Positions 1 to 64,000 of a stretch of DNA of 64,000 nt are shown piece after piece. Below the pieces are notes generated by a model. The model was not told where the DNA came from. It ran no database searches and saw only the letters and a list, made by a program, of their open reading frames with translations. Every line of letters begins with the position of its first letter. Positions within the stretch are counted from its first letter, which is position 1. The stretch is taken from positions 48,962-112,961 of the forward strand of contig CBEUCH010000007.1 of the NCBI GenBank assembly GCA_965541585.1, written 5' to 3'. A program made the position numbers and the translations under genes. This DNA comes from an uncultured bacterium (lineage in GTDB: Bacteria; Zixibacteria; MSB-5A5; UBA10806).

Positions 1-472
1 CTTTGGATGATTCTTGACCTCCTCGGCTGCATTAGGGATGATCTCTATCTTCTCATCCGGCAAACCGCGCGACCTCACCTGGATTGCGGTAGCCTCGCTT
101 ACGCATACGATTTTGTCCAGATGCCAAAGCGCCCTCTGTAGTCTACGCTGATACCAGGGAATGGGCAGAACGATATCGAGGCCGTGAACAGTCGCCACGG
201 CTTTTTTCCTTGAATTGCGGCGTACCTGAGCGCCGACCAGGGCGGTGACAGCATCATCACAGTGTAACAGGGAGGCGCCGTTTCTTATGCATTTATAATA
301 AAAATAGGGAAAGTAGGCAGGGACTCCCCATTCCGGACCTTTCCATTGGATATTCTCTACTTCGAAAGAATCTTTCATGCCTTCAATCAACCGCGCGCTA
401 TGCCTCTGGACACCGCCGATTGAATCCGGGTGCTTTCGGGTCAGGAAGATTATATGATCCCTCTGCCTCATA
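1..472 (-). CDS. glycosyltransferase family 4 (group 1), N-terminal part; gene runs off the window start
   Basis: Reverse-strand translation from the ATG at 472 gives MRQRDHIIFLTRKHPDSIGGVQRHSARLIEG..., a GT4 N-terminal Rossmann domain. The frame stays open to position 1, so it is absent from the ORF track. Confidence 0.5.
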
Positions 473-702
473 CGCCTCCGTACAAAGGACTGCTCTGAGA
501 GCGGTTTGATAGCAATAGTGATTCTCCGATGCTATTTCCAGATGGCTGTGCCGATCTTGAATAACGTGATGATAACGATTTTCGAGTATTTTTTTTGAAT
601 CGTCTCATGAATCCTCACCTCGGCTAACTGCCATATATAAAGGATGTAAATTGAAAATTCAACCGATTATAAGAACTCATTTGTTATAATTGCCACAAGG
701 GC

Positions 703-1884
703 TCAGCTTGAGGGCCCTGAAATTATATCGGGGATATGACGACTTTTTTGCAATACTCTTTCAGTTTTGCGCTCTTCTATAAGCATCTCATAGCCTTGAA
801 ATAACCCGTGGTTGATCCGGTTCCAGTTTTTTTGCGATGCGAACTCCAGGGCTCCGGCAGCCATTGAATTTCTCAGAGATTCGTTGGTAAGGAGTGCCTC
901 CATCTTTTGCGCGAAATCTTCAGGATCGTTAGGTGCGGTTAAAAAGCCGGTTTCGCCGTCACGAATCAGGTCTCCGACTCCTCCCTCCGAAGCGCCTACG
1001 ACCGGCAGTCCGGAGGCGGCGGCCTCCAGGACGACGTTACCGAAAGATTCAGTTGTCGATGGGAATGCGAATATATCGGCCGAGGCGTATGCCCGGGAAA
1101 GCTGATCGCCCTGAAGATGACCGGCTAGAAAGGCATCAGGGGCTTCCTTCTCGATCTGCTTTCGCATCGGTCCGTCGCCGACAAAGACAAGCTTGTAAGC
1201 GACTTTTCTCTGAAGCAGGATCCGGTGCGCCTTCAGAAGAGTCTCAACATCCTTCTCCTTTACAAGCCGTCCGGTAAAAAGCGCCACCGGATCACCCTCC
1301 GGGGACCAGTGGTTTTTCAGGTCGCGATCGGCGAAAGATGGGGAGAAGCGGTCCGGATCTATCCCGCGTTCCCAGAGTTTTAGGTTTGCGAATCCTCTGG
1401 ATTTAAGTTCTCCTATGGTGGCCTCGGATGGGACAAAACAGTTATCGCCCATATTATAGAACCACCTCAAGAATCTCCAGCCATACGGTTCGAACCAGCC
1501 AAACCCGTAATATTTGAGATAGGATACGAATCTCGTATGAAATGAATTAACGGCAGGTATACCGGCCTCAGCGGCATACCGGTAGGCGAAAAATCCGAGG
1601 AAGAAAGGACTGCATATATGAACTATATCAGGAGCAAACTGCCTCAATGAGTATCTCAGATCGTGGAAAGCCGGCAAGGAAACCTTATATTTGGTGTATA
1701 ACGGAAAGGGGACCGAAAGAACATGCACAACTTTGCCGGCCCAAGCCTCATCCGTTGGCAAAAAAGGAGAAAAGAACATATAATCGACTCCCTCCGCTTC
1801 CAGAGATTTCTGGAGATAGGAAAGGGTGTGGCTTACACCGTCCACCAGCGGGGGAAGTGATTCTGTGAAGTAGGCAACCTTCAT
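703..1884 (-). CDS. glycosyltransferase family 4 (GT-B, group 1)
   Basis: 393 aa with a C-terminal FPSTTESFGNVVLEAAASGLPVV motif (the E-x7-E of retaining GT4 enzymes); YFTESLPPLVDGVSHTL at the N-terminus is typical of GT4. Confidence 0.8.
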   Translation of the reverse strand: MKVAYFTESLPPLVDGVSHTLSYLQKSLEAEGVDYMFFSPFLPTDEAWAGKVVHVLSVPFPLYTKYKVSLPAFHDLRYSLRQFAPDIVHICSPFFLGFFAYRYAAEAGIPAVNSFHTRFVSYLKYYGFGWFEPYGWRFLRWFYNMGDNCFVPSEATIGELKSRGFANLKLWERGIDPDRFSPSFADRDLKNHWSPEGDPVALFTGRLVKEKDVETLLKAHRILLQRKVAYKLVFVGDGPMRKQIEKEAPDAFLAGHLQGDQLSRAYASADIFAFPSTTESFGNVVLEAAASGLPVVGASEGGVGDLIRDGETGFLTAPNDPEDFAQKMEALLTNESLRNSMAAGALEFASQKNWNRINHGLFQGYEMLIEERKTERVLQKSRHIPDIISGPSS

Positions 1885-1920
1885 CGCTATTTTTGATCAT
1901 CCCGGCGACAGGGTCATCGA

Positions 1921-3009
1921 TTAATTCTTCAATCTCTCCATTCTTTGAATAACTCCCTTAATCAGGAAAGGCAAGACGATAGTGGCATCGGCCTTAACCT
2001 CTGCATAAGAGCCGCCCTCCGATTCGGGGAGGAATTTTGCCCAGGAAACGCCCTCCTTATACGAGCATCCGGAAAGCCCGCCCCAGTGATCCGGCTCCGG
2101 GCAAATCCGCACACCGCGGGAGTAGAATTTTGATGTTACCGGCATATTTTCAATGTGCATGAGATCGAAAAAGGGCGTGATTTGTTGAGCCCAATTGCGT
2201 GGAACTCCGCCACCAACCGTGAAAATGCTCAACGTTCCGTCGTGATTGTGAACTCTCCGGGCAAAATCATAAAGGTCCGCGAATGGGTTGAACGGCAGCG
2301 TAATCGTCTCATCGAAAGGACGGTTCTGGAAGCTCTCACTCGCCGCTAACATCCTCGTGAGTAGATCCAGACAGAGTTCGCTATCGGTAAATGCGGGAAC
2401 GTAAATGGGTATATCTGATTCAAAGGCCGCAGCCAGAATGCTGCGCTCATCGGGATATTTCTCCCGTATAATCCGGCCGAGGCGCCGGTGAAAATCCGCC
2501 GATCCGGCTGGTGGAGTTTTCTCGTCAAGCGAGGGTATCAGCCGTTCGAAATTCTCGTTAATCATCTTCTGAAGATGATCGAATGAGGTCTCAAGTTCTA
2601 TGGTATCATAAACACGGCACATCCCCTTGACGTACATTTCATCATCTGGCATATCAGGCGCTTTGTAATGGCTTTTCTCCATGCCCTCAATCAGGCCGTG
2701 AGTGATTAACGCGCCCGTACTGATCACTATATCGACGAGTTTTCTTTCAATCAATTCGCAGATGATCAGCCCTTGCTTGGCGACGGTAAGTGCTCCGCTT
2801 AGAGTCAGGATAGTGAGATCTCCCGGATCGCTGAACGTTTCGGTGAGAATCTCTGCCGCCTTGCCAAGCTGTCTTCCGCCAAAGGACGTTTTCTCCATAG
2901 CGGCCAGGGCCCGGTCGAAATCCTCTATTCCGGAGATATCAACAGGTTCCAACGCCTCCAAGTTTTCCCCGCTGACAAAATCTTTTTTGCTTCTATTTTT
3001 CTTTTTCAT
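1921..3009 (-). CDS. deoxyhypusine synthase family protein (DHS-like)
   Basis: IPIYVPAFTDSEL, TVGGGVPRNW and EGVSWAKF...IVLPFL align blockwise with eukaryotic/archaeal deoxyhypusine synthase (IPVFSPALTDGSL, ILGGGVVKHH, EAVSWGKI...LVFPLL). Confidence 0.8.
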   Translation of the reverse strand: MKKKNRSKKDFVSGENLEALEPVDISGIEDFDRALAAMEKTSFGGRQLGKAAEILTETFSDPGDLTILTLSGALTVAKQGLIICELIERKLVDIVISTGALITHGLIEGMEKSHYKAPDMPDDEMYVKGMCRVYDTIELETSFDHLQKMINENFERLIPSLDEKTPPAGSADFHRRLGRIIREKYPDERSILAAAFESDIPIYVPAFTDSELCLDLLTRMLAASESFQNRPFDETITLPFNPFADLYDFARRVHNHDGTLSIFTVGGGVPRNWAQQITPFFDLMHIENMPVTSKFYSRGVRICPEPDHWGGLSGCSYKEGVSWAKFLPESEGGSYAEVKADATIVLPFLIKGVIQRMERLKN

Positions 3010-3308
3010 TGTTCACGAAAAAACAATCGAGATTAATTTTATCGATTAACTGCAAGATAGTCCAACGGCTATGATCTTCACGGGGCGCAATAAAAGCCAT
3101 TATCGAGGTTGAATCAAGAAAAAACAATCCTCTCCTCCAGAGACTTCGCATAGCCTCCATCGCGGGGGGGGGTAAAAAATATCGAATCGGGAAAATATTC
3201 ATGGGCTGTTTGATCCGTTATGGTGTTTCCGGATGATCCGTACGGCTCGCCCCGCATGATTCCCTCCAAAAGAATTGACTGTGCCGGATATCTATCCTAC
3301 TTTACAGC

Positions 3309-5573
3309 ATGAACAGAGGGCTCTCTTACATTGTCTTCGGATGTTTCCTGATTAACGCCGGTATGGTGCGGAGCGAGGGTGATCTCAGATGGCCCATGAA
3401 ACTCCGGCCCGAACTGACATCGAGATTCTGTGACTATCGTGCGGGCCATTTCCATGCCGGCCTGGATATCCGCACAAAAGGGAAAACAGGTTATCGCGTC
3501 TATGCCGCAGGCGACGGCTATATCTACCGTATTACTACGTCGTTAAAGGGTTACGGCAGGGGGCTCTATCTAAAACTGGGGGATGGACGCATAGCTGTAT
3601 ACGGCCATCTTTTGAAGTTCGAAGATAAACTTAACGAAGAGGTTCGTAAATTGCAGATGAGCGAACGGCGCTATAATCAGAATCTCTTTTTCAAGCCCGA
3701 CGAATATCCTGTCAGGAAAGGCCAGGTAATTGGATATTCCGGTTCATCCGGCGCAAAAGCACCGCATCTTCATTTCGAAATTCGATCCGCCGGCAATAAT
3801 CCATTGAATCCCTTGAAATACGGTTTTCCAATTGAGGATAACCGGTCGCCGGTATTCGAAAAGTTGGCCGTTCGCCATTACAAAGCGGGATTTGTCCCCG
3901 GCAATCCCAGCGATATTGAAATAATTAATGTTGCCAGGGGAAGCGGCCCCGATGAGTATGTGATAGCGGACACCGTGGTCAGCGCCGAATATGTGGCGCT
4001 GGCTGTGTCTGGAGGAGATCGGATTGATGGCAAAAAATTCCAATACGGGTTCTACAGCCTGAAGCTTCTGGTGGATGACGATGTCTTATTCTCGATGATC
4101 TCCGACAGCATCACCTATGAGACTACCGGTCAGCTTGAATATATCCGCGACATGGATTTGACCGGAATAGTCGGCCATAAAAAAGATAAAGATAACGATG
4201 AGAACATCTTCTTTAAGCTTTATGTCCCGCCTAACAGTCGGCAGTATTTCTGGAGTGATCTCGGTTCCGGAGCCGGTGTCATACCTGCAGGCGACTCACC
4301 CGGCCGGATCAGGCATGTGCGGATTGTCGCCTCAGACGAGGCCGGTAATGAAGCGAATTTGCGATTCGTTCTGAAGACGCCTGAGTTAGCTCCACCGGGG
4401 CCGGAATTTGTTTCATATTATCGATTTGGCGATACCGTTATGGTGGATTTTATGACATTCGCCCGGGCAGATAACGCAAGGATGGAATACAGAAACTCAA
4501 ACAGCGATCAGTATAAGGATATAAATTGCTCTGTTTCTACCGGAACATTGAACAGTGGAAACGAAATCGCCTTTTTAAATACCCTGGTCGCGATTTCCCC
4601 GTATAGAAGCCGAGAATATCGTTTCGGCTTTTCCGACGTCGAGGGAAGCGTTTCGCCCTGGATATATTTTATCGACGGCGCCGGTAGAAAGAGGCTAAAT
4701 CTGGAAGGATCACCCGACCACCTCAAAATAGAATATTTCCCTGATTCGATATATGCCGATTTATCAATTCTATTGGTAAATCAGTCGAAGACCTGGACCA
4801 TGAAGATGAACCAGGCGGGGCTTCAAGCGTATAGCGTTGACCTTAAAGGATATGACCTCTCAGGGCTAACAGACTTTGTCATACGGGGGGGCCAATCGTA
4901 TCTCGTTGACTCGCTGATCGGATTAAATCCTGCGTATCCGGGGCGGAGGCTCAGTGCTTTTTCACCGGATTCAACCTTGACCGTTTCTTTTGATAAGAAT
5001 TCATCATTTTTCCCGGCTTATATTTTTCCATCCAATGGTTCCCGGGTGAACATATTCGGAGGCGAAGCAATAGGCTATGAAATCGCACCCGCAAATTTGA
5101 TCTCAGATTCTCCGATTAGATATACTTTCAATCTCGAACTTCTTGGCCTCACTGGAAAGAAAATCGGCGCCTACGGTTATGCCGCTCATAATGATGCCTG
5201 GGGATTTATCGGCAGAGGGGATGGCTCGAGGATCGAAGTGCAGGGAGGTGGGCTCGGGAGGGTGGCGCTGATAGAGGACAACGATCCTCCTTCCATAAGT
5301 TATATCAGGCCGAAAGGCAAAATTAAGGCTCGCAGGCCTATGCTATCATGCAAGATCAACGACAGTATCTCGGGGGTGGAATTAGATGGTGGATTGAGCA
5401 TGAAAATAGATGGTATCTGGGTACCCGCGGATTTTGATTTAGGTACAAAAAAGTTCGCCTATAAGGTAAGAAACAATCTGAGGCCGGGTCGACACAAACT
5501 TGAGATCGTGGCGTATGACAGGCAGGGCAACCGAAAGGTCGTGACTAAATATTTCACCATCCTGAGGAATTGA
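3309..5573 (+). CDS. M23 family metallopeptidase with signal peptide and a roughly 550-aa C-terminal extension
   Basis: HFHAGLDI ... GSSGAKAPHLHFEIR are the M23/LytM zinc-binding motifs; N-terminus is hydrophobic; the C-terminal two-thirds are unassigned. Confidence 0.8.
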   Translation: MNRGLSYIVFGCFLINAGMVRSEGDLRWPMKLRPELTSRFCDYRAGHFHAGLDIRTKGKTGYRVYAAGDGYIYRITTSLKGYGRGLYLKLGDGRIAVYGHLLKFEDKLNEEVRKLQMSERRYNQNLFFKPDEYPVRKGQVIGYSGSSGAKAPHLHFEIRSAGNNPLNPLKYGFPIEDNRSPVFEKLAVRHYKAGFVPGNPSDIEIINVARGSGPDEYVIADTVVSAEYVALAVSGGDRIDGKKFQYGFYSLKLLVDDDVLFSMISDSITYETTGQLEYIRDMDLTGIVGHKKDKDNDENIFFKLYVPPNSRQYFWSDLGSGAGVIPAGDSPGRIRHVRIVASDEAGNEANLRFVLKTPELAPPGPEFVSYYRFGDTVMVDFMTFARADNARMEYRNSNSDQYKDINCSVSTGTLNSGNEIAFLNTLVAISPYRSREYRFGFSDVEGSVSPWIYFIDGAGRKRLNLEGSPDHLKIEYFPDSIYADLSILLVNQSKTWTMKMNQAGLQAYSVDLKGYDLSGLTDFVIRGGQSYLVDSLIGLNPAYPGRRLSAFSPDSTLTVSFDKNSSFFPAYIFPSNGSRVNIFGGEAIGYEIAPANLISDSPIRYTFNLELLGLTGKKIGAYGYAAHNDAWGFIGRGDGSRIEVQGGGLGRVALIEDNDPPSISYIRPKGKIKARRPMLSCKINDSISGVELDGGLSMKIDGIWVPADFDLGTKKFAYKVRNNLRPGRHKLEIVAYDRQGNRKVVTKYFTILRN

Positions 5574-5576
5574 CGA

Positions 5577-6269
5577 ATGCTCCCGCTTAAAGATAACATC
5601 CCCACATCGAGGTTCCCTTTGGTCACGGTGGGCCTGATAGCGATCAACGTGATCATTTTTATTATAATCTATATCTTCGGCTTCGGGGGGAAAGAGCTGT
5701 TTCTCCGGTATGGCTTTGTTCCGTATAATGTTATCACTGCCGGAGGATGGAGCGGCGAGGGTCCTTTGATTGCGGGATTTAGCATCCTCAGCTCGCAGTT
5801 TCTGCATGGCGGATTGTTTCATATTGCGGGAAATATGCTCTTTTTATGGATATTCGGTAACAATATAGAGGATAGAATGGGAAGGATGAGATTTATCGCC
5901 TTCTATCTGCTCTGCGGAGTTGTCGGGGGAATCGCGCAGATTATTCCCGATCCCCGCTCCCTGGTTCCAGTGATCGGAGCGTCGGGAGCGGTGGCCGGCG
6001 TGATGGGGGCGTATCTGCTCGAATTCCCCAGGGCCAGGGTATTAACACTTATCTGGATACTGTTTTTTATTCGCCTGATATGGCTTCCGGCCTTTCTTAT
6101 TATCTTATATTGGATAGCACTCCAGGTTTTCTTTCAACTCAGTTCCGGCGGCCAGAACGGTGGAATAGCCTATATGGCTCATATCGGAGGCTTTGCGGCC
6201 GGGCTTGTTTTTTTCCGGTTATTCCTTCTTTTTGGCGGGAGGAAGGCTACCCTCTGGCGCGAAAAATGA
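5577..6269 (+). CDS. rhomboid family intramembrane serine protease
   Basis: Multi-pass membrane protein with a GASGAVAGVMGAY (GxSG) catalytic-Ser helix and a downstream AHIGGF His. Confidence 0.85.
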   Translation: MLPLKDNIPTSRFPLVTVGLIAINVIIFIIIYIFGFGGKELFLRYGFVPYNVITAGGWSGEGPLIAGFSILSSQFLHGGLFHIAGNMLFLWIFGNNIEDRMGRMRFIAFYLLCGVVGGIAQIIPDPRSLVPVIGASGAVAGVMGAYLLEFPRARVLTLIWILFFIRLIWLPAFLIILYWIALQVFFQLSSGGQNGGIAYMAHIGGFAAGLVFFRLFLLFGGRKATLWREK

Positions 6270-6310
6270 AATTGTCTTGATTGTCTCAAGGCGATTGATC
6301 TTATTAAGCC

Positions 6311-6595
6311 ATGAGCGATGAGCGTAAAAAGAGATGCGCAAAGTGCGGCAAGCGAATCAAAAAAGGCGGAGCGGCATATTGGCTGAAGGCAGAGCTTGTC
6401 TCTGCATTCGATGGTCATATCAATTTTGACGAAAAGACGGATCTTAAGGATTATATCGATAAGGTAAAAGTTGAGCTCGAGGGTCAATCGCCTGAGGAAA
6501 TCGAAGAGCAGATCTATAAGAAATTCGAATACCTGGTTTGCGTTAAATGCCGGGATGAACTTGATAGACTTTTATATGTAGAGGAAAACCGATGA
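6311..6595 (+). CDS. small zinc-ribbon protein (CxxC...CxxC), hypothetical
   Basis: 94 aa with CAKCGK near the N-terminus and CVKCRDEL near the C-terminus; the stop overlaps the dnaE start (ATGA). Confidence 0.5.
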   Translation: MSDERKKRCAKCGKRIKKGGAAYWLKAELVSAFDGHINFDEKTDLKDYIDKVKVELEGQSPEEIEEQIYKKFEYLVCVKCRDELDRLLYVEENR

Positions 6596-9500
6596 GCCTG
6601 GCGCAATTCGTTCATCTTCATAATCACACCCAGTATTCGCTGTTAGACGGTGCCTGCAGGATCGATGATATGCTGGAAACGGCGGCCAGGATGAAAATGC
6701 CGGCTTTAGCCATCACCGATCACGGCAATCTCTTCGGGGCCATTGAATTCTATATAAAAGCCAAGAAACACAGGGTCAAACCGATTATCGGCATCGAGGC
6801 TTATGTGGCTCCCGGGAGCCGGTTCGAGCGTTCAGGCATGAAAGGATTTACCGAATCGGGATTTCATCTGGTGCTTCTGGCGAAAAACCTGACCGGATAC
6901 AATAATCTCATAAAACTGAGCACGGCCAGCTATCTGGAAGGTTTTTATCGTAAGCCACGAATGGATAAGGAAATTCTCAAAGAACATGGCGACGGTCTCA
7001 TAGCGCTGTCAGCCTGCCTGCAGGGAGAGGTGGCGCGTAATATTTATAACGATAGATACGATGAAGCCGAAAGAACTGTGAGGGAATATCTCGATATATT
7101 CGGCATGGATAATTACTTTCTGGAACTTCAGAATCACGATCTTCCGGAAGAGGCCAAGACAGCCGCCGCTGTAAAGGAGATAGCATCGAAATTAGGTGTG
7201 GGATTGGTCGCCACCAATGATTGCCATTATATGAAGCGGGAGCACAGTGCAGCCCACGATGCTCTCCTGTGCATTCAGACGGGTAAACTGCTCTCCGACA
7301 CTGACCGCATGAAATATACTACAGACCAGATATATTTCAAATCGGCAGAGGAGATGGCACAGTTATTTTCGGATACCCCGGAGGCGATAGACAATACTCT
7401 GAGGATAGCAGAAGGTTGCAGCCTGGATATCGAATTGTACAAAAACAAAGTTCCCACGTTTCCTCTGCCGGAAGGATTCGAATCGCCTGAGAAATATCTG
7501 AGATATCTCTGTGAAATAGGCCTTCAGAAGAGATACCCTAAGGTAACATCGAGTCTCCAGGAGCGTCTCGACTACGAAATCGGGGTCATCAACAAAATGG
7601 GATACGCCGGCTATTTCCTGATAGTGCGCGATTTTGTAGAATTTGCCCGCAATCGCGGTATAAGGGTTGGACCGGGTCGAGGTTCTGCCGCGGGATCGAT
7701 CGTCAGTTATTGTCTTAGCATCACCAACCTCGATCCCATGGAATACGGTTTGCTTTTCGAGCGATTCTTGAATCCTGAGAGGATCAGCATGCCCGATATC
7801 GATATCGACTTCGCCGATCGCGGGCGCGACGAGGTGATCGATTACGTTACGAACAAATACGGTCGAGAAAGCGTCGCCCAGATAATTACGTTCGGCAGTA
7901 TGGCGGCTCGGGCTGTGGTCAGGGACGTCGGCCGGGTGATGTCGATGCCATATGCCGAGGTCGACGCTATCGCCAAAATGATCCCCTTTGAAGTGGATAT
8001 GACTCTCGAAAAGGCATTGAACAGAAAGGATTCCGAACTTGGCCGCCGCTATAAAGATGAAGAGGACATCAAGACTTTGATAGAATACTCTCGTGTGCTG
8101 GAGGGTCTCTCGCGGCATGCCTCGACTCACGCGGCAGGAGTTGTGATCGCGCCCGGCCCCATAACCGATTATGCTCCTCTTTATAAATCAAGCAAAGATG
8201 AGATCACTACCCAGTATGATATGAGGTGGATAGAGGCCATCGGGCTCTTAAAGATGGATTTTCTGGGGCTCCGAACATTGACGGTGATCGACGATTGCCT
8301 GAAACTGTTGAAAAAACGCGATATTAAAATCGATATAGACAAGATTACTCTTACCGACCCGGAGGTCTATAAGCTATTCGCCAAGGCGGAGACGATCGGC
8401 ATATTCCAGTTTGAATCGGGGGGAATGCGGGATTACCTCAAAAAGTTAAAGCCAACCAGGCTCGAGGATCTCACCGCCATGAACGCACTGTATCGCCCGG
8501 GGCCGCTGGATGCCAGAATGATAGATACTTATATCGAGTGCAAGTATGGAGAAAAAGAGATTAAATATGCGCATCCACTCCTGGAAACGATCTTGAAGCA
8601 AACTTACGGTGTTATCGTTTTTCAGGAACAGGTTCTGAAGATCGCACGGGAATTGGCAGGGTATACTCTCGGCGAGGCCGACATTCTTCGCAAGGCCATG
8701 GGGAAGAAACAAGCGGACGTCATGGCCGAACAAAAAGGCAAATTCATCAAGGGTGCGAAGGAAAGAGGTATTAAAGAGTCTGTGGCCGGGAAAATCTTCG
8801 ATCAAATTGAAACCTTCGGGCGATACGGTTTTGTAAAAGCCCATTCGGCCAGCTACGCTTATATCGCCTTTCAGACCGCGCACCTGAAGGTCCACTATCC
8901 GGTTGAGTTCATGGCAGCCCTGATGACATCTGAAATGTCCGATACCTCCAGAATCATGGAATTGAGAAATGAGTGCCAGCGGATGGGGATGGAAATGAAG
9001 ACCCCCGATATCAATCGTGGCGAGGGAGCGTTTTCTGTCGATGGCGAAACTATATTATTCGGATTGACGGCGGTTAAGAACGTGGGCGCCGGGGCCGTTT
9101 CGTCTATAGTTAAAGGCCGCGAGGAGGGGGGCGATTTCGAGGATCTTTTCGATTTCTGCACCCGCGTCGATCTGCGGCTGGTAAACAAAAAGACCATTGA
9201 GAATCTGGTCATGTCGGGTGCCATGGACAACCTGGGGCAAAACAGGGCAACATTGATGGGAGGTGTGGAAATGGCCATCTCTCACGGATCAGCAATTCAG
9301 AGAGAAATAGAGAGTGGACAATCCACTTTATTCGGAGAAATGGACACTTCGTCCGCACCAAAGCATAAACTTCCGGATGCTCAACCCTGGTCGGAAGCGG
9401 AGATCCTGGCCAGGGAAAAGGAATCCCTGGGATACTGGATATCAGGGCATCCTATCGACCCTCATAGACATATTTATGAATGTTTTGTCGACTTGAGCCT

Positions 9501-10038
9501 GGCAGATCTCGCCAAAGCCACAGACGGTCGCAAGGCCACCGTGGGTGGGGTATTGACGAAGGTGAAAATCCAGACCAGCAGCAGAGGAAACCTCTTTGCA
9601 ATTCTAACCCTGGAAGATTATTCCGGACCGGGGGGGGAGGTTCTGATTTTCTCAGATATTGTTGAGAAGAGAAGAATGATCCTGACCGAAGGCAACACTG
9701 TAATAGTCTTTGGCACTGTAACAGTTCGTGAGGGAGAAAAACCGAAAATAAGGGGCGATGATCTGACTCTCATGTCGGCGGCACCCCGGGAATATGCCAC
9801 TGCACTTGAGGTTACCCTGGCCGATGATATTGAAGAGAATATTCCGGAAGTTATTGAAAAACACTTCTCCCAGAATGCCGGAAACAGCGAGATCCATATC
9901 CATTATACCGGGAACAGCCGTAAGGTCGTTTTCAAATCAACCAGATACAGGGTTAACCCGTCATCCCAACTTCTTGAAAGGCTCAAGGGAATTCTAGGCC
10001 TGGATAGAGTCAGGCTTATCAGATTGAGGGGCAGATAG
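6592..10038 (+). CDS. dnaE: DNA polymerase III alpha subunit
   Basis: 1148 aa; N-terminal PHP domain FVHLHNHTQYSLLDGA, ITDHGNLFG and colinear PolIIIa core motifs. Confidence 0.97.
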   Translation: MSLAQFVHLHNHTQYSLLDGACRIDDMLETAARMKMPALAITDHGNLFGAIEFYIKAKKHRVKPIIGIEAYVAPGSRFERSGMKGFTESGFHLVLLAKNLTGYNNLIKLSTASYLEGFYRKPRMDKEILKEHGDGLIALSACLQGEVARNIYNDRYDEAERTVREYLDIFGMDNYFLELQNHDLPEEAKTAAAVKEIASKLGVGLVATNDCHYMKREHSAAHDALLCIQTGKLLSDTDRMKYTTDQIYFKSAEEMAQLFSDTPEAIDNTLRIAEGCSLDIELYKNKVPTFPLPEGFESPEKYLRYLCEIGLQKRYPKVTSSLQERLDYEIGVINKMGYAGYFLIVRDFVEFARNRGIRVGPGRGSAAGSIVSYCLSITNLDPMEYGLLFERFLNPERISMPDIDIDFADRGRDEVIDYVTNKYGRESVAQIITFGSMAARAVVRDVGRVMSMPYAEVDAIAKMIPFEVDMTLEKALNRKDSELGRRYKDEEDIKTLIEYSRVLEGLSRHASTHAAGVVIAPGPITDYAPLYKSSKDEITTQYDMRWIEAIGLLKMDFLGLRTLTVIDDCLKLLKKRDIKIDIDKITLTDPEVYKLFAKAETIGIFQFESGGMRDYLKKLKPTRLEDLTAMNALYRPGPLDARMIDTYIECKYGEKEIKYAHPLLETILKQTYGVIVFQEQVLKIARELAGYTLGEADILRKAMGKKQADVMAEQKGKFIKGAKERGIKESVAGKIFDQIETFGRYGFVKAHSASYAYIAFQTAHLKVHYPVEFMAALMTSEMSDTSRIMELRNECQRMGMEMKTPDINRGEGAFSVDGETILFGLTAVKNVGAGAVSSIVKGREEGGDFEDLFDFCTRVDLRLVNKKTIENLVMSGAMDNLGQNRATLMGGVEMAISHGSAIQREIESGQSTLFGEMDTSSAPKHKLPDAQPWSEAEILAREKESLGYWISGHPIDPHRHIYECFVDLSLADLAKATDGRKATVGGVLTKVKIQTSSRGNLFAILTLEDYSGPGGEVLIFSDIVEKRRMILTEGNTVIVFGTVTVREGEKPKIRGDDLTLMSAAPREYATALEVTLADDIEENIPEVIEKHFSQNAGNSEIHIHYTGNSRKVVFKSTRYRVNPSSQLLERLKGILGLDRVRLIRLRGR

Positions 10039-10342
10039 TCCACTTTTGATCTGACGCCGGGTTTACATAATCTATAAGTACATCACCTTGAAAGATCTTT
10101 CTTACCGGTCATGATCTGCAGGAAACAAAGATCGGTGAATTGTGGTTTCTTTTAACAACATGTATGCACGTATGAAGGACAGAAAGAAAGGATTGCTTTT
10201 CGCCGGGCTTGTATTATCTTGATTCTTGAATTGGCGTTGATGCGTTTAAGTCTTCGACAGAAGCTTCGATTCAGCCCTTGGAATTCGAGCCGATAAGGAA
10301 CTAAATGGCTCAATCCCGGCGTATAATTTAAGAAAGTGGAAT

Positions 10343-10903
10343 TTGGCAACCGAGGAGCAAACAATGTGGATTAGGCGATTAATAGCAATAGCAGCACTGC
10401 TGGCCGTAGGATTAGTATTCTCAACCGTCTCCGGTGTCACGGATCCGTCTAAATCAACAGATAAGCCGGAAGGCAAAAAGGAATTTAACTGGCTGAAATT
10501 TGATGAAGGGCTGCAGCAGGCATCGAAAAATGACAAAATGATTTTCGTCGACGTCTACACAAATTGGTGTGGATTTTGTAAGAAGATGGATAGGGAGACG
10601 TTTTCTGATAAGATGATCATGAATTATCTTGACGAGCATTTTGTGCTGGTGAAATTGAACGCCGAGTCAAAAAAGAAAATGGTTTTACCTGACGGTTCTC
10701 TCAGCGGGAGACAAATATCGAGGTCTTTTGCAGTCAGGGGATACCCGACATACGTGTTTCTGAATTCGAATGGCAAGAAATTGTATTCCAGATCGGGTTA
10801 TCAACCGCCAAACAGCTTTATTTATCTTCTTCGATACGTGGCGGAGGGTCACTATGAGTCGAAATCTTTGCGGGAGTACATAACTGAAGTTTCCACCAAC
10901 TGA
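10343..10903 (+). CDS. thioredoxin-fold protein (secreted thiol:disulfide oxidoreductase-like)
   Basis: Signal peptide/TM, then WCGFCKKMD (CxxC active site); GYPTYVF is a thioredoxin-like cis-Pro region. Confidence 0.75.
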   Translation: MATEEQTMWIRRLIAIAALLAVGLVFSTVSGVTDPSKSTDKPEGKKEFNWLKFDEGLQQASKNDKMIFVDVYTNWCGFCKKMDRETFSDKMIMNYLDEHFVLVKLNAESKKKMVLPDGSLSGRQISRSFAVRGYPTYVFLNSNGKKLYSRSGYQPPNSFIYLLRYVAEGHYESKSLREYITEVSTN

Positions 10904-11159
10904 GATGATCAGTGGATAGCTTTTCAATTTTATCCCCGGCAGCCGCTTCCGGCCTCCGGGGAATTTTGTCAGCAGATCAAAAAAACACAGCTCTTTGATA
11001 GCGAACAGGAACGAATTCTCGACAAGAACGTATATCGATTATGCGTTCAGGGATCGTCGCATTTGTATAAAGCTAGCACTTTCCGGGTGATGATATTTCA
11101 ATTGTCTGGGGAACAATGACGATGACTAAAGTGGTTGAATTTTAGGGCGGAATAATATA

Positions 11160-12104
11160 ATGGTAATGATGATGCGAATAATGCCTCTTTTAATTGCGGT
11201 CGCCATTGGCGCTCCTGCCTTTGGCGCTAAGTACTCGGGAGAATTTTTATATCTCGGTGTCGGGGGCAGGCCTCTCTCTCTGGGAGGAGCCTATGCAGCT
11301 GAAAGCGGTGATGTCCTTTCGGGCTACTATAATCCCGCAGGGCTATCCCGGATAAGCCGTCCGGAGGCGGTATTTATGCATTCAGAGACCTTCGGATCAC
11401 TTCTTAACCATGATTTTCTGGCCTATGCTCGCCCATTGAGTTCGGGTAGCACACGGGCCGCTTTCGGGATTTCCTTATACAGGCTTGGCGGCGGTGGGAT
11501 AATCGTAACGGAAGTGGATCAGAACGGCCGCTTCCGGATGATTAGTGAGGAGTCGCATGCCGATTATGTGGGGTATTTTTCCTACGGCCGCATGTTCGGC
11601 AAACGTCTGAGCGCCGGTATTTCCGCAAAATTGTTATACCGGGATATCGTGGACGAATCTGCGGTCGGCATGGGGCTCGATTTTGGGACCATTTATGCCG
11701 TGACGGATTGGGTGGATCTGGGATTGAATCTTCAGGACGTTCCCAGTACGCTCATATCGTATTCAACCGGCATGAAGGAAAGAGTTAATCCGACAGCGAA
11801 AACCGGGGCCAAGCTTCATGGGAAGCGCGGTAGGTTTAAGATGTTAATATTGGCCGATACCGATATACGTTTCGAGGGCCGGGATTTTTCCGCGCAGGCC
11901 TCTGCCGGCCCTGTCTCGTTCGATTTCCATTTCGGATTCGAGGTCCGGTACATGGAGAGGCTTTCTGCACGACTCGGCTCCGATATTGGCAATCTCTCAC
12001 TGGGTGCGGGCCTGCGCTTCAACAGGTTCATAATCGATATCGCCATGCGGGATCATTCCGATCTCGATCACTCGTACCTGGTATCCTTGATATTTCAGAT
12101 GTAG
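11160..12104 (+). CDS. FadL/PorV-like outer-membrane beta-barrel protein (putative)
   Basis: Signal peptide, then SLGGAYAAESGDVLSGYYNPAGL resembling the FadL/OMPP1 N-terminal motif (S.GLGRA.AGE.A.ADD..NPA); alternating hydrophobic beta-strand pattern; C-terminal aromatic residue. Confidence 0.4.
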   Translation: MVMMMRIMPLLIAVAIGAPAFGAKYSGEFLYLGVGGRPLSLGGAYAAESGDVLSGYYNPAGLSRISRPEAVFMHSETFGSLLNHDFLAYARPLSSGSTRAAFGISLYRLGGGGIIVTEVDQNGRFRMISEESHADYVGYFSYGRMFGKRLSAGISAKLLYRDIVDESAVGMGLDFGTIYAVTDWVDLGLNLQDVPSTLISYSTGMKERVNPTAKTGAKLHGKRGRFKMLILADTDIRFEGRDFSAQASAGPVSFDFHFGFEVRYMERLSARLGSDIGNLSLGAGLRFNRFIIDIAMRDHSDLDHSYLVSLIFQM

Positions 12105-12341
12105 CCAGCGATTGATTCTATCAATATATTGCGGCTATCAGGCTGCTGTTAAAGGGTTTTACAGTATTTATCGCGCGATTGCATCGTCGACCGGCATTTT
12201 AGACGGATGAAGACTTATTTTGACGTCTCAATGATCGGGGACAAGCACCCGGGAGAGTTTTATTCCAAAGGGTATTGACAGAGGGAGCGGCTTTTTATAA
12301 TATTCGGGGCCTGATAGGGAAACATATAAAGCGAGGTAAAA

Positions 12342-14105
12342 ATGAGAAGGATCTTATTAGCGCTCTTACCGTTAGTTTCGATTGCCTGCCTTTTTGGATC
12401 GTCAAACCTGATCAACCCCGATGCTCGGATAGCCACTGTGGACGGGCGGTTCATATTATTTGCCAGTCTCGATTCTACAATAAGGGAATTAAAAACAAAC
12501 TCCGATTTTGAAATGTCGAGCGATAGCCTGAAAACATATGCTCTGGATAGTCTGATAGCCAGGGAATTGACTGAGATCCGCATTGATTCGACGATGCGCG
12601 ATATGGAAAAGGAACTGGAATTCCGTCAGAAAAAAAGGGATAATATCGCAGAGACGGCCAAGAAGGTTCTATATCAGAAAGGGGTAGCAGAGCGCATACA
12701 GATAGATTCGGCGACGGTGGTCGAGCATTATGAATCTTACAGTGATGATTTCGTTGAGCGCGAGCAGGTCAAGGCGAGGCACATACTTTTTCGAAGGCTG
12801 GATCCTGATACAGCAGGGGTGAAATCGGAAGGAGAAAAGCTAAAGCTAATAGACGAAATAGATGATTATGCCAGAGAGAGGGCCGAATACGTACTGAATA
12901 AAGCTCTGGCTGGAGAGAGCTGGGATTCTCTTGCCGCGGAGTACTCGGATGATCAATCCAATGCTTCCAAGGGAGGCAGCCTCGGATATTTTTATCGTGG
13001 CCGGATGGTACCTGAATTCGATTCGGTGGCGTTTACCACACCCCCGGGCGAGATAGTGGGGCCGGTATCTACCCAGTTTGGTTACCATATCATAAGAGTG
13101 GATGACTATAGACCTGATCGACGGAAGCCACTCGATGAAGACCTCGAAAACGAGATTCGGAGCCTTCTTAAACGCGAAAAAGAGAAGGATTATGCCAACG
13201 CCTTCGTGGATTCTCTAAAGGCGGCGGCGGTTTACGTATATAACGAGGAGGCACTGGCTGTCGATGATAGTCTTTCGCCGGACACCTGGATGATGGCTGT
13301 AAACTCCAGAGATACGTTGTTCTATAACAGGTATGCGGAGGCTCTTCCGCGATATCTGAAATTTAAACAAATAGAAAATGCGACCGTTGAGGATAAAAAG
13401 GAAATGCTCAACCTTCTCGCGATCAATCTATTGCTGCTGGACGCCGCCAGGATGGCGGGATATCTGGAAGGTGCGGAGGTCACCGAAGCCTCGTACAATT
13501 ATAGCCATAGAGAGGCCAAGAGACGAGTTATGAATCTGCTCAAGGATCCGCAGTACCAGCCAACGGAGGAGGAGATCGAGGCTTATTTCAATGCCCATAT
13601 CGATGACTACAGATATGAACGCCCGCTTCTGGTTCATCATATAATCTTTGAGGATTCATCGCTCGCCGAAACCGTCAGGGACTCGATTCTCGAAGGCGCC
13701 GATTTTGTTGAGATGGCCAGGCGTTATTATCCCGGAGAGCCTGAAATTCGAGAGGTGGCATACAACCTTGATTATATAGGGCCTGAGGATATGGGATCGA
13801 CCTTCTACGAAGCCGCGGCTGGATTGAAGATCGGCCAGATCAGCCATCCGGTTAAGACCGACTGGGGTTATCATATCATAAAGCTCGTAAGCAGGAAAGA
13901 GGACAAGACCTTGAAGCAGGTGAAACCCGGGATCAAGCATAAGCTCAGGCAACGTCGCAATGCCGAGATCGTGGCCCGGTATATAGAGGAGTGGAAGGCC
14001 GCTGCCGAGATAATTGTCGATGAAGAGTTGCTGAAAAAATTCCAGCCGTCCGGGCGCCAAAAAGTGACAACAATAATGCCGGAAATCGAGCAGGCAGGCG
14101 GATGA
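12342..14105 (+). CDS. peptidyl-prolyl cis-trans isomerase, SurA/PpiD-like with two parvulin domains
   Basis: Signal peptide; two parvulin signatures (FGYHIIRVDD and WGYHIIKLV) with SurA-like chaperone segments. Confidence 0.8.
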   Translation: MRRILLALLPLVSIACLFGSSNLINPDARIATVDGRFILFASLDSTIRELKTNSDFEMSSDSLKTYALDSLIARELTEIRIDSTMRDMEKELEFRQKKRDNIAETAKKVLYQKGVAERIQIDSATVVEHYESYSDDFVEREQVKARHILFRRLDPDTAGVKSEGEKLKLIDEIDDYARERAEYVLNKALAGESWDSLAAEYSDDQSNASKGGSLGYFYRGRMVPEFDSVAFTTPPGEIVGPVSTQFGYHIIRVDDYRPDRRKPLDEDLENEIRSLLKREKEKDYANAFVDSLKAAAVYVYNEEALAVDDSLSPDTWMMAVNSRDTLFYNRYAEALPRYLKFKQIENATVEDKKEMLNLLAINLLLLDAARMAGYLEGAEVTEASYNYSHREAKRRVMNLLKDPQYQPTEEEIEAYFNAHIDDYRYERPLLVHHIIFEDSSLAETVRDSILEGADFVEMARRYYPGEPEIREVAYNLDYIGPEDMGSTFYEAAAGLKIGQISHPVKTDWGYHIIKLVSRKEDKTLKQVKPGIKHKLRQRRNAEIVARYIEEWKAAAEIIVDEELLKKFQPSGRQKVTTIMPEIEQAGG

Positions 14106-14292
14106 GAGAACCATACTGCAGCAAAAAGATCAAATAAGCGGGCAGCCTGAAGGATCGGTATCCTCGGCCGATAAACGGCAAGATATCTCCATTACAGGGG
14201 AGATATTAAGAAAGCTTACTCATACCAGTGCGATCTCTATACCAATCGTCTATTACTTTACCGGCCGGCAACTGGCTCTGACGCTTCTGGCT

Positions 14293-14772
14293 GTGGGACT
14301 TGTTTTATTTTTAACCATCGATTTATTGCGATTTTTCGGCCATAGCCGAACCAGAGGTTTCATTTATAATTATTTTGGCCTGATGATAAGGCCTCATGAA
14401 AAAGCGAATTTGACGGGCGCCACCTATATTCTGGCGAGTTCCATCCTGACCATTCTGATCTTTGATAAGCCGATCGCCATTCTGGCGATTGCATTTATCG
14501 TGATAGGCGATTCCGTAGGGGCCATAGTTGGCCGACTCTGGGGCCGAATCAGATACTTCAATAAGACCCTTGAGGGATCGGCGAGTTTCTTTATTGCCTG
14601 TTGTATAGTTGCCCTGCCGGTCCCTGGAATCCCCTGGTGGCTGAAAATCGCGGGCGCTCTTGTTGCCACCGTTACGGAGGCATTTAGCTTCTACGTTGAC
14701 GACAACCTGACCGTCCCACTTATTTCCGGAGCCTTTATGCAACTCATTGTTAGCCAATCGGTTGTATTATAA
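14293..14772 (+). CDS. CTP-dependent kinase / CdsA-superfamily membrane protein (dolichol/phytol-kinase-like); true start probably upstream
   Basis: Multi-TM protein with IGDSVGAIVGRLWG resembling the GD..A..GR.FG motif of the CTP_transf_1 family. The frame is open upstream to 14077 and encodes a continuation of the first TM helix (AISIPIVYYFTGRQLALTLLAVGLV). Confidence 0.45.
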   Translation: MGLVLFLTIDLLRFFGHSRTRGFIYNYFGLMIRPHEKANLTGATYILASSILTILIFDKPIAILAIAFIVIGDSVGAIVGRLWGRIRYFNKTLEGSASFFIACCIVALPVPGIPWWLKIAGALVATVTEAFSFYVDDNLTVPLISGAFMQLIVSQSVVL

Positions 14773-14781
14773 CAAATTCGC

Positions 14782-14810
14782 TTGACTTGGGCAATTATGG
14801 TACATATATT
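14782..14810 (+). promoter_or_regulatory. sigma70-like promoter for cspA (TTGACT-17 nt-TATATT)
   Basis: TTGACT at 14782-14787 and TATATT at 14805-14810 with a 17-nt spacer, 33 nt upstream of the cspA ATG; RBS AATGGAGGG. Confidence 0.4.
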
Positions 14811-14842
14811 GAAAAAAAGGTCTATCCTTAAATGGAGGGTCC

Positions 14843-15049
14843 ATGACGAAAGGTAAGGTTAAGTGGTTTAATGATTTGAAAGGATATGGATTCATAACAT
14901 CAGTAGATGATTTTCAGGACGTTTACGTTCATCACTCCGACATTATGGCCGATGGCTATAAGACGCTCAAAGAGGGTGAAGCGGTGGAATACGAAGTAAC
15001 TCGTTCGCCTGAGGGCCTCAAAGCCAAAAATGTTGTAGTGGTAAAATAG
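14843..15049 (+). CDS. cspA: cold-shock protein (CspA family)
   Basis: 68 aa MTKGKVKWFNDLKGYGFITS...VYVHHSDI with RNP1/RNP2 motifs. Confidence 0.95.
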   Translation: MTKGKVKWFNDLKGYGFITSVDDFQDVYVHHSDIMADGYKTLKEGEAVEYEVTRSPEGLKAKNVVVVK

Positions 15050-15056
15050 CTTCTGG

Positions 15057-15082
15057 CCCGGCCTTTCAGGTCGGGTTTTTTT
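15057..15082 (+). terminator. rho-independent terminator after cspA
   Basis: CCCGGCC-TTTCA-GGTCGGG hairpin (one G:U pair) followed by T7; abuts the ltaE start. Confidence 0.5.
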
Positions 15083-16132
15083 ATGAGGGTTATAGATCTC
15101 AGGTCGGATACTGTTACCAGGCCGTCTCCCGCTATGCGTCGGGCTATAGCGGAGGCAGAGGTCGGTGATGACGTTTTCGGTGACGATCCAACCGTTCAGC
15201 ATCTCGAGGAGAAGACGGCAGCGCTTCTGGGGCATGAGGCGGCTCTATATGTGCCATCGGGTACCATGGCCAATCAGGTGTCGTTACGAATGCTTACCAG
15301 CCCCGGAGATGAAGTTCTCTGCGAGGTTGGCTCACATGTGGTAAACTACGAGGTCGCCGCCGCATCCGCCCTCTCAGGAATCCAGTTGTCTCCAATCGAG
15401 GCTCCCGATGGAATATTGACCCCGGAGCTGTTGGGGCCCAGAATCCGCCCCGAGAATATTCATCATCCTAATACAGCTCTTATTGCCTTGGAAAATACGC
15501 ACAACCGCGCCGGCGGTAAGGTCTACCCGATGGAAATAATCCCGGAAATAAGGGCTCTTGCCGACGAGCACAATCTCAAGTTCTATCTCGATGGCGCCCG
15601 GCTATGGAATGCGGCCTCTTATCATAAGGTTAAACCGTCGGTGATAGCCTCTCAATTCGATGCTGTATCCGTCTGTTTCTCCAAAGGACTGGGCGCGCCT
15701 GTCGGATCTGCGGTAGTGTCATCGAAGGAGATGATCGCCGGAGCACGGCGAATCAGGAAGATGTTCGGCGGCGGGATGAGGCAGGTGGGCATCATTGCCG
15801 CCGGTGCGCTGTACGCCATTGAGCATAACCTGGATAGAATTGCCGATGATCACGTTCGGGCGAGGAAACTGGCATCCAATCTGCAACGATCGCCTCATCT
15901 CGATATAAATCCTGACAATGTTCAGACAAATATCGTTATAATTGGTTTGAAACAGCCGCTATCGCAGGACTCTTTCTGCGGGAGGCTTAAGTCGGAGGGT
16001 GTTCTTCTCGTGCCTTTTGGCCATGCGAGGGTCCGCGCCGTGGCACACCTGGATGTAAATGACGAAGATATTGAACAGGCGTCGGAAATAATTATTGAAA
16101 CCGCCAGATCTATTTCAAAGAGCTCCTCTTAA
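15083..16132 (+). CDS. ltaE: low-specificity L-threonine aldolase
   Basis: MRVIDLRSDTVTRPSPAMRRAIAEAEVGDDVFGDDPTV... is the beta-eliminating lyase/threonine aldolase N-terminus; a PLP-fold Lys region is present. Confidence 0.9.
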   Translation: MRVIDLRSDTVTRPSPAMRRAIAEAEVGDDVFGDDPTVQHLEEKTAALLGHEAALYVPSGTMANQVSLRMLTSPGDEVLCEVGSHVVNYEVAAASALSGIQLSPIEAPDGILTPELLGPRIRPENIHHPNTALIALENTHNRAGGKVYPMEIIPEIRALADEHNLKFYLDGARLWNAASYHKVKPSVIASQFDAVSVCFSKGLGAPVGSAVVSSKEMIAGARRIRKMFGGGMRQVGIIAAGALYAIEHNLDRIADDHVRARKLASNLQRSPHLDINPDNVQTNIVIIGLKQPLSQDSFCGRLKSEGVLLVPFGHARVRAVAHLDVNDEDIEQASEIIIETARSISKSSS

Positions 16133-16174
16133 TCGTCATTCTTTTTTCGCCGATATTATTTAGAAGGGGAATAT

Positions 16175-17665
16175 ATGCTGAGATTTTTTGGAAAAGGTAT
16201 CGGTTCAGGCGTTTCAATATTTGCATCCGTGGCCCTCTGGGCAGTATCCATGATCCTGGTTTTCGACGAAAATTACGCCACATCAGGGTCGGCCGATCTC
16301 AGCGACATTTCCATTGGTAAATCCGGAGTAGACGAATTTCAGACCTGGATGAACATTACCATGGGATCAGATAAAATCGGATACAGCATGCAATCATTAA
16401 CCGACTCACCTCTCGGGTATATTCTAAAAGACTATTCCCTGATAAAACTTCCTATGGGTGGAACCGTAAGAGAGGTATATCTCGATTCCTACTCCGTTCT
16501 AAAGCTCGACTACTCGCTTAAGAATTTTACGTTCGGACTGGTGTCTGGCGATTACACCACAGATATTTTCGGAGAGGTGAGAGACGACAAACTGATAGTC
16601 AGGATACGTTCCAGGAACAGCGAATCTGTAGCATCTTTCGATGCCGGCAAGGGCATATACCTGCCTGCCGTGGTGCCGCTTCTCGCCCGGGCCCGTGGGT
16701 TTCCCGAGGGTGAATTCAGCCTTCCGACTTTCGATCCTTTCTCGCTTATAACCGATGATCTGGATATTCTTATCGGGCAGGCAGAGAATGTCAAAACAGA
16801 ACTTGGCGACGGCCGGGGATACAGGATAACAGTGGGATTTTCGGGCGTCACGAGCTTCATGTGGGTTGATGATGAAGGTCGCGTTCTCAGACAGGAGGAG
16901 ACCGGCGGCATGGCGATGGTACTGACGGATAAAGAGCATGCCCTGGATATGCCTACAGTTTCCGGAACCGGCAAAGATCTGCTGGATGAGCTGGCCGTAC
17001 CCTGTAACGGGATCATACCGGACCCCCGGCATTTGAAATATCTCAAGGTTGAGATTGAGGGAATCGAGCCGGAGTTTTTCGACCTGGAGGATGATTTTCA
17101 GACCGTCGTCTCCCGCGACCCCCTGGTATTGGAGATTCATCCCCAGCGATTAAATCCCTCCGTGCTGGAGGATTCAGCGAACTTCTTGTCGCCACAACTC
17201 TTTTTGCAGGTTGATGACCCGAGAATTGTCACGGCCGCGGAGAAAATAGTCGGGGATGTCAACGATCCATCCGAAAAGGCCGACCTTGTGGGTCGATGGG
17301 TATATGAGAACGTTGTTAAGGATTTGACTGTCTCGATGCCATCGGCTGTGGATGTCCTCGAAGTCAGAAAAGGAGATTGCAACGAGCATACGTCGCTATA
17401 CACCGCCCTGGCCAGGGCCATCGGGCTACCAACAAAAGTCTGCATCGGGATCGTATATAAAGACGGCTATTTTTACTACCATGCCTGGCCGGCAGTCTTT
17501 CTGGGAAGCTGGCTCCCCATAGATCCCACCTTCGGACAAAAGGTTGCCGATGCCGCCCATATAAAGTTGCTTGAGGGAGGTTTCGAAAGGCAAACCGATC
17601 TTATGAGGGTTGTAGGCAAAATTTCTGTTACGGTCCTGGATTTTTCCGGCGGAGAACCGCTATAA
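16175..17665 (+). CDS. transglutaminase-like superfamily protein with N-terminal TM anchor
   Basis: C-terminal RKGDCNEHTSLYTALARAIGLPTKVCIGIVY ... YYHAWPAVFL ... IDPT gives the Cys-His-Asp transglutaminase-like core. Confidence 0.75.
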   Translation: MLRFFGKGIGSGVSIFASVALWAVSMILVFDENYATSGSADLSDISIGKSGVDEFQTWMNITMGSDKIGYSMQSLTDSPLGYILKDYSLIKLPMGGTVREVYLDSYSVLKLDYSLKNFTFGLVSGDYTTDIFGEVRDDKLIVRIRSRNSESVASFDAGKGIYLPAVVPLLARARGFPEGEFSLPTFDPFSLITDDLDILIGQAENVKTELGDGRGYRITVGFSGVTSFMWVDDEGRVLRQEETGGMAMVLTDKEHALDMPTVSGTGKDLLDELAVPCNGIIPDPRHLKYLKVEIEGIEPEFFDLEDDFQTVVSRDPLVLEIHPQRLNPSVLEDSANFLSPQLFLQVDDPRIVTAAEKIVGDVNDPSEKADLVGRWVYENVVKDLTVSMPSAVDVLEVRKGDCNEHTSLYTALARAIGLPTKVCIGIVYKDGYFYYHAWPAVFLGSWLPIDPTFGQKVADAAHIKLLEGGFERQTDLMRVVGKISVTVLDFSGGEPL

Positions 17666-17671
17666 AGAGAT

Positions 17672-18433
17672 ATGATCGATATTTTAAAAGTCACCAAGAG
17701 ATTTGGCAATAAGACTGCGGTCGACGATTTATCTCTTCATGTAAAAGCAGGTGAGTGTTTCGGCTTTCTGGGACCTAATGGGGCCGGCAAGACCACTACC
17801 ATAAAGCTGATGACAGGTCTTCTAAGGCCGGAGAGCGGTACAATCAGGATATGCGGAACCGATATCATCAAGGATCCGGAATCGGCCAAAATGAAGACCG
17901 GCTATGTCCCCGACTCTCCCTACGTTTATGAGAAACTCACCGCCCGGGAGTATCTTGAGTTTACGGGGGGGCTTTATGATATGTCCCCGGAGAGGATCAA
18001 GTCGCAGACGGAATGGCTGTTTGACCTTTTCGGGATGGATGGCTGGGCCGATCATAGATGCGAAGAATATTCGCATGGTATGCGACAGAAGGTGGTCTTC
18101 TGCTCGGCGTTTCTTCACAATCCCGAGGTGCTGATAGTCGATGAGCCCATGGTTGGCCTGGACCCGCAGTCTATGAGACTGGTTAAAGATCTTCTGAAGC
18201 TTTATTTATCCAAAGGGACTGCCATTTTCATGTCCACCCATACATTAACCGTAGCCGAAGAGATGTGCGATAGAATAGGGATTGTCCGCGACGGCAGGCT
18301 AATAGGATTGGGAACACTTGATGAACTCGGGTCTATGGCGGCCGCCGAAGGCGAGAATCTGGAGAGCCTGTTCTTGAAGATGACCGGCGGTTCCAGACAG
18401 GCGAATCTTGCCGCCGGAGCCGATCTTGAATAA
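17672..18433 (+). CDS. ABC transporter ATP-binding protein
   Basis: Walker A GPNGAGKTTTIK, signature YSHGMRQKV, Walker B LIVDEP. Confidence 0.9.
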   Translation: MIDILKVTKRFGNKTAVDDLSLHVKAGECFGFLGPNGAGKTTTIKLMTGLLRPESGTIRICGTDIIKDPESAKMKTGYVPDSPYVYEKLTAREYLEFTGGLYDMSPERIKSQTEWLFDLFGMDGWADHRCEEYSHGMRQKVVFCSAFLHNPEVLIVDEPMVGLDPQSMRLVKDLLKLYLSKGTAIFMSTHTLTVAEEMCDRIGIVRDGRLIGLGTLDELGSMAAAEGENLESLFLKMTGGSRQANLAAGADLE

Positions 18434-20123
18434 GAGTATTCATATAATGCATTATAAAACGGTCTCCGCCAGATCGTTTCTGCGTCATCTCGATTTTGAG
18501 ACTGTAATGAAAATCCTGGTGGGGTTGTTCGTTGTCTCGTGCTTTTTTACAGGGGGTCTGTTCTTCTTTTATAGAATCTTTAGCTACCTCGGCGGTCTTC
18601 GAGACATAGGATTTCTCTTGATGAACAAGCTGGTCTCATTGGGATTCCTGGCAATATTCATGATGCTTGTTATCTCCAATATTGTAACATCGATTTCCAC
18701 GTTGTACCGTTCGCGGGAAACCGCATTTCTGTTGTCGACGCCGACAGCGTATCAGAAGGTTTTCACGGTGAAGTTTATAGATAATATATTCTTCTCTACC
18801 TGGGCGGTGTTGCTCCTGGGGCTGCCCTTGATTCTGGCTTATGGAATGGTTCGAGAATTCGTGCTCTGGGAGTATCTATTCGAGATATTCTGTGTATTAA
18901 TTCCATTCGTGATCATACCGGCCTGTTTAGGCGTCTCGCTTTCGCTGCTGATGTTTCTGGCCTCGAAATACCTGAGCCCGCGCCATATGACAATTATGTT
19001 GGGTTCTCTGATCGTTGTCGGAATAGTCGTATATTTTAAGATAGGGCAGCCGTCATCACTGGCATTCAACGTTATCTCTGACTGGAGAGTATTGAACCGT
19101 TACCTCAGCTCTATGGGAGCGACTTCTTTTGCCTTTTTACCCAGCTTCTGGGTATCGGAGACATTGAGAACCATCGCCTCCGGAAGCAGGCATTCACTTC
19201 TCGTCTATATGCTGGCATTGATCTCGACGACCCTTTTGTTTTTGAATGCCACTTTTAAGTTTGCCGGTAAATATTATTACGAAAGCTGGCTTGCATCTGC
19301 GGGGCATACCGGCAAACATTCCGACGTGAAACAAGTAACAAAACGTGTGTCCAGGTTTTTCCGCCTCCCGAACTGGCTGCCGTCTGATTTTAAAGCCGTC
19401 CTCTCTAAGGATCTGAAGTTGTTTGTCCGCGAGCCGGCTCAATGGGCTCAATTTACAGTCCTGCTGGTCCTGCTGGTTATTTATCTGGTAAATCTTAAAT
19501 ATTTTCCTACCGATGTCGAGGATTCCTACTGGAAAACGTTAATAGGATTTGGCAATTTCGCTTTTTCGGGTTTCATCCTGGCCACCCTTTCGGTCCGATT
19601 CGTTTTCCCCAATATAAGCCTCGAGGGGAAATCGTTCTGGGCCATAACATCGTCGCCCATGCGTCTGAGGAGAGTTTTCTGGGTGAAGTTCTGGGCCGCC
19701 TTTTCGATATTTCTCCTGATCTCGGAAGTGCTGGCATTCGCTTCCAATCTCATGCTCGGTTTGCGCGGAATGCTCATGGCGCTGACGTTTTTCTCCGTAC
19801 TGCTTATGTCCGTATCATTAACCAGTCTATCAGTCGGCCTGGGTGCGATTTTCCCCAGATTCGAGGAGCGGAACCCGGGGAAGATTGCCTCTTCCATGGG
19901 AGGCATGCTGGCCACTATCATAAGCCTGGCATATGTGGGCGTGATGGTTGTTTTCGCGGCGCTTCCGGTAAGCAAATACACTTTGCATAAAATGAATCCC
20001 GTTATACCTTTTCCCACGTTTGAGGTAACGCTCTCGGTTGTGCTGATATTGATTTTAAATTTGACAGCCATCACCGTGCCGCTTAAATTAGGGCTTTCGT
20101 CCATGAGAAAGCGGGACTATTAG
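18408..20123 (+). CDS. ABC-2-type exporter permease-like polytopic membrane protein
   Basis: 571 aa, more than 10 predicted TM helices; the start overlaps the ATPase gene by 26 nt (operonic). Confidence 0.55.
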   Translation: MPPEPILNKSIHIMHYKTVSARSFLRHLDFETVMKILVGLFVVSCFFTGGLFFFYRIFSYLGGLRDIGFLLMNKLVSLGFLAIFMMLVISNIVTSISTLYRSRETAFLLSTPTAYQKVFTVKFIDNIFFSTWAVLLLGLPLILAYGMVREFVLWEYLFEIFCVLIPFVIIPACLGVSLSLLMFLASKYLSPRHMTIMLGSLIVVGIVVYFKIGQPSSLAFNVISDWRVLNRYLSSMGATSFAFLPSFWVSETLRTIASGSRHSLLVYMLALISTTLLFLNATFKFAGKYYYESWLASAGHTGKHSDVKQVTKRVSRFFRLPNWLPSDFKAVLSKDLKLFVREPAQWAQFTVLLVLLVIYLVNLKYFPTDVEDSYWKTLIGFGNFAFSGFILATLSVRFVFPNISLEGKSFWAITSSPMRLRRVFWVKFWAAFSIFLLISEVLAFASNLMLGLRGMLMALTFFSVLLMSVSLTSLSVGLGAIFPRFEERNPGKIASSMGGMLATIISLAYVGVMVVFAALPVSKYTLHKMNPVIPFPTFEVTLSVVLILILNLTAITVPLKLGLSSMRKRDY

Positions 20124-20145
20124 AGGAAGTCCCCGGGAGAATGGA

Positions 20146-21069
20146 ATGAAGATTCTGGTTACGGGGGGCGCGGGTTTTATAGGCTCTAATCTTGCCTCGG
20201 CCCTGGTTGACGCCGATCATAATGTGGTTATTATCGATGATCTTTCCACAGGTAAACCCGAAAACGTACCGCCGAAAGCCGGGTTTCATGAAATGGATAT
20301 ATCCTCTCCTGTTGTGGATAAGATTTTTGAGAGGGAGAAATTCGATGTCGTCTTTCATCTGGCCGCGCAGATGGATGTTCGAAGATCGGTGGAAAATCCC
20401 GGGAATGATGCCGAGATCAATATCCTGGGAGGGATAAACCTTCTTCAATCGTCGGTGAGGCACGAGATCAAAAAGTTCATATTCTCCTCCACGGGCGGCG
20501 CTATATATGGAGAGCAGGATTACTTTCCCGCCGATGAGAAGCACCCCCTAAATCCCGTCAGCCCTTACGGTATTTCAAAGCTGGCTTTCGAGAAATACCT
20601 TTATTTTTACAACATCCAGCATGGATTACCCTATGTGGCCCTGCGGTACGCCAACGTTTACGGCCCCAGGCAGAACAGCCACGGCGAAGCCGGGGTTGTG
20701 GCTATATTTTGCGAAAGGCTCTTAAGAGGTAATAAAGCAGTCGTTTATGGCGACGGTCTCCAGACACGGGATTTTGTCTACGTCGCAGATGTGGTCAAGG
20801 CAAATCTTTTGGCGTTGGATTACGACCGATCCGATCTGTTCAACGTCGGCGCGGGAACCGAGATCGATATAAATACCATATTCGAGAAAATCAAGGCCGC
20901 CACCGGCTCAGATCAGGAGAGGATCAATGAGGCGGCCATGCCGGGCGAGCAGAGACGAAGCTGTATCGCCTATGAGAAGATCGACGGGCAAATGGGATGG
21001 TCGCCGGGCGTCGGGCTCGATGACGGCATCGAAAAAACGGTTGCCTTCTTCAGATCGAAGCTCAAGTGA
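20146..21069 (+). CDS. NAD-dependent epimerase/dehydratase (UDP-glucose 4-epimerase-like)
   Basis: MKILVTGGAGFIGSN (GxxGxxG) and a YxxxK catalytic dyad region (YGISKLAFEKY). Confidence 0.85.
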   Translation: MKILVTGGAGFIGSNLASALVDADHNVVIIDDLSTGKPENVPPKAGFHEMDISSPVVDKIFEREKFDVVFHLAAQMDVRRSVENPGNDAEINILGGINLLQSSVRHEIKKFIFSSTGGAIYGEQDYFPADEKHPLNPVSPYGISKLAFEKYLYFYNIQHGLPYVALRYANVYGPRQNSHGEAGVVAIFCERLLRGNKAVVYGDGLQTRDFVYVADVVKANLLALDYDRSDLFNVGAGTEIDINTIFEKIKAATGSDQERINEAAMPGEQRRSCIAYEKIDGQMGWSPGVGLDDGIEKTVAFFRSKLK

Positions 21070-21118
21070 AGTTGCGAGTAGTATGGTTGGTTCCCGATGC
21101 CTTTAGCATTCTATAAAT

Positions 21119-22012
21119 TCAATTGTATTTTCCGATTTTAATTACTGGGTGTGGCGTCTCAGGGATTATAAGACTATCGCTAAAGAACATGATTTCTTTG
21201 CCTGAGTAGCGCGCCTGTGCACTATAACTTAAGCGATAACAGAGTTCGCGCCTGTCCTTGTATAAAGAAGTTACTTCCGGAACGGCATCATACGAAACGA
21301 TCCATGGCTGGCAAATCTGTTGTTGAATCGTTAGCGCCAAATTTCCATGATCACTATGCGTGAAATGGTTCTGATATAATTCTTTACCTTTAGCATAATA
21401 TGGTGGGTCCATATAAATTAGAGTTTTCAGCGGTAGCTTGGGTAAAACCTTCCTTATGAAATCCCTACCGTCCATACAATATACGGAAATGCGGCTTTTG
21501 AATCGTGCAATGCGTTGAATTCTTTTTATTAAGTCCCTTTTATTAAATCTTGCATCAAGTTTCCACTTCCCAGCCTGGCCTTTGCCGCCAATCACACCTC
21601 CAGATATTATGCCTGATCTATTTGTACGATTAAGAAAAAATGTACTGAACCCAAGTTCAAGGGCAGTGTGCCCATTTGGATTGTTTTGAATAGCTTTTTG
21701 TCTATGCCACTGTGCAATAGTGACTTTAGTATCTTGGATAAGGCGGCATAGATGGTCAGTATTCTCTAATAAGGAAACCCAGAAGCTATATATGGATCTA
21801 TCAAGGTCGTTGATATGAATTTGCCGAACATATTCTCCAAAAAGCATTGACCATGCTATACTAGCTCCGCCTGCAAAGGCCTCAACATAATGACCATCGT
21901 GCAAATCGTTTTCAGAAATGACAGTTTTTATAAACTTTACTAAGGCGCCCTTTCCTCCGGGGTAGCGCAAAGGACTCGTAAATGGATGGTTTTGAGCTTT
22001 TGGTATGTCCAT
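21119..22012 (-). CDS. Dam-family (D12 class) N6-adenine DNA methyltransferase
   Basis: LRYPGGK N-terminal motif, AdoMet motif EAFAGGAS and catalytic DPPY (YMDPPYY); AT-rich relative to flanks. Confidence 0.85.
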   Translation of the reverse strand: MDIPKAQNHPFTSPLRYPGGKGALVKFIKTVISENDLHDGHYVEAFAGGASIAWSMLFGEYVRQIHINDLDRSIYSFWVSLLENTDHLCRLIQDTKVTIAQWHRQKAIQNNPNGHTALELGFSTFFLNRTNRSGIISGGVIGGKGQAGKWKLDARFNKRDLIKRIQRIARFKSRISVYCMDGRDFIRKVLPKLPLKTLIYMDPPYYAKGKELYQNHFTHSDHGNLALTIQQQICQPWIVSYDAVPEVTSLYKDRRELCYRLSYSAQARYSGKEIMFFSDSLIIPETPHPVIKIGKYN

Positions 22013-22016
22013 CCGA

Positions 22017-23381
22017 TTAGGCCCATACCTTCTGGAAAAAGGGCTGGATGTTATCCCATATCCTTATTAGGTCGCTAGCGATCGGATTATAGTGCTGATT
22101 ATGGACATATTCCTGCCAATTGCTAATCGAAAAAATAGTATCTCTAGAGCTAACTAGAGTGCGAATGCCGTGGAGTTCTCTTTTGGAAGAAGCATCTTTA
22201 TCTACTAAATAATCAACAATACGTGCTACCTTCTTTTTAAGTGGCAAATCTCTTTGGGTTTTCTTGCCGTCCTTGTCCGTTCGTACCTCTCTTAGGCTTA
22301 TCCTTTTTATTCTTGCGAATTCATTTACACTCATTTCCATAAATACGCGAAGAAGCACGGCAGATGAGTTTTCGAAGTCGTTTACCTTGAGCCGCTTAAG
22401 CTCGTCAAAGATTCTAGTCATTCTTGGCTGGGCAATATTCAGTCTCAATGATTTTGGAATAAGCGTTTTACGGCTTGCACCATTTCCCTTTTTCTTTTTT
22501 GTCCGCTCCTTTGCAGGCGTCACTTGCCCGGTTAGGTCTGTTGGGGCGATCTTCTTTCCTGGGGTCGGTAAATCTCTCGCCGCTACGGCAGTTGCATAAC
22601 CTACACGTTGATCCTTAGTGTCGAGTTGAGTGACTTTAATATGCTTGTTTGCTATATCGTTAACTACAATTGCCATTCGACCTACTGCATCGGTTTTTTC
22701 ATCCGGATTGAGGAAAATAAGTTGCTTATTAATTATGTCCATTCCAATTATATGCCTCGCATCCGGAGTATTAATTAATCTTTGCAGGTTTGTAATAGGA
22801 ATTCTGGCCAGTTTGTCGCGAGTTTCATCATCTAAAAAATCACTATCTTTCACAATTTCAAGTAGCTGAGACTCCGGGGATTCTCCCCGGAATCGCGATG
22901 CGGCTATACCGTTCCAACTAATTATTCCAACACCGGCATTCTCTCCTGTATGGCGAAGCTCAATCCACATTCTCGCCTTTTTACGGCTGGGTGCTACTGT
23001 ACAATGAAGATTTACCGGGAGACTTGAACCATACTCTTGGTTTAGCGATTTTAGACGTCTTGCAATACTCGTCGGCAGCTTTAGGGAATCTACCAGTTTT
23101 GGCTCGGAGCATAATTTGATGGCAGCGACCCGCCTATTACCCTCTAATACAGTATAATATCCCTTATCACTCGAATTTATAACGATCGGCATTTCTGATG
23201 GATTAGTGTCGTTTTGAGCTATGTGCTCCGCTAATTTAACGAGCTTTTGTCCTTGTTCGATGGCTATTGTCCTAAGTGCTTCGCGTTGGTTATGTTGGGT
23301 TTCGAATCTAGGATTTTTGATGTCAAGTAACAGGTTTACCAAGTCGATATCTTCATACTCATACTTCTCTTTAGACATCAA
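22017..23381 (-). CDS. ParB/Srx N-terminal (ParB-like nuclease) domain protein with unassigned C-terminal half
   Basis: VNLLLDIKNPRF...MPIVINSSDKGYYTVLEGNRRVAAIKL matches the ParB/sulfiredoxin-fold box (L.D..NPR ... G.Y.V.EGNRR.AA.KL); Lys-rich linker KERTKKKKGNGASRK; 4-nt gap to the methyltransferase on the same strand. Confidence 0.6.
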   Translation of the reverse strand: MMSKEKYEYEDIDLVNLLLDIKNPRFETQHNQREALRTIAIEQGQKLVKLAEHIAQNDTNPSEMPIVINSSDKGYYTVLEGNRRVAAIKLCSEPKLVDSLKLPTSIARRLKSLNQEYGSSLPVNLHCTVAPSRKKARMWIELRHTGENAGVGIISWNGIAASRFRGESPESQLLEIVKDSDFLDDETRDKLARIPITNLQRLINTPDARHIIGMDIINKQLIFLNPDEKTDAVGRMAIVVNDIANKHIKVTQLDTKDQRVGYATAVAARDLPTPGKKIAPTDLTGQVTPAKERTKKKKGNGASRKTLIPKSLRLNIAQPRMTRIFDELKRLKVNDFENSSAVLLRVFMEMSVNEFARIKRISLREVRTDKDGKKTQRDLPLKKKVARIVDYLVDKDASSKRELHGIRTLVSSRDTIFSISNWQEYVHNQHYNPIASDLIRIWDNIQPFFQKVWA

Positions 23382-23555
23382 TGAACTCCCTTCATTAATA
23401 TTTCAAAAATCCAAGTTAGATTTCTATTCGGTTTTAAACTCACGTATATAAAATATATTAATCCGTGATGTTTTTGGCAAGATAATATTATGAGAATTTC
23501 AGAGCAATCGCTTTCCCTTAAGGTATTGCTACTTATATATTAGAGTAACTAGCAT

Positions 23556-24467
23556 TTATACCTTGTCCGCTCCCTTTCCCCCCTTCACCCCAATCGTCAA
23601 ATCCTCATCCTGCCTTATATATACCGTTTGATGCGGGAAGGGGATCTCTATCCCCAGCCTGTCGAATTCGTTTTTCACGCGGCGGCGGAATTCTCTGGCC
23701 ACCTCCCATTGCTTGAGCGGCGCCGTCTTGATGATCATTTTTATTATAACCGCTGAGTCATCCAGTGAATTGACGCCCAGGATGGTCGGCTTCTCCAGGA
23801 TGACATTTTTGTATTTCTCATCCTCATGCATTTTCCGGCCGAGATCCTCCAGTACCTTCATCACCTTATCAACATCCTCTTTGTATGCGACACCGATATC
23901 GAGATTGGCGCGCGACCAGCCGTAGGTCATATTGCTGAGTATCTCGATCACACCGTTGGGAATAGTATGAACTATGCCGTCCAGATCCCGGAGAACTACG
24001 GTTCGCAACGTAATCTTCTCCACCAGTCCGGCGGTGCTGCCGATCCTGACCACGTCCCCGACCCTGATCTGGTTTTCCATTATCAGAAGAAATCCGCTTA
24101 CCAGGTCCTTGACCAGCGCCTGGGAGCCGAAACCGATGGCCAATCCCAGGATACCGGCGCCGGCCAGTATCGGCCCTATATCGATCCCGAGTTCCTTTAT
24201 GATAGTCATGCCACCTATGACTATTATAAGCATCCTGGCAGCGAAGGTGATAATCTGTACCAGCGTCGCAACCCGGCGCTCTCTTTCGTTTTCGGATGTG
24301 GGGTCGTCGTCTGCTGTCACGCGTATTATTCGCTCACCTATCTTCTTGGATAACTTTGTGGCGATCCACATTCCGATTAATATGAGTACTATCTTTAAAC
24401 CGTGAGTCAGCAGCCATCCCACGACAACATCGATTATTCTCGATGCGTTCTCAGGCAGGATATCCAT
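23556..24467 (-). CDS. mscS: small-conductance mechanosensitive channel (MscS family)
   Basis: Three N-terminal TM helices, then a conserved MscS beta-domain (GDVVRIGSTAGLVEKITLRTVVLRDLDG). Confidence 0.85.
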   Translation of the reverse strand: MDILPENASRIIDVVVGWLLTHGLKIVLILIGMWIATKLSKKIGERIIRVTADDDPTSENERERRVATLVQIITFAARMLIIVIGGMTIIKELGIDIGPILAGAGILGLAIGFGSQALVKDLVSGFLLIMENQIRVGDVVRIGSTAGLVEKITLRTVVLRDLDGIVHTIPNGVIEILSNMTYGWSRANLDIGVAYKEDVDKVMKVLEDLGRKMHEDEKYKNVILEKPTILGVNSLDDSAVIIKMIIKTAPLKQWEVAREFRRRVKNEFDRLGIEIPFPHQTVYIRQDEDLTIGVKGGKGADKV

Positions 24468-24686
24468 GTCTTTATACCTCCAGGATCATTGGCACATTAT
24501 CCATATCTCTCTAAGACGTTTTTTGAATAAGGAATCATCAGTCGAATATCAAGAGATTTATCGAGGCATATCCCGGATCGGCGATGACAATTGCCCCACA
24601 TGATGATCCGGGGGACGTTTTAGAGTCTCCTGGAGTATTTGAAAGTCAGGTTTGATTTTCTCTGGCGTTAACGTTATATTGGCGTT

Positions 24687-26222
24687 GTGTTAGCCACCAT
24701 AACCTCATCGGCTGTTTTCGGGATAGACTCCTACCTGGTTCAGGTCGAGGTCGATGTGTCGTCTCAATTACCGGCATTTACCACGGTCGGCCTGCCGGAG
24801 GCGGCAGTCAAGGAATCCAAAGAGAGAGTCACGGCGGCGGTTAAGAATTCCGGTTTTATGTTTCCCAGCCGCAGAGTGACGGTCAATCTGGCGCCGGCGG
24901 ATGTCCGAAAAACCGGGACGGCATTCGATCTGCCTATGGCGGTGGGGATTCTGGCTGCCACCGGCCAGATCGCCAGGAAAGAGTTCGATGATATAGTCAT
25001 TCTCGGTGAACTTTCTCTTGACGGTTCCGTTCGGCCGGTTCCCGGAGTGCTGTCCATGGCGGTTGGCGTGGGCAAGGGTGAGATCCGATCCATGCTGGTG
25101 CCTGTTGAGAACGCCTCGGAGGCTGCCATCGCCGATAAGGCCGAAATAATCCCGATTAAGAATCTCAGCGAGGCAGTCGACTTTCTGGAGAAAGGCGATA
25201 CGATAATCCCCCATAAGGTCGACGCCCCGGAGTTTTTCAAGTCGCATCGCAGATTCGAAATAGATTTTGCCGACGTCAAGGGGCAGGAGCATACCAAGCG
25301 CGCCCTGGAGGTAGCCGCCGCCGGAGGGCACAATATAGTGATGATAGGACCGCCGGGGTCGGGCAAGACCATGCTCGCCAAACGTATTCCCACCATCCTC
25401 CCGGATCTGACATTGGCCGAGGCTCTGGAAACCACCAAGATCTATTCGGTTGGGGGGCATCTTATGCCGAACCAGGCCTTGGTGGGGACCCGGCCGTTTC
25501 GCGCACCGCACCACACAATCTCGGAGGTCGGCCTGACCGGGGGGACGGGACTTCTCCTGCCGGGGGAGGTCAGCCTTTCACATAATGGAGTCTTATTCTT
25601 AGACGAGCTTCCGGAGTTCAATAAATCTGCGCTGGAAACCCTGAGACAGCCACTCGAAAACGGCTGGGTGACGATAACGAGGGCATCGGGCTCGGTAACC
25701 TATCCGGCCTATTTTATGCTGGCGGCGGCTCTGAACCCCTGCCCCTGCGGCTATTTCGGCGATCCGCATCATTCCTGCAATTGCTCGCCGGGACACATCC
25801 AGCGCTATGTCTCCAAAATCTCCGGGCCGCTTTTAGACAGGATCGATATTCATATCGAGGTGCCCGCGGTCAAATTCACAGAGCTTTCAAGCGATTCTAC
25901 CGGTGAACCATCGGAGGAGATCAGAAAGCGGGTAAACCGAGCCCGGCGGTTGCAGCTTGAGAGATTTCAAAAGCTCGAGGGTATGTACTGCAATGCTAAG
26001 ATGGAGACCAAATTGATCCGCAAAATATGCAAAATCGATAATAATTCTCTGGCCTTGCTCAAAACTGCCATCACGAGACTGGGCCTCTCGGCGCGAGCTT
26101 ACGACCGTATTTTAAAGGTGTCCCGGACGATTGCCGATCTGGAGGGCGCCGATGATATATCCTCGGCCCATATCTCCGAGGCGATTGGGTATCGGAACCT
26201 GGACAGGAATTACTGGCAGTAA
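24687..26222 (+). CDS. comM: YifB/ComM family Mg-chelatase-like AAA+ ATPase
   Basis: GTG start; N-terminus VLATITSSAVFGIDSYLVQVEVD (Lon-like), Walker A GPPGSGKT, ChlI-type C-terminus. Confidence 0.9.
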   Translation: MLATITSSAVFGIDSYLVQVEVDVSSQLPAFTTVGLPEAAVKESKERVTAAVKNSGFMFPSRRVTVNLAPADVRKTGTAFDLPMAVGILAATGQIARKEFDDIVILGELSLDGSVRPVPGVLSMAVGVGKGEIRSMLVPVENASEAAIADKAEIIPIKNLSEAVDFLEKGDTIIPHKVDAPEFFKSHRRFEIDFADVKGQEHTKRALEVAAAGGHNIVMIGPPGSGKTMLAKRIPTILPDLTLAEALETTKIYSVGGHLMPNQALVGTRPFRAPHHTISEVGLTGGTGLLLPGEVSLSHNGVLFLDELPEFNKSALETLRQPLENGWVTITRASGSVTYPAYFMLAAALNPCPCGYFGDPHHSCNCSPGHIQRYVSKISGPLLDRIDIHIEVPAVKFTELSSDSTGEPSEEIRKRVNRARRLQLERFQKLEGMYCNAKMETKLIRKICKIDNNSLALLKTAITRLGLSARAYDRILKVSRTIADLEGADDISSAHISEAIGYRNLDRNYWQ

Positions 26223-26284
26223 GGAGATTCAATTGGCCGAATTGCGCTTGACTTTCGCTCAGAATCCCGCCTTTTTTTAAAATT

Positions 26285-26971
26285 ATGGATTTTTCGCCCA
26301 CTCAGGTCACCTCAATCGCTCTTGTAGTGATAGCCGGAACGGCGATCAGTATTCTCTCGTGCGTCGATAAGGCCACCGATGGTCACGGCGTATTCGACGT
26401 CTACGGCCGGGTGGTATATCGTCCGCCATTGTACGCCTCATCGGCGGAATTCCATATTTATAGCAACGGTGAAGCTGTAACCGGCGCAATTATAACGGTT
26501 GAGGAAGATGTTATCCCGGTGGTGGATACGGCATTCGGGTATTACAGTCTTCCGCTGGAGATACAAATCGGTGATACTCTGGAATATTCGGTCAGCTCGG
26601 AATTTGGCTCGCTCTTCGGCAGCGTCATAATCCCCGACACGGCGCAGATTATCCAACCCCTCGAGGGCGATACTCTAATATTCGGTCTGGCTTTCACTGC
26701 AAGCTGGCAAAGGGTCTCCGAGGCCGATGGTTACTATTCTTATCTTGAGAACCAGGCGGGATTCGTGGCGGCGGTCACCGAGATCTATTTTGATACCACC
26801 GCTATCCTGCCCGGAGAGTATTTTTTCGAATCCGGTTTCGACAATTTCTGGCTCGAGACCCTGACCGGGAATATCGTTAGAGGGTCCACGCCGGATGGCA
26901 GGATCCTCCCGCGCGGCGTTGTGGGTTCTGCCGGCAGTTATAGAGAGGTATATATAGATTTTGCAGACTAA
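26285..26971 (+). CDS. hypothetical lipoprotein
   Basis: Signal peptide ending ILSC (lipobox-like); no recognisable domain. Confidence 0.4.
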   Translation: MDFSPTQVTSIALVVIAGTAISILSCVDKATDGHGVFDVYGRVVYRPPLYASSAEFHIYSNGEAVTGAIITVEEDVIPVVDTAFGYYSLPLEIQIGDTLEYSVSSEFGSLFGSVIIPDTAQIIQPLEGDTLIFGLAFTASWQRVSEADGYYSYLENQAGFVAAVTEIYFDTTAILPGEYFFESGFDNFWLETLTGNIVRGSTPDGRILPRGVVGSAGSYREVYIDFAD

Positions 26972-27017
26972 AGATCAGCTTGTTTCCAATGGAAATAAGA
27001 AAAAAAGCGAGTAGCAA

Positions 27018-28421
27018 ATGACCGATATGCAAAAAACGATCAGAAAGCCAGCCTCGTTTTCCGGGATTGGCCTTCACACCGGCGTTGAGACAACGATAAC
27101 CTTCAGGCCGGCGCCTATCAATCACGGAATAACGTTTATACGGACCGACCTGGAGGACTGCCCGGAGATTCCCGCCGACGTCGATCATGTAGTCGACCTT
27201 AAGCGTGGCACGACTCTCGGTTTTAACGGCATCAAGGTTCACACGGTGGAGCATGTGCTGGCGGCGATTGCGGGATTGCAGGTAGACAACCTGAAGGTGG
27301 AGTTGTCGAATTCGGAGCCGCCGGTGGGGGATGGTTCCGCCTGGCATTTTGTGGAAGCGATAACAGAGGCAGGGATAGTCGAACAGGACGCTCCCAGGGA
27401 ATATCTCCAGATTGATGAGCATATAACGTATACCGAAAGAGAACGCGGTGTTGATCTGGTAGTCGTGCCATCGGATAGATTGCGCATAACATTTATGGTT
27501 GATTATAAAAATCCCGCCCTGGGAACTCAATACACCACGCTGGTCGATTTAGATAAGGAATTCATCGAGGATTTTTCCAAAGCTCGAACCTTCTGCTTCC
27601 TGACCGAAGTGGAACAGTTGCTTGAGGCGGACCTGATCAAGGGCGGCAGCCTGGACAATGCCATAGTCATTATAGATGAAAACCTTACGGATAAGAGAGC
27701 AAAGAACCTCGGTGAGAAGTTTAAAGAAAAGCGAAAAATATTCGCCGGGAAAAGCGGGATATTAAATGATACTCCCTTGAGATACTACAATGAACCTGTC
27801 AGGCACAAGGCGCTCGATCTTCTGGGAGATCTGTTCCTTATAGGAGTCCCGTTGAAAGCTCATATCCTGGCAGCGCGCTCGGGACACGCCGCCAATGTTG
27901 CACTGGCCCGTAAGATTCGAACCATCTACCAGAAGCAGCTTCTGTCGGCCAAATATCAAAAGGGGAAAACGGAGGGCAAATTTCTGCTCGATATCAATGC
28001 CATTTTAAAGATTATGCCGCACCGTTATCCATTTCTGATGATTGATAGAGTTCTGGATATGGAGGGTTCGTCCAGGATCGTGGCCATTAAAAATGTAACC
28101 GTAAACGAACCGTATTTCTCCGGCCATTTTCCGGGAAAGCCGGTCATGCCGGGGGTGATGATCGTGGAGGCCATGGCGCAGACCGGAGGGCTTCTGCTTC
28201 TGAATGCCATTGACGATCCGGACAATAAGCTGGCGTATTTCATGGGCATCGATGGCGTGAAATTCAGAAAACCGGTAACACCCGGCGATCAGCTCAGGAT
28301 GGAGATCGAGATGTTGAGTTTCAAGCGGTCGACCATCAAGATTGCCGGCAAGGCATTCGTCGATGGGAAAGTTGTCGCCGAAGGCACATTTCTGGCGGTA
28401 GTAGTTGATAAAGATGGGTGA
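27018..28421 (+). CDS. lpxC/fabZ: bifunctional UDP-3-O-acyl-GlcNAc deacetylase / 3-hydroxyacyl-ACP dehydratase (LpxC-FabZ fusion)
   Basis: N-terminal LpxC (KTIRKPASFSGIGLHTGV...HTVEHVLAA); C-terminal FabZ hot-dog (PHRYPFLMIDRV...EPYFSGHFPGKPVMPGV). Confidence 0.93.
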   Translation: MTDMQKTIRKPASFSGIGLHTGVETTITFRPAPINHGITFIRTDLEDCPEIPADVDHVVDLKRGTTLGFNGIKVHTVEHVLAAIAGLQVDNLKVELSNSEPPVGDGSAWHFVEAITEAGIVEQDAPREYLQIDEHITYTERERGVDLVVVPSDRLRITFMVDYKNPALGTQYTTLVDLDKEFIEDFSKARTFCFLTEVEQLLEADLIKGGSLDNAIVIIDENLTDKRAKNLGEKFKEKRKIFAGKSGILNDTPLRYYNEPVRHKALDLLGDLFLIGVPLKAHILAARSGHAANVALARKIRTIYQKQLLSAKYQKGKTEGKFLLDINAILKIMPHRYPFLMIDRVLDMEGSSRIVAIKNVTVNEPYFSGHFPGKPVMPGVMIVEAMAQTGGLLLLNAIDDPDNKLAYFMGIDGVKFRKPVTPGDQLRMEIEMLSFKRSTIKIAGKAFVDGKVVAEGTFLAVVVDKDG

Positions 28422-29202
28422 GGAGATATCCGTGAAGCGGCATCCCACGGCGATAATCTCGTCAAAAGCTGAAATAGGCAAGGATGTTGCAATTGGGCCA
28501 TACTCCACAATCGAGGACGATGTCGTTATTGGCGATGGCTGTTTTATCGATTCGGGCGTTTCAGTGAAATCCGGCGCCAGAATCGGCAATAACGTAAAAG
28601 CATATCATGGCGCGGCAATCGCCGGCCCACCACAAGACCTGAAATTCGCAGGAGAGAAATCGGAGTTGATCGTTGGCGATAACACCATTATCAGAGAATT
28701 TGTCACGCTCAATAGGGGCACCAGGGCCTACGGGAAAACAGAGATCGGGAAGAACTGCCTGTTTATGGCTTACTCGCATGCCGCCCATGACTGCATTATA
28801 GGTGATAATGTAATTCTGGCCAATTCCGTTCAGATGGGGGGGCATGTGGAAATCGGCGACTGGGTCATAATCGGCGGAGGCACTGTGATACACCAGTTTT
28901 CGTTGATCGGGGAGCACGCCATGATCGGGGGAGGGTTCAGGATTACCCAGGATATTCTGCCTTACTGCATAGTTGCGGGCTATCCATTGCGGTGCCTGGG
29001 GGTCAACTCCACAGGTTTGAAGCGGCGGGATTTTTCGGAGGAGAAAATCGCGACGTTGAAAAAGCTTTTCCGGTATCTGATGTCTAAGAAAATGAATACC
29101 AGGCAGACCCTCGAGAAAATCGAACAAGAAATAGAAAAGACCCCCGAGGTAGTGAATGTTCTTGAATTTATGAGTAAGAGCGAACGCGGGGTGATAAAAT
29201 AG
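28405..29202 (+). CDS. lpxA: acyl-ACP--UDP-N-acetylglucosamine O-acyltransferase
   Basis: Left-handed beta-helix hexapeptide repeats (IGDGCFIDSGVSVKSGARIGNNV); LpxA-type C-terminal helical domain. Confidence 0.9.
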   Translation: MIKMGEEISVKRHPTAIISSKAEIGKDVAIGPYSTIEDDVVIGDGCFIDSGVSVKSGARIGNNVKAYHGAAIAGPPQDLKFAGEKSELIVGDNTIIREFVTLNRGTRAYGKTEIGKNCLFMAYSHAAHDCIIGDNVILANSVQMGGHVEIGDWVIIGGGTVIHQFSLIGEHAMIGGGFRITQDILPYCIVAGYPLRCLGVNSTGLKRRDFSEEKIATLKKLFRYLMSKKMNTRQTLEKIEQEIEKTPEVVNVLEFMSKSERGVIK

Positions 29203-29240
29203 ATTCCGGAATCCGGGTCGGTCTTGTTGGATGCGGTCAT

Positions 29241-30191
29241 ATGGGTCGCTTTCATGCCACCAGGTTGGTCGAGCAAAGCTCGATTGAATTCGTGGGCTGC
29301 CACGATATAGACGCCTCCAGGTCTGCTTCTTTTGCTAAAGAATATAGGATTAAGTGCTTCGACAGTATAGAATCGATTGTCGGTGAGATAGACGCTGTCA
29401 GCATAGCAGTGCCCACTATCAGCCACTATGAAGTGGCATCGAAGTTTCTCGAGGCTGGTGTGGCCGTTCTCCTCGAGAAACCGATTGCCCACGATCTCGA
29501 ATCCGCAGAAAGACTGGCATCGCTTTCAGAGGAGAAGGATGTCGTTCTGCAAATCGGCCATTCAGAACGATTCAATCCGGCGTTTATGGCCGTGGAGAGC
29601 GGGATTTCCGACCCGAAATTCATCGAGACTCATCGCTTAGCGCCGTTTAAGGGTCGAGGGGATGATGTTGCAGTTATTCTCGACCTCATGATTCATGATC
29701 TTGACCTGATTCTTGCCATGACCGGGACAATGCCCTATAAAATAGATGCCGCCGGGGTTGCGGTGCTGACCGACACGGTGGATATCGCCAACGCGCGTCT
29801 CTCGTTTCAGGGTGGCTGTGTGGCGAACATAACAGCCAGCCGGATCTCCATCAAAGAGATGAGAAAACTCCGGGTTTTTCAAAAATCAGGATATACGTCA
29901 ATAGACATGGCGGCTCGTGAGGCCGAGCAGTATCGGGTGGTCAATAGCGATGATGAGGCATATAAGAAGGCCTCGATTTTAGCCAGATTCAATCTCCCTG
30001 ATGGCCGAGCAGTAGTGCGCAATTCAGTAGAGATACCGCCGGGGGATAATCTGAAATATGAGATATCATCGTTTGTCGAAGCCGTCAAAGGCGAGCATCA
30101 GCCCGTGGTTTCCGGTCGAGACGGCCTCAATGTCCTGCGAGTAGCCACTCAAATCGAGAGTCTCTGCCGGGATTACCTCAGAAGCCTTTGA
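29241..30191 (+). CDS. Gfo/Idh/MocA family oxidoreductase embedded in the lipid A cluster (true start likely upstream at a non-canonical codon)
   Basis: NAD-binding Rossmann N-terminus; the conserved IRVGLVGCGHMG glycine loop lies upstream of the first ATG in the same open frame (open from 29178). Confidence 0.75.
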   Translation: MGRFHATRLVEQSSIEFVGCHDIDASRSASFAKEYRIKCFDSIESIVGEIDAVSIAVPTISHYEVASKFLEAGVAVLLEKPIAHDLESAERLASLSEEKDVVLQIGHSERFNPAFMAVESGISDPKFIETHRLAPFKGRGDDVAVILDLMIHDLDLILAMTGTMPYKIDAAGVAVLTDTVDIANARLSFQGGCVANITASRISIKEMRKLRVFQKSGYTSIDMAAREAEQYRVVNSDDEAYKKASILARFNLPDGRAVVRNSVEIPPGDNLKYEISSFVEAVKGEHQPVVSGRDGLNVLRVATQIESLCRDYLRSL

Positions 30192-31321
30192 AAGATTCCA
30201 TTCTAATAATTGCCGGTGAGGTCTCGGGCGACAATGTCGGGGGCCTGCTGGCGGCGGAGCTAAAACTCCTTCGACCAGACATTGAACTGTTCGGGCTCGG
30301 GGGCGACCGGATGGATGTTTCGGGAGTTGATATTAGATATCATGTAAATCAGCTTTCCTTTCTCGGTTTCTGGGAAGTTCTAAAACATATCCCGTTTATC
30401 AAAAAAGTGGAAAGAGATTTATCGGGCCAGATCATGGAACGGAAACCCTCCCTGGCGGTCCTTATAGATTACCCCGGTTTCAATCTAAGGCTGGCCAGGA
30501 AACTCAAAGCGCTGAATATCCCTGTCATGTATTATGTCAGCCCCCAGGTCTGGGCGTGGGGACGGGGGCGTATCGCGAAAATCAAAAAGCTGGTGAATAA
30601 GATGGTGGTCGTTTTTCATTTTGAAAAAGAGATGTATTCTAAAGAAGGGATGGAAGTTGAATGGCATGGTCATCCGCTTATGGAAATTGTCAGATCTCGC
30701 TATGAGCGCGCTGAGTTTATGGGAAAGCTGGGAGTTGAGTCCGGCCTGAAATATATTAGCATCCTTCCCGGATCGAGAAAGCAGGAAATAGAGAAAATAT
30801 TACCGGTAATGAAAAAGGCCCTTGAGATATCGTCGTCAGCGGGTCGCGGTTTGCGTGGGATCGTCGGATGCGCTCCCGGAATTGATATTGATTTCTATCG
30901 GAATATCTGCGGCCATGACATGCTATATGTTCAAGGTTTTATATACGATCTTATGAAATATGCAGAATTGAACCTGGTGGCATCGGGAACTGCGACCCTC
31001 GAATGCGCCATACTTGAGAAACCTCTTTTCATATTGTATAAGACCTCTGCAGTAACGTACATGATCGCCAAAAGGCTGGTGAAGATTCCCTACGTCGGCC
31101 TGGTGAACGTTGTGGCCGGGGAAAAGATCGTGCCGGAATTTATCCAGAAGGATTGCAGGAGTGATCTTATCGCCGGGGAGATCGAGTTGTTTTTCGCGGA
31201 CGGCGATTACAGGCACCGGATGTTGAAACGTCTATCATCAGTGAAGGATAAGCTGGGCGCAGCGGGCGCATCAAAGAAGGTCGCCGAGACGGCCCTGGGA
31301 ATGATGGCCTCGCCCCGGTGA
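30188..31321 (+). CDS. lpxB: lipid-A-disaccharide synthase
   Basis: MKDSILIIAGEVSGDNVGGLLAAELK N-terminus typical of LpxB (GT19). Confidence 0.9.
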   Translation: MKDSILIIAGEVSGDNVGGLLAAELKLLRPDIELFGLGGDRMDVSGVDIRYHVNQLSFLGFWEVLKHIPFIKKVERDLSGQIMERKPSLAVLIDYPGFNLRLARKLKALNIPVMYYVSPQVWAWGRGRIAKIKKLVNKMVVVFHFEKEMYSKEGMEVEWHGHPLMEIVRSRYERAEFMGKLGVESGLKYISILPGSRKQEIEKILPVMKKALEISSSAGRGLRGIVGCAPGIDIDFYRNICGHDMLYVQGFIYDLMKYAELNLVASGTATLECAILEKPLFILYKTSAVTYMIAKRLVKIPYVGLVNVVAGEKIVPEFIQKDCRSDLIAGEIELFFADGDYRHRMLKRLSSVKDKLGAAGASKKVAETALGMMASPR

Positions 31322-31356
31322 TTGACATCCTTGATGATTTGAAATAATTTTGGGTC

Positions 31357-31992
31357 ATGGATTTGAATTATTCACTCGGTCAGAGGATAAAGCTAATATT
31401 GGCGTCTATCCTGGGGCCGTTTCTGATCTTGCTGTACGGCTGGACGTGGCGGCTGCGATGGGACGGAGTTGAGAATCTCCAGGATGCGCGCCGGGTTTCG
31501 GATAAGGTCATATTGGCGACCTGGCATTCAAGGCTGCTGGGGTTAACCTATGCTCATCGATTCCGTAATATCGGAATAATGGTTTCCAAATCGTTCGATG
31601 GTGAGTGGATCGCCAGAATAGTGGCACGTCTCGGTTACCGTGTCTTCAGAGGTTCCACAGGCAAAGACGGTGTGACCGCACTTTTGCAAATGCTTAGAAG
31701 CGAAAACGGCGATCTTGCGCTGACGGTGGATGGGCCGCGAGGCCCGGCAGAAAAGGTGAAACAGGGCGCAATATCTCTGGCATCGAACGGCAAACTACCG
31801 ATTGTTCCGATTACCTTTTTGGCCGGCAGTGCCTGGAGGTTGAGATCGTGGGATCGCTTTATGATCCCCAGGCCGTTCAGCGTCGTCACCGCTGTCTACG
31901 GCAGGCATATAATTGTCCCGGAAGATCTGGATAAAAAGATTATAAAAAAGTTGTCTTTGGACGTTGAGATGGAGCTAAAGAGAATAGGATAA
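31357..31992 (+). CDS. DUF374 / lysophospholipid-acyltransferase-like protein (Kdo-transferase associated)
   Basis: N-terminal TM, then ILATWHSRLLG...DGPRGP. This family is commonly encoded directly upstream of waaA. Confidence 0.6.
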   Translation: MDLNYSLGQRIKLILASILGPFLILLYGWTWRLRWDGVENLQDARRVSDKVILATWHSRLLGLTYAHRFRNIGIMVSKSFDGEWIARIVARLGYRVFRGSTGKDGVTALLQMLRSENGDLALTVDGPRGPAEKVKQGAISLASNGKLPIVPITFLAGSAWRLRSWDRFMIPRPFSVVTAVYGRHIIVPEDLDKKIIKKLSLDVEMELKRIG

Positions 31993-31994
31993 CC

Positions 31995-33242
31995 TTGTTA
32001 CTTTTGTATCGCATTCTATCTGCAGTTGCCCTGATTCTCGGGTCGCCTTTTCTATTGGTCAAAGCGATCGTGGGGAGGCATGGTATCCGGGAAAGATTCG
32101 GGTATATCAAGAAAAGGGAATCGTCCGGCAAGCTTTTCTGGTTTCATGCGGCATCGGTCGGGGAGTTGAAGATTATATCATCCGTGATGCCGCAGATCGG
32201 TAAGCTAAACAGCGATATTGATTTTGCCGTTTCGACTACAACTGCAAGCGGCAAAAGAAGAGCAAAAGAGCTTTTCGGGAATAGAGCATTCATATTTTTA
32301 CAACCATTAGAATTAGCATCGGCTATTAAAAGAGTACTGAGCGCCTTAAATCCGGATAAACTGATAATTGTGGAAACTGAAATCTGGCCTCTGCTGGTAA
32401 CCGTCGCCCGCGACTCCGGCGTGGATCTGTATCTAATAAATGCCAGAATGAGGGAGAATTCATTTAAGGCCTATAGAATAATCAAACCTCTCATCGGACC
32501 CGTTCTTGCGAAATTTATGCATATTCTATCGCAGACCGAGGCCGATACAGGCCGATTCAAGGCCTTGGGAGCGGAAAATGCGGAGACTGTCGGCAACCTG
32601 AAGTACGATCAGGTTCTCAGTAACGCCGATTCGCCACGGGCGACATTGGAAATTGCAGCAGATGATCGTTTGATATTCGTTGCCGGTTCCATCAGAAAAG
32701 GCGAGTTTGAAATCTTCGCTGATCTGATTGTGAAATCGCGGGAGCGAGAACTGAAAGTGGGTTTCGTACTTGTGCCCCGGCATATGAAGGATATTGACTT
32801 TACATGCCAGGTTTTATCGAGCCGAAAAATCCCTTTTCGTCTATGGTCCGAGATGACTGAAGCCGATGTTGATTTCGAGACGGTATTGCTGGTCAACACC
32901 ATGGGGCAGTTACGCGATTTTTACCGGATCAGCGATCTGGCATTTGTGGGCGGTTCTCTGGTGCCGATCGGCGGCCATGATCCGGTGGAACCGGCGGCGC
33001 TGGGGAAACCGGTGATTTTCGGGCCGCATATGGATAATGCCGGGGAAGCCGCCGTTCTGCTTTTGAGATCGGGAGGGGCGGAAGAGGTTACAGGCGTCGA
33101 TGATCTCTTAGAAGTACTTATTGATTCGATTCAAAATAAAGAGTCTCTTGCTCAAAGGGGTGAAAAAAGCAGGAATGCAGTTATCTCTATGACCGGGGCA
33201 TCCAGGAGAACCGCTCATATACTCCTGGGAGATTCAAGTTGA
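31995..33242 (+). CDS. waaA: 3-deoxy-D-manno-octulosonic acid transferase
   Basis: LFWFHAASVGE N-terminal motif and a GT-B C-terminus (FVGGSLVPIGGHDPVEPAALGKPVIFGPH). Confidence 0.9.
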   Translation: MLLLYRILSAVALILGSPFLLVKAIVGRHGIRERFGYIKKRESSGKLFWFHAASVGELKIISSVMPQIGKLNSDIDFAVSTTTASGKRRAKELFGNRAFIFLQPLELASAIKRVLSALNPDKLIIVETEIWPLLVTVARDSGVDLYLINARMRENSFKAYRIIKPLIGPVLAKFMHILSQTEADTGRFKALGAENAETVGNLKYDQVLSNADSPRATLEIAADDRLIFVAGSIRKGEFEIFADLIVKSRERELKVGFVLVPRHMKDIDFTCQVLSSRKIPFRLWSEMTEADVDFETVLLVNTMGQLRDFYRISDLAFVGGSLVPIGGHDPVEPAALGKPVIFGPHMDNAGEAAVLLLRSGGAEEVTGVDDLLEVLIDSIQNKESLAQRGEKSRNAVISMTGASRRTAHILLGDSS

Positions 33243-34216
33243 AAGCAATACTTCTTCTACCGTTTACTTTCATTTATCGTATCATCATATTCTTCTGGGA
33301 TTTTTATTGGAGGAGTAAAAAACCTGTTGCACTGCCGACCCGTGTTATATCGGTCGGCGGCATCACTATTGGTGGTGCCGGTAAGACATCGGTTGCCGGA
33401 TATATAGCGCAAAACCTGCTCTCCGGAGGCAAAGACGCCGTCGTTGTGGCGCGCGGATATAAAAGGCTGAAGACAGAGCCCGTGATTCTGACTGCCGAAA
33501 ATTATTCCTCCTGGGAAGCCTGCGGCGATGAACCGGCCGCATTGGTAAAATCGGTTCCAGGGCTAACGGTATATATTGATTCGGATAAAACTGCCGCAGC
33601 GAGAAAGGCATCGGAGGTTGGTCGGGAAATAATCATTATTGATGACGGCTTCCAGCATCGGAAGCTTAAACGCGATGTAGATATTGTGTGCCTCGATGGT
33701 ATGGATCCGTTCGGAAATGGTTTCCTAATGCCATCGGGGAGACTGAGAGAGCCAAAAAAATCATTGAGCAGAGCGGATATCATAATAGTTATCGATGGGC
33801 CATCGGACAACTCGGATTACATGATGGATCTGCCTCAAGGAATACCTGTTTTCAGAGGCAAAAAGAATGTTAACTCCGTGGTGTCTCTTCAGGGAGATAC
33901 AATAAACTTGAAGGGATCGAAGGTGCTGGCTTTTTGCGGTCTGGGTAATCCCCGGTCATTCCGTGAGAGCCTTCTGGAAACAGGCTGTGATATCGTTGAG
34001 CTTTTTGAATTTGGAGATCATCATAGGTACAAATCCGCCGATCTGGAGAAATTGATAAGAAGTGACAAACAGAATAACGCTGATCATATAGTAACGACGT
34101 TAAAAGATGCCGTCAAACTGGATAAAATATGGGCCCAAAACCAGCCTCTTTATTACGTTGAGATTGAGATTGAGCTTGATAGAAAGGATGATTTTTTTAG
34201 ATTGGTTGGCGTATGA
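33239..34216 (+). CDS. lpxK: tetraacyldisaccharide 4'-kinase
   Basis: TTG start overlapping the waaA stop; P-loop VISVGGITIGGAGKTSV. Confidence 0.85.
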   Translation: MKAILLLPFTFIYRIIIFFWDFYWRSKKPVALPTRVISVGGITIGGAGKTSVAGYIAQNLLSGGKDAVVVARGYKRLKTEPVILTAENYSSWEACGDEPAALVKSVPGLTVYIDSDKTAAARKASEVGREIIIIDDGFQHRKLKRDVDIVCLDGMDPFGNGFLMPSGRLREPKKSLSRADIIIVIDGPSDNSDYMMDLPQGIPVFRGKKNVNSVVSLQGDTINLKGSKVLAFCGLGNPRSFRESLLETGCDIVELFEFGDHHRYKSADLEKLIRSDKQNNADHIVTTLKDAVKLDKIWAQNQPLYYVEIEIELDRKDDFFRLVGV

Positions 34217-35820
34217 TCTACGATTGTGACATACTGGTGATAGGTTCCGGGATAGGAGGCTTATATTTCGCGCTTGGCGCCGCCCGGTTCGGAAAGGTCG
34301 CCGTGGTTACGAAAAAGGCCAAGTGGGATGCCGCCACCAATCTGGCCCAGGGGGGGATCGCCTCCGTGATGTCGACAAAAGACAGTTTCGAGAAACATAT
34401 CGGCGATACGCTGAAGGTGGGGGCAGGCCTGTGCCATAAAAACATAGTCGAGAAAGTAGTAAGAGCCGGTCCCGACTCGATAAATGACCTCTATCAGATG
34501 GGAGTAGAATTCTCCAGGCTTTCAGGAAAGGATAGTTTCGATTTGGGCAGCGAAGGCGGACATTCTCAGAAGCGGGTGGTGCATGCGGCAGATTTCACCG
34601 GCCGGGCTATCGAACATGCTCTTGTGAGCGCCGCCAGGAATCATGACAATATAGAAATATTCGAGCATCATTACGCCATCGACCTTATAACACCGCATCA
34701 TATTTCACCCGATGCAGCGATAAAGGATACCCCGGTTTGCTACGGGGCCTATGTTCTCGATATTGAAAAGCGCCTGGTGGAGAGATTCCGGGCTAAAGTC
34801 ACCATGCTGGCCAGCGGCGGCGGAGGCAGAATTTATCTTCACAATACCAATCCCGATATCGCCACGGCCGATGGTGTCGCCATGGCCTACCTGGCGGGCG
34901 CCAGAATTGGGAATCTGGAGTTCGTTCAATTCCATCCGACCGCCTTATATCACTCCCATGCATCATCCTTTTTGATCTCCGAGGCTGTGAGAGGCGAGGG
35001 CGGGCGGCTCATATTGAAATCCGGCGAGCAATTCATGAAAAAATATCATGCTAAGGCCGAACTGGCTCCCCGGGATATCGTAGCCCGCGCCATCGATTCG
35101 GAGTTGAAGCGGACAGGGAATCACTGCGTATACCTGGACGTTACTCATCTGGGCAGAGATTTCTTAAAGAAAAGATTCCCGACGATATATGAAAAGTGCG
35201 TTAGCCTCGGTATCGATATTGCGACCACGCCGATCCCGGTCGTGCCATCGGCTCACTATTTCTGCGGCGGTGTCGTGACCGATGAGTCAGGCAGAACAGA
35301 TATCAAAAACCTGTATGCCTGCGGAGAGGTGGCCATGACCGGCATGCACGGCGCCAACAGGCTGGCATCCAATTCCCTGTTAGAGGCGGTTGCATTCGCC
35401 AGTTTCGCCTGTGAAAACCTCGAGTCCGAATATCCCGCAATACCGCCTCCGCCTGATATTCCGCCCTGGGACGAATCAGGCGTATTCGATTCCGAGGAGT
35501 GGGTTATCGTCTCGCACGACAGAAGTACAATTACCCGCCTGATGTGGGATTATGTGGGGATAGTGCGTTCCAACAACCGGCTCAAAAAAGCTGACGTTCG
35601 ATGCCTAATTATGAGTAAGGACATAATCGATTTTTACCGCAAGAATCCGGTCCGCTCGGAAGTCATTGAACTTCGCAATATGGCCATAACGGCCGGGCTC
35701 TTGATAAAAAGCGCCAGGATGAGAAAGGAATCGAGGGGACTGCACTATAACATAGATCACCCTGAAAAAGACGATGAGAATTTCTTGCACGATACGATAT
35801 TAAAGCAGGAGGAGATTTGA
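34213..35820 (+). CDS. nadB: L-aspartate oxidase
   Basis: FAD-binding DILVIGSGIGGL; QGGIAS; fumarate-reductase flavoprotein-like. Confidence 0.93.
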   Translation: MIYDCDILVIGSGIGGLYFALGAARFGKVAVVTKKAKWDAATNLAQGGIASVMSTKDSFEKHIGDTLKVGAGLCHKNIVEKVVRAGPDSINDLYQMGVEFSRLSGKDSFDLGSEGGHSQKRVVHAADFTGRAIEHALVSAARNHDNIEIFEHHYAIDLITPHHISPDAAIKDTPVCYGAYVLDIEKRLVERFRAKVTMLASGGGGRIYLHNTNPDIATADGVAMAYLAGARIGNLEFVQFHPTALYHSHASSFLISEAVRGEGGRLILKSGEQFMKKYHAKAELAPRDIVARAIDSELKRTGNHCVYLDVTHLGRDFLKKRFPTIYEKCVSLGIDIATTPIPVVPSAHYFCGGVVTDESGRTDIKNLYACGEVAMTGMHGANRLASNSLLEAVAFASFACENLESEYPAIPPPPDIPPWDESGVFDSEEWVIVSHDRSTITRLMWDYVGIVRSNNRLKKADVRCLIMSKDIIDFYRKNPVRSEVIELRNMAITAGLLIKSARMRKESRGLHYNIDHPEKDDENFLHDTILKQEEI

Positions 35821-37355
35821 GCGGCGCCGGAAAAATACTGATCGTCGACTATGGCTCGCAATATACCCAGCTTATCGCACGAAGAATAAGGGAATCAAAG
35901 GTATATTCGGAGATAGTCAGCTGTAATCACAGTCTCGACCATTATGACTTTTCCGACGTTGCCGGCATCATCCTTTCAGGCGGGCCGTCATCGGTGTTCG
36001 ATAAAGGTGCGCCTAAGCTCGATAAGCGGCTATTGTATGTGGGTCGGCCCGTGCTGGGGATTTGCTACGGGCTTATGCTGATGGCTATGAATATAGGCGG
36101 TGGAATCGGCATTTCCAGGCGACGGGAATACGGACGCGCCATGATGATCCGGACCGGCAGATCCGATCTTTTGAAGAAACTGCCCTCCAGATGCCAGGTC
36201 TGGATGAGCCATGGTGATCATGTCGAAAAACTTCCGCTGGGATTTAAGGGGATTGGATCTACCGAGGCCCTGGGATTTGCCGCCATAGCCAATCAGAAGC
36301 GCAGGCTGTACGGGGTGCAGTTTCACCCGGAGGTGGCGCATTCCGAGTACGGCAAACAGATTCTGCATAATTTCCTTTTCGATATCTGCAAATGCAAGCC
36401 GACCTGGTCGCCTGCATCGTTTATCAATAGTTCTGTAAACGAGATCAAGAAAACGGTTGGCCCGGGAAAAGTGATCTGCGCCCTGTCCGGCGGCGTAGAT
36501 TCGGCGGTGGTGGCGATGCTGTTGAATAAGGCTGTCGGCAAGCGGGCGGTATCGGTTTTTATCGATAACGGGCTGTTGCGCCTGAACGAAGCCGAACAGG
36601 TGAAGGCCGCCTTCAAGAAATTCGGGCTGAATCTCAAGACGGTGGACGCCTCGGCGATGTTTCTCAGGCGGCTGAAAGGTGTAGCCGATCCGGAGATGAA
36701 ACGCAAAAAAATCGGCCGGGCCTTTATCGAGGTTTTCACGAAGGAAGCGGCGAGGATCGGCAAGGTCGATTTCCTGGCGCAGGGGACATTGTATCCCGAT
36801 CTGATCGAATCGGTCTCCTTCAAAGGGCCGTCGGCGACAATAAAGACGCATCATAACGTCGGCGGGCTGCCGAGGCGGATGCGACTGAGGCTGATCGAAC
36901 CGTTAAGAGAGCTTTTCAAAGACGAGGTCCGGGCAGTTGGCCGAAGGCTCGGCCTGCCGAAAGATTTCATAGGTCGTCACCCGTTCCCCGGGCCGGGGCT
37001 GGCGGTGCGGATCCTTGGGGCCGTAACGCCGGAACGATTGACGATACTGCGCGAAGCCGACTATATATTCATCTCTGAGCTCCGCAAATGGAAGCTGTAT
37101 GATGATACCTGGCAGGCGCTGGCCGTGCTTTTGCCGGTCCGGTCGGTGGGTGTCATGGGGGATGAGCGCACCTACGAGAACGTCGTCGCGCTGCGCGCCG
37201 TGACCTCCCTGGATGCCATGACCGCCGACTGGGCTCACCTGCCCGACGATTTCCTCTCCCATGTCTCCAACCGCATCATAAGAGAGGTCAAGGGGATAAA
37301 CCGAGTGGTCTATGACGTCTCCTCCAAACCCCCCGCGACGATTGAGTGGGAGTGA
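35817..37355 (+). CDS. guaA: GMP synthase (glutamine-hydrolysing)
   Basis: TTG start after an AGGAGG RBS; GATase domain (KILIVDYGSQYTQLIARRIRE), ATP-PPase SGGVDS, C-terminal IEWE. Confidence 0.95.
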   Translation: MSGAGKILIVDYGSQYTQLIARRIRESKVYSEIVSCNHSLDHYDFSDVAGIILSGGPSSVFDKGAPKLDKRLLYVGRPVLGICYGLMLMAMNIGGGIGISRRREYGRAMMIRTGRSDLLKKLPSRCQVWMSHGDHVEKLPLGFKGIGSTEALGFAAIANQKRRLYGVQFHPEVAHSEYGKQILHNFLFDICKCKPTWSPASFINSSVNEIKKTVGPGKVICALSGGVDSAVVAMLLNKAVGKRAVSVFIDNGLLRLNEAEQVKAAFKKFGLNLKTVDASAMFLRRLKGVADPEMKRKKIGRAFIEVFTKEAARIGKVDFLAQGTLYPDLIESVSFKGPSATIKTHHNVGGLPRRMRLRLIEPLRELFKDEVRAVGRRLGLPKDFIGRHPFPGPGLAVRILGAVTPERLTILREADYIFISELRKWKLYDDTWQALAVLLPVRSVGVMGDERTYENVVALRAVTSLDAMTADWAHLPDDFLSHVSNRIIREVKGINRVVYDVSSKPPATIEWE

Positions 37356-37368
37356 AGGAAGAGAAGAA

Positions 37369-38430
37369 ATGAATAATCTGAAAATAGTCTTGATTAAAGA
37401 TGAAACGATTCTTGATGTATCAGCAAGTAAATATCAAACAGAGAACTACAGCGGAGAGGGGATTGTTTTAGACATTAGATCTCGCGATGGATATAGAGAA
37501 ACTGTTGGATGTGTTATTTCATCAATATTGGCAGCAATCGAAGGAAAAAACCTGTCTGGCAAATCGAGCAGGTTAACAGAATATGAGAAAGTTGTCTTGT
37601 CGGTTCGAGCTTATTGTAATCGAAATTTCCACCCAGATGACAAAAATGAGATCCTAATTATCACGGATAACTACAATAATCTTATAAATAGAAAAGGCGA
37701 TATTTCTAAGGTCAAAGACGAAATAAGAAGAAAATTGTTTGTATTCTTCAACAGTAGGGCAAGAGAATATATCAATGGTCTGAGCCTTTATTGTTCTATG
37801 TATTATGATATTTCCATTATAAGGGACTCATTGTCATTATTAAAGGAAATAGGGGATATTAAACCTATGAATCGGGCAGGCACTTGGGATGCTTACAGTA
37901 TTGATCACTGGCATGAGCAATATAGGCTTATGCCTGAAATCTATAAAGAGATGGAGACAGAAATTCATCAAAAACAGTCTATAATATTGAATAATAATAA
38001 TTCATCGGCTACCAAGATCGAGAAATTTGATTTTTTCATATGCCATGCTAGCGAAGATAAAGATCTATATGTAAGGGAATTAGCCAATAAGCTTAAAGAT
38101 GAGCCATTTGATATTTGGTATGATGAGTTTTCGCTTTCTTGGGGCGATAGTCTAAGGCAAAGTATAGAAAAAGGATTAAAAGAATCAAAGCATGGAATAG
38201 TCGTATTAAGTGATAATTTTTTCGCAAAAGATTGGCCTCAGAGGGAATTAGACGGTCTTTTTGAGCTGGAAAGTCAGAATAAAAAAATACTACCGATTTG
38301 GCTTAGGATAGACAGAGATGGTATCGCGAAGTATTCACCAATACTTGCTGGCCGTCTGGCATTAAAGGCCAAAGATGGGTTTGATAAGATAATTAATGAA
38401 GCCAAAAAGCTACTCGGAAGAAATCAATAG
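37369..38430 (+). CDS. TIR-domain protein with an uncharacterised ~215-aa N-terminal domain
   Basis: C-terminal FDFFICHASEDKDLYVRELANKL...IWYDEFSLSWGDSLRQSIEKGLKESKHGIVVLSDNFFAKDWPQRELDGLFEL matches TIR_2 motifs including the W-x3-E catalytic-Glu box. About 35% GC. Start chosen at ATG 37369 (RBS GGAAGAG) rather than 37312, which lies inside guaA. Confidence 0.8.
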   Translation: MNNLKIVLIKDETILDVSASKYQTENYSGEGIVLDIRSRDGYRETVGCVISSILAAIEGKNLSGKSSRLTEYEKVVLSVRAYCNRNFHPDDKNEILIITDNYNNLINRKGDISKVKDEIRRKLFVFFNSRAREYINGLSLYCSMYYDISIIRDSLSLLKEIGDIKPMNRAGTWDAYSIDHWHEQYRLMPEIYKEMETEIHQKQSIILNNNNSSATKIEKFDFFICHASEDKDLYVRELANKLKDEPFDIWYDEFSLSWGDSLRQSIEKGLKESKHGIVVLSDNFFAKDWPQRELDGLFELESQNKKILPIWLRIDRDGIAKYSPILAGRLALKAKDGFDKIINEAKKLLGRNQ

Positions 38431-38436
38431 CCGTAG

Positions 38437-38511
38437 GTCAGGAGCCCAACGGGCTCCTGACGAATGAATGAAAATGCTGTATGAAAACGTCAGGAGCTTT
38501 CAGCTTCTGAC
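38437..38511. repeat. pair of related GTCAGGAG hairpins immediately after the TIR gene stop
   Basis: GTCAGGAGCCC-AAC-GGGCTCCTGAC (perfect 11-bp stem, 38437-38461) and GTCAGGAGCT-TTC-AGCTTCTGAC (38489-38511). Confidence 0.6.
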
Positions 38512-38526
38512 CTGCCACCAAAGTAT

Positions 38527-38766
38527 ATGAAAGAAAAAATTGGTCAAGCTTTATTCGCCATTGTGGCAATCATCCAGACTATTCTGCACTATCTCGGGTT
38601 ATTGGGTATTATATTGGGCATTATAGCTTTGATATTTAAAAACACGGGACGGGGAATCGAACTTTTAATTGGCGGAGCTTCTTTTATAGTAATGAAATAT
38701 CTTATTGGAATTATTTTTCATTTAGTTATTCGTATATTTAAATTATCTAATGAAAGAGAGCAGTAG
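38527..38766 (+). CDS. 79-aa two-helix membrane protein, hypothetical
   Basis: Two hydrophobic spans (ALFAIVAIIQTILHYLGLLGIILGIIALIF and LLIGGASFIVMKYLIGIIFHLVI); AT-rich like the TIR gene; RBS-like GAAAGAAAAAATTGG region upstream. Confidence 0.4.
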   Translation: MKEKIGQALFAIVAIIQTILHYLGLLGIILGIIALIFKNTGRGIELLIGGASFIVMKYLIGIIFHLVIRIFKLSNEREQ

Positions 38767-38781
38767 GTCGGATTAACTGCG

Positions 38782-38855
38782 CTGTCAGGAACCTCATACG
38801 AGCCGTATGGCCTTTCCTGACAGGCAGCGTAATCGTCGGGAAGGGATTCCCGACG
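38782..38855. repeat. nested hairpin CTGTCAGGAA...TTCCTGACAG with inner CATACG/CGTATG stem, plus CGTCGGGAA-GGGA-TTCCCGACG hairpin
   Basis: Perfect 10-bp outer stem (38782-38791 / 38814-38823) and perfect 9-bp stem (38834-38855). Confidence 0.6.
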
Positions 38856-38955
38856 CCGCTGGGAAAACTTGCTATAACTCTGAATAAAGCCTCAGCGGAC
38901 AAAATATCTTGACATCGCAAGCGTCACTTATTCATTAGACCACGAGGAGTCGATA

Positions 38956-39138
38956 TTGCTGAGAATAGTCTTAATAATACTGGCCGCACTAATTCTGTAC
39001 AGACTATTATCATCCCTGTTCAGACTTACGGCGAGGAAACCTCCGCGGGAAATGCCGAAGAGAAAGCGGCCGGGAAAAGAGGTCGGCGAGGGCTGGATCG
39101 TGGATGAGAAAACTGACGAGGAGGCGAAGGACGAGTAG
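38956..39138 (+). CDS. small membrane-anchored protein with acidic/basic C-terminal tail (hypothetical)
   Basis: 60 aa; N-terminal TM LRIVLIILAALILYRLL then KRKRPGKE...DEEAKDE. Normal GC; followed by the GTCAAAA/TTTTGAC hairpin at 39139-39161. Confidence 0.3.
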   Translation: MLRIVLIILAALILYRLLSSLFRLTARKPPREMPKRKRPGKEVGEGWIVDEKTDEEAKDE

Positions 39139-39171
39139 GTCAAAATCACCGTGGTTTTGACATCCCGGCTC

Positions 39172-39927
39172 ATGTTGAGTTTTTCAGATAAGATCGTATT
39201 AATAACCGGCGGGTCGCGAGGTATCGGCGCGGCCACTGCCAGGTTATTCGCCGAACTGGGTGCCGATGTTGCAATCAACTATTATGCGAATAAGCCGGAG
39301 GCCGAAAAGGTCAAAGCGGACATTGATAAAATGGGGCGGAAATGCCTGATCGTGGAAGCCGACGTCGGCAAAAGGGCTGATTGCGAGAACCTGGTCAAAG
39401 CCACTATCGCTAAATTCGGCAGACTCGATATCCTCGTAAACAATGCCGGTATCTGGACCGAGGCCGCCATCGAGGATATGACCGATGAGATCCTCGACCG
39501 CACCATAGATGTCAATCTCAAGGGCTGTTTCTACACCACCTCGGCGGCTGTTCCTTATATGAAAAAGCAGAAATCCGGCAATATAATCTTTGTTTCCTCC
39601 ACCGCCGCCCAGCGTGGCGAGGCCCGGCACTCTCATTATGCGGCAACCAAAGGCGCCCTGATATCGCTGACAAAATCGCTCTGCCCGGAACTGGCTACCT
39701 GTGGAATAAGAGTCAACTGCGTGGCCCCCGGATGGGTTGATACCGATATGAGTCATGATGCGCTAACCGGTTCCGACGGCCCCCAATATGTCTCGCTCAT
39801 ACCATTGGCCCGCGGAGCTGCAGCTGAGGAGCTTGCAGGGCCTATCGTTTTTCTGGCATCCGATTGGGCAAGCTTCATTACCGGCGAGGTTCTCAATGTC
39901 AATGGCGGCGCGGTACTTGCGGGATAG
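39172..39927 (+). CDS. SDR family oxidoreductase (3-oxoacyl-ACP reductase-like)
   Basis: TGGSRGIGAATA (TGxxxGxG), NNAG, and a YxxxK (YAATKGA) catalytic motif. Start set to ATG 39172 (MLSFSDKIVLITGG) because the upstream GTG at 39151 sits inside a hairpin. Confidence 0.85.
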   Translation: MLSFSDKIVLITGGSRGIGAATARLFAELGADVAINYYANKPEAEKVKADIDKMGRKCLIVEADVGKRADCENLVKATIAKFGRLDILVNNAGIWTEAAIEDMTDEILDRTIDVNLKGCFYTTSAAVPYMKKQKSGNIIFVSSTAAQRGEARHSHYAATKGALISLTKSLCPELATCGIRVNCVAPGWVDTDMSHDALTGSDGPQYVSLIPLARGAAAEELAGPIVFLASDWASFITGEVLNVNGGAVLAG

Positions 39928-40041
39928 CTATAGGCCGATATGTTCGCCGACCACCTTTTTGAACCTTTATAGTTGACATCCAATATCGCAAAAGATATTA
40001 TGGCGGATACGGATAATTGTAACGTGGGAAATTAGTTTTTT

Positions 40042-41016
40042 GTGGACGTTCTAATGGATTTTTCCAGCGTATTCGCCCCGATCTCCAACCAGTTAAAGGA
40101 ATTCGAGTCGGAATTAAAGAGAGCTCTTGAAACGGATTCTCCTATAATTGGTCGCATAACAGACCATCTTTATGGCTCGTCCGGAAAACGTTTGCGCCCG
40201 GCGCTTTTGTTTCTCGCCTCGGGAGAGAAGAACCAATCATCCCTTTACGCAGCCCTCGCGATCGAGTTGATTCATACTGCTACTTTGCTTCATGATGACG
40301 TGATAGACGAATCCATCACGAGGCGAAGCATCGAAACCGTCAACCATAAATGGAACAATCTTGTTTCGGTATTGATGGGGGATTACTTCTTTGCCAAAGC
40401 GTTCGGTATGCTGGTGAAATCCGACTCTCCCGGGCTTATGGAGACATTTGCCGAGGCTACGGAACGAGTCTCCATCGGGGAACTCACCCAGGAGTCTTAT
40501 ACCGGCAATTTCGATATCGCCGAAGAGACATACTTAAGCATAATAGGCGATAAGACAGCGTCGCTATTCGCCTGCTCGGCGGAGGCCGGCGCCATCTGTT
40601 CCGGGCAAAACGGTGATTTACGACGGGAATTGAGAAGCTACGGCGAGAATATCGGGCTGGCATTCCAGATTACCGATGATATTCTCGATTTGATAGGCGA
40701 AACCAAGAAAACCGGTAAATCGCTGGGATCGGATATACGCGAGGGCTGGGTTACTCTGCCACTGATAAAGGCTCTGAAAAATGATAATGGGAATTCCCGT
40801 GAGAGATTCAAAAAGATCCTGGGCGCTGATGTCGGCCAGGCGGACATCGCCGAGGTGGTGAATTTCGTAAGGGAAAATGGCGGAATTGAATATGCGGAAC
40901 AAAAGGCAAGACATTACGTTGAAAGGGCGGTGGATATTCTCGGCGGCCTTGATGGCCTGCCAATGAAACCGGCGCTGGAGGATCTTGCCACTCTGGCCGC
41001 CATAAGGGATAGATAG
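40042..41016 (+). CDS. ispB: polyprenyl diphosphate synthase (IspB-like)
   Basis: First DDxxD (LLHDDVIDE) and second DDxxD (ITDDILD) motifs of trans-isoprenyl diphosphate synthases. Confidence 0.88.
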   Translation: MDVLMDFSSVFAPISNQLKEFESELKRALETDSPIIGRITDHLYGSSGKRLRPALLFLASGEKNQSSLYAALAIELIHTATLLHDDVIDESITRRSIETVNHKWNNLVSVLMGDYFFAKAFGMLVKSDSPGLMETFAEATERVSIGELTQESYTGNFDIAEETYLSIIGDKTASLFACSAEAGAICSGQNGDLRRELRSYGENIGLAFQITDDILDLIGETKKTGKSLGSDIREGWVTLPLIKALKNDNGNSRERFKKILGADVGQADIAEVVNFVRENGGIEYAEQKARHYVERAVDILGGLDGLPMKPALEDLATLAAIRDR

Positions 41017-41042
41017 ACTTTAGACGTTGACGGGTAAGTCCT

Positions 41043-41075
41043 GGCCACTCTGTTCGATAGTATGAGTGGCTTTTT
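41043..41075 (+). terminator. rho-independent terminator after ispB
   Basis: GCCACTC-13 nt loop-GAGTGGC followed by TTTTTT. Confidence 0.6.
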
Positions 41076-41100
41076 TGTCGGATAAAGGTCGGTAACTTTT

Positions 41101-43245
41101 ATGGAAATAGCAGTATTATCAAGTCATTGGTTCTGGTATTCGATTTTTACATTAGCAGGGATCATAGTCGGTGTAGCATCATATCACAGAAGTTTTCCTC
41201 CATTGAGCCGGTTCTGGAGGATTTTTCTGGCCATCCTCAGGGGAGCCATGATTCTTCTTCTGGGGCTTTTCTTGATTGAACCTGTCCTGAATCTCTATTC
41301 GTCGAAACTGGTGCAACCCGTGCTGGCGGTTCTGGTGGACCATTCCAGGAGTATGGGCGTTACTCTTGAAGATGGATCAAGAATCGATCTGGCCGATAGT
41401 CTCAGTCGACAGATGCTGTCGGATCTTGAAAGCGACTATAAGCTCTTTTCGTTTTCGGACAGCATGTTTCAAATAGAGGATTTTCCGCCGACCTCAGATC
41501 TCCGCGGCGATGCCACATCGATCGTGCGCGCATTTCAGGATCTCGGCTCCAGGAAGGATTTCGACAGGTTCGGCGCGATTCTTCTGGCAACGGATGGCCG
41601 ACAGAATCTCGGAGGCGACCCGGTTAAAGCTGCAATGAGACTTAATATTCCGGTCCATACCCTGACAGTCGGGGAGAAAATCGGAGAATCCAATCTCGCG
41701 GTTGACGAGGTAATATCGCCTTCGGTTGTCTATAGCGGCGATGATTTCAGAATAGAAACACGCATAGGCGCCGAGGGGATCGAGGCTCAAAGATCAAGGG
41801 TCTATCTTAAGATCGGTAATAAGGTAATTACCGAAAGGCCTTTCGATATACCTCGTGAAGGGCGCAAGACGAAAATCGAGTTTGATATAAAAGCACCGGA
41901 GCCGAGCGATTATGAGTATGCTATTTCAACCCCCGTATTGGATCGGGAAGGAGAAAGTGCAGACAATGAGAGAATTTTCGCCGTCAAGGTGCTGAAGAAT
42001 AAAATCAGAATATTTCTCGGGTCGGCATCTTTGGACTGGGAATATAAATTTATCAACCGATCGCTATCAAGATTCGAGGAATTCGAGGTGGATGAGGTTT
42101 TTCCGGAAAGCAGCGGTAAATTTTCATCGCCCGGTGTTCCCAGAAGTTTAGAAGATCTCAAAAAATACGATCTGATATTGCTTGTTAACAGCTCGCCCGG
42201 GAAGCTGAGGATGATCGTATCCGATTTGAAAAAGTACGTAGAGGACGGCGGTTCGCTCATATATATGGCAGGCGCAGGTTGTCTTTCGGATATAGGCTCC
42301 TTTGACGATTTACTTCCGTTAGATCTGCGGAAACCTGAAATAACGGATGGCGAATTTTTCTTCGAGACCACACCAACTCGAAAGCATCATGCTGCGATCC
42401 TGCTTGACGATGATCCGGAAACGAGCCGCAGGCTGTGGAATTCGCTGCCACCGTTTGGCCGTCTTATCTCGGGTATTCGCCCGACCGGCGATCTGCTACT
42501 CGAAGCCAGACTCAGCCAGCGGGGCGATCCCGCGATCCCGGTGCTGACAGTGGGTAAGTACGGTCATGGCCTGGTGGCTGCGGTTACCGGATTCCCGATC
42601 TGGCGCAGCCATTTCGGGTCGGCAAAGGACGATAGACTTGCAAAGGCAATTCCAGGATTCTGGAAAAACCTCGCCAGATGGGCGACCGCCGGCGAGCGAT
42701 CCGAAAACTTCCGGATAATGACTAACCGCAAGGTGTATCGTCTCGGCGAACCGGTGCCTATGACCGGATACCTGTACGACGAGGCCAACCGCGCAAGAAA
42801 CGGTGCCCTGGTCCTGGTTTCAATCATCCCTGAGGGTGACGATGCCCCGATCAAGGACGCCGTTTTGACCCAATCAGGCAGCGGCATCTACACCGGAGAG
42901 ATATCATCGCTTCCAGCGGGAAACTATGTTTTCAATGCCGTGGCATCATCCTACGGAGATACAGTAGGTTCGACGTCGGGGGAATTCACGATAGAGAAAT
43001 CCAGCCTGGAGATGGCGTCACGTTCTCCCGATTACAACCTGACCCGCAGGATCGCGGAAGCGACGGGAGCAATCGCATATACAAAAGACGATTTCGAAAA
43101 GTTCTCCGGCGATCTGCAATTGACCCCCTATACCGAAGAGACTCACGCCCGGATAAGGCCGTTCGGCATGCCGCTGTTTTTGATTATTCTCTTGGCCGGC
43201 CTGACAATCGAGTGGGGTTTGAGGAAGAGATTCAGGCTGCCGTAG
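41101..43245 (+). CDS. BatA-like membrane protein with VWA (DxSxS) domain and C-terminal TM anchor
   Basis: Two N-terminal TM helices, then LAVLVDHSRSMGV (VWA MIDAS DxSxS); C-terminal LFLIILLAGLTIEWGLRKRFRLP anchor. Confidence 0.5.
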   Translation: MEIAVLSSHWFWYSIFTLAGIIVGVASYHRSFPPLSRFWRIFLAILRGAMILLLGLFLIEPVLNLYSSKLVQPVLAVLVDHSRSMGVTLEDGSRIDLADSLSRQMLSDLESDYKLFSFSDSMFQIEDFPPTSDLRGDATSIVRAFQDLGSRKDFDRFGAILLATDGRQNLGGDPVKAAMRLNIPVHTLTVGEKIGESNLAVDEVISPSVVYSGDDFRIETRIGAEGIEAQRSRVYLKIGNKVITERPFDIPREGRKTKIEFDIKAPEPSDYEYAISTPVLDREGESADNERIFAVKVLKNKIRIFLGSASLDWEYKFINRSLSRFEEFEVDEVFPESSGKFSSPGVPRSLEDLKKYDLILLVNSSPGKLRMIVSDLKKYVEDGGSLIYMAGAGCLSDIGSFDDLLPLDLRKPEITDGEFFFETTPTRKHHAAILLDDDPETSRRLWNSLPPFGRLISGIRPTGDLLLEARLSQRGDPAIPVLTVGKYGHGLVAAVTGFPIWRSHFGSAKDDRLAKAIPGFWKNLARWATAGERSENFRIMTNRKVYRLGEPVPMTGYLYDEANRARNGALVLVSIIPEGDDAPIKDAVLTQSGSGIYTGEISSLPAGNYVFNAVASSYGDTVGSTSGEFTIEKSSLEMASRSPDYNLTRRIAEATGAIAYTKDDFEKFSGDLQLTPYTEETHARIRPFGMPLFLIILLAGLTIEWGLRKRFRLP

Positions 43246-43376
43246 CTTGGATTTGTAGGTCGGGTTCAGAGCGAAGCGAGAAACCCGACAGGACGGTTGC
43301 CGAAACGGAAAGACAGTCTGAAAACCTCCCGGAGAAGTTCCCGACGGCATATAGATCTAATCCAAAAAAAGATTGA

Positions 43377-44735
<1,359 letters not shown>

Positions 44736-44740
44736 GTGAT

Positions 44741-45118
44741 ATGGCCAGGTATCCGAAAGTATCAAAAAAGTTCAAAAGCCGCCTGAAGAAATCGAAAATC
44801 AGGTCGCGACTCTTGATGTTCGGGATTATAACGGCCGCAGTATTTGTTATCCTCTCATTTTTCTGGGGTGAGTTCGGCTTTTTTAGAATATGGATTCTTT
44901 CAAAAAGGATTGAGAGGCTGGAAAGGGAGATAGCAACTTTACAGGTCGAACAGCAGGATCTGCTCTGGGAAATGGATAAGATGAAAAACGATCCCGACTA
45001 TATTAAGCGCTACGCTGTTGAAGAGTATGGTTATGCCCGGCCTTACCAGAATGTTATACAGTTCGTACCGGTCGATTCGACAGACACCGACGCCCCCGGG
45101 AAATCTCCCGATAAGTGA
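44741..45118 (+). CDS. ftsB: septum formation initiator (FtsB/DivIC family)
   Basis: Single N-terminal TM, a coiled coil (IERLEREIATLQVEQQDL) and a DPDYIKRYAVEEYGYARP C-terminus; sits directly after eno. Confidence 0.6.
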   Translation: MARYPKVSKKFKSRLKKSKIRSRLLMFGIITAAVFVILSFFWGEFGFFRIWILSKRIERLEREIATLQVEQQDLLWEMDKMKNDPDYIKRYAVEEYGYARPYQNVIQFVPVDSTDTDAPGKSPDK

Positions 45119-45130
45119 TCCTCGATCTCG

Positions 45131-45895
45131 ATGAGCCGTTTCAAAATCGAAGCCTTTGTTATTCGCACCACCCGGATGGCGGAATCGTCACGGGTCGTAA
45201 CACTGTATTCCCGGGAGGTCGGAAAGGTCAAGGCGGTGGCCAAAGGAGTCGGCAGGCCGAAATCGAAGATGTCCGGCTCAATCGGGCTGTTCAATCTCAT
45301 CGAGGGCGTGTTGTATAAAAAGGAAACCAGCGATCTGGGGACCTTAGGTTCGGCATCGGTTCTGCAAGATTTCAAGGAGATTGCGGCCGATCCGCGCAAA
45401 TTCGGCTTTGCATCGGCCTGGTGTGAGATTCTCGATAAAACATCTCATGCCGAGGAGTCGCAGCCGAAAACCTTCACGCTGACGCTTGACTATCTCGAAA
45501 CGTTGAATCAATCGAATCCCGAAGCATGCGGCCTGCTCTTCTGGAGCGGCGTTGTCAAGCTCCTGGAAATCGAAGGATACGCGCCCCGGCTGGATAAATG
45601 CGTATCATGCCGCATGGATAAAGTCAGTGGAAGACTCATGGTATCTTTGAGTCGCGGCGGGCTGGTCTGTGCTAAATGCGCGGACGCGGATGAACTCATA
45701 ATCGATCTATCTGATAATGTCCTTGCCCTGTTAAGGCGGATGGAATCAGAACCGCTCTCGAAAATATCTCAAATGTCCCATGATAAGAGAACAGGAAAAA
45801 AGGCGGCGGAGGTGATCATGGCATTCGCAACCTATCATCTTGGCTTGCCACGCAACCTGAAATCGTTTAAATTCCTCGAAAGCCTTGGCGACTGA
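45131..45895 (+). CDS. recO: DNA repair protein RecO
   Basis: N-terminal OB fold (EAFVIRTTRMAESSRVVTLYSREVGKVKAVAKG) and a C4 zinc motif CVSCR...CAKC. Confidence 0.85.
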   Translation: MSRFKIEAFVIRTTRMAESSRVVTLYSREVGKVKAVAKGVGRPKSKMSGSIGLFNLIEGVLYKKETSDLGTLGSASVLQDFKEIAADPRKFGFASAWCEILDKTSHAEESQPKTFTLTLDYLETLNQSNPEACGLLFWSGVVKLLEIEGYAPRLDKCVSCRMDKVSGRLMVSLSRGGLVCAKCADADELIIDLSDNVLALLRRMESEPLSKISQMSHDKRTGKKAAEVIMAFATYHLGLPRNLKSFKFLESLGD

Positions 45896-45943
45896 TTTCG
45901 GCAGGCAATGCTGATGATGCGAGACAATTCGAAAAATATTCGT

Positions 45944-46218
45944 AGGGGCGAGGTCACCTCGCCCCTAAAAGATGAATGGGCTGGGAGACGATGCCGCGGG
46001 GGTTTGATTAATCAAACCCCTACAATAAGACAGGAATCAAATAATACAGAATGAGTAGGTCGGGTTCCCTACGGGTCGTATGACCGAACGAAGTGAGAAA
46101 CCCGACAAAAGATGGATGCCGGACCGGGTCCGGCATGACAAGGTAAGGCGCTGTCATTCCCGCGAAAGCGGGAATCCAGAAGGCAAGCCTTTATGGATGC
46201 CGGATCAAATACGGACGG
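45944..46218. repeat. cluster of five short hairpin/palindromic repeat units (REP-like composite element, copy A)
   Basis: AGGGGCGAGGT/ACCTCGCCCCT (45944-45966), GGGGTTTGATT/AATCAAACCCC palindrome (45999-46020), GTAGGTCGGGTT...AAACCCGAC (46056-46106), TGCCGGAC-CGG-GTCCGGCA (46118-46136), ATTCCCGC-GAAA-GCGGGAAT (46156-46175). Confidence 0.7.
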
Positions 46219-46237
46219 GAGATTAGAGTGGTGAACT

Positions 46238-46939
46238 ATGGATAATTGCCGATTATGTAGGAAAGAACGCGAACTATGTGATTCACATATAATTCCCGAA
46301 TTTATGTATTCATCGCTTTATGATGAAAATCATAAGTTTAATCAACTTACAAAGGATCGAATTATTCCTAGGCCTTTAGGGATATATGAAAAAATGTTAT
46401 GTGAAGTCTGTGAAGGAAAACTCAACTTCTATGAGACTTATGTAAAAGAAGTATTGTATGGTGGAACCGAATTAGTTATTCGAGAATATAAAAGCCATAC
46501 GTCTTTTCTAAATATTGATTATAATAGGCTTAAGTTATTCCATATGAGTATATTGTGGAGGGCCGGAGTGACCGGGCGAGAGGAATTTTCGGATGTTGAG
46601 TTAGGGCAAAAGCATGAGGAAAAACTCAGAGCGATGATCAATAATGATAATCCGGGTAAGCCATATGAATATCCTTGTATAATCATGTATAATATAAACA
46701 GCACTCCTGAGATAAATCAAGGTTTAGTCACAAATCTCCATAAATCGCTCAGGTACGAGGGTCATATGGCATATAAAGTCTTTATGGCTGGTTGTATTTG
46801 GGGTTTCCTTGTGTCCTCACATACAAATAGAATTGATAACACAAGACACCTGTGGTTAGACAATAGGGGTTTAATAATACACAAAATCTCGGTAAGCCAA
46901 GAAAAGTTTCTACAAAATTTAATAAGTAAATTGGAATAA
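46238..46939 (+). CDS. hypothetical Cys-rich protein with HNH-like N-terminal motif (CxxC...DSHIIP...CxxC)
   Basis: MDNCRLCRKERELCDSHIIPEF...CEVCEGK; about 35% GC; no other recognisable domain. Confidence 0.45.
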   Translation: MDNCRLCRKERELCDSHIIPEFMYSSLYDENHKFNQLTKDRIIPRPLGIYEKMLCEVCEGKLNFYETYVKEVLYGGTELVIREYKSHTSFLNIDYNRLKLFHMSILWRAGVTGREEFSDVELGQKHEEKLRAMINNDNPGKPYEYPCIIMYNINSTPEINQGLVTNLHKSLRYEGHMAYKVFMAGCIWGFLVSSHTNRIDNTRHLWLDNRGLIIHKISVSQEKFLQNLISKLE

Positions 46940-46951
46940 GGGAGAATACAC

Positions 46952-48265
46952 GTGGCCAAAAAAAAATCGATAGACCCTCTAATGGATAAGCTGGTATCGC
47001 TCTGCAAGCGGCGGGGATTCGTATTTCAATCATCGGAGATATACGGCGGGCTTGGTTCCTGCTGGGACTATGGCCCCCTCGGCGTGGAGTTGAAGAATAA
47101 TGTCAAGCGTTCCTGGTGGGAGGCCATGACTCATCGCCGCGATGATATAGAGGGGATCGATGCCGCCATACTCATGCACCCCAAGGTCTGGGAGGCCTCG
47201 GGACATATCGAAGGTTTTACCGATCCGATGGTGGACTGCAAGCAGTGCAAACATCGTTTCCGCGCCGACGAGATCACAAAAGATCAATGCCCTGATTGCG
47301 GCGGGGAGTTAACCGAGCCGCGCATGTTCAACCTGATGTTTAAAACCTTCATGGGGCCGGTGGAGGAGGATGCTGCGGTGGTCTTTATGCGGCCGGAAAC
47401 CGCACAGGGTATCTATGTCAATTTCCATAACGTCCTGCAGCCGTCGCGGCAGAAGCTGCCGTTCGGTATTGCGCAGATCGGCAAGGCCTTCAGAAACGAG
47501 ATCACGCCCGGTAACTTCATCTTCCGCACCCGCGAGTTCGAGCAGATGGAGATGCAGTTTTTCGTGCACCCGTCGGAGGATGCCAAATGGTTCGACTACT
47601 GGAAAGATCAGCGCTGGGATTGGTATCTCGAACTGGGTATCCGCAAGGAGAAGCTTCGCTGGCACGAGCATGCAAAAGACGAGCTCGCTCATTATGCCAA
47701 AACCGCCTTCGATATCGAATATGAATTCTCATTCGGCTGGAAGGAGATCGAGGGTGTTCATAATCGCACCGATTTCGACCTCTCCCGCCATGCGGAGTCC
47801 TCGGGCAAGGATCTGCGCTACTTCGATCAAGCGCGCAACGAAAAATATCTCCCTTATATTATAGAGACCTCCGCCGGCGCCGACCGCACCACGCTTGTCG
47901 TCCTGGTTGACGCCTACCATGAAGAAGAGGTCAAGGGCGAAAAGAGGGTGGTTCTGAGGCTTTCGCCGAAGATCGCCCCTATAAATGCCGCCGTTTTTCC
48001 CCTCGTGAACAAAGAGGGGATGCCTGAGGTGGCCGAGAAAATTTATCACGACCTGAAAGAACATTTCAAGGTTTTCTACGATGGCGGCGGTGCGGTGGGG
48101 CGACGTTACCGCCGCATGGACGAGGCCGGCACACCGTTCTGCATCACCGTTGACGGCCAAACCCTCGAGGACGACACCGTCACCGTCCGCGAACGCGACA
48201 CCATGGAGCAGATCCGGCATAAGATTGGGGAACTGGTGGAGGTGATTGGGGAGAAGGTGAATTGA
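46952..48265 (+). CDS. glyQS: glycine--tRNA ligase (dimeric alpha2 type)
   Basis: [34 protein letters not shown] class II motif 1 region; 437 aa, consistent with alpha2 GlyRS. Confidence 0.93.
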
Positions 48266-48325
48266 CCGTGCTCGCAGTTAATGTAGGCGTGTATCGCATT
48301 TGCTTCCGGGTTCAAGTATGAAAAT

Positions 48326-49306
48326 TTGGGCAAATCCATGAAATGGCACCTGACGGAAGATGAAATAGCAAAAACCCAGAAAGGCGATGAAAATGAATTT
48401 CGCCATTTCTTCGACGAAAGGGGATATTGCCCGTTGAAATTGGATGATGGATCGATAGGAAAAGCGCCTGATTACTCGTTAACCAACAATGGCCAAAGGG
48501 TAGTTGCTGAAATTAAGAGTAGATTCGGAGATCAAGAATACGAAAAAATATACTCAGAAATCGTAAGACGGATTAATGAACTCCCTTTTGGGTATGAATA
48601 TTACTTCACGCATCTTTATGATAAAATGCCTTCCAATGACGAATTTGATACACTTATTGCCCAGGTAAGCGAACGATTCAGAGCATTGACCAATAAAATT
48701 GAGCTTCCTTGGGATTTGTCGCAAGGATTATGGGAATATGAAGAGACGCTAACTGATTTAGGGCGTGCAGAACCTATGTCCGAAATTGAAAAGACCTTTA
48801 TTACACTATCTGGCAAAACCGCAAACGGGAAAATGCATTGTGACACATTGAGTAGAAGTCATCAAGGTTACCCCGGCTTGGGAGATAAGAGATATTTTGA
48901 AAAGCGATTTCGTGAGTCAAAGAAACAACTTAAAGAGTATATAGAATACAATGAGATTGTGGGAATAATATTTTTTAATCATTCAGACGTGACTTGGAGA
49001 TTATTTGACGTAATGGCATTATTTGGAGATTTAGACATTCAATTCAACCATGGCTCTCAAGTCGATACTTGGCTTATCAAATCTGGGAAAAACAAGATCA
49101 TTGGAATAGAAAAGAAAACATGGCTAAGCTATTTCGGATTTTGCGGATGTAATGAAGATGGCTCTTTTCTTACAATTTATCGAAATGGATTCGCTAAACA
49201 TGAGGTTCCCAAGGTTTATTTTCCAGAGCCTGAATGTAAAACATATACAATAGGTCCGTTTGATGAAAATGGGCGTTTCATTACTGATATTCCGTTTTTG
49301 CAATAG
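48326..49306 (+). CDS. hypothetical protein, possible PD-(D/E)xK nuclease-fold N-terminus
   Basis: E...APDYSL-x9-VVAEIKS resembles an E/PD/ExK arrangement; about 38% GC; otherwise unassigned. Confidence 0.4.
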   Translation: MGKSMKWHLTEDEIAKTQKGDENEFRHFFDERGYCPLKLDDGSIGKAPDYSLTNNGQRVVAEIKSRFGDQEYEKIYSEIVRRINELPFGYEYYFTHLYDKMPSNDEFDTLIAQVSERFRALTNKIELPWDLSQGLWEYEETLTDLGRAEPMSEIEKTFITLSGKTANGKMHCDTLSRSHQGYPGLGDKRYFEKRFRESKKQLKEYIEYNEIVGIIFFNHSDVTWRLFDVMALFGDLDIQFNHGSQVDTWLIKSGKNKIIGIEKKTWLSYFGFCGCNEDGSFLTIYRNGFAKHEVPKVYFPEPECKTYTIGPFDENGRFITDIPFLQ

Positions 49307-49533
49307 CGAGTAGCTGAGGTTCCGAACGTTGTGAGCGGACGAAGATCTTTATAAACCGGACACAATTCTGGATACCGGATTCCTACGGCCATACGGCCCG
49401 TAGGGATCCGTATGGACAAGTCCGGCATGACAGGAAAAAGGCCAAGGAAGTGGATGCCGGATCAAGTCCGGCATGACAGGGGTAGAGGGCTGTCATTCCT
49501 GCGGAAGCAGGAATCCACGCGCGAGCCAATAGG
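49307..49533. repeat. REP-like composite repeat cluster (copy B)
   Basis: Degenerate GAGTAG...GAACG...GACGAAG unit, GGATTCCTACGGCCATACGGCCCGTAGGGATCC hairpin, TGCCGGATCAAGTCCGGCATGACAGG and ATTCCTGC-GGAA-GCAGGAAT (49495-49514). Confidence 0.7.
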
Positions 49534-49818
49534 ATGAAAACGTATTATGTCTATATTATGGCAAGTCAAAAACATGGAACCCTATATATAGGTGTTACCA
49601 GCGATCTTAAGAAAAGAGTCTATGAACACAAAAACGACCTGATCGATGGTTTTACCAAGAAATATCAGGTGCATAGCTTGGTATATTGCGAGGCGGCCGA
49701 CGATGTCAACGCGGCGATAATTCGAGAGAAGCAACTCAAGAGATGGAAACGGCAATGGAAGATCGAGTTGATCGAGAAAGAAAATCCGGACTGGCGAGAT
49801 CTCTATGAAGACCTGTGA
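49534..49818 (+). CDS. GIY-YIG nuclease family protein (small, UPF0213-like)
   Basis: YYVYIMASQKHGTLYIGVTSDLKKRVYEHK is the GIY-(x10)-YIG motif with a conserved Arg, and a downstream Glu is present. Confidence 0.85.
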   Translation: MKTYYVYIMASQKHGTLYIGVTSDLKKRVYEHKNDLIDGFTKKYQVHSLVYCEAADDVNAAIIREKQLKRWKRQWKIELIEKENPDWRDLYEDL

Positions 49819-49845
49819 TTATTGCGCCCAATGGCTAGCTTATGG

Positions 49846-49931
49846 ATACCGCATCGAGTGCGGTATGACAAGGAGATGGCCAGGCTTCATGGATGCCGGA
49901 TTCCTACGGCCATACGGCCCGTAGGGATCTG
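49846..49931. repeat. REP-like composite repeat cluster (copy C)
   Basis: ATACCGCA-TCGAG-TGCGGTAT followed by GACAAGG (49846-49873), and GGATGCCGGATTCCTACGGCCATACGGCCCGTAGGGATC (49891-49929), identical to the core of copy B. Confidence 0.7.
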
Positions 49932-49971
49932 TAGGACGGGGATCTAGAATGACGAGACAAATATAAGCAAA

Positions 49972-49996
49972 AGGGGCTGAACATTGTTCAGCCCCT
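49972..49996 (-). terminator. hairpin terminator candidate for the convergent minus-strand gene 50024-50353
   Basis: AGGGGCTGAAC-ATTG-TTCAGCCCCT (11-bp stem) with AAAA on the + strand, giving UUUU on the minus transcript. Confidence 0.4.
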
Positions 49997-50023
49997 GCAG
50001 ATACCGTTACTATTTTTTGCGGA

Positions 50024-50353
50024 TCAGTTTATTGACCGCCGGTGTATCACTCTTAATGCTCTTAGTACCATATGCTCGGCTCGCTGGGCGTGATTGAACG
50101 CCGCCCGGCAATGATCGCCGCGATAGGCCCTGTTGGCGGCATGGATTTCATCGATAGCTGAATGGAGCAGGCTTATGGCACGCTCATTCCCTGACCTCAG
50201 GATTCTGGGAGTTGCCCGCTCGATCAATCCCTCGACCCTGTCAATGTAGGCTCCGACCCTCGGGCAATCCTCCGTTGGGATGGCGATTGTCTCAAGCGGC
50301 ATTAGAACAAAAAGCAGGGCGAATACTATGATTGACGAAATTACGATTCTCAT
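50024..50353 (-). CDS. small secreted protein, hypothetical
   Basis: 109 aa with an N-terminal signal-like hydrophobic segment; no motif recognised. Confidence 0.4.
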   Translation of the reverse strand: MRIVISSIIVFALLFVLMPLETIAIPTEDCPRVGAYIDRVEGLIERATPRILRSGNERAISLLHSAIDEIHAANRAYRGDHCRAAFNHAQRAEHMVLRALRVIHRRSIN

Positions 50354-50625
50354 CAGTACCTCCGGAGTTCAGCTATCCTGCAAATTGGACACATCTTCTT
50401 CATAAACGTTTAACTATATAATGGATCTATCAGGTAAATACCAGCGATATTTGATCGAGACGCAAAGAGATAGATCCATGATATCGGTTTTAGCTTGACG
50501 GGGGGGGGACTGTCGGTCATATTCAGGATGTCATAATCACTTGTTGAGCAGGGAATCCAACTTCACCGATTAAGAGGAGGAAACATGAGCGCAACTGAGA
50601 CTTATCAGGGCGTTCTTTCACCGAG

Positions 50626-50979
50626 ATGAGAAAAACCATATTTACAATTGCGATTCTCATGGGCGGCTGGATGATATTAGACGGCCTTCATGTACTGATT
50701 TTCGGTAATTATATCGGCTCCCGTAAACCCGGGCCCTGGGCCGGCATTGTTTCCGCTATCGGCCTCGATCCCATGAGGTTCGGATTGGTGTTCGTGGCTT
50801 TCGGCATCGACTGGATTGTCGGCGGGATCGGAGTCATCAAGGACCGACGGTGGGGATATAATCTAACGATAATCATAGCCGTGCTATCGCTCTGGTATCT
50901 CACCATCGGTACTCTGCTGGCGGTTCTGGCCATCGTATTGATCATAGTTCATCTGTCCAGGAAACAGCCCGCCGCCTGA
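50626..50979 (+). CDS. small polytopic membrane protein, hypothetical
   Basis: 117 aa with 3-4 hydrophobic helices; preceded by a promoter-like TTGACG-G9 tract. Confidence 0.4.
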   Translation: MRKTIFTIAILMGGWMILDGLHVLIFGNYIGSRKPGPWAGIVSAIGLDPMRFGLVFVAFGIDWIVGGIGVIKDRRWGYNLTIIIAVLSLWYLTIGTLLAVLAIVLIIVHLSRKQPAA

Positions 50980-51103
50980 ATATTGCGGCAAAAACTTAAG
51001 GCATATGTGCCGGTCATAAGTTTTTCCGATTTTTGACCGATTACTAATAATATTACATATATTTATGTTTGATTTTTGTCTTTGATGATTTATTGGAGAA
51101 GAT

Positions 51104-52105
51104 ATGCCGGAATTCAGACAAAATATGGCAACCAAGGAATGGGTGGTCGTATCGCCCGATAGGGGGAAAAAGCCATCGGATTTTTCAAAGGGATCCGAAA
51201 AAAAAGAGCAGCCCCCGCACTTCAAGAAGGATTGCCCTTTCTGCCCCGGCAACGAGGACCGCACGCCAGAAGAAATTTATCGCAGCCCTGAGGAGGGCAA
51301 TTGGCAAACCAGGGTGGTGCCGAATAAATTTGCCGCCCTGCAGCCGGATCTTGCCACCACTCGAAGTTACGTGGGGTCATTCCTGGCCGCCAAGGGCTTT
51401 GGCATAGCCGAGGTCGTGATCGAATCACCGGAACATCACAAGACCATCGCCCTGATGCAAATGAGCGAGGTCTCCGCCGTGCTGACCGCCTACCGTCAGC
51501 GTTATGTGGCTATTGCTAAAAACCCCGATATCAACCTGATAACCATCTTTCGCAATCATGGTGCCCGGGCGGGCACGTCCCTGGAGCACCCTCATTCCCA
51601 GATTATCGCCACCCCCATCGTTCCGCCGCACGTCAGGTATCCCATCGAGCAATCGATACAACATTATGACCATCTCGGAAAATGCGTGCACTGCGATATA
51701 ATCGAGGAGGAACGACGGCAAAAGGAACGGCTCATCATAGACACCGATAATTTTCTTGCCTTCTGCCCGTTCGCCGCCCGGACCCCGTTCGAGACGAGGA
51801 TCTATCCCAAGCGGCACATGCCGGATTTTTCATCGATCGACAGTGAGGAAATCGAAGAGCTGGCCTGGGTGTTAAGAAACCTGCTTTTGAAAATCTACAA
51901 CTGCCTTGGCAATCCGGACTACAATTATGTAATTCGATCCGCGCCGATCGGCGATGAGGATACCCGCTACCTGCACTGGTATATGGTCATCATTCCAAAG
52001 ATAACCACACCGGCAGGATTCGAGATCGGTTCCGGGATATATATAAACAGCGTGGCGCCGGAAGACTCGGCCAGGTATTTGAGGGAGACAAGCACGGATT
52101 CTTAA
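51104..52105 (+). CDS. galT: galactose-1-phosphate uridylyltransferase family (HIT-like, GalT)
   Basis: CPFCPGNE zinc motif and the HPHSQ active-site His-Pro-His. Confidence 0.8.
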   Translation: MPEFRQNMATKEWVVVSPDRGKKPSDFSKGSEKKEQPPHFKKDCPFCPGNEDRTPEEIYRSPEEGNWQTRVVPNKFAALQPDLATTRSYVGSFLAAKGFGIAEVVIESPEHHKTIALMQMSEVSAVLTAYRQRYVAIAKNPDINLITIFRNHGARAGTSLEHPHSQIIATPIVPPHVRYPIEQSIQHYDHLGKCVHCDIIEEERRQKERLIIDTDNFLAFCPFAARTPFETRIYPKRHMPDFSSIDSEEIEELAWVLRNLLLKIYNCLGNPDYNYVIRSAPIGDEDTRYLHWYMVIIPKITTPAGFEIGSGIYINSVAPEDSARYLRETSTDS

Positions 52106-52243
52106 CGGTTTTGACTTTCAAACTTCTCCGACATTCAGAATATCTCAGCGATCTACTGGCTATAAACGACCGGAAGACCCGGTCGAGCTAGATATAAAAA
52201 CAGTTTGCCTGCCATTGACGCATCGTTTATAATTACCGGTCTA

Positions 52244-52939
52244 ATGGATAAGAGACGGATCGCCGCCAACCTTGAGGAGGTGAAGGCCAGAGTAGAAAGT
52301 CGTTGTCTGGCGAACGGGGTCGATCCATCCCGGGTGAAAATAGTCGGGATTACCAAGATGTTTACGGCTGAAACGGCCATGGAGGGGATCAAAGCGGGCC
52401 TGACGGATCTGGGCGAGAACAGGGTACAGGAGGCCGCAAAGAAAATACCGCTGGTCATTCCCCGACCGAGGTGGCACCTCGTGGGCCATTTGCAGAAAAA
52501 CAAGGTGAGGAAAGCGGTTGAGGTTTTCGATATTATCGAGTCTGTTGATAGTGTAGAACTGGCGCAAATGATTTCGATGCGGGCCTGCGAAGTGGGGAAA
52601 AAGATGGAGACCTATCTACAGGTGAATTCTTCATACGAAACATCAAAGCACGGAATTGACCCGGGAGAAATTTCCGATCTTGCCGATAAGATAAACGAAC
52701 TGCCGGGTTTGATAGTAAGCGGACTCATGACAATCGGGCCCCTGACAGACGATCTGGATTTGATTAAGAAGGCTTTTGCGATGACTAAAGATCTTTTTGA
52801 TAAGCTAAAAGCCAGAATGGGTGGTGGATTCGAGGTACTATCAATGGGTATGTCCGGTGACTTCGAACTGGCACTCGATTACGGCGCAAGTGAATTGAGA
52901 ATAGGCACAGCCATATTCGGCCCCAGGTCGAAGGCGTAA
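52244..52939 (+). CDS. yggS: YggS family pyridoxal-phosphate homeostasis protein
   Basis: VKIVGITKMF (PLP Lys), C-terminal LSMGMSGDFELALDYGASELRIGTAIFG. Start taken at internal ATG 52244 (MDKRRIAANLEEV), giving the typical ~231-aa length; the longer ORF starts at 52205. Confidence 0.85.
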   Translation: MDKRRIAANLEEVKARVESRCLANGVDPSRVKIVGITKMFTAETAMEGIKAGLTDLGENRVQEAAKKIPLVIPRPRWHLVGHLQKNKVRKAVEVFDIIESVDSVELAQMISMRACEVGKKMETYLQVNSSYETSKHGIDPGEISDLADKINELPGLIVSGLMTIGPLTDDLDLIKKAFAMTKDLFDKLKARMGGGFEVLSMGMSGDFELALDYGASELRIGTAIFGPRSKA

Positions 52940-52952
52940 GAAAGGAGGAGCG

Positions 52953-53561
52953 ATGAAGATAACTCCTCTCGAGATTAAAAAGCAGGAGTTCGGCAGGGTA
53001 TTCAGAGGTTATTCGCCGGAGGATGTTCATTCGTACCTTGAAATGGTAGCCGGGGAATTAGAGGATGCCCTTAAAAAGAATCTCGAACTCGAGGAGAGCC
53101 TCTCCTCTCTGAAGGAGAAGCTCACCAATTACACCAGGATTGAAAACGTCCTGCAGGATACCCTGATGACAACCCAGAAATCGGCCGAGGAGATCAAGAG
53201 TGCAGCTGAACAGAAAGCGAAATCGATCACCGATGGAGCCCGGGTCAAAGCCGACCGTATCCTGGTTGACACCAACGAGCGGCTTCTGGAAATCCAGAGA
53301 GATATCGCAGATCTGAAACATCAGCGCGCGGCCTTTACAATCAGTTTTAAATCTCTGCTGGAAACTCAGCGGGCGCTCCTTGAAAATATCGATAAAGGGG
53401 CCGGGGGCAAAGGGGATTATTCCCCTGTCAAAATGAAGGCCGACCTGAACGAAGATGAGCTCGAAAAAGTGGTGGGAGAGTTCGAGGAACAGCTTTCTCA
53501 TAGCGAGGCGAGAGATGAAAGCGGGGATGATAAAGGTCCGCCGGCTGAAGGGGACAATTGA
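52953..53561 (+). CDS. divIVA: DivIVA domain protein
   Basis: MKITPLEIKKQEFGRVFRGYSPEDVHSYLEMVAGELE is the canonical DivIVA N-terminus; coiled coil follows. Confidence 0.9.
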   Translation: MKITPLEIKKQEFGRVFRGYSPEDVHSYLEMVAGELEDALKKNLELEESLSSLKEKLTNYTRIENVLQDTLMTTQKSAEEIKSAAEQKAKSITDGARVKADRILVDTNERLLEIQRDIADLKHQRAAFTISFKSLLETQRALLENIDKGAGGKGDYSPVKMKADLNEDELEKVVGEFEEQLSHSEARDESGDDKGPPAEGDN

Positions 53562-54388
53562 TGAATTTGAAATCTGAGATCAAGGACGCTGTAGATTTTA
53601 TTAGAACACAAACCGATGCGACTCCGGCGATCGGTATCATTCTGGGCACCGGTCTGGGAGCACTGGCGGACGAGATAAAAAAAGACACATCGATTTCGTA
53701 CGATAAGATTCCTCATTTTCCCGTGAGCACGGTGGAATCGCACGCCGGACGTTTTCTTTTCGGGAAATTGGGCGGTAAAGACGTTATCGCGATGCAGGGT
53801 AGATTTCATTATTATGAAGGCTATGATCTCGGGCAGGTGACGTTCCCGGTCAGAGTTATGAAGGAGATAGGGGTGAAAATACTCATCGTCTCCAACGCCG
53901 CCGGAGGCTTAAACCCGCAGTTTGAAATCGGCGATCTGGTCATGATAACAGATCATATCAATTTTCAGGTTGTCAATCCTCTGACAGGCCCTAACGATGA
54001 GAACCTCGGCCCCCGTTTTCCGGATATGTACAACTGCTATGACCGCGAGCTACGGGATCTGGCCGAGCAGACGGCAATCGATGAGAAGGTTCCATTGAGA
54101 AAAGGTGTCTATGTCGGCGTGACAGGTCCAAATCTCGAGACCGCTGCGGAATATCGTTTCCTGAGGATTATAGGTGGAGATCTTGTGGGAATGTCCACGG
54201 TGCCGGAGGTGATAGTGGCCCGCCATCAGGGGACCAGGGTACTGGGCTTTTCGCTGGCTACGGACATGGGGCTGCCGGATGCGATGGAACCGTGCAGTCA
54301 TGAAAAGATAATCGCCGCCGCGGCGAAGGCTGAGCCGAAGCTGACCAAACTGGTGAAGAAAACCGTTGAAAGGATTTCGATCAAATAG
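53558..54388 (+). CDS. punA: purine nucleoside phosphorylase (PNP/MTAP family 2)
   Basis: AIGIILGTGLG...HAGRFLFGKLGGKDVIAMQGRFHYYEGY...SNAAGGLN motifs. Confidence 0.85.
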   Translation: MMNLKSEIKDAVDFIRTQTDATPAIGIILGTGLGALADEIKKDTSISYDKIPHFPVSTVESHAGRFLFGKLGGKDVIAMQGRFHYYEGYDLGQVTFPVRVMKEIGVKILIVSNAAGGLNPQFEIGDLVMITDHINFQVVNPLTGPNDENLGPRFPDMYNCYDRELRDLAEQTAIDEKVPLRKGVYVGVTGPNLETAAEYRFLRIIGGDLVGMSTVPEVIVARHQGTRVLGFSLATDMGLPDAMEPCSHEKIIAAAAKAEPKLTKLVKKTVERISIK

Positions 54389-54390
54389 TC

Positions 54391-57300
54391 ATGAGTGACC
54401 GGTACCGTCAGATAAAGGGTGAATTCAATTTCGCAGAGCGGGAAGCAGAGATCAGCAAATTCTGGGATGAGAATTCTATCTTCGAGAAATCGTTGAAGCT
54501 CAGGGAAACCTCACCCCGATATAATTTCTACGAGGGTCCCCCCACTGCCAACGGTCTGCCGCATATCGGCCACGCCCTGGCGCGAACTATCAAGGACGTG
54601 ATTTGCCGCTACAGGACGATGAAAGGATTTCTCGTGGAACGCAAGGCGGGATGGGATACGCACGGGCTGCCGGTCGAACTTGAGGTTGAGAAGGCCCTGG
54701 GAATCTCTACCAAGGATGAAATCGAGAAGATGGGGGTCGAGAAATTCAACGCTGAATGCAAAAAATCGGTTTTCAAATACAAGGCCGAGTGGGATGAGTT
54801 TACGCGCACATTGGGCTACTGGCTCGACCTTTCAAATCCGTATATCACCTATACCAACGATTATATCGAAACCGTCTGGTGGATTCTAAAGCAGTTCTGG
54901 GAAAAGGACTTGCTCTACAAAGGATATAAGATTCTTCCCTGGTGTCCCCGATGCGAGACCGCGCTATCATCCCATGAAACGGCCATGGGGTATAAAGAGG
55001 TTACCGATCCCTCGCTTTTTGTTATGATGAGGCTATCCGGCAGCGAGGACACTTATTTTCTTGTCTGGACAACCACTCCGTGGACTTTGATTTCCAACGT
55101 TGCTCTGGCGCTTCATCCTTATGAGTCCTACGTGACTATAGAACATCGCGACAGGAAACTGATTCTGGCTGAGAACAGGCTTAGCGTGATAGACGGGGAA
55201 TACGAGATACTCGAAACCAAAAAAGGCTCCGAGTACGCCGGCGTAAGATATGAGCCGCTGTTTGATTTTCTACCGGTCGATAAGGGGCATTATGCTACCC
55301 TGGCCGATTTCGTCACCATGGAGGAGGGCTCCGGTATCGTGCATATAGCGCCGGCTTTTGGCGCCGACGATTACGAGCTGAGTATCAAAGAAGGTCTATC
55401 CGTCATTCAGGCCGTGGATACCGAAGGTCGGCTGATATCCGAGGTGACTCCCTGGGCCGGAAGATATGTCAAGGATGCCGATCCTGAGATCATAGAGGAC
55501 CTCGGAAACCGGGGATTACTCTACGGCTCAGAGGGCTATACGCATAATTATCCTTTCTGCTGGCGTTGCGATTCACCATTGATCTACTACGCTCGCTCCT
55601 CCTGGTTTATCAAAACCACCGCCTTCAAAGACGAGATGATAAAGGCCAACGAGGAGATAGAGTGGTTTCCCGAGGAGGTCGGCAGCCGCCGTTTCGGGGA
55701 ATGGCTGGAAAATAATGTAGACTGGGCGCTGTCGCGCGAGAGATACTGGGGTTCACCGCTGCCGGTCTGGATCTGCGACGGGTGCCAGAAGCAGCATTGC
55801 ATCGGCTCGATCGAGGAGCTGCAGCGTATGGCCGTAGATTCACCGGAGCAACTCGATTTGCATCGACCGTTCGTAGATCGCATTCGGTTGAAATGCCCCG
55901 GATGCGGCGAATCGATGAACCGCACGCCCGAAGTTATCGATGCCTGGTTTGATTCCGGCGCCATGCCTTACGGGCAGGTTCATTACCCGTTTGAGCACCA
56001 GGATGATTTCGAGGATAAATATTTCCCCGCAGAGTTTATCGCGGAGGGGCTGGATCAGACACGCGGCTGGTTCTACTCGATGCTGGCTATTTCGGTGTTT
56101 ATCTCCGGTCGATCAAGCTATAAAAGATGTGTCGTCAATGACCTCATTCTCGATACCGAGGGCCGAAAAATGTCGAAGCGGATTGGGAACGTAATCGAAC
56201 CCAACCAGCTCTTAAGCGAATATGGGGCTGATGCCATCAGATGGTATCTGATGAGCTCTTCCCAGATCTGGCTGCCCAAGAGGTTTGATAAGGAAGCTCT
56301 GGTGGATGTAGTCAGGCGATTTCTGTCGACTCTCCAGAATAGTTTTTCATTCTTTTCTCTATATGCTAATATCGATGGTTTCATTGCCGGAAAAAAGGCT
56401 CCTGAATTAGAAAAACGTCCCTTGATAGATCGATGGATAGTCTCCAGATTGAACGGTTTGATCGATGAGGCCAACAAAGCTTATGACCAGAACGACATAA
56501 CACGATGCACCCGTGCAATAGCGAGCTTCGTGGTTGATGATCTTTCCAATTGGTATGTCAGGCGCAGTCGCCGCCGTTTCTGGGGCTCCCAGGATAATTC
56601 CGATAAAAAGGCCGCTTATCAGACACTTTTCGAGTGCCTTTTGACCATCTGCAAACTGGCCGCCCCGGTTGCGCCGTTCATGGCCGAGGATCTGTATCGC
56701 CGGCTGACTGAGAACCTCGACGGATTTAGCGAATCTGTTCACCTGACCGACTTCCCGATGGCCGAAAAGAGCCACCGTGATTCTCTGATAGAAGAACAGA
56801 TGGCTGTAGCCCGCAGGACAGTGGAACTGGGACGAGCGGCCCGGAAGGAATCAAAAACCCGCGTGAGGCAGCCATTGAGCAGATTGGTGGTTCTCGGATT
56901 ATCCGAAAATGAGCGGGAGATGATAAGAAACTTAGAAAATATAGTGCTTGAGGAAATCAATATCAAGAAACTGGAGTTCGATAAGGATGAGACGGCTTAT
57001 TTCAAATATGCAGGTGAACCGGATTTCAAAAAGATCGGGCCTAAATTTGGAGCCAGATCTAAAATGGTCGCCGAGCAGATTAGGTCTCTCTCCAGCAAGC
57101 AGATCTCCGAACTCGCAGTCAAAGGTAACTTTACGATCGGCGAGGGTGCGGAGGAGGTTACAATTGAATCGGACGATTTGAAGGTCAATACGGTGCCTTC
57201 GGATGGATATGCTGTTAGCAGCGACGGACATCTCAAGGTTGCCCTCGATCTCACGATCGATGATAATCTACGCGCCGAGGGGAACGCCCGGGAGCTGGTT

Positions 57301-57528
57301 AACAGGGTTCAAAACTTGAGAAAATCGGCGGGGCTGGTCGTAACTGATCGGATAACCTTAAGCATCTCAAGCAATTCCGAATCTCAAAGAGCGATGCAAA
57401 AATATGCTGATTATATCAAGAGCGAGACCCTCGCAACCCGGTTTGCCGATATTAATGATCCGGAGAACTCCCAGGAATTTGATCTGAACGGTGTCAAAAC
57501 AGTTGTTGCACTGGAGAAGATTTCATAG
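54391..57528 (+). CDS. ileS: isoleucine--tRNA ligase
   Basis: Class I HIGH (PPTANGLPHIGHA) and KMSKR (KMSKRIGN) motifs; 1045 aa. Confidence 0.97.
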   Translation: MSDRYRQIKGEFNFAEREAEISKFWDENSIFEKSLKLRETSPRYNFYEGPPTANGLPHIGHALARTIKDVICRYRTMKGFLVERKAGWDTHGLPVELEVEKALGISTKDEIEKMGVEKFNAECKKSVFKYKAEWDEFTRTLGYWLDLSNPYITYTNDYIETVWWILKQFWEKDLLYKGYKILPWCPRCETALSSHETAMGYKEVTDPSLFVMMRLSGSEDTYFLVWTTTPWTLISNVALALHPYESYVTIEHRDRKLILAENRLSVIDGEYEILETKKGSEYAGVRYEPLFDFLPVDKGHYATLADFVTMEEGSGIVHIAPAFGADDYELSIKEGLSVIQAVDTEGRLISEVTPWAGRYVKDADPEIIEDLGNRGLLYGSEGYTHNYPFCWRCDSPLIYYARSSWFIKTTAFKDEMIKANEEIEWFPEEVGSRRFGEWLENNVDWALSRERYWGSPLPVWICDGCQKQHCIGSIEELQRMAVDSPEQLDLHRPFVDRIRLKCPGCGESMNRTPEVIDAWFDSGAMPYGQVHYPFEHQDDFEDKYFPAEFIAEGLDQTRGWFYSMLAISVFISGRSSYKRCVVNDLILDTEGRKMSKRIGNVIEPNQLLSEYGADAIRWYLMSSSQIWLPKRFDKEALVDVVRRFLSTLQNSFSFFSLYANIDGFIAGKKAPELEKRPLIDRWIVSRLNGLIDEANKAYDQNDITRCTRAIASFVVDDLSNWYVRRSRRRFWGSQDNSDKKAAYQTLFECLLTICKLAAPVAPFMAEDLYRRLTENLDGFSESVHLTDFPMAEKSHRDSLIEEQMAVARRTVELGRAARKESKTRVRQPLSRLVVLGLSENEREMIRNLENIVLEEINIKKLEFDKDETAYFKYAGEPDFKKIGPKFGARSKMVAEQIRSLSSKQISELAVKGNFTIGEGAEEVTIESDDLKVNTVPSDGYAVSSDGHLKVALDLTIDDNLRAEGNARELVNRVQNLRKSAGLVVTDRITLSISSNSESQRAMQKYADYIKSETLATRFADINDPENSQEFDLNGVKTVVALEKIS

Positions 57529-57554
57529 TATATACCGGCCCGGAGGTATTCCGG

Positions 57555-57935
57555 ATGAACAAAAGAGATCTGGGAAAATTTGAAAAACTGCTCCTGGCCA
57601 AACGCCAGCAGCTGATAGAGGAATTTGGATTGCTAAAGAGTGCGTCTATGGATACCACTATCAAGGAAAAAACCGGGGATCTCTCATCCTACTCGTATCA
57701 CATGGCGGATCAGGGCACCGATGCTATGGAGAGAGAGAAGACTTTTTATTTCGCTTCTAAATCCGGCCGGCTCCTTTATCACATCGATCAGGCTTTAAGA
57801 AGGGTCAGAAATAAAACCTATGGCAAATGCGAGGAGTGCGGCGAACAGATTAATCGGGAGCGGCTGGAGGCGGTCCCCCATGCCAGATTGTGCATAAAGT
57901 GCAAGGAGTTGGAAGAGCAGAAAAAATCCAACTGA
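57555..57935 (+). CDS. DksA/TraR family C4-type zinc-finger protein
   Basis: CEECGEQI...CIKCK four-Cys finger; position between ileS and lspA is typical. Confidence 0.8.
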   Translation: MNKRDLGKFEKLLLAKRQQLIEEFGLLKSASMDTTIKEKTGDLSSYSYHMADQGTDAMEREKTFYFASKSGRLLYHIDQALRRVRNKTYGKCEECGEQINRERLEAVPHARLCIKCKELEEQKKSN

Positions 57936-57951
57936 GGGGAGGCGATATTGA

Positions 57952-58500
57952 ATGCGTCAGCGGAGCCTCATCCTCTACTTACTGATTTCCATCCTCGTAA
58001 TATCATTAGATCAGACAACCAAGTTATTAGTATTAAATAACTTTGCCGAAGGCGAGGCGGTCTCTGTTATTGGAGACTTTTTATTCTTCCGGTTTGTCTT
58101 CAATGAAGGCGGCGCCATGGGGACGAGCCTGGGTCCCTCATGGCTATACACCATTTTAACCCTGGCAGCCCTGATTTTGATAATTCACTATTTTGTAAAG
58201 AATAAATCGGACGGGCCGTCCATAAAGATGCCGTTGGCGCTTATTTTTGGCGGTGCCGTCGGCAATCTGATTGATAGAATCAGATTAGGCAAGGTGGTTG
58301 ATTTCATCGATGTGGATTTTCCCGACATGCCGTTTTTGGGGATCACTAGATGGTGGACGTTCAATGTCGCCGATGCCGCTATCACCTGCGGCCTGGTGAT
58401 TTTCATCATAGGTATTTTTCTCAGGAAAAAGCAAGACGTGGCCACGGTGGTTGAGAGCTCAGCGCCCGACGCCCATCAATTAGATGGTGACCAGAACTAA
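57952..58500 (+). CDS. lspA: lipoprotein signal peptidase II
   Basis: Four TM helices; FNVADAAIT and NLIDR conserved regions. Confidence 0.88.
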   Translation: MRQRSLILYLLISILVISLDQTTKLLVLNNFAEGEAVSVIGDFLFFRFVFNEGGAMGTSLGPSWLYTILTLAALILIIHYFVKNKSDGPSIKMPLALIFGGAVGNLIDRIRLGKVVDFIDVDFPDMPFLGITRWWTFNVADAAITCGLVIFIIGIFLRKKQDVATVVESSAPDAHQLDGDQN

Positions 58501-59461
58501 ATTAAAACTGGCCGTTTCCGAGGATCTTCAGGGATTAAGACTCGATATATTCTGCTCCCGGAAAGTCTCCGATCGCACGCGAAGCTATTTCACCAAGCTG
58601 GCATCCTCCGGCCATATCGCCGTGGACGGTCAAACTGCTAAGCCATCTCTCAAAGTAAAAAAAGGCATGCAGGTTGAAATTGAGCTGGCCGCACCACCAC
58701 CGATGGAGGCGAGGCCTGAAGATATACCCCTCAATATAATCTACGAAGACGATCGCGTGGCCGTCGTAGATAAATCCTCCGGTATGGTAGTTCATCCTGC
58801 CGCCGGCAATTACGAGGGAACTCTGGTCAACGCCCTCTTGCACCATTTCGGCGAAACCGTCGGCAGGCAGCATGATCCGGTGCGTCCCGGACTGGTGCAC
58901 AGGTTAGATAAGGATACATCAGGCCTGCTTGTTATTGCTAAAGATGAGAGGGGGCTGGCTATGCTGCAGCAGGCGTTGAAGGAAAGGCGTATCAATAGGC
59001 ATTATAAGGCCGTCTGCTGGGGGAGCTTAGAGCCCGAACAGGGGACCATCGATCTGCCGATAGGACGATCGGATCGCGATCGCAAGAAGATGGTTGTCTA
59101 CCCTCGTACAGGGCGGGATGCTGTCACCCATTTTGAAGTTATAGAAAGGCTGGGATTGGCCGATCTGGTTTTGATCAAACTCGAAACCGGCAGGACTCAT
59201 CAAATCAGGGTGCACATTTCTTATTATGGACATCCCATCGTTGGCGATCCGACCTATGGTGGCCGGTCGAAGTATATAAGGAGGTTGGATGGGAAGAATC
59301 GTCAGATTGCCGTTCCCCTAATGAATATTCTTGGCAGGCAGGCGCTGCATGCCTTCAGGCTCGAATTCCCTCATCCTGATAATGACAGGATGATTGAGTT
59401 CAAATCTGATCTGCCGGGGGATATGATAGAGGCTCTGGAATATCTCCGAAGCAGAAGATGA
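58484..59461 (+). CDS. rluD: RluA-family 23S rRNA pseudouridine synthase (RluD-like)
   Basis: N-terminal S4-like region; catalytic HRLDKDTSGLLV. Confidence 0.9.
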   Translation: MVTRTKLKLAVSEDLQGLRLDIFCSRKVSDRTRSYFTKLASSGHIAVDGQTAKPSLKVKKGMQVEIELAAPPPMEARPEDIPLNIIYEDDRVAVVDKSSGMVVHPAAGNYEGTLVNALLHHFGETVGRQHDPVRPGLVHRLDKDTSGLLVIAKDERGLAMLQQALKERRINRHYKAVCWGSLEPEQGTIDLPIGRSDRDRKKMVVYPRTGRDAVTHFEVIERLGLADLVLIKLETGRTHQIRVHISYYGHPIVGDPTYGGRSKYIRRLDGKNRQIAVPLMNILGRQALHAFRLEFPHPDNDRMIEFKSDLPGDMIEALEYLRSRR

Positions 59462-59600
59462 AGAAAAAAGAAAAATAAACCTCATGGCTTTTCCGGCAAG
59501 AAGCCTTGAAACACGGTCCGGATAATCTCCGGATAGAGAAGAACTTAAGATATGCGCGAGGTGGCAGGAACCGATAGAATCTGCAGAGCAACCTGAGGTC

Positions 59601-59629
59601 TTGACGTAAGGATATACTCCTGTTATATA
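59601..59629 (+). promoter_or_regulatory. sigma70-like promoter candidate (TTGACG-17 nt-TATATA) with ~125-nt leader before 59758
   Basis: TTGACG at 59601-59606, TATATA at 59624-59629. Confidence 0.3.
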
Positions 59630-59757
59630 AGCGATCACCATGAAAAGCTCTTTCAGACAGATGATCGTCCCGTTGACTCTGCTACCAGGAATTCCACCTG
59701 AAGTAAACCCGAATACATAATCAACCGGGATAAAGAATTGAGGGAAGGAGATAGAAG

Positions 59758-60240
59758 ATGAAAATTGAGGAATATGATCTGAAGATCCCGGATGGCTGCA
59801 ATATAATCCTGGGGCATGCGCATTTTATAAAGACCATAGATGACCTTTACGAGGCGATGGTCTCGTCGAGCACGTCGGTGAAGTTCGGGATCGGTTTTTC
59901 GGAGGCGTCGCAGGAGAGATTGGTTCGCGTGGACGGTAACGATGACGAGCTTAAGAAGCTGGCCGCCGATGCCATCATGGGGATAGGATGCGGTCATACG
60001 TTTATCATCTTTTTGAAAGATGCCTTTCCCATCAATTTCCTGGGCGCCATCAAGGCGGTACCGGAGATTTGCCGGATAATCTGCGCCACAGCCAATCCAT
60101 TGAAGTTGCTCATATCGAGGACGGAGCAGGGTGGAGGCATTATGGGCGTAGTTGACGGCGCTGCCCCGAGCGGAATCGAGGGAGAAGAGCACGTTCAGGT
60201 CAGAAGGAAATTCTTAAGAGACATTGGATATAAGCGGTAA
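59758..60240 (+). CDS. adenosine-specific-kinase-like small protein (PF04008-like), tentative
   Basis: 160 aa; overall resemblance to the archaeal/bacterial adenosine-specific-kinase family (MKIEEYDLKIP...GHAHFIKTIDDLYEA); not confirmed. Confidence 0.35.
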   Translation: MKIEEYDLKIPDGCNIILGHAHFIKTIDDLYEAMVSSSTSVKFGIGFSEASQERLVRVDGNDDELKKLAADAIMGIGCGHTFIIFLKDAFPINFLGAIKAVPEICRIICATANPLKLLISRTEQGGGIMGVVDGAAPSGIEGEEHVQVRRKFLRDIGYKR

Positions 60241-60242
60241 TC

Positions 60243-61232
60243 GTGGCGAGAATCGAAAACGGCATCAGATTCGGCGATTATTTCTCGATCGATCCGACGC
60301 GGAAATCAGATCTGGCTGTTGTCAGCCATGCCCATTCGGATCACCTCAAGGCGCACCGGAAAATAATGGCCACCGGCCCGACGATCGAGCTGGCTCGTCT
60401 TCGATATAAGAGATTCGAGGCAGCCACTGTTGATTATCATAGAAAATTCGAGATAGGCCCGGCGACCATTGAGCTGGCCCCGGCGGGCCATATGCTCGGT
60501 TCGGCCCAGGTGGTCTTAGACTGGCACGGTGAGAGAATTGTCTACACCGGTGATTTTAAGCTGGAGGAGAATTACACCTGTGCCAAAGCGGAAATCCATC
60601 CGTGCGATACTCTCCTGATCGATGCCACCTACGGGAAGCCTCATTATAGATTTCCGCCCATTGCAGAATGCCGGGAGAGACTTCTGGAGTTTGTCATCGG
60701 GAATATAACGGGGGGGGTAGTGCCGGTTATACTGGCCTATTCTCTTGGTAAAGCCCAGGAGGCGATGAAGATTCTTGCTAATGAGGGTGTCGAGATCGAC
60801 GCCCACAAAACAGCATACGAAGCCGCCATGATTTACGGCCGTCATGGAGTCGAGATAAAAGGATTACATCTGCTTGATGGGAAGCCAAAGCAAGAGAGAG
60901 CCCTGATAATGCCTCCCGGCGGTTTCAGATATATTAATCCGTATGGCTGGGGACGATTCAAAACCTGTTTCCTTTCCGGTTGGTCTATTGATAAACGATA
61001 CGGATCCCGGGGAGGGAACAGCATCGGGATACCGTTTTCTGATCATGCCTCCTTCGATGATATAGTTCGATACGTGGAAATCGCCAAACCCAGGAGGATC
61101 TTTACACTTTTCGGTCCGCCGGAAATAGCTGAATATCTCAGAAGAATCGGCTTCAACGCCGAGGCAACCGATCTGAACCGGGACCGGAGCCTGGATCGGA
61201 AAGGTGGTGGCAACATGGATCTTTTCGCATGA
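60243..61232 (+). CDS. MBL-fold metallo-hydrolase (ligase-associated / beta-CASP-like exonuclease)
   Basis: VVSHAHSDHLKAH (HxHxDH) metallo-beta-lactamase motif; further His and Asp ligands downstream. Confidence 0.75.
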   Translation: MARIENGIRFGDYFSIDPTRKSDLAVVSHAHSDHLKAHRKIMATGPTIELARLRYKRFEAATVDYHRKFEIGPATIELAPAGHMLGSAQVVLDWHGERIVYTGDFKLEENYTCAKAEIHPCDTLLIDATYGKPHYRFPPIAECRERLLEFVIGNITGGVVPVILAYSLGKAQEAMKILANEGVEIDAHKTAYEAAMIYGRHGVEIKGLHLLDGKPKQERALIMPPGGFRYINPYGWGRFKTCFLSGWSIDKRYGSRGGNSIGIPFSDHASFDDIVRYVEIAKPRRIFTLFGPPEIAEYLRRIGFNAEATDLNRDRSLDRKGGGNMDLFA

Positions 61233-61310
61233 ATTCCATCCAAATTGCCGAGTTGTCCGCCAGGATATTCGACGATCTTATCGCATCCGAGTATTTCCGA
61301 TAAAAAATAC

Positions 61311-61339
61311 TTGACAGGTTACGAATTTGATGGTATTAT
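61311..61339 (+). promoter_or_regulatory. near-consensus sigma70 promoter (TTGACA-17 nt-TATTAT) about 400 nt upstream of glmS
   Basis: TTGACA at 61311-61316, TATTAT at 61334-61339, with exactly 17-nt spacing. Confidence 0.5.
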
Positions 61340-61747
61340 TGATTATATTCTCGGCGAAGCATAAACATCTTGCAAATATGGAGTTTGCCTGAAAGATCTT
61401 CTGATATGGATGTTAGCTGTCAGGGATCCAGTGGGAATTGCGAAGGAAGCAGTCAAAGAGTTGGGTCGCAAAGCCGCTTTGCTCGCGGTCGGGCAGAAGG
61501 GTGCATACTGTGGCAGCCTTGAGAATAGAATTACTGGTCGACATTACCGGCCCGGATTGGCGTTTAAGCCGGTGCTCTCTTGGTGGAACTTTCCCGGGAT
61601 GTGAGGCTTAAAAAGGGGTTGAATATGTGCCGACAATATGCCTGGAGGGGTATCCGCAGAGGAAAAATCTGAGGGCCGGGATAAAATATCCGGGATCGTA
61701 ACCGTTGTTGGTCAGTGATTAAGAGAAGTCAACAGGAGGCTTAATAG

Positions 61748-63574
61748 ATGTGCGGGATAGTGGGATATGTTGGTCCCCAGAAGGCATGTCCGATCTTGAT
61801 AGAAGGGCTTAAGCGTCAGGAATATCGAGGCTACGATTCAGCCGGCGTTGCCCTTATTGAAAATGGCGAGATAGTAATTCAAAAAAGCGCCGGCAAGATC
61901 GCAGCTCTGGAGGCCGATCTTGAAGGTCGCGATTTTGAGGCGAATTCGGGTATTGCCCATACCCGATGGGCTACGCATGGCGAACCGACTGATGTTAATG
62001 CACATCCTCATACCGGTATGACCGGGAAAATTGCGGTTGTGCACAATGGCATAATCGAGAATTACGCGGCGTTGAGGGAGGTTCTGAAACGCCAGGGACG
62101 CGTCTTCAGGACCGAAACAGACACCGAGATTTTAGCTCATTTGATTGAAGAGTATTACGATGGCAATCTGCTTCAAGCTGTTCGCAGTGCATTAACTCAG
62201 GTCGAAGGCACTTATGGCATAGCGGTAATCTGTATTGACAACCCGGATATGATGGTTGCCGCCAGATCCGGCTCCCCTCTGGTCATCGGCAGCGGCGAAG
62301 GCGAAAACTTTGTGGCCTCGGATGTTGCGGCTATCTTAAGGTATACCAACAGGGTTGTTTATCTTGAGGATGGCGAATTAGCCGAGGTAACACCATCCAG
62401 ATTCTCTATAACCACGCTCGATGATGTGACCGTGACACCCCATCTGCAGGAGATCTCCTGGAGTCTGGATATGATCGAAAAGGGTGGATACGATCATTTC
62501 ATGTTAAAAGAGATTTTCGAGCAACCTGAAACACTGAAAAATGCCATGAGGGGCAGACTGAGTTTTGAAGATGCCACGGCTCGCCTTAATGGCTTAAACC
62601 TTCAATATGATGAACTGCATCATATTCGGCGCATCATAATTACCGCCTGCGGTACGAGCTGGCATGCGGCGCTGATCGGGGAGTATCTGATAGAGGAATA
62701 TGCCCGGATCCCGGTAGAGGTCGAGTATGCCTCGGAATTTCGCTATCGAAGTCCCATAATCGATCCAGGTACCGTAGTATTGGTTATTTCTCAGTCGGGG
62801 GAGACAGCGGATACGCTGGCCGCCATGCGCGAAGCGAAACGCAAGGGCGCAACTTGCCTGGGGATCTGCAACGTGGTTGGCTCAACTATCGCAAGGGAAT
62901 CCGATGGAGGGGTATATATCCATGCCGGTCCGGAGATCGGGGTCGCCTCCACCAAGGCTTTCACTTCTCAGATAATGGTTCTCTCCCTTATCACCATCCT
63001 GCTGGCCCGGATGCGGTCTATGTCTTACGAAAAAGGCGAGGAGTTGATCGAGGCTTTGAATGGGGTTCCCGAGCAGGTAAAGACGGTGTTGTCCCTTAAT
63101 GATGAAATCAAGCATCTGGCGGAAAAATATCACGATAAGAATAATTTCCTGTATCTCGGCCGTGGAATAAGCTTCCCCGTGGCGCTGGAGGGCGCCTTAA
63201 AGCTCAAGGAAATCAGTTATATTCATGCCGAGGGTTATCCGGCCGCTGAGATGAAACATGGACCGATCGCTTTAATCGATGAGAACATGCCTGTTGTGGT
63301 TCTGGCGCCGAAAGATTCGGTTCACAGCAAGGTTATCTCCAACATGTCGGAGATAAAAGCCCGCAAGGGGTTGATAATCGGAATCGCGACCCGGGGCGAC
63401 GAGAAGATCACTGAAATGGCTGACGAGGTTATATATATTCCGGAGGTGAACGATTTTATACTTCCGATTGTGGGCATAATTCCTCTACAGCTTCTGGCAT
63501 ATCATATGGCCGTGTTGAGAGGATGCGACGTGGATCAGCCGCGAAATTTGGCTAAAAGCGTTACCGTTGAATGA
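61748..63574 (+). CDS. glmS: glutamine--fructose-6-phosphate aminotransferase (isomerising)
   Basis: N-terminal MCGIVGYVG (Ntn Cys) and two SIS domains (SQSGETADT). Confidence 0.96.
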   Translation: MCGIVGYVGPQKACPILIEGLKRQEYRGYDSAGVALIENGEIVIQKSAGKIAALEADLEGRDFEANSGIAHTRWATHGEPTDVNAHPHTGMTGKIAVVHNGIIENYAALREVLKRQGRVFRTETDTEILAHLIEEYYDGNLLQAVRSALTQVEGTYGIAVICIDNPDMMVAARSGSPLVIGSGEGENFVASDVAAILRYTNRVVYLEDGELAEVTPSRFSITTLDDVTVTPHLQEISWSLDMIEKGGYDHFMLKEIFEQPETLKNAMRGRLSFEDATARLNGLNLQYDELHHIRRIIITACGTSWHAALIGEYLIEEYARIPVEVEYASEFRYRSPIIDPGTVVLVISQSGETADTLAAMREAKRKGATCLGICNVVGSTIARESDGGVYIHAGPEIGVASTKAFTSQIMVLSLITILLARMRSMSYEKGEELIEALNGVPEQVKTVLSLNDEIKHLAEKYHDKNNFLYLGRGISFPVALEGALKLKEISYIHAEGYPAAEMKHGPIALIDENMPVVVLAPKDSVHSKVISNMSEIKARKGLIIGIATRGDEKITEMADEVIYIPEVNDFILPIVGIIPLQLLAYHMAVLRGCDVDQPRNLAKSVTVE

Positions 63575-63613
63575 GTTTGAACCGGGGAACTTCAGAAAAT
63601 CAAGGAGGCTGCC

Positions 63614-64000
63614 TATGGCAGGAAAAATCAAGCGAAAGTTGCAGAAGGACAAAAAACTGCTGGTGGAGATGTATCATCGACGGGGGATGTCATTGACGGA
63701 TATCGCCAGGAAATACGGGTGCAGCCGTCAGTATATCCAGTTGGTCTTCATAGCGTTGGGGATCCGGCGGAGAAACCGTCAAGAAGCTTTAAGACTATCC
63801 CCCAAAAGGAGAAAAAGCAGGTTCGATTTTCAGCCAAAACACGACAGATTCATAGCTGCCAATTACGAAAGAATGGCCGATCACGAGATCGCTCTCAGGC
63901 TAAATAAACCGGTGAATGCTGTTACCTATCGAAGATTGACGGTGCTGTGCAAGAAGAAGGGAGTCCGGCGGAATTTTTCCGCAGAGGAAGACGATTTCAT
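63614..64000 (+). CDS. helix-turn-helix domain protein, 5' partial (runs off the window end)
   Basis: AAGGAGG RBS then ATG 63614; open frame to the window end; GMSLTDIARKYGCSRQYIQ is an HTH (sigma-70 region 4 / resolvase-like). Absent from the ORF track because it has no stop within the window. Confidence 0.4.

Follow-up and report, generated by a model that had tools for sequence, protein, structure and literature searches.

Does a DNA adenine methyltransferase gene lying directly behind a gene for a ParB-like protein represent an orphan Dam next to a partition gene, an atypical restriction-modification pair, or a defence system that is already known from elsewhere? This question is raised by two genes, A and B, in a window of 64,000 nt (the whole stretch of DNA that was analysed) from an uncultured bacterium. 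A preliminary description had pointed to an AT-rich pair of minus-strand genes 4 nt apart, flanked by an epimerase gene and by mscS, and the open reading frames and the base composition bear this out. The pair is intact, with the 4 nt TCGG between the stop codon of A and the ATG of B, and it sits in a low-GC insert of ~2.5 kb with the epimerase gene on one side and mscS on the other. This island (21070-23555) has a GC content of 40.7%, as compared to 49.3 +/- 1.9% in 566 other segments of the same size (z = -4.5), the lowest of which has 43.0%. GC3 is 0.39 and 0.37 in the two genes versus 0.56-0.66 in neighbouring genes. The features of the locus are listed below, with residues of A in the 454-aa numbering that is explained thereafter.

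21119-22012, minus strand: gene B, homologue of PD-λ-5 B, 297 aa; predicted alpha-class (D12) N6-adenine DNA methyltransferase with an intact SAM motif (FAGGAS) and the catalytic DPPY at aa 202-205
22013-22016, minus strand: intergenic spacer between A and B (TCGG, 4 nt), no obvious separate ribosome-binding site
22017-23378, minus strand: gene A, homologue of PD-λ-5 A, 453 aa, ATG at 23378; comprises the ParB/Srx, helical, Lys-rich linker and HEPN parts
22020-22427, minus strand: C-terminal HEPN-fold domain of A (~aa 319-454), with near-invariant E327, R345 and H427, plus E/D349, S351 and N428
22428-22571, minus strand: Lys-rich low-complexity linker of A (~aa 271-318), disordered at 287-301 (pLDDT < 50)
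22572-22988, minus strand: helical middle domain of A (~aa 132-270), with invariant W139, H144, G146, G150, W156, R163 and R201 and an 'LRHTGENxGVG' motif
22989-23360, minus strand: ParB/Srx-type nucleotide-binding N-domain of A (~aa 8-131), with Box I-like N23-P24-R25 and Box II/P-motif E80-G81-N82-R83-R84, invariant
23379-23555, minus strand: upstream spacer, 28.8% GC, with ribosome-binding site GAAGGGAG at 23386-23393 and a sigma-70-like match at 23452-23480

The ORF finder had placed the start of A at a TTG at 23381, one codon upstream, which gives 454 aa for 22017-23381. The ATG at 23378 is the better start, since it yields an exact match to a 453-aa database protein (P0001) and is preceded, 7 nt upstream, by the ribosome-binding site GAAGGGAG. 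Gene B has no obvious ribosome-binding site of its own, which makes translational coupling of A and B likely. As to transcription, an AT-rich promoter region had been proposed upstream of A. The spacer is indeed AT-rich and carries a sigma-70-like match (TTGCCA-17-TATATT, 23480-23452), yet matches of this kind show no enrichment relative to shuffled sequence (10 vs 7.0 +/- 2.1), and the upstream one is indistinguishable from chance. The scan for promoters and terminators as a whole gave matches no more frequently than in shuffled sequence, and as no terminator was found, read-through from mscS into the pair is possible.

The genes around the pair encode an ABC transporter, the epimerase, MscS, a ComM-like protein and LpxC-FabZ. 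No tRNA, integrase, transposase or prophage gene was found near the pair, and direct or inverted repeats were absent from the island edges apart from short chance matches. A homologue from Zixibacteria that is 55% identical lies in a gene context unrelated to the one here. That the cassette was acquired horizontally is supported by the strong deviation of its GC and GC3 values from the flanks and by this relative in an unrelated context.

The identity of the pair follows from comparison with defence-system models and with an Escherichia coli prophage. The best PADLOC model for A is PD-Lambda-5_A (PDLC03998; E 4.8e-125, residues 9-453 aligned to positions 4-464 of a 466-position profile), and the best 25 of the 26 PADLOC models that it matched are all PD-Lambda-5_A. 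Similarly, B matches PD-Lambda-5_B (PDLC04018) with an E-value of 4.4e-123 (residues 11-287 on positions 4-279 of 291). Both proteins have end-to-end homologues in a P2-like prophage of E. coli, with 26% identity for A (E 4e-37) and 48% for B (E 3e-99), where the homologue of B is named 'DNA adenine methylase'. The best PADLOC models of these prophage proteins are identical to those of A and B; their genes are flanked by those for the replication endonuclease and the portal protein and span 2,460 bp, and the published span of PD-λ-5 in strain ECOR7 is 264599-267059, or 2,461 bp (Vassallo et al. 2022, Nat Microbiol). It is by gene architecture, the size of the locus, its place in the prophage and the PADLOC models that we equate the E. 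coli pair with PD-λ-5, and not by the accession RCQ13837.1. Here, as in PD-λ-5, A is located upstream of, adjacent to and co-oriented with B. Very likely, then, the locus holds a defence pair of the PD-λ-5 family.

PD-λ-5 was described as a two-gene system, "ParB/HEPN, methyltransferase", that was labelled a compacted 'RM+Abi' system by its discoverers (Vassallo et al. 2022). Phage resistance has been demonstrated for the E. coli system only, from its native promoter; all but one of 10 phages were affected, T-even phages most strongly, and the protection spectrum was among the broadest of that screen. Cloning of PD-λ-5 needed a Δmrr host (Vassallo et al. 2022), which indicates that the E. coli methyltransferase is active in vivo. 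Our search of the literature on the PD-λ-5 mechanism, 'ParB-HEPN' and the E. coli protein accessions returned nothing beyond census papers.

The motifs that the preliminary description had quoted are all present in the translations, namely NPRF, GYYTVLEGNRRVAAIKL and the Lys-rich linker (KERTKKKKG) in A, and RYPGGK, FAGGAS and DPPY in B, of which FAGGAS and DPPY are invariant family-wide. B matches the D12 family of Pfam (PF02086, E 4.3e-18), a structurally characterised adenine methyltransferase (PDB 7m6b, E 2e-15) and the PADLOC 'Type II methyltransferase' model (E 9e-115), and it is strongly supported as an active-looking D12-class N6-adenine DNA methyltransferase. An assignment to the Dam family had been made earlier and is right as regards the D12 class, but we rejected B as a Dam orthologue, its score against the NCBIfam dam model (TIGR00571) being 46.9 bits as compared to a cut-off of 114.85. 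Across 139 homologues of B, 55 positions are at least 93% conserved. The recognition region is conserved family-wide, which suggests a fixed methylation target.

Protein A is less readily recognised from its sequence. The ParB box had been called 'unmistakable', but the Pfam ParBc profile matched neither A nor any of 63 homologues; fold searches with an AF2 model of A (pLDDT 91.4) confirmed the ParB/Srx fold of the N-domain, such that the box stands by structure. In Pfam searches over 64 family members there was no match to ParBc, HEPN, DndB or DUF262; for A itself, Pfam and NCBIfam gave only insignificant hits, namely DUF7099 (E 0.12) and a fragment of an ECF-sigma model far below its cut-off. 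Sequence searches of the PDB returned spurious matches, to titin for A alone (E 1.2) and to an Hsc70 fragment for the family profile (E 0.022). The restriction-nuclease folds PD-(D/E)xK, HNH, GIY-YIG and PLD were absent from A in Pfam, PDB sequence and fold searches. Membership of A in DndB or DUF262 (DGQHR) was also considered and rejected, since PF14072, the NCBIfam models and PF03235 were unmatched by A and the 63 homologues.

The C-terminal region of ~200 aa, to which no known fold had been assigned, resolves into a ParB-like helical part at ~132-270, which probably is the DNA-binding part of A, and a HEPN fold at ~319-454, with the linker as the least conserved part of the protein (mean pairwise identity 13%). 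The four-helix HEPN fold was found by the fold searches. The original HEPN call for PD-λ-5 had been made with HHsearch probabilities of 35.6% and 8% (Vassallo et al. 2022). The HEPN domain of A had escaped the preliminary description altogether.

Among 138 sequences, whose identities go down to ~23%, the residues NPR, GNRR, E327, R345 and H427 are near-invariant, and G81-N82-R83-R84 is invariant in all 138, such that the Box II GxRR arginines are present in A. An hhalign alignment of A with Spo0J, which is weak (E 0.049) and serves as a lead for mapping motifs rather than as proof of homology, places GNRR over GERR; the invariant N82 then occupies the position of the GERR glutamate, and the invariant E80 lies two residues earlier. 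The glutamate of the ParB GERR motif is required for CTP hydrolysis, and if the weak alignment is right, N82 in its place makes a ParB-like hydrolytic cycle in A uncertain.

With respect to the HEPN domain, the canonical Rx4-6H motif is not found: residues 4-6 before H427 are of the S/D/L/W type and never Arg, and the nearest upstream position with an Arg (413) has it in no more than 19 of the 64 sequences. The conserved R345 and E327 are located on helices other than that of H427, and the domain may be a non-canonical HEPN variant with His, Arg and Glu contributed by different helices. Some described HEPN families likewise retain only the His. As the canonical arginine is missing, RNase activity of the HEPN domain of A is not assured.

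The combination of ParB-HEPN and methyltransferase is widespread: the genomes that contain it number at least 396 at species level, and the viral contigs at least 126. It ranges over many phyla of bacteria and several lineages of archaea and is seen in prophages, islands and plasmids alike. The arrangement had been called atypical, but it is neither atypical nor novel in light of these numbers, of its publication in 2022 and of its inclusion in the PADLOC models. Rather than a module of a new kind, the pair is another copy of the known PD-λ-5; this locus by itself is no discovery, and the find is ordinary. Among loci with enough sequence to be counted, a D12 methyltransferase is found beside A in 151 of 152 (77/78 in genomes, 74/74 in viral sequences). 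A precedes B in the same orientation in 76 of the 78 genome loci and in the majority of the viral ones, with B starting from -6 to about 120 nt after A. Pairwise identities of A and B are correlated (Pearson 0.74), and B is the more conserved protein in 99.6% of the pairs, as is usual for a methyltransferase and its restriction partner. That A and B are a near-obligate, co-evolving pair is strongly supported by these counts. One homologue of A, L033, lies in a dndCDEA/Pbe-like phosphorothioation locus without any D12 methyltransferase; it gave no match to the DndB or DUF262 models.

How might such a pair act? We propose that B would methylate a fixed adenine motif (m6A) in the host DNA and thereby set a self mark, and that A would engage DNA without this mark via its ParB-type module for nucleotide and DNA binding. 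Nucleotide-dependent dimerisation of the ParB N-domain would then unite two HEPN domains as an active RNase and so shut down expression (the 'Abi' arm); alongside or in place of this, the ParB fold might nick DNA (the 'R' arm). The HEPN domain probably is the key effector of A. RNA cleavage by this domain as the main effector step is a tentative choice, to which we give not quite an even chance, and DNA cleavage by the ParB domain as the main step is rather doubtful. Taken as a whole, the description of the locus as an intact, horizontally acquired cassette of the PD-λ-5 type is, in our estimation, quite likely to be correct.

This proposal has to be weighed against other explanations, the strongest of which, though on balance unlikely, is a classical if unusual Type II-like restriction-modification system. 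This is in essence the ParB-like nuclease held in check by methylation that the preliminary description had proposed, and it is one of at least two live options for the mechanism. A would then be an endonuclease that cuts or nicks unmethylated sites via its ParB/Srx fold, B would protect the host, and the HEPN domain would be structural, regulatory or a back-up. Some proteins with a ParB/Srx fold do nick DNA, and reviews describe nuclease and NTPase activities in the ParB superfamily; moreover, the match of B to the Type II methyltransferase model, its SAM and catalytic motifs, the methylation implied by the Δmrr requirement and the faster evolution of A than of B, which is typical of restriction and modification partners, all fit such a system. 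However, A has no recognised restriction-nuclease fold, the conserved E327, R345 and H427 argue for a catalytic rather than an inert HEPN domain, and the family-wide conservation of the recognition region of B is at odds with typical restriction-modification systems, whose specificities diversify. The glucosyl-hmC DNA of T-even phages resists most Type II enzymes, yet it is these phages against which PD-λ-5 protects most strongly. Restriction-modification systems can also behave as addiction cassettes, and the pair could by the same token be a selfish element akin to a toxin-antitoxin system, in which A becomes toxic once methylation lapses, such that cells that lose the cassette are killed after segregation and phage protection is incidental. 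The compact, strictly two-gene format, the horizontal mobility of a cassette that stands alone among housekeeping genes, and the occurrence of the family in prophages, islands and plasmids agree with this. We nonetheless consider it improbable, given the strong and broad protection against phages that the E. coli homologue affords from its native promoter; a selfish behaviour would in any case be compatible with a role in defence.

More improbable still is that A is a nucleotide-switch repressor like KorB or DndB that tunes the methyltransferase, with the pair serving as an epigenetic regulatory module. DndB, which also belongs to the ParB superfamily and is described as fused to HEPN, reportedly regulates DNA modification negatively, and L033 places one family member in a Dnd/Pbe phosphorothioation locus that lacks the D12 methyltransferase. 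But a methyltransferase and its regulator alone cannot stop phages, as the two-gene E. coli system does; furthermore, the HEPN triad is conserved, and HMM searches detect no relation of A to DndB or DUF262. As to A being the partition ParB of a plasmid or prophage with B as an unrelated orphan Dam beside it, nothing speaks in its favour except the ParB fold together with the HTH-like helical domain, and we regard it as ruled out for practical purposes. The neighbours of A include no parA, and integrase, tRNA and prophage genes are likewise absent nearby; no parS-like repeat family was found; HEPN takes the place of the C-terminal dimerisation domain of ParB; and the methyltransferase is kept beside A in 151 of 152 loci. 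The suggestion of a defence module linked to methylation, as opposed to an orphan Dam or a partition ParB, has thus been upheld by the PD-λ-5 models, the homology to the E. coli system and the lack of parA.

The preferred reading, a PD-λ-5 pair with a HEPN effector, can be extended in a more speculative direction, which we think has a small chance of being right. A would be an immune sensor built on a nucleotide-gated DNA clamp of the ParB type, which loads on DNA that lacks the mark of its partner and whose N-domain closure dimerises the tethered HEPN domains into an RNase, and it would be portable between m6A (the 151 loci with a methyltransferase) and the phosphorothioate self mark of Dnd/Pbe (L033). 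If A can be moved between chemically different marks, this would imply that the modification machinery excludes or licenses A, which would then not itself sense the modification. If true, this would extend the CTP/NTP switch of ParB from chromosome segregation and transcription to innate immunity.

For annotation, the consequence is that a pair that would be listed as "hypothetical protein + DNA adenine methylase" becomes a named, experimentally validated defence system, and that PD-λ-5 is also seen as a solitary, horizontally acquired cassette on the core chromosome of a bacterium that is uncultured and probably related to Zixibacteria, far from the E. coli prophage. To what was known of the system, the present analysis adds structural support for the HEPN call, the family-wide invariant residues NPR, GNRR, E327, R345 and H427 as targets for mutagenesis, the near-obligate pairing and co-evolution of A and B together with their spread over bacteria and archaea, and the conserved recognition region of the methyltransferase with the fixed target that it suggests. 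In view of its broad protection, it is reasonable to choose PD-λ-5 for mechanistic studies.

Among systems described previously, several resemble A in part. HEPN proteins linked to restriction-modification and a HEPN fusion of 'ParB (Saro_3948)' were listed in a purely computational survey (Anantharaman et al. 2013), and the latter is a candidate relative of A. The DNA clamps ParB, Noc and KorB, which are CTP-dependent, are the best structural matches for residues ~1-270 of A and share with it a Box I-like NPR and the arginine pair of Box II, but they have a ParA partner, a C-terminal dimerisation domain and GERR, whereas A has HEPN and GNRR. GmrSD/BrxU and SspE are similar to A in that they combine a nucleotide-binding N-domain of the ParB superfamily with a C-terminal nuclease effector in defence related to DNA modification, and BrxU and SspE are among the fold matches of A. 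The EGNRR of A (acidic-Gly-amide-x-Arg) resembles the DGQQR motif of DUF262, which we take as a lead only. In contrast to A, these systems carry DUF262, to which A has no HMM match, they either attack DNA that is modified (Type IV) or sense phosphorothioate, and their effector is an HNH (DUF1524) DNase and not HEPN. DndB likewise is ParB-like with HEPN and is partnered with a DNA-modification module; it is a reported regulator, whereas A of PD-λ-5 must provide the effector function, and the Dnd modification is phosphorothioate, as opposed to m6A as the partner mark of A. The closest counterpart remains PD-λ-5 of the P2-like prophage of E. coli ECOR7. The system here differs from it in that A is ~48 aa shorter (453 vs 501 aa), mainly in the linker, in its non-enteric host, whose nearest relatives are Zixibacteria MAGs, and in its position as a lone cassette in a core-chromosome region instead of a prophage hotspot. 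The two have in common the gene order A then B, the combination of ParB/HEPN with a D12 methyltransferase, and the best PADLOC models.

Both genes of the pair are intact, the first (A) encoding a protein with a ParB/Srx domain, a helical domain, a Lys-rich linker and a predicted HEPN domain, and the second (B) a D12 N6-adenine DNA methyltransferase:

22017-23381, minus strand, open reading frame of A as listed, TTG start, intact
21119-22012, minus strand, open reading frame of B, 297 aa, intact

For A, we prefer the ATG at 23378, one codon after the TTG, because its 453-aa product is identical to a database protein (P0001) and because a ribosome-binding site, GAAGGGAG, lies 7 nt before it. The gap between the stop codon of A and the start of B is 4 nt. 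The GC content of the island (21070-23555) is 40.7%, as compared to 49.3 ± 1.9% in other windows of the same size (z = -4.5), and GC3 is 0.39 in A and 0.37 in B versus 0.56-0.66 in the neighbouring genes, a composition that argues for horizontal acquisition. These values and the reading frames agree with the preliminary description, which had seen an AT-rich segment with two minus-strand genes 4 nt apart, and all the motifs quoted there are found in the translations of A and B.

The near neighbours of the pair are housekeeping genes (ABC transporter, GalE-like epimerase, MscS, ComM/Mg-chelatase-like, LpxC-FabZ, LpxA), with DnaE, enolase, IleRS and GlmS at a greater distance, and no parA, integrase, transposase, tRNA or phage gene was found among them. 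A search for flanking repeats gave none that delimit the island. A 13-nt inverted repeat (23308-23320 / 23403-23415, 92% complementary, 82 nt apart) has one arm in the 5′ leader of A and the other in its coding region, with the ribosome-binding site and start between them; it may be due to chance, or may serve as a regulatory hairpin or operator. Across the window (1-64000), GATC occurs 462 times versus approximately 250 expected from base composition (approximately 1.85-fold), and there is thus no sign of GATC avoidance. A fused LpxC-FabZ gene (27018-28421; LpxC and FabA-like domains in one 467-aa reading frame, followed by an LpxA-like gene) may serve as a marker of the host's taxonomy, and two sizeable reading frames, 41101-43245 (714 aa) and 26285-26971 (228 aa), gave no Pfam match (thresholds E up to 1e-6 and 1e-5). 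The closest named relatives of A come from candidate division Zixibacteria MAGs.

With respect to the identity of the pair, A matches the PADLOC model PD-Lambda-5_A (PDLC03998) over its full length (E 4.8e-125), and B matches PD-Lambda-5_B (PDLC04018; E 4.4e-123). PD-λ-5 is among 21 systems from E. coli isolates that were found by functional selection (Vassallo et al. 2022, PMC9519451), and the supplement of that study annotates it as 'ParB/HEPN, methyltransferase'. As a direct test of membership, prophage matches (L120-L126) were traced to E. coli, and the pair found there was compared with that of the window. It lies in the P2 defence hotspot described in PMC9519451, spans 2,460 bp (2,461 bp in the ECOR7 listing) and shares its best PADLOC models with the window pair, and both proteins align end to end with their counterparts (A, 26% identity, E 4e-37; B, 48% identity, E 3e-99). 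The matches and alignments uphold the earlier proposal that the pair is a defence module and not an orphan Dam. The module had also been called atypical or non-canonical, which does not stand, since PD-λ-5 is already named and experimentally validated; the A-B pair is a further copy of it, and the locus itself is routine.

A has no match among the Pfam or NCBIfam models (nor have 63 homologues), and PDB sequence searches were empty. An AlphaFold2 model from a 64-sequence alignment is confident (mean pLDDT 91.4), with disorder confined to the Lys-rich stretch 287-301, and in this model the C-terminal region, previously described as being of unknown fold, is predicted to be a HEPN fold. The model gives the HEPN call firmer support than the HHsearch of the original authors (DUF4145, 35.6%, and HEPN_RiboL-PSP, 8% probability). 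Among 138 non-redundant family members, with identity down to approximately 23%, the near-invariant residues of A (454-aa numbering) are:

ParB half: N23, R25, G81-N82-R83-R84, H144, W156, R201
HEPN half: E327, R345, H427

In the HEPN domain, the His of the canonical Rx4-6H is kept and the Arg is absent. A weak profile alignment with B. subtilis Spo0J, to be taken as a lead only, matches NPR to Box I (QPR) and GNRR to Box II (GERR), such that an invariant Asn of A occupies the position of the GERR Glu. In ParB, this Glu is needed for CTP hydrolysis.

B belongs to the alpha-class D12 adenine methyltransferases (Pfam E 4.3e-18), and its FAGGAS and DPPY motifs are intact. As a Dam orthologue, it fails the NCBI curated cut-off. 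Conservation across 139 homologues reaches 93% or more at 55 positions, 19 of which fall within residues 100-180, between the SAM and catalytic motifs, which is where alpha-class methyltransferases have their target-recognition domain. In these homologues from many phyla, the region (e.g., NRxNRSG, 128-134) equals the catalytic core in conservation, which suggests that one methylation target motif is kept across the PD-λ-5 B family. A single family-wide motif would be unusual among R-M methyltransferases.

Relatives of A occur in at least 396 genomes of a species-level scan, covering many bacterial phyla and several archaeal lineages, and a viral-contig scan gave 126. A B homologue adjoins A in 77 of the 80 genome loci kept (two are cut by contig ends, one lacks B) and is likewise found in every one of the 74 viral loci, out of 78, that have enough sequence. 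Pairwise identities of A and B are correlated (Pearson 0.74), B being more conserved than A in 99.6% of pairs (medians 45.7% vs 28.8%); within A, conservation is highest in the ParB N-domain (40%) and lowest in the linker (13%). A and B form a near-obligate unit. A 55%-identical Zixibacteria homologue of A has an unrelated gene context, which indicates that the two genes move together as a cassette.

A second operon layout is seen in approximately ten loci (L074, L091, L104, L118, L127-L129, L138, L153, L154), where B lies 40-100 nt from A on the other strand and the two genes converge. The viral contig IMGVR_UViG_3300034072_002256 (75,273 bp) carries two pairs, L096 and L097, approximately 39 kb apart, whose matches differ slightly (1452 and 1440 nt; E 6e-48 and 3e-47). 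The system may have been duplicated, or the contig may be a concatemer or chimeric assembly. In Mucilaginibacter straminoryzae (L003:3499-8407), four genes with no or faint Pfam matches lie directly downstream of the pair, one of them with faint HerA_C/AAA_10 matches, and a Transposase_20 gene lies upstream, surroundings that may be a small defence island.

The E. coli homologue pair has been shown to give broad phage protection, and the need for a Δmrr host in cloning PD-λ-5 (PMC9519451) points to methylation activity in vivo. A partition ParB beside an orphan Dam is excluded by the lack of parA among the neighbouring genes, by the predicted HEPN domain in place of a dimerisation domain and by the near-universal methyltransferase linkage. 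With a purely regulatory A, similar to KorB or DndB, two genes could not provide defence. Selfish addiction behaviour and defence are compatible and do not exclude each other. A classical R-M system with a ParB-fold nuclease is a serious alternative.

We propose that B would mark host DNA and that the nucleotide-binding and DNA-binding ParB module of A would engage unmarked DNA. The HEPN domain, tethered by the flexible linker, would be activated as the 'Abi' arm once the ParB N-domains engage. HEPN RNases generally require dimerisation for their active site. DNA nicking by the ParB fold would be an alternative or additional 'R' arm. T-even phage DNA is heavily modified at cytosine, and in view of the strong protection against T-even phages, a mechanism independent of ordinary Type II cleavage is favoured. 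That HEPN is the main effector is plausible, if somewhat short of probable, while ParB-mediated DNA cleavage seems less likely. More doubtful still is that A serves as an immune sensor in which a ParB nucleotide switch licenses a non-canonical HEPN RNase. A literature search for a mechanistic study of PD-λ-5 found none, and a survey of the ParB-CTPase fold published in 2025 reports CTP, ATP and GTP binders and no HEPN fusion, perhaps because Pfam ParBc does not see the PD-λ-5 A family.

In this context, one locus among the 152 informative ones lacks a D12 methyltransferase, L033 (Bdellovibrionales MAG OZ253553.1, 2305-11188). Its A homologue is full length (34% identity, E 2e-74) with all signature motifs, directly follows a DndD/PbeC-like ABC ATPase and 'DNA phosphorothioation-associated protein 4' (dnd_assoc_4, PbeD-like), and is convergent with a dndC-D-E-A phosphorothioation operon, indicating that the ParB-HEPN protein can be joined to phosphorothioate-based self-marking systems too. 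Although A has no HMM similarity to DndB, which is itself ParB-like plus HEPN (Makarova et al. 2013), the A-type protein of L033 resembles DndB in placing this combination beside phosphorothioation.

Follow-up and report, generated by a model that had tools for sequence, protein, structure and literature searches.

The window, the whole 64-kb stretch of DNA that was analysed, carries clusters of short hairpins, AT-rich genes and, between two of the clusters, a small GIY-YIG nuclease gene. The features are listed below; REP stands for repetitive extragenic palindrome, SRM for Ssn-related motif, and handles beginning with L denote homologous loci used for comparison.

38433-38856, + strand: fourth hairpin cluster, GTAG type only (nested fold -29.7 kcal/mol, z = -6.4)
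45942-45967, + strand: GTAG-tagged REP GTAGGGGCGAGGTCACCTCGCCCCTA (DNA fold -13.2 kcal/mol, z = -6.8)
45998-46023, - strand: GTAG-tagged REP GTAGGGGTTTGATTAATCAAACCCCC (frame, DNA fold)
46055-46106, + strand: GTAG-tagged REP GTAGGTCGGGTT...AACCCGAC (sequence read, DNA fold)
46113-46140, - strand: SRM TGTCATGCCGGACCCGGTCCGGCATCCA (repeat families D2, D8; frame, covariance model, DNA fold)
46152-46179, + strand: canonical SRM TGTCATTCCCGCGAAAGCGGGAATCCAG (covariance model 47.4 bits; NTS consensus match)
46194-46205, - strand: half SRM TGGATGCCGGAT, then unrelated sequence (repeat family D16; directly precedes the AT-rich ORF)
46238-46939, + strand: AT-rich variable-slot gene, 233 aa (33-38% GC; PHROG 19960, E 2.4e-28)
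48326-49306, + strand: AT-rich variable-slot gene, 326 aa, without family match (slot contents differ in L001, L220, L222)
49309-49345, + strand: decayed copy of the GTAGGTCGGGTT-type REP, start of cluster B (read directly)
49369-49432, - strand: SRM, loop interrupted by a 36-nt insert (orthologous SRM intact in L220, 755-784)
49381-49416, + strand: 36-nt palindromic mini-insert TCCTACGGCCATACGGCCCGTAGGGATCCGTATGGA (36-column gap against L220)
49451-49478, - strand: SRM TGTCATGCCGGACTTGATCCGGCATCCA (repeat families D2, D9; frame, covariance model, DNA fold)
49491-49518, + strand: SRM / CGTC-1 REP TGTCATTCCTGCGGAAGCAGGAATCCAC (covariance model 40.6 bits; DNA fold -7.8 kcal/mol)
49534-49818, + strand: ssnA homologue, 94-aa single-domain GIY-YIG nuclease (Pfam, homology, predicted fold)
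49843-49870, - strand: SRM / CGTC-2 REP TGTCATACCGCACTCGATGCGGTATCCA (frame, covariance model, DNA fold)
49890-49956, - strand: broken SRM mosaic (repeat family D5; end of L220 homology)

The first-pass annotation had taken the hairpins around glyQS, in clusters A (near 46 kb), B and C (before and after the nuclease gene) for one composite, REP-like family. REP-like they are, but two REP types (PMC3733652), tagged CGTC and GTAG, and a nested 36-nt insert replace the single family. Five intact and three broken REPs carry the CGTC tag in the frame TGTC-AT-N6-loop(4-5)-N6'-AT-CCA. Two modules quoted separately both have this frame, one in each orientation (GTC, an 8-nt arm starting with AT, a loop of 4-5, the complementary arm and C). 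The modules were all found in place and their stem changes are compensatory: ATTCCCGC-GAAA-GCGGGAAT at 46156-46175 faces ATTCCTGC-GGAA-GCAGGAAT at 49495-49514, with C>T matched by G>A, and 31-33-nt hairpins (repeat family D2) lie at 46111-46143, 49451-49481 and 49841-49873. Perfect-stem copies of the frame number five, all inside 46113-49870; shuffles of the window, with up to 1 stem mismatch allowed, give 0-3 matches each. An unfiltered covariance-model search returns these five and one further match at 23777, which is unpaired, inside an ORF and a member of the training set. Folded as DNA, the five reach -7.8 to -10.3 kcal/mol (z = -3.0 to -5.1).

All five share the TGTC tag, AT-first 8-bp stem and CCA tail of CGTC REP families 1-2, which include dRS3 of Neisseria and RPE-4/6 of Rickettsia; their loops of 4-5 nt are those of family 1 (4) and family 2 (5), and several families per genome is the published habit too (Di Nocera et al. 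2013, PMC3733652). That survey, whose phyla exclude that of our host, calls clustering rare, as it does dimers with the tags inside (TT type), whereas the window has both. The hairpins at 46113-46140 and 46152-46179 form such a tag-to-tag dimer, the paralogue of the one made by 49451-49478 and 49491-49518, and the two-hairpin unit 46113-46178 recurs at 49451-49517 (repeat families D2 and D8).

The CGTC hairpins and the nuclease belong to a known kind, the SRM and Ssn family described with SsnA/NTS of Neisseria meningitidis (Chenal et al. 2025, Nat Commun 16:2388, PMC11893778). The hairpins agree in the GTC tag, in an 8-bp stem of ATTCCCGC type and in the C that follows it. The copy at 46152-46179 fits 27 of the 28 positions of the Neisseria NTS consensus. 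It alone in the window matches the published SRM pattern (0.26 expected); the other four miss it, the stems TCCTGC, GCCGGA and ACCGCA falling outside.

Covariation was measured on copies picked by their flanks alone, at 82 loci. Inner stems are perfect in 148 of the 168 flank-chosen copies, with 28 different arms; 96.8% of stem cells are paired, against 19-50% in slid controls, and double-sided stem changes number 109, where shuffles give 17.8 and none of 500 comes as high. Covariation is strong, and the SRM stem is selected as a structure, as the first-pass annotation had supposed. The paired substitutions recur in hundreds of further copies at these 82 other loci, while within the window the modules occur only at the clusters.

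Whether that structure is RNA or single-stranded DNA had been left open, and covariation alone does not tell the two apart. For a part in terminating or stabilising transcripts, or in riboregulation of the neighbouring genes, the hairpins would be suitably placed, being intergenic, after stop codons and in one case in the ssnA leader, and RNA functions of REPs have been suggested (Di Nocera et al.). We nevertheless hold an RNA function to be most improbable: wobble (G-U) pairs fill about 10 of 1168 cells (<1%), no Rfam family matches at gathering score, no T-tract follows the hairpins on the transcribed strand, copies occur in both orientations while all called genes nearby are on the + strand, and N. 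meningitidis SsnA binds the ssDNA form of its motif, not RNA (PMC11893778). Single-stranded DNA is the half of the proposal that stands.

The 94-aa protein has GIY-YIG as its only Pfam domain (E 1.1e-14). The N. gonorrhoeae orthologue, also 94 aa long and with a gene that is itself flanked by NTS, aligns with it gap-free over 89 aa (56% identity, E 2e-38). The window protein shares with N. meningitidis SsnA its length, the single domain and the Tyr-11-Tyr-47-Glu spacing; Y7, Y18 and E65, invariant in 25 homologues, correspond to Y6, Y17 and E64, the sites of the catalytic mutants Y6A/Y17A/E64A (PMC11893778). The structure model has the GIY-YIG fold, with 1ZG2, Slx1 and UvrC-N as best matches. 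As in Neisseria, outward-facing motifs bracket the gene and also cluster around other genes: 49491-49518 is the proximal hairpin upstream, ending 15 nt before the ATG, and 49843-49870 the proximal one downstream. The recognising nuclease, which the first-pass annotation had tentatively placed elsewhere in the genome, is probably at hand, with the GIY-YIG protein, by homology and position, the putative cognate enzyme of the CGTC hairpins.

We surveyed the association over 84 homologous genes from about 30 phylum-level groups. Within 80 nt, 51 of them have a same-strand SRM upstream and 47 have one on the opposite strand downstream; 35 (about 42%) are flanked on both sides and 63 on at least one. 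The figures in the Ssn paper that stand beside these counts are 71% and 42% (PMC11893778). SRM density is 2.5 per kb up to 300 nt from an ssn gene and 0.16 per kb beyond (about 15-fold).

If the window protein acts like its characterised relatives, single-stranded DNA reading 5'-TGTCAT...ATCCA-3' would fold into the 8-bp hairpin, and Ssn would bind the stem together with the unpaired tag GTC before it and the C behind it, then cut a few nucleotides 5' of the tag, with no action on dsDNA, RNA or the opposite strand. Published biochemistry established this for Neisseria, N. elongata, N. wadsworthii and Wolbachia enzymes; we extend it by analogy to the window protein. In Neisseria, Ssn restricts ssDNA taken up in transformation if it bears the motif, a role that may not transfer to the present organism. 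The window differs from SsnA/NTS in its host, which is of another phylum and probably related to Zixibacteria, in its low number of copies, none of them farther than 4 kb from the gene, and in the conserved tag-to-tag dimer upstream of it. Four different stems, three of them outside the published pattern, stand beside one ssn gene, and flanking stems differ at 22 of 36 genes. Because a palindrome change with pairing kept abolished the activity of N. meningitidis SsnA (PMC11893778), some window copies may be non-substrates.

The GTAG-tagged hairpins are classical REPs. They share with GTAG REPs and BIMEs (PMC2817692, PMC3733652, PMC3479197) the 5' GTAG tag, a GC-rich hairpin with compensated stem variation, mosaic clusters with other repeats, and loops that accept self-complementary inserts; in the window they are interleaved with CGTC REPs. 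Frame-mates of 45942-45967 with other stems occur in L001, L002, L014 and L020. The loop of 46055-46106 holds, at 46068-46084, a 17-nt variant of the mini-insert core, and L001 has the same REP with another loop insert. Where the window has the decayed copy at 49309-49345, L220 has an intact GTAG REP. The cluster at 38433-38856 comes after an AT-rich TIR-domain gene (37312-38430).

Mobilisation of GTAG REPs by RAYT transposases has been hypothesised, and they flank some RAYT genes (PMC3733652, PMC2817692). For the GTAG modules taken alone, dependence on a RAYT is a reasonable reading by analogy, with about an even chance. Extending it to all hairpins, as REPs or REPINs with the GIY-YIG gene an unrelated neighbour, would be favoured by the GTAG hairpins in clusters A, B and at 38.4 kb and by dimers and mosaic clusters that resemble BIMEs, but we judge it very unlikely. 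CGTC REPs, to which Table 1 of PMC3733652 assigns no transposase, follow ssn genes, whereas GTAG hairpins are not enriched there (0.03 per kb near ssn, 0.05 beyond). Scanning the 38 window ORFs found no RAYT/IS200-like or Y1 transposase gene, in agreement with the first-pass annotation.

For the mini-insert, earlier quoted as a third module, a close relative offers a clean empty site: the L220 alignment has a clean 36-column gap against 49381-49416. Copies 94-100% identical lie on five other contigs. Nested inserts in two SRM copies are a further difference from SsnA/NTS. The mosaic at 49890-49956 consists of the SRM half TGGATGCCGGAT (+ strand), a second copy of the insert (49902-49937) and the remnant of another SRM (GGGGATCTAGAATGACGAG); its 44-nt module at 49890-49933 is 95% identical to 49369-49412 (repeat family D5), and L220 homology stops exactly at 49901|49902.

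The clusters were also proposed to mark insertion hot spots for the AT-rich genes and the GIY-YIG gene. For the AT-rich genes syntenic relatives support this: the clusters border slots whose contents differ between close relatives, and in three relatives unrelated genes take their positions. In L001 the slot of 46238-46939 holds a 358-aa SIR2_2-like gene unrelated to the 233-aa product. Gene types beside clusters are PHROG 19960-like, SIR2_2-like, pP_pnuc_2-like and TIR. Neisseria intergenic mosaic elements (NIMEs) are likewise hairpin repeats clustered in mosaic intergenic regions. In Neisseria too, such clusters stand beside strain-variable genes (PMC11893778, PMC3733652); the dRS3-flanked ones are surface antigens, those of the window AT-rich orphans and defence-like genes. 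The clusters are breakpoint sites, and as slot borders coincide with them and homology to L220 breaks inside SRM loops (49380|81 and 49901|02), recombination or indel formation probably acts there. We consider it very probable that the hairpins are two known REP superfamilies, the CGTC type being SRM (NTS/dRS3) of Ssn with 49534-49818 as cognate enzyme and the GTAG type classical REPs, in clusters that are breakpoints.

The same slots and loop breaks, together with dRS3 being the target of a phage recombinase in Neisseria (PMC11893778), could mean that the clusters serve above all other recombinases, as targets or crossover points, creating the variable defence-like slots, with Ssn secondary. 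We regard this as unlikely, since the window ORF scan found no integrase or recombinase gene in or beside the slots, and homologous recombination between repeats could equally give the breakpoints. It is compatible with the Ssn identity of the repeats.

The hot-spot proposal is not supported for the GIY-YIG gene, which is a stable resident and no inserted cargo. It has the same position in four relatives (L001, L002, L220, L222; 77-96% amino-acid identity), and its divergence resembles that of GlyQS (81% and 88% identity to L001, respectively). This bears on the idea, raised in PMC11893778 itself, that SRM-ssnA-SRM is mobile on its own like an IS, with the GIY-YIG protein as 'transposase', solo SRMs as MITE-like derivatives and clusters as insertion products. 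The architecture resembles inverted repeats, with outer ends GTCAT...ATGAC, and the cleavage site of Ssn is immediately outside the tag. L002, L010 and L056 have tandem or double copies, and the number of SRM units varies among close relatives. Amino-acid identity of ssn is 60-76% across phyla, and the Zixibacteria copy L018 (69%) falls below Latescibacterota (76%) and Saccharibacteria (74%), which suggests horizontal transfer. We still find such an element quite unlikely: besides the shared position, identical proteins (P0043 on 24 contigs, P0051 on 19) are always in the same gene context, and no empty site for the ssnA gene was found among the loci compared. As the end hairpins sit on different strands, either strand by itself offers just one cleavable end. 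IS200/IS605 TnpA is also a small nuclease that reads hairpins as single strand only and cuts beside them, but by HUH-Y1 rather than GIY-YIG chemistry, with both ends on the same strand; its transposition is demonstrated, that of Ssn hypothetical.

At L020 the two REP types, CGTC and GTAG, alternate in a 69-bp tandem array.

The hairpin repeats around glyQS, together with the 94-aa GIY-YIG gene that lies among them (ssnA), belong to a system already described, that of the Ssn nuclease and its CGTC-tagged REPs, accompanied here by GTAG-tagged REPs. The first-pass annotation sensed a REP-like nature in these hairpins, and this is borne out by the four CGTC-REP features and by the GTAG REPs; every sequence that it quoted was found where it had been placed. 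Gene order is enolase, ftsB, recO, cluster A (45944-46218), a 233-aa ORF, glyQS, a 326-aa ORF, cluster B (49307-49533), ssnA and cluster C (49846-49931), the 233-aa and 326-aa ORFs being AT-rich. On its own, naming the hairpins and the GIY-YIG gene is an annotation result; the interest of the feature lies chiefly in a nested insert and in the link to variable gene slots.

Features in the window (SRM, CGTC-tagged REP hairpin of the frame TGTC-AT-arm-loop-arm-AT-CCA)
49534-49818 (+): ssnA
46113-49870: range holding all five SRM copies with perfect stems
46194-46205; 49369-49432; 49890-49956: broken SRM copies
45942; 45998 (-); 46055; 38433; 38763: GTAG-tagged REPs, by frame and fold
49309: decayed GTAG-tagged REP
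38433-38856: fourth hairpin cluster, of GTAG-tagged REPs
49381-49416; 49902-49937: 36-nt palindrome (module 3), one nucleotide into the SRM loop
46068-46084: variant of the nested 17-nt core with a compensated mini-stem, in the loop of a GTAG-tagged REP
38795-38810: further site of a nested core or palindrome

SsnA of Neisseria meningitidis (Nm) is a 94-aa single-domain GIY-YIG protein that binds the NTS hairpin CGTCATTCCCGCGMAVGCGGGAATCYRG, which includes dRS3 (Chenal et al. 2025, PMC11893778). It binds single-stranded DNA exclusively and cleaves a few nucleotides upstream of the hairpin, being inactive on double-stranded DNA, RNA and the reverse strand; cutting depends on three nucleotides 5′ of the palindrome and binding on the C 3′ of it, and the mutations Y6A, Y17A and E64A each abolish cutting (PMC11893778). 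Across Bacteria, ssn homologues (CDD model cd10448) have at least one flanking SRM in 71% of cases and an SRM at either end of the gene in 42%, homology being defined as E < 1e-10 to Neisseria SsnA (PMC11893778). Such hairpins were classed by Di Nocera et al. (2013, PMC3733652) as CGTC-tagged REPs, with a CGTC or TGTC tag, an AT-first stem of 8-9 bp, a loop of 4-5 nt and a CCA tail, in families of 20 to thousands of copies per genome; Neisseria dRS3 is family CGTC-1. No dedicated enzyme was noted for them, in contrast to the GTAG-tagged REPs, which are tied to RAYT transposases (PMC3733652).

The N. gonorrhoeae (Ng) orthologue served as a stand-in for Nm SsnA. Its locus came from PLSDB entries NZ_CP119140.1 and NZ_CP119142.1 (our locus L099), whose "plasmid" labels are wrong, since they are 2.17-Mb N. 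gonorrhoeae chromosomes. The window protein hits NZ_CP119140.1 at E 3e-27 (tblastn) and aligns gaplessly with the Ng ORF at 56% identity over 89 aa (BLASTP pairwise, E 2e-38), placing it inside the E < 1e-10 bound of the Ssn family. The Ng ORF has 94 aa, carries Y6, Y17 and E64, and has NTS copies around it. GIY-YIG (PF01541, residues 4-77) is the sole Pfam domain family in the window protein, overlapped by a weak T5orf172 match, so that it has the architecture of the Ssn family, whose members are small proteins of about 94 aa with GIY-YIG as their one domain and lack a DNA-binding domain. The family's catalytic Tyr/Tyr/Glu is present as Y7, Y18 and E65, which are invariant across 25 homologues and align with the Ng residues. 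The predicted structure is a lone beta-alpha GIY-YIG domain (pLDDT 85.9), for which the closest solved folds are UPF0213 BH0048 (1ZG2), Slx1 and the UvrC N-terminal domain; neither the sequence search of the PDB nor the fold search returned an Ssn structure. NCBIfam gave only sub-threshold matches to the protein, and PADLOC nothing above threshold. Its homologues run to thousands; with each species represented by one genome, at least 597 loci were found, and the best 80 of them, at 56-76% identity, come from about 30 phylum-level groups. We read the hypothetical GIY-YIG gene and the unannotated hairpins as an Ssn/SRM pair in an uncultured lineage, cleavage by the window protein being predicted from work on its relatives elsewhere. 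If it works as in other organisms, the tag strand would fold in single-stranded DNA and Ssn would bind it and nick just 5′ of the tag. The window Ssn would act on the SRM copies of the window, and cleavage or hairpin extrusion might promote the rearrangements that we observe or limit incoming DNA. A difficulty is that Nm SsnA requires its own palindrome sequence, yet the window ssnA has hairpins of four stem types around it. What is seen directly here is the constraint on pairing, the conservation of tag and tail, the association of gene and motif, the Neisseria homology and the breakpoints in loops.

A repeat finder grouped the SRM modules as family D2 (31-nt hairpin at 46113, 49451 and 49843), family D8 (37-nt module at 46142 and 49481) and family D5 (44-nt module at 49369 and 49890, 95% identical). 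When both strands were compared, two modules that had been distinguished in the first-pass annotation proved to be a single element in opposite orientations, with the frame TGTC, AT-first 8-nt arm, 4-5-nt loop, complementary arm and CCA. The window thus holds five intact and three broken CGTC-tagged REPs, and tag, stem, loop and tail are all found in 5/5 intact copies. Folded as single-stranded DNA, the intact copies have energies between -7.8 and -10.3 kcal/mol, with z from -3.0 to -5.1. One SRM (+) ends 15 nt before the ssnA ATG, and another (-) begins 24 nt past its stop codon. The copy at 46152-46179 agrees with the NTS consensus at 27 of 28 positions, T replacing the first C; the other four depart from it in the stem. 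Of the five, only this copy also fits the degenerate SRM pattern as published, for which chance would give 0.26 matches; the remaining four mismatch in stem letters only, in variants that also flank many ssn homologues. For this reason SRMs were sought by their frame and with a covariance model. Trained on related copies and run with filters off, the model found in the window the five intact SRMs and one match at 23777, which was rejected because it is unpaired, lies within an ORF for an MscS-like channel and had entered the training set through its flanks. No Rfam family reached its gathering threshold in the window, and a terminator reading of the hairpins was rejected because the transcribed strand is without a T-tract.

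To avoid circularity, copies for the covariation analysis were picked by their flanks alone (GTCAT-N16-ATCC). Six perfect inner pairs were present in 148/168 of these copies, which carry 28 different arms, against about 8% when the partners of the arms were shuffled. Among 146 distinct copies, 96.8% of cells are paired, and double-sided changes occur at all six variable pairs (109 cells versus 17.8 in shuffles, with 0/500 shuffles as high). When the partner column is shifted by 1-3 positions, pairing falls to 19-50%. The compensatory covariation claimed from the window is thus well supported by copies from other genomes, not by the window's own copies. Wobble pairs make up less than 1% of cells, as would be expected if it is in DNA, rather than in RNA, that pairing is constrained.

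In the 120 nt on each side of the ssn genes, TGTCAT-stem-loop-stem-ATCCAG stands almost everywhere on the coding strand directly before the gene, with the mirror form CTGGAT...ATGACA directly after it. A strict finder applied to 84 ssn genes found an upstream SRM at 51, a downstream SRM at 47, at least one at 63 and both at 35, the last being the bracketing seen at the window ssnA; density is 2.5 SRMs per kb within 300 nt of these genes versus 0.16 per kb beyond. Of 36 ssn genes flanked by a hairpin at each end, 22 have stems that differ from one another at 1-4 of 8 positions (82 loci, L001-L082, plus the window), so that one ssn gene is commonly found alongside hairpins of several stems, a point relevant to site recognition by Ssn. 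The published pattern misses the stems TCCTGC, GCCGGA and ACCGCA, as it misses most copies in the window; published SRM counts are therefore probably underestimates. Mixed stems, missed copies and the slot borders treated below are three small additions to an Ssn system described only in 2025. Viral contigs carry little weight either way: more than 120 stretches match the SRM pattern, and ssn is encoded in only 2/80. In one uncultured population (loci L083-L089; L085 91-2807, ENA ERZ18628513), the 3′ ends of ssn and of a gene for a ComEC-like competence channel (DUF4131/Competence/Lactamase_B) face each other, a single anecdote of interest since Ssn modulates Neisseria transformation.

The second hairpin type in the window has a 5′ GTAG tag and a stem-loop with a stem of 5-13 bp, as in GTAG-tagged REPs. 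GTAG frames with different, compensated stems also follow recO in the relative L001 and occur elsewhere, L002 included. Near ssn genes they show no enrichment, so we treat them as a separate family and not as part of the Ssn system. The first-pass annotation saw no RAYT/IS200-like gene in the window, and this agrees with our Pfam scan of 38 window ORFs, which covered few of those above 400 aa and found no RAYT (Y1 HUH, PF01797). In an Ignavibacteria MAG (L020, 8080-8610), a 69-bp tandem array has eight units, each of one CGTC REP and one GTAG REP, so both superfamilies can amplify together.

The layout glyQS ... ssnA ... galT is common to four syntenic relatives, whose Ssn proteins are 81% (L001), 81% (L222), 77% (L002) and 96% (L220) identical to that of the window; GlyQS is 88% identical between the window and L001. 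Within this layout the gene content beside the hairpin clusters changes.

Gene content of the variable slots
recO-glyQS slot (46238-46939), window: 233 aa, PHROG 19960-like
recO-glyQS slot, L001 (365-1441): 358 aa, weakly SIR2_2-like
recO-glyQS slot, L222 and L220: not covered
glyQS-ssnA slot, window: 326 aa, orphan
glyQS-ssnA slot, L001: 360 aa
glyQS-ssnA slot, L222 (425-1672): 415 aa, weakly pP_pnuc_2-like nuclease, and 121 aa, SH3
glyQS-ssnA slot, L220: 195-aa gene on the other strand, upstream of ssnA

The PHROG 19960-like, SIR2_2-like and pP_pnuc_2-like proteins, all of them uncharacterised, have a phage or defence flavour. A third AT-rich islet holds a TIR-domain gene (37312-38430) followed by GTAG REPs, and L248, a related contig, differs at that junction.

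A close relative shows where the changes fall. Window and L220 are 94% identical in nucleotides over 49451-49901, and differ by a clean 36-nt insertion inside an otherwise intact SRM and by one 83-nt SRM dimer unit that L220 has and the window lacks. Homology to L220 breaks off precisely between 49901 and 49902, within the loop of a different SRM, beyond which L220 has two genes absent from the window. From these three differences we take the clusters to be breakpoints of recent change. SRM/REP clusters thus coincide, outside Neisseria, with the borders of strain-variable, AT-rich, partly defence-like slots, with breakpoints in hairpin loops. The hairpins had been proposed as insertion hot spots both for the AT-rich genes and for the GIY-YIG gene; this holds for the former, as the slots contain unrelated genes in relatives, and fails for ssnA, which is resident. 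Recent transposition of ssnA was rejected as well, since identical proteins (P0043 and P0051), checked for differing contexts, were always in one context. Downstream of ssnA, the window has at 49965-50353 only a 109-aa minus-strand gene and a terminator hairpin (49972-49996), while L220 and L001 have genes of 107 and 145 aa and L222 of 109 and 145 aa.

The 36-nt palindrome sits in two window SRMs with the same left junction, and L220 provides a clean, orthologous empty site. Five other, unrelated metagenome contigs also carry the module, with 94-100% identity, within or next to SRMs whose stems are different. Its 17-nt core, GGCCATACGGCCCGTAG, holds a fixed position in the 3′ arm of at least seven SRMs of three stem types, and nested cores or palindromes were also found at loci L002, L243, L248, L249, L268, L272, L278, L322 and L325. 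A literature search found no paper containing the mini-insert sequence. The empty site, the shared junction, the copies on five unrelated contigs and the fixed position of the 17-mer are compatible with the reading that core and palindrome are an ultra-small mobile insertion targeting SRM hairpins, with Ssn-SRM loci then being rearranging sites that gate slot turnover; we put this forward as speculative and rather unlikely. The same copies may instead be an SRM subfamily with a bulge hairpin, or may have spread between SRMs by gene conversion. Under the mobile-insertion reading, the mini-insert might arise from, or exploit, Ssn cleavage of an extruded hairpin. Were it to prove mobile, it would offer a tractable case of hairpin-targeted insertion, and Ssn-SRM loci would be active DNA-rearranging sites gating the turnover of AT-rich, defence-like slots.

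As to the mini-insert sequence, an 18-mer is found 33 times in a composite termite-gut repeat of chained small hairpins (GTAGAGCTATACCTCTAC ... TGTACAGAGCCTCAGTGCCTGTACA) at metagenome loci L225-L336 (e.g. L304 and L256). It has about 52 further occurrences, mostly in unrelated GC-rich contexts and 13 with gcc/ggc flanks; the GC-rich ones may be chance matches or coding sequence. The TIR-domain gene is AT-rich (32-40% GC) and lies directly upstream of the fourth hairpin cluster, whose GTAG hairpins flank a small AT-rich region, with a nested structure at 38763-38856 (-29.7 kcal/mol, z = -6.4). L248 matches the window to 37353 and then has different content with SRM and GTAG repeats. Elsewhere in the window, a D12-class N6-adenine DNA methyltransferase gene (21119-22012, -) is followed by a 454-aa ORF (22017-23381), and the two (21119-23381) may form a restriction-modification pair.
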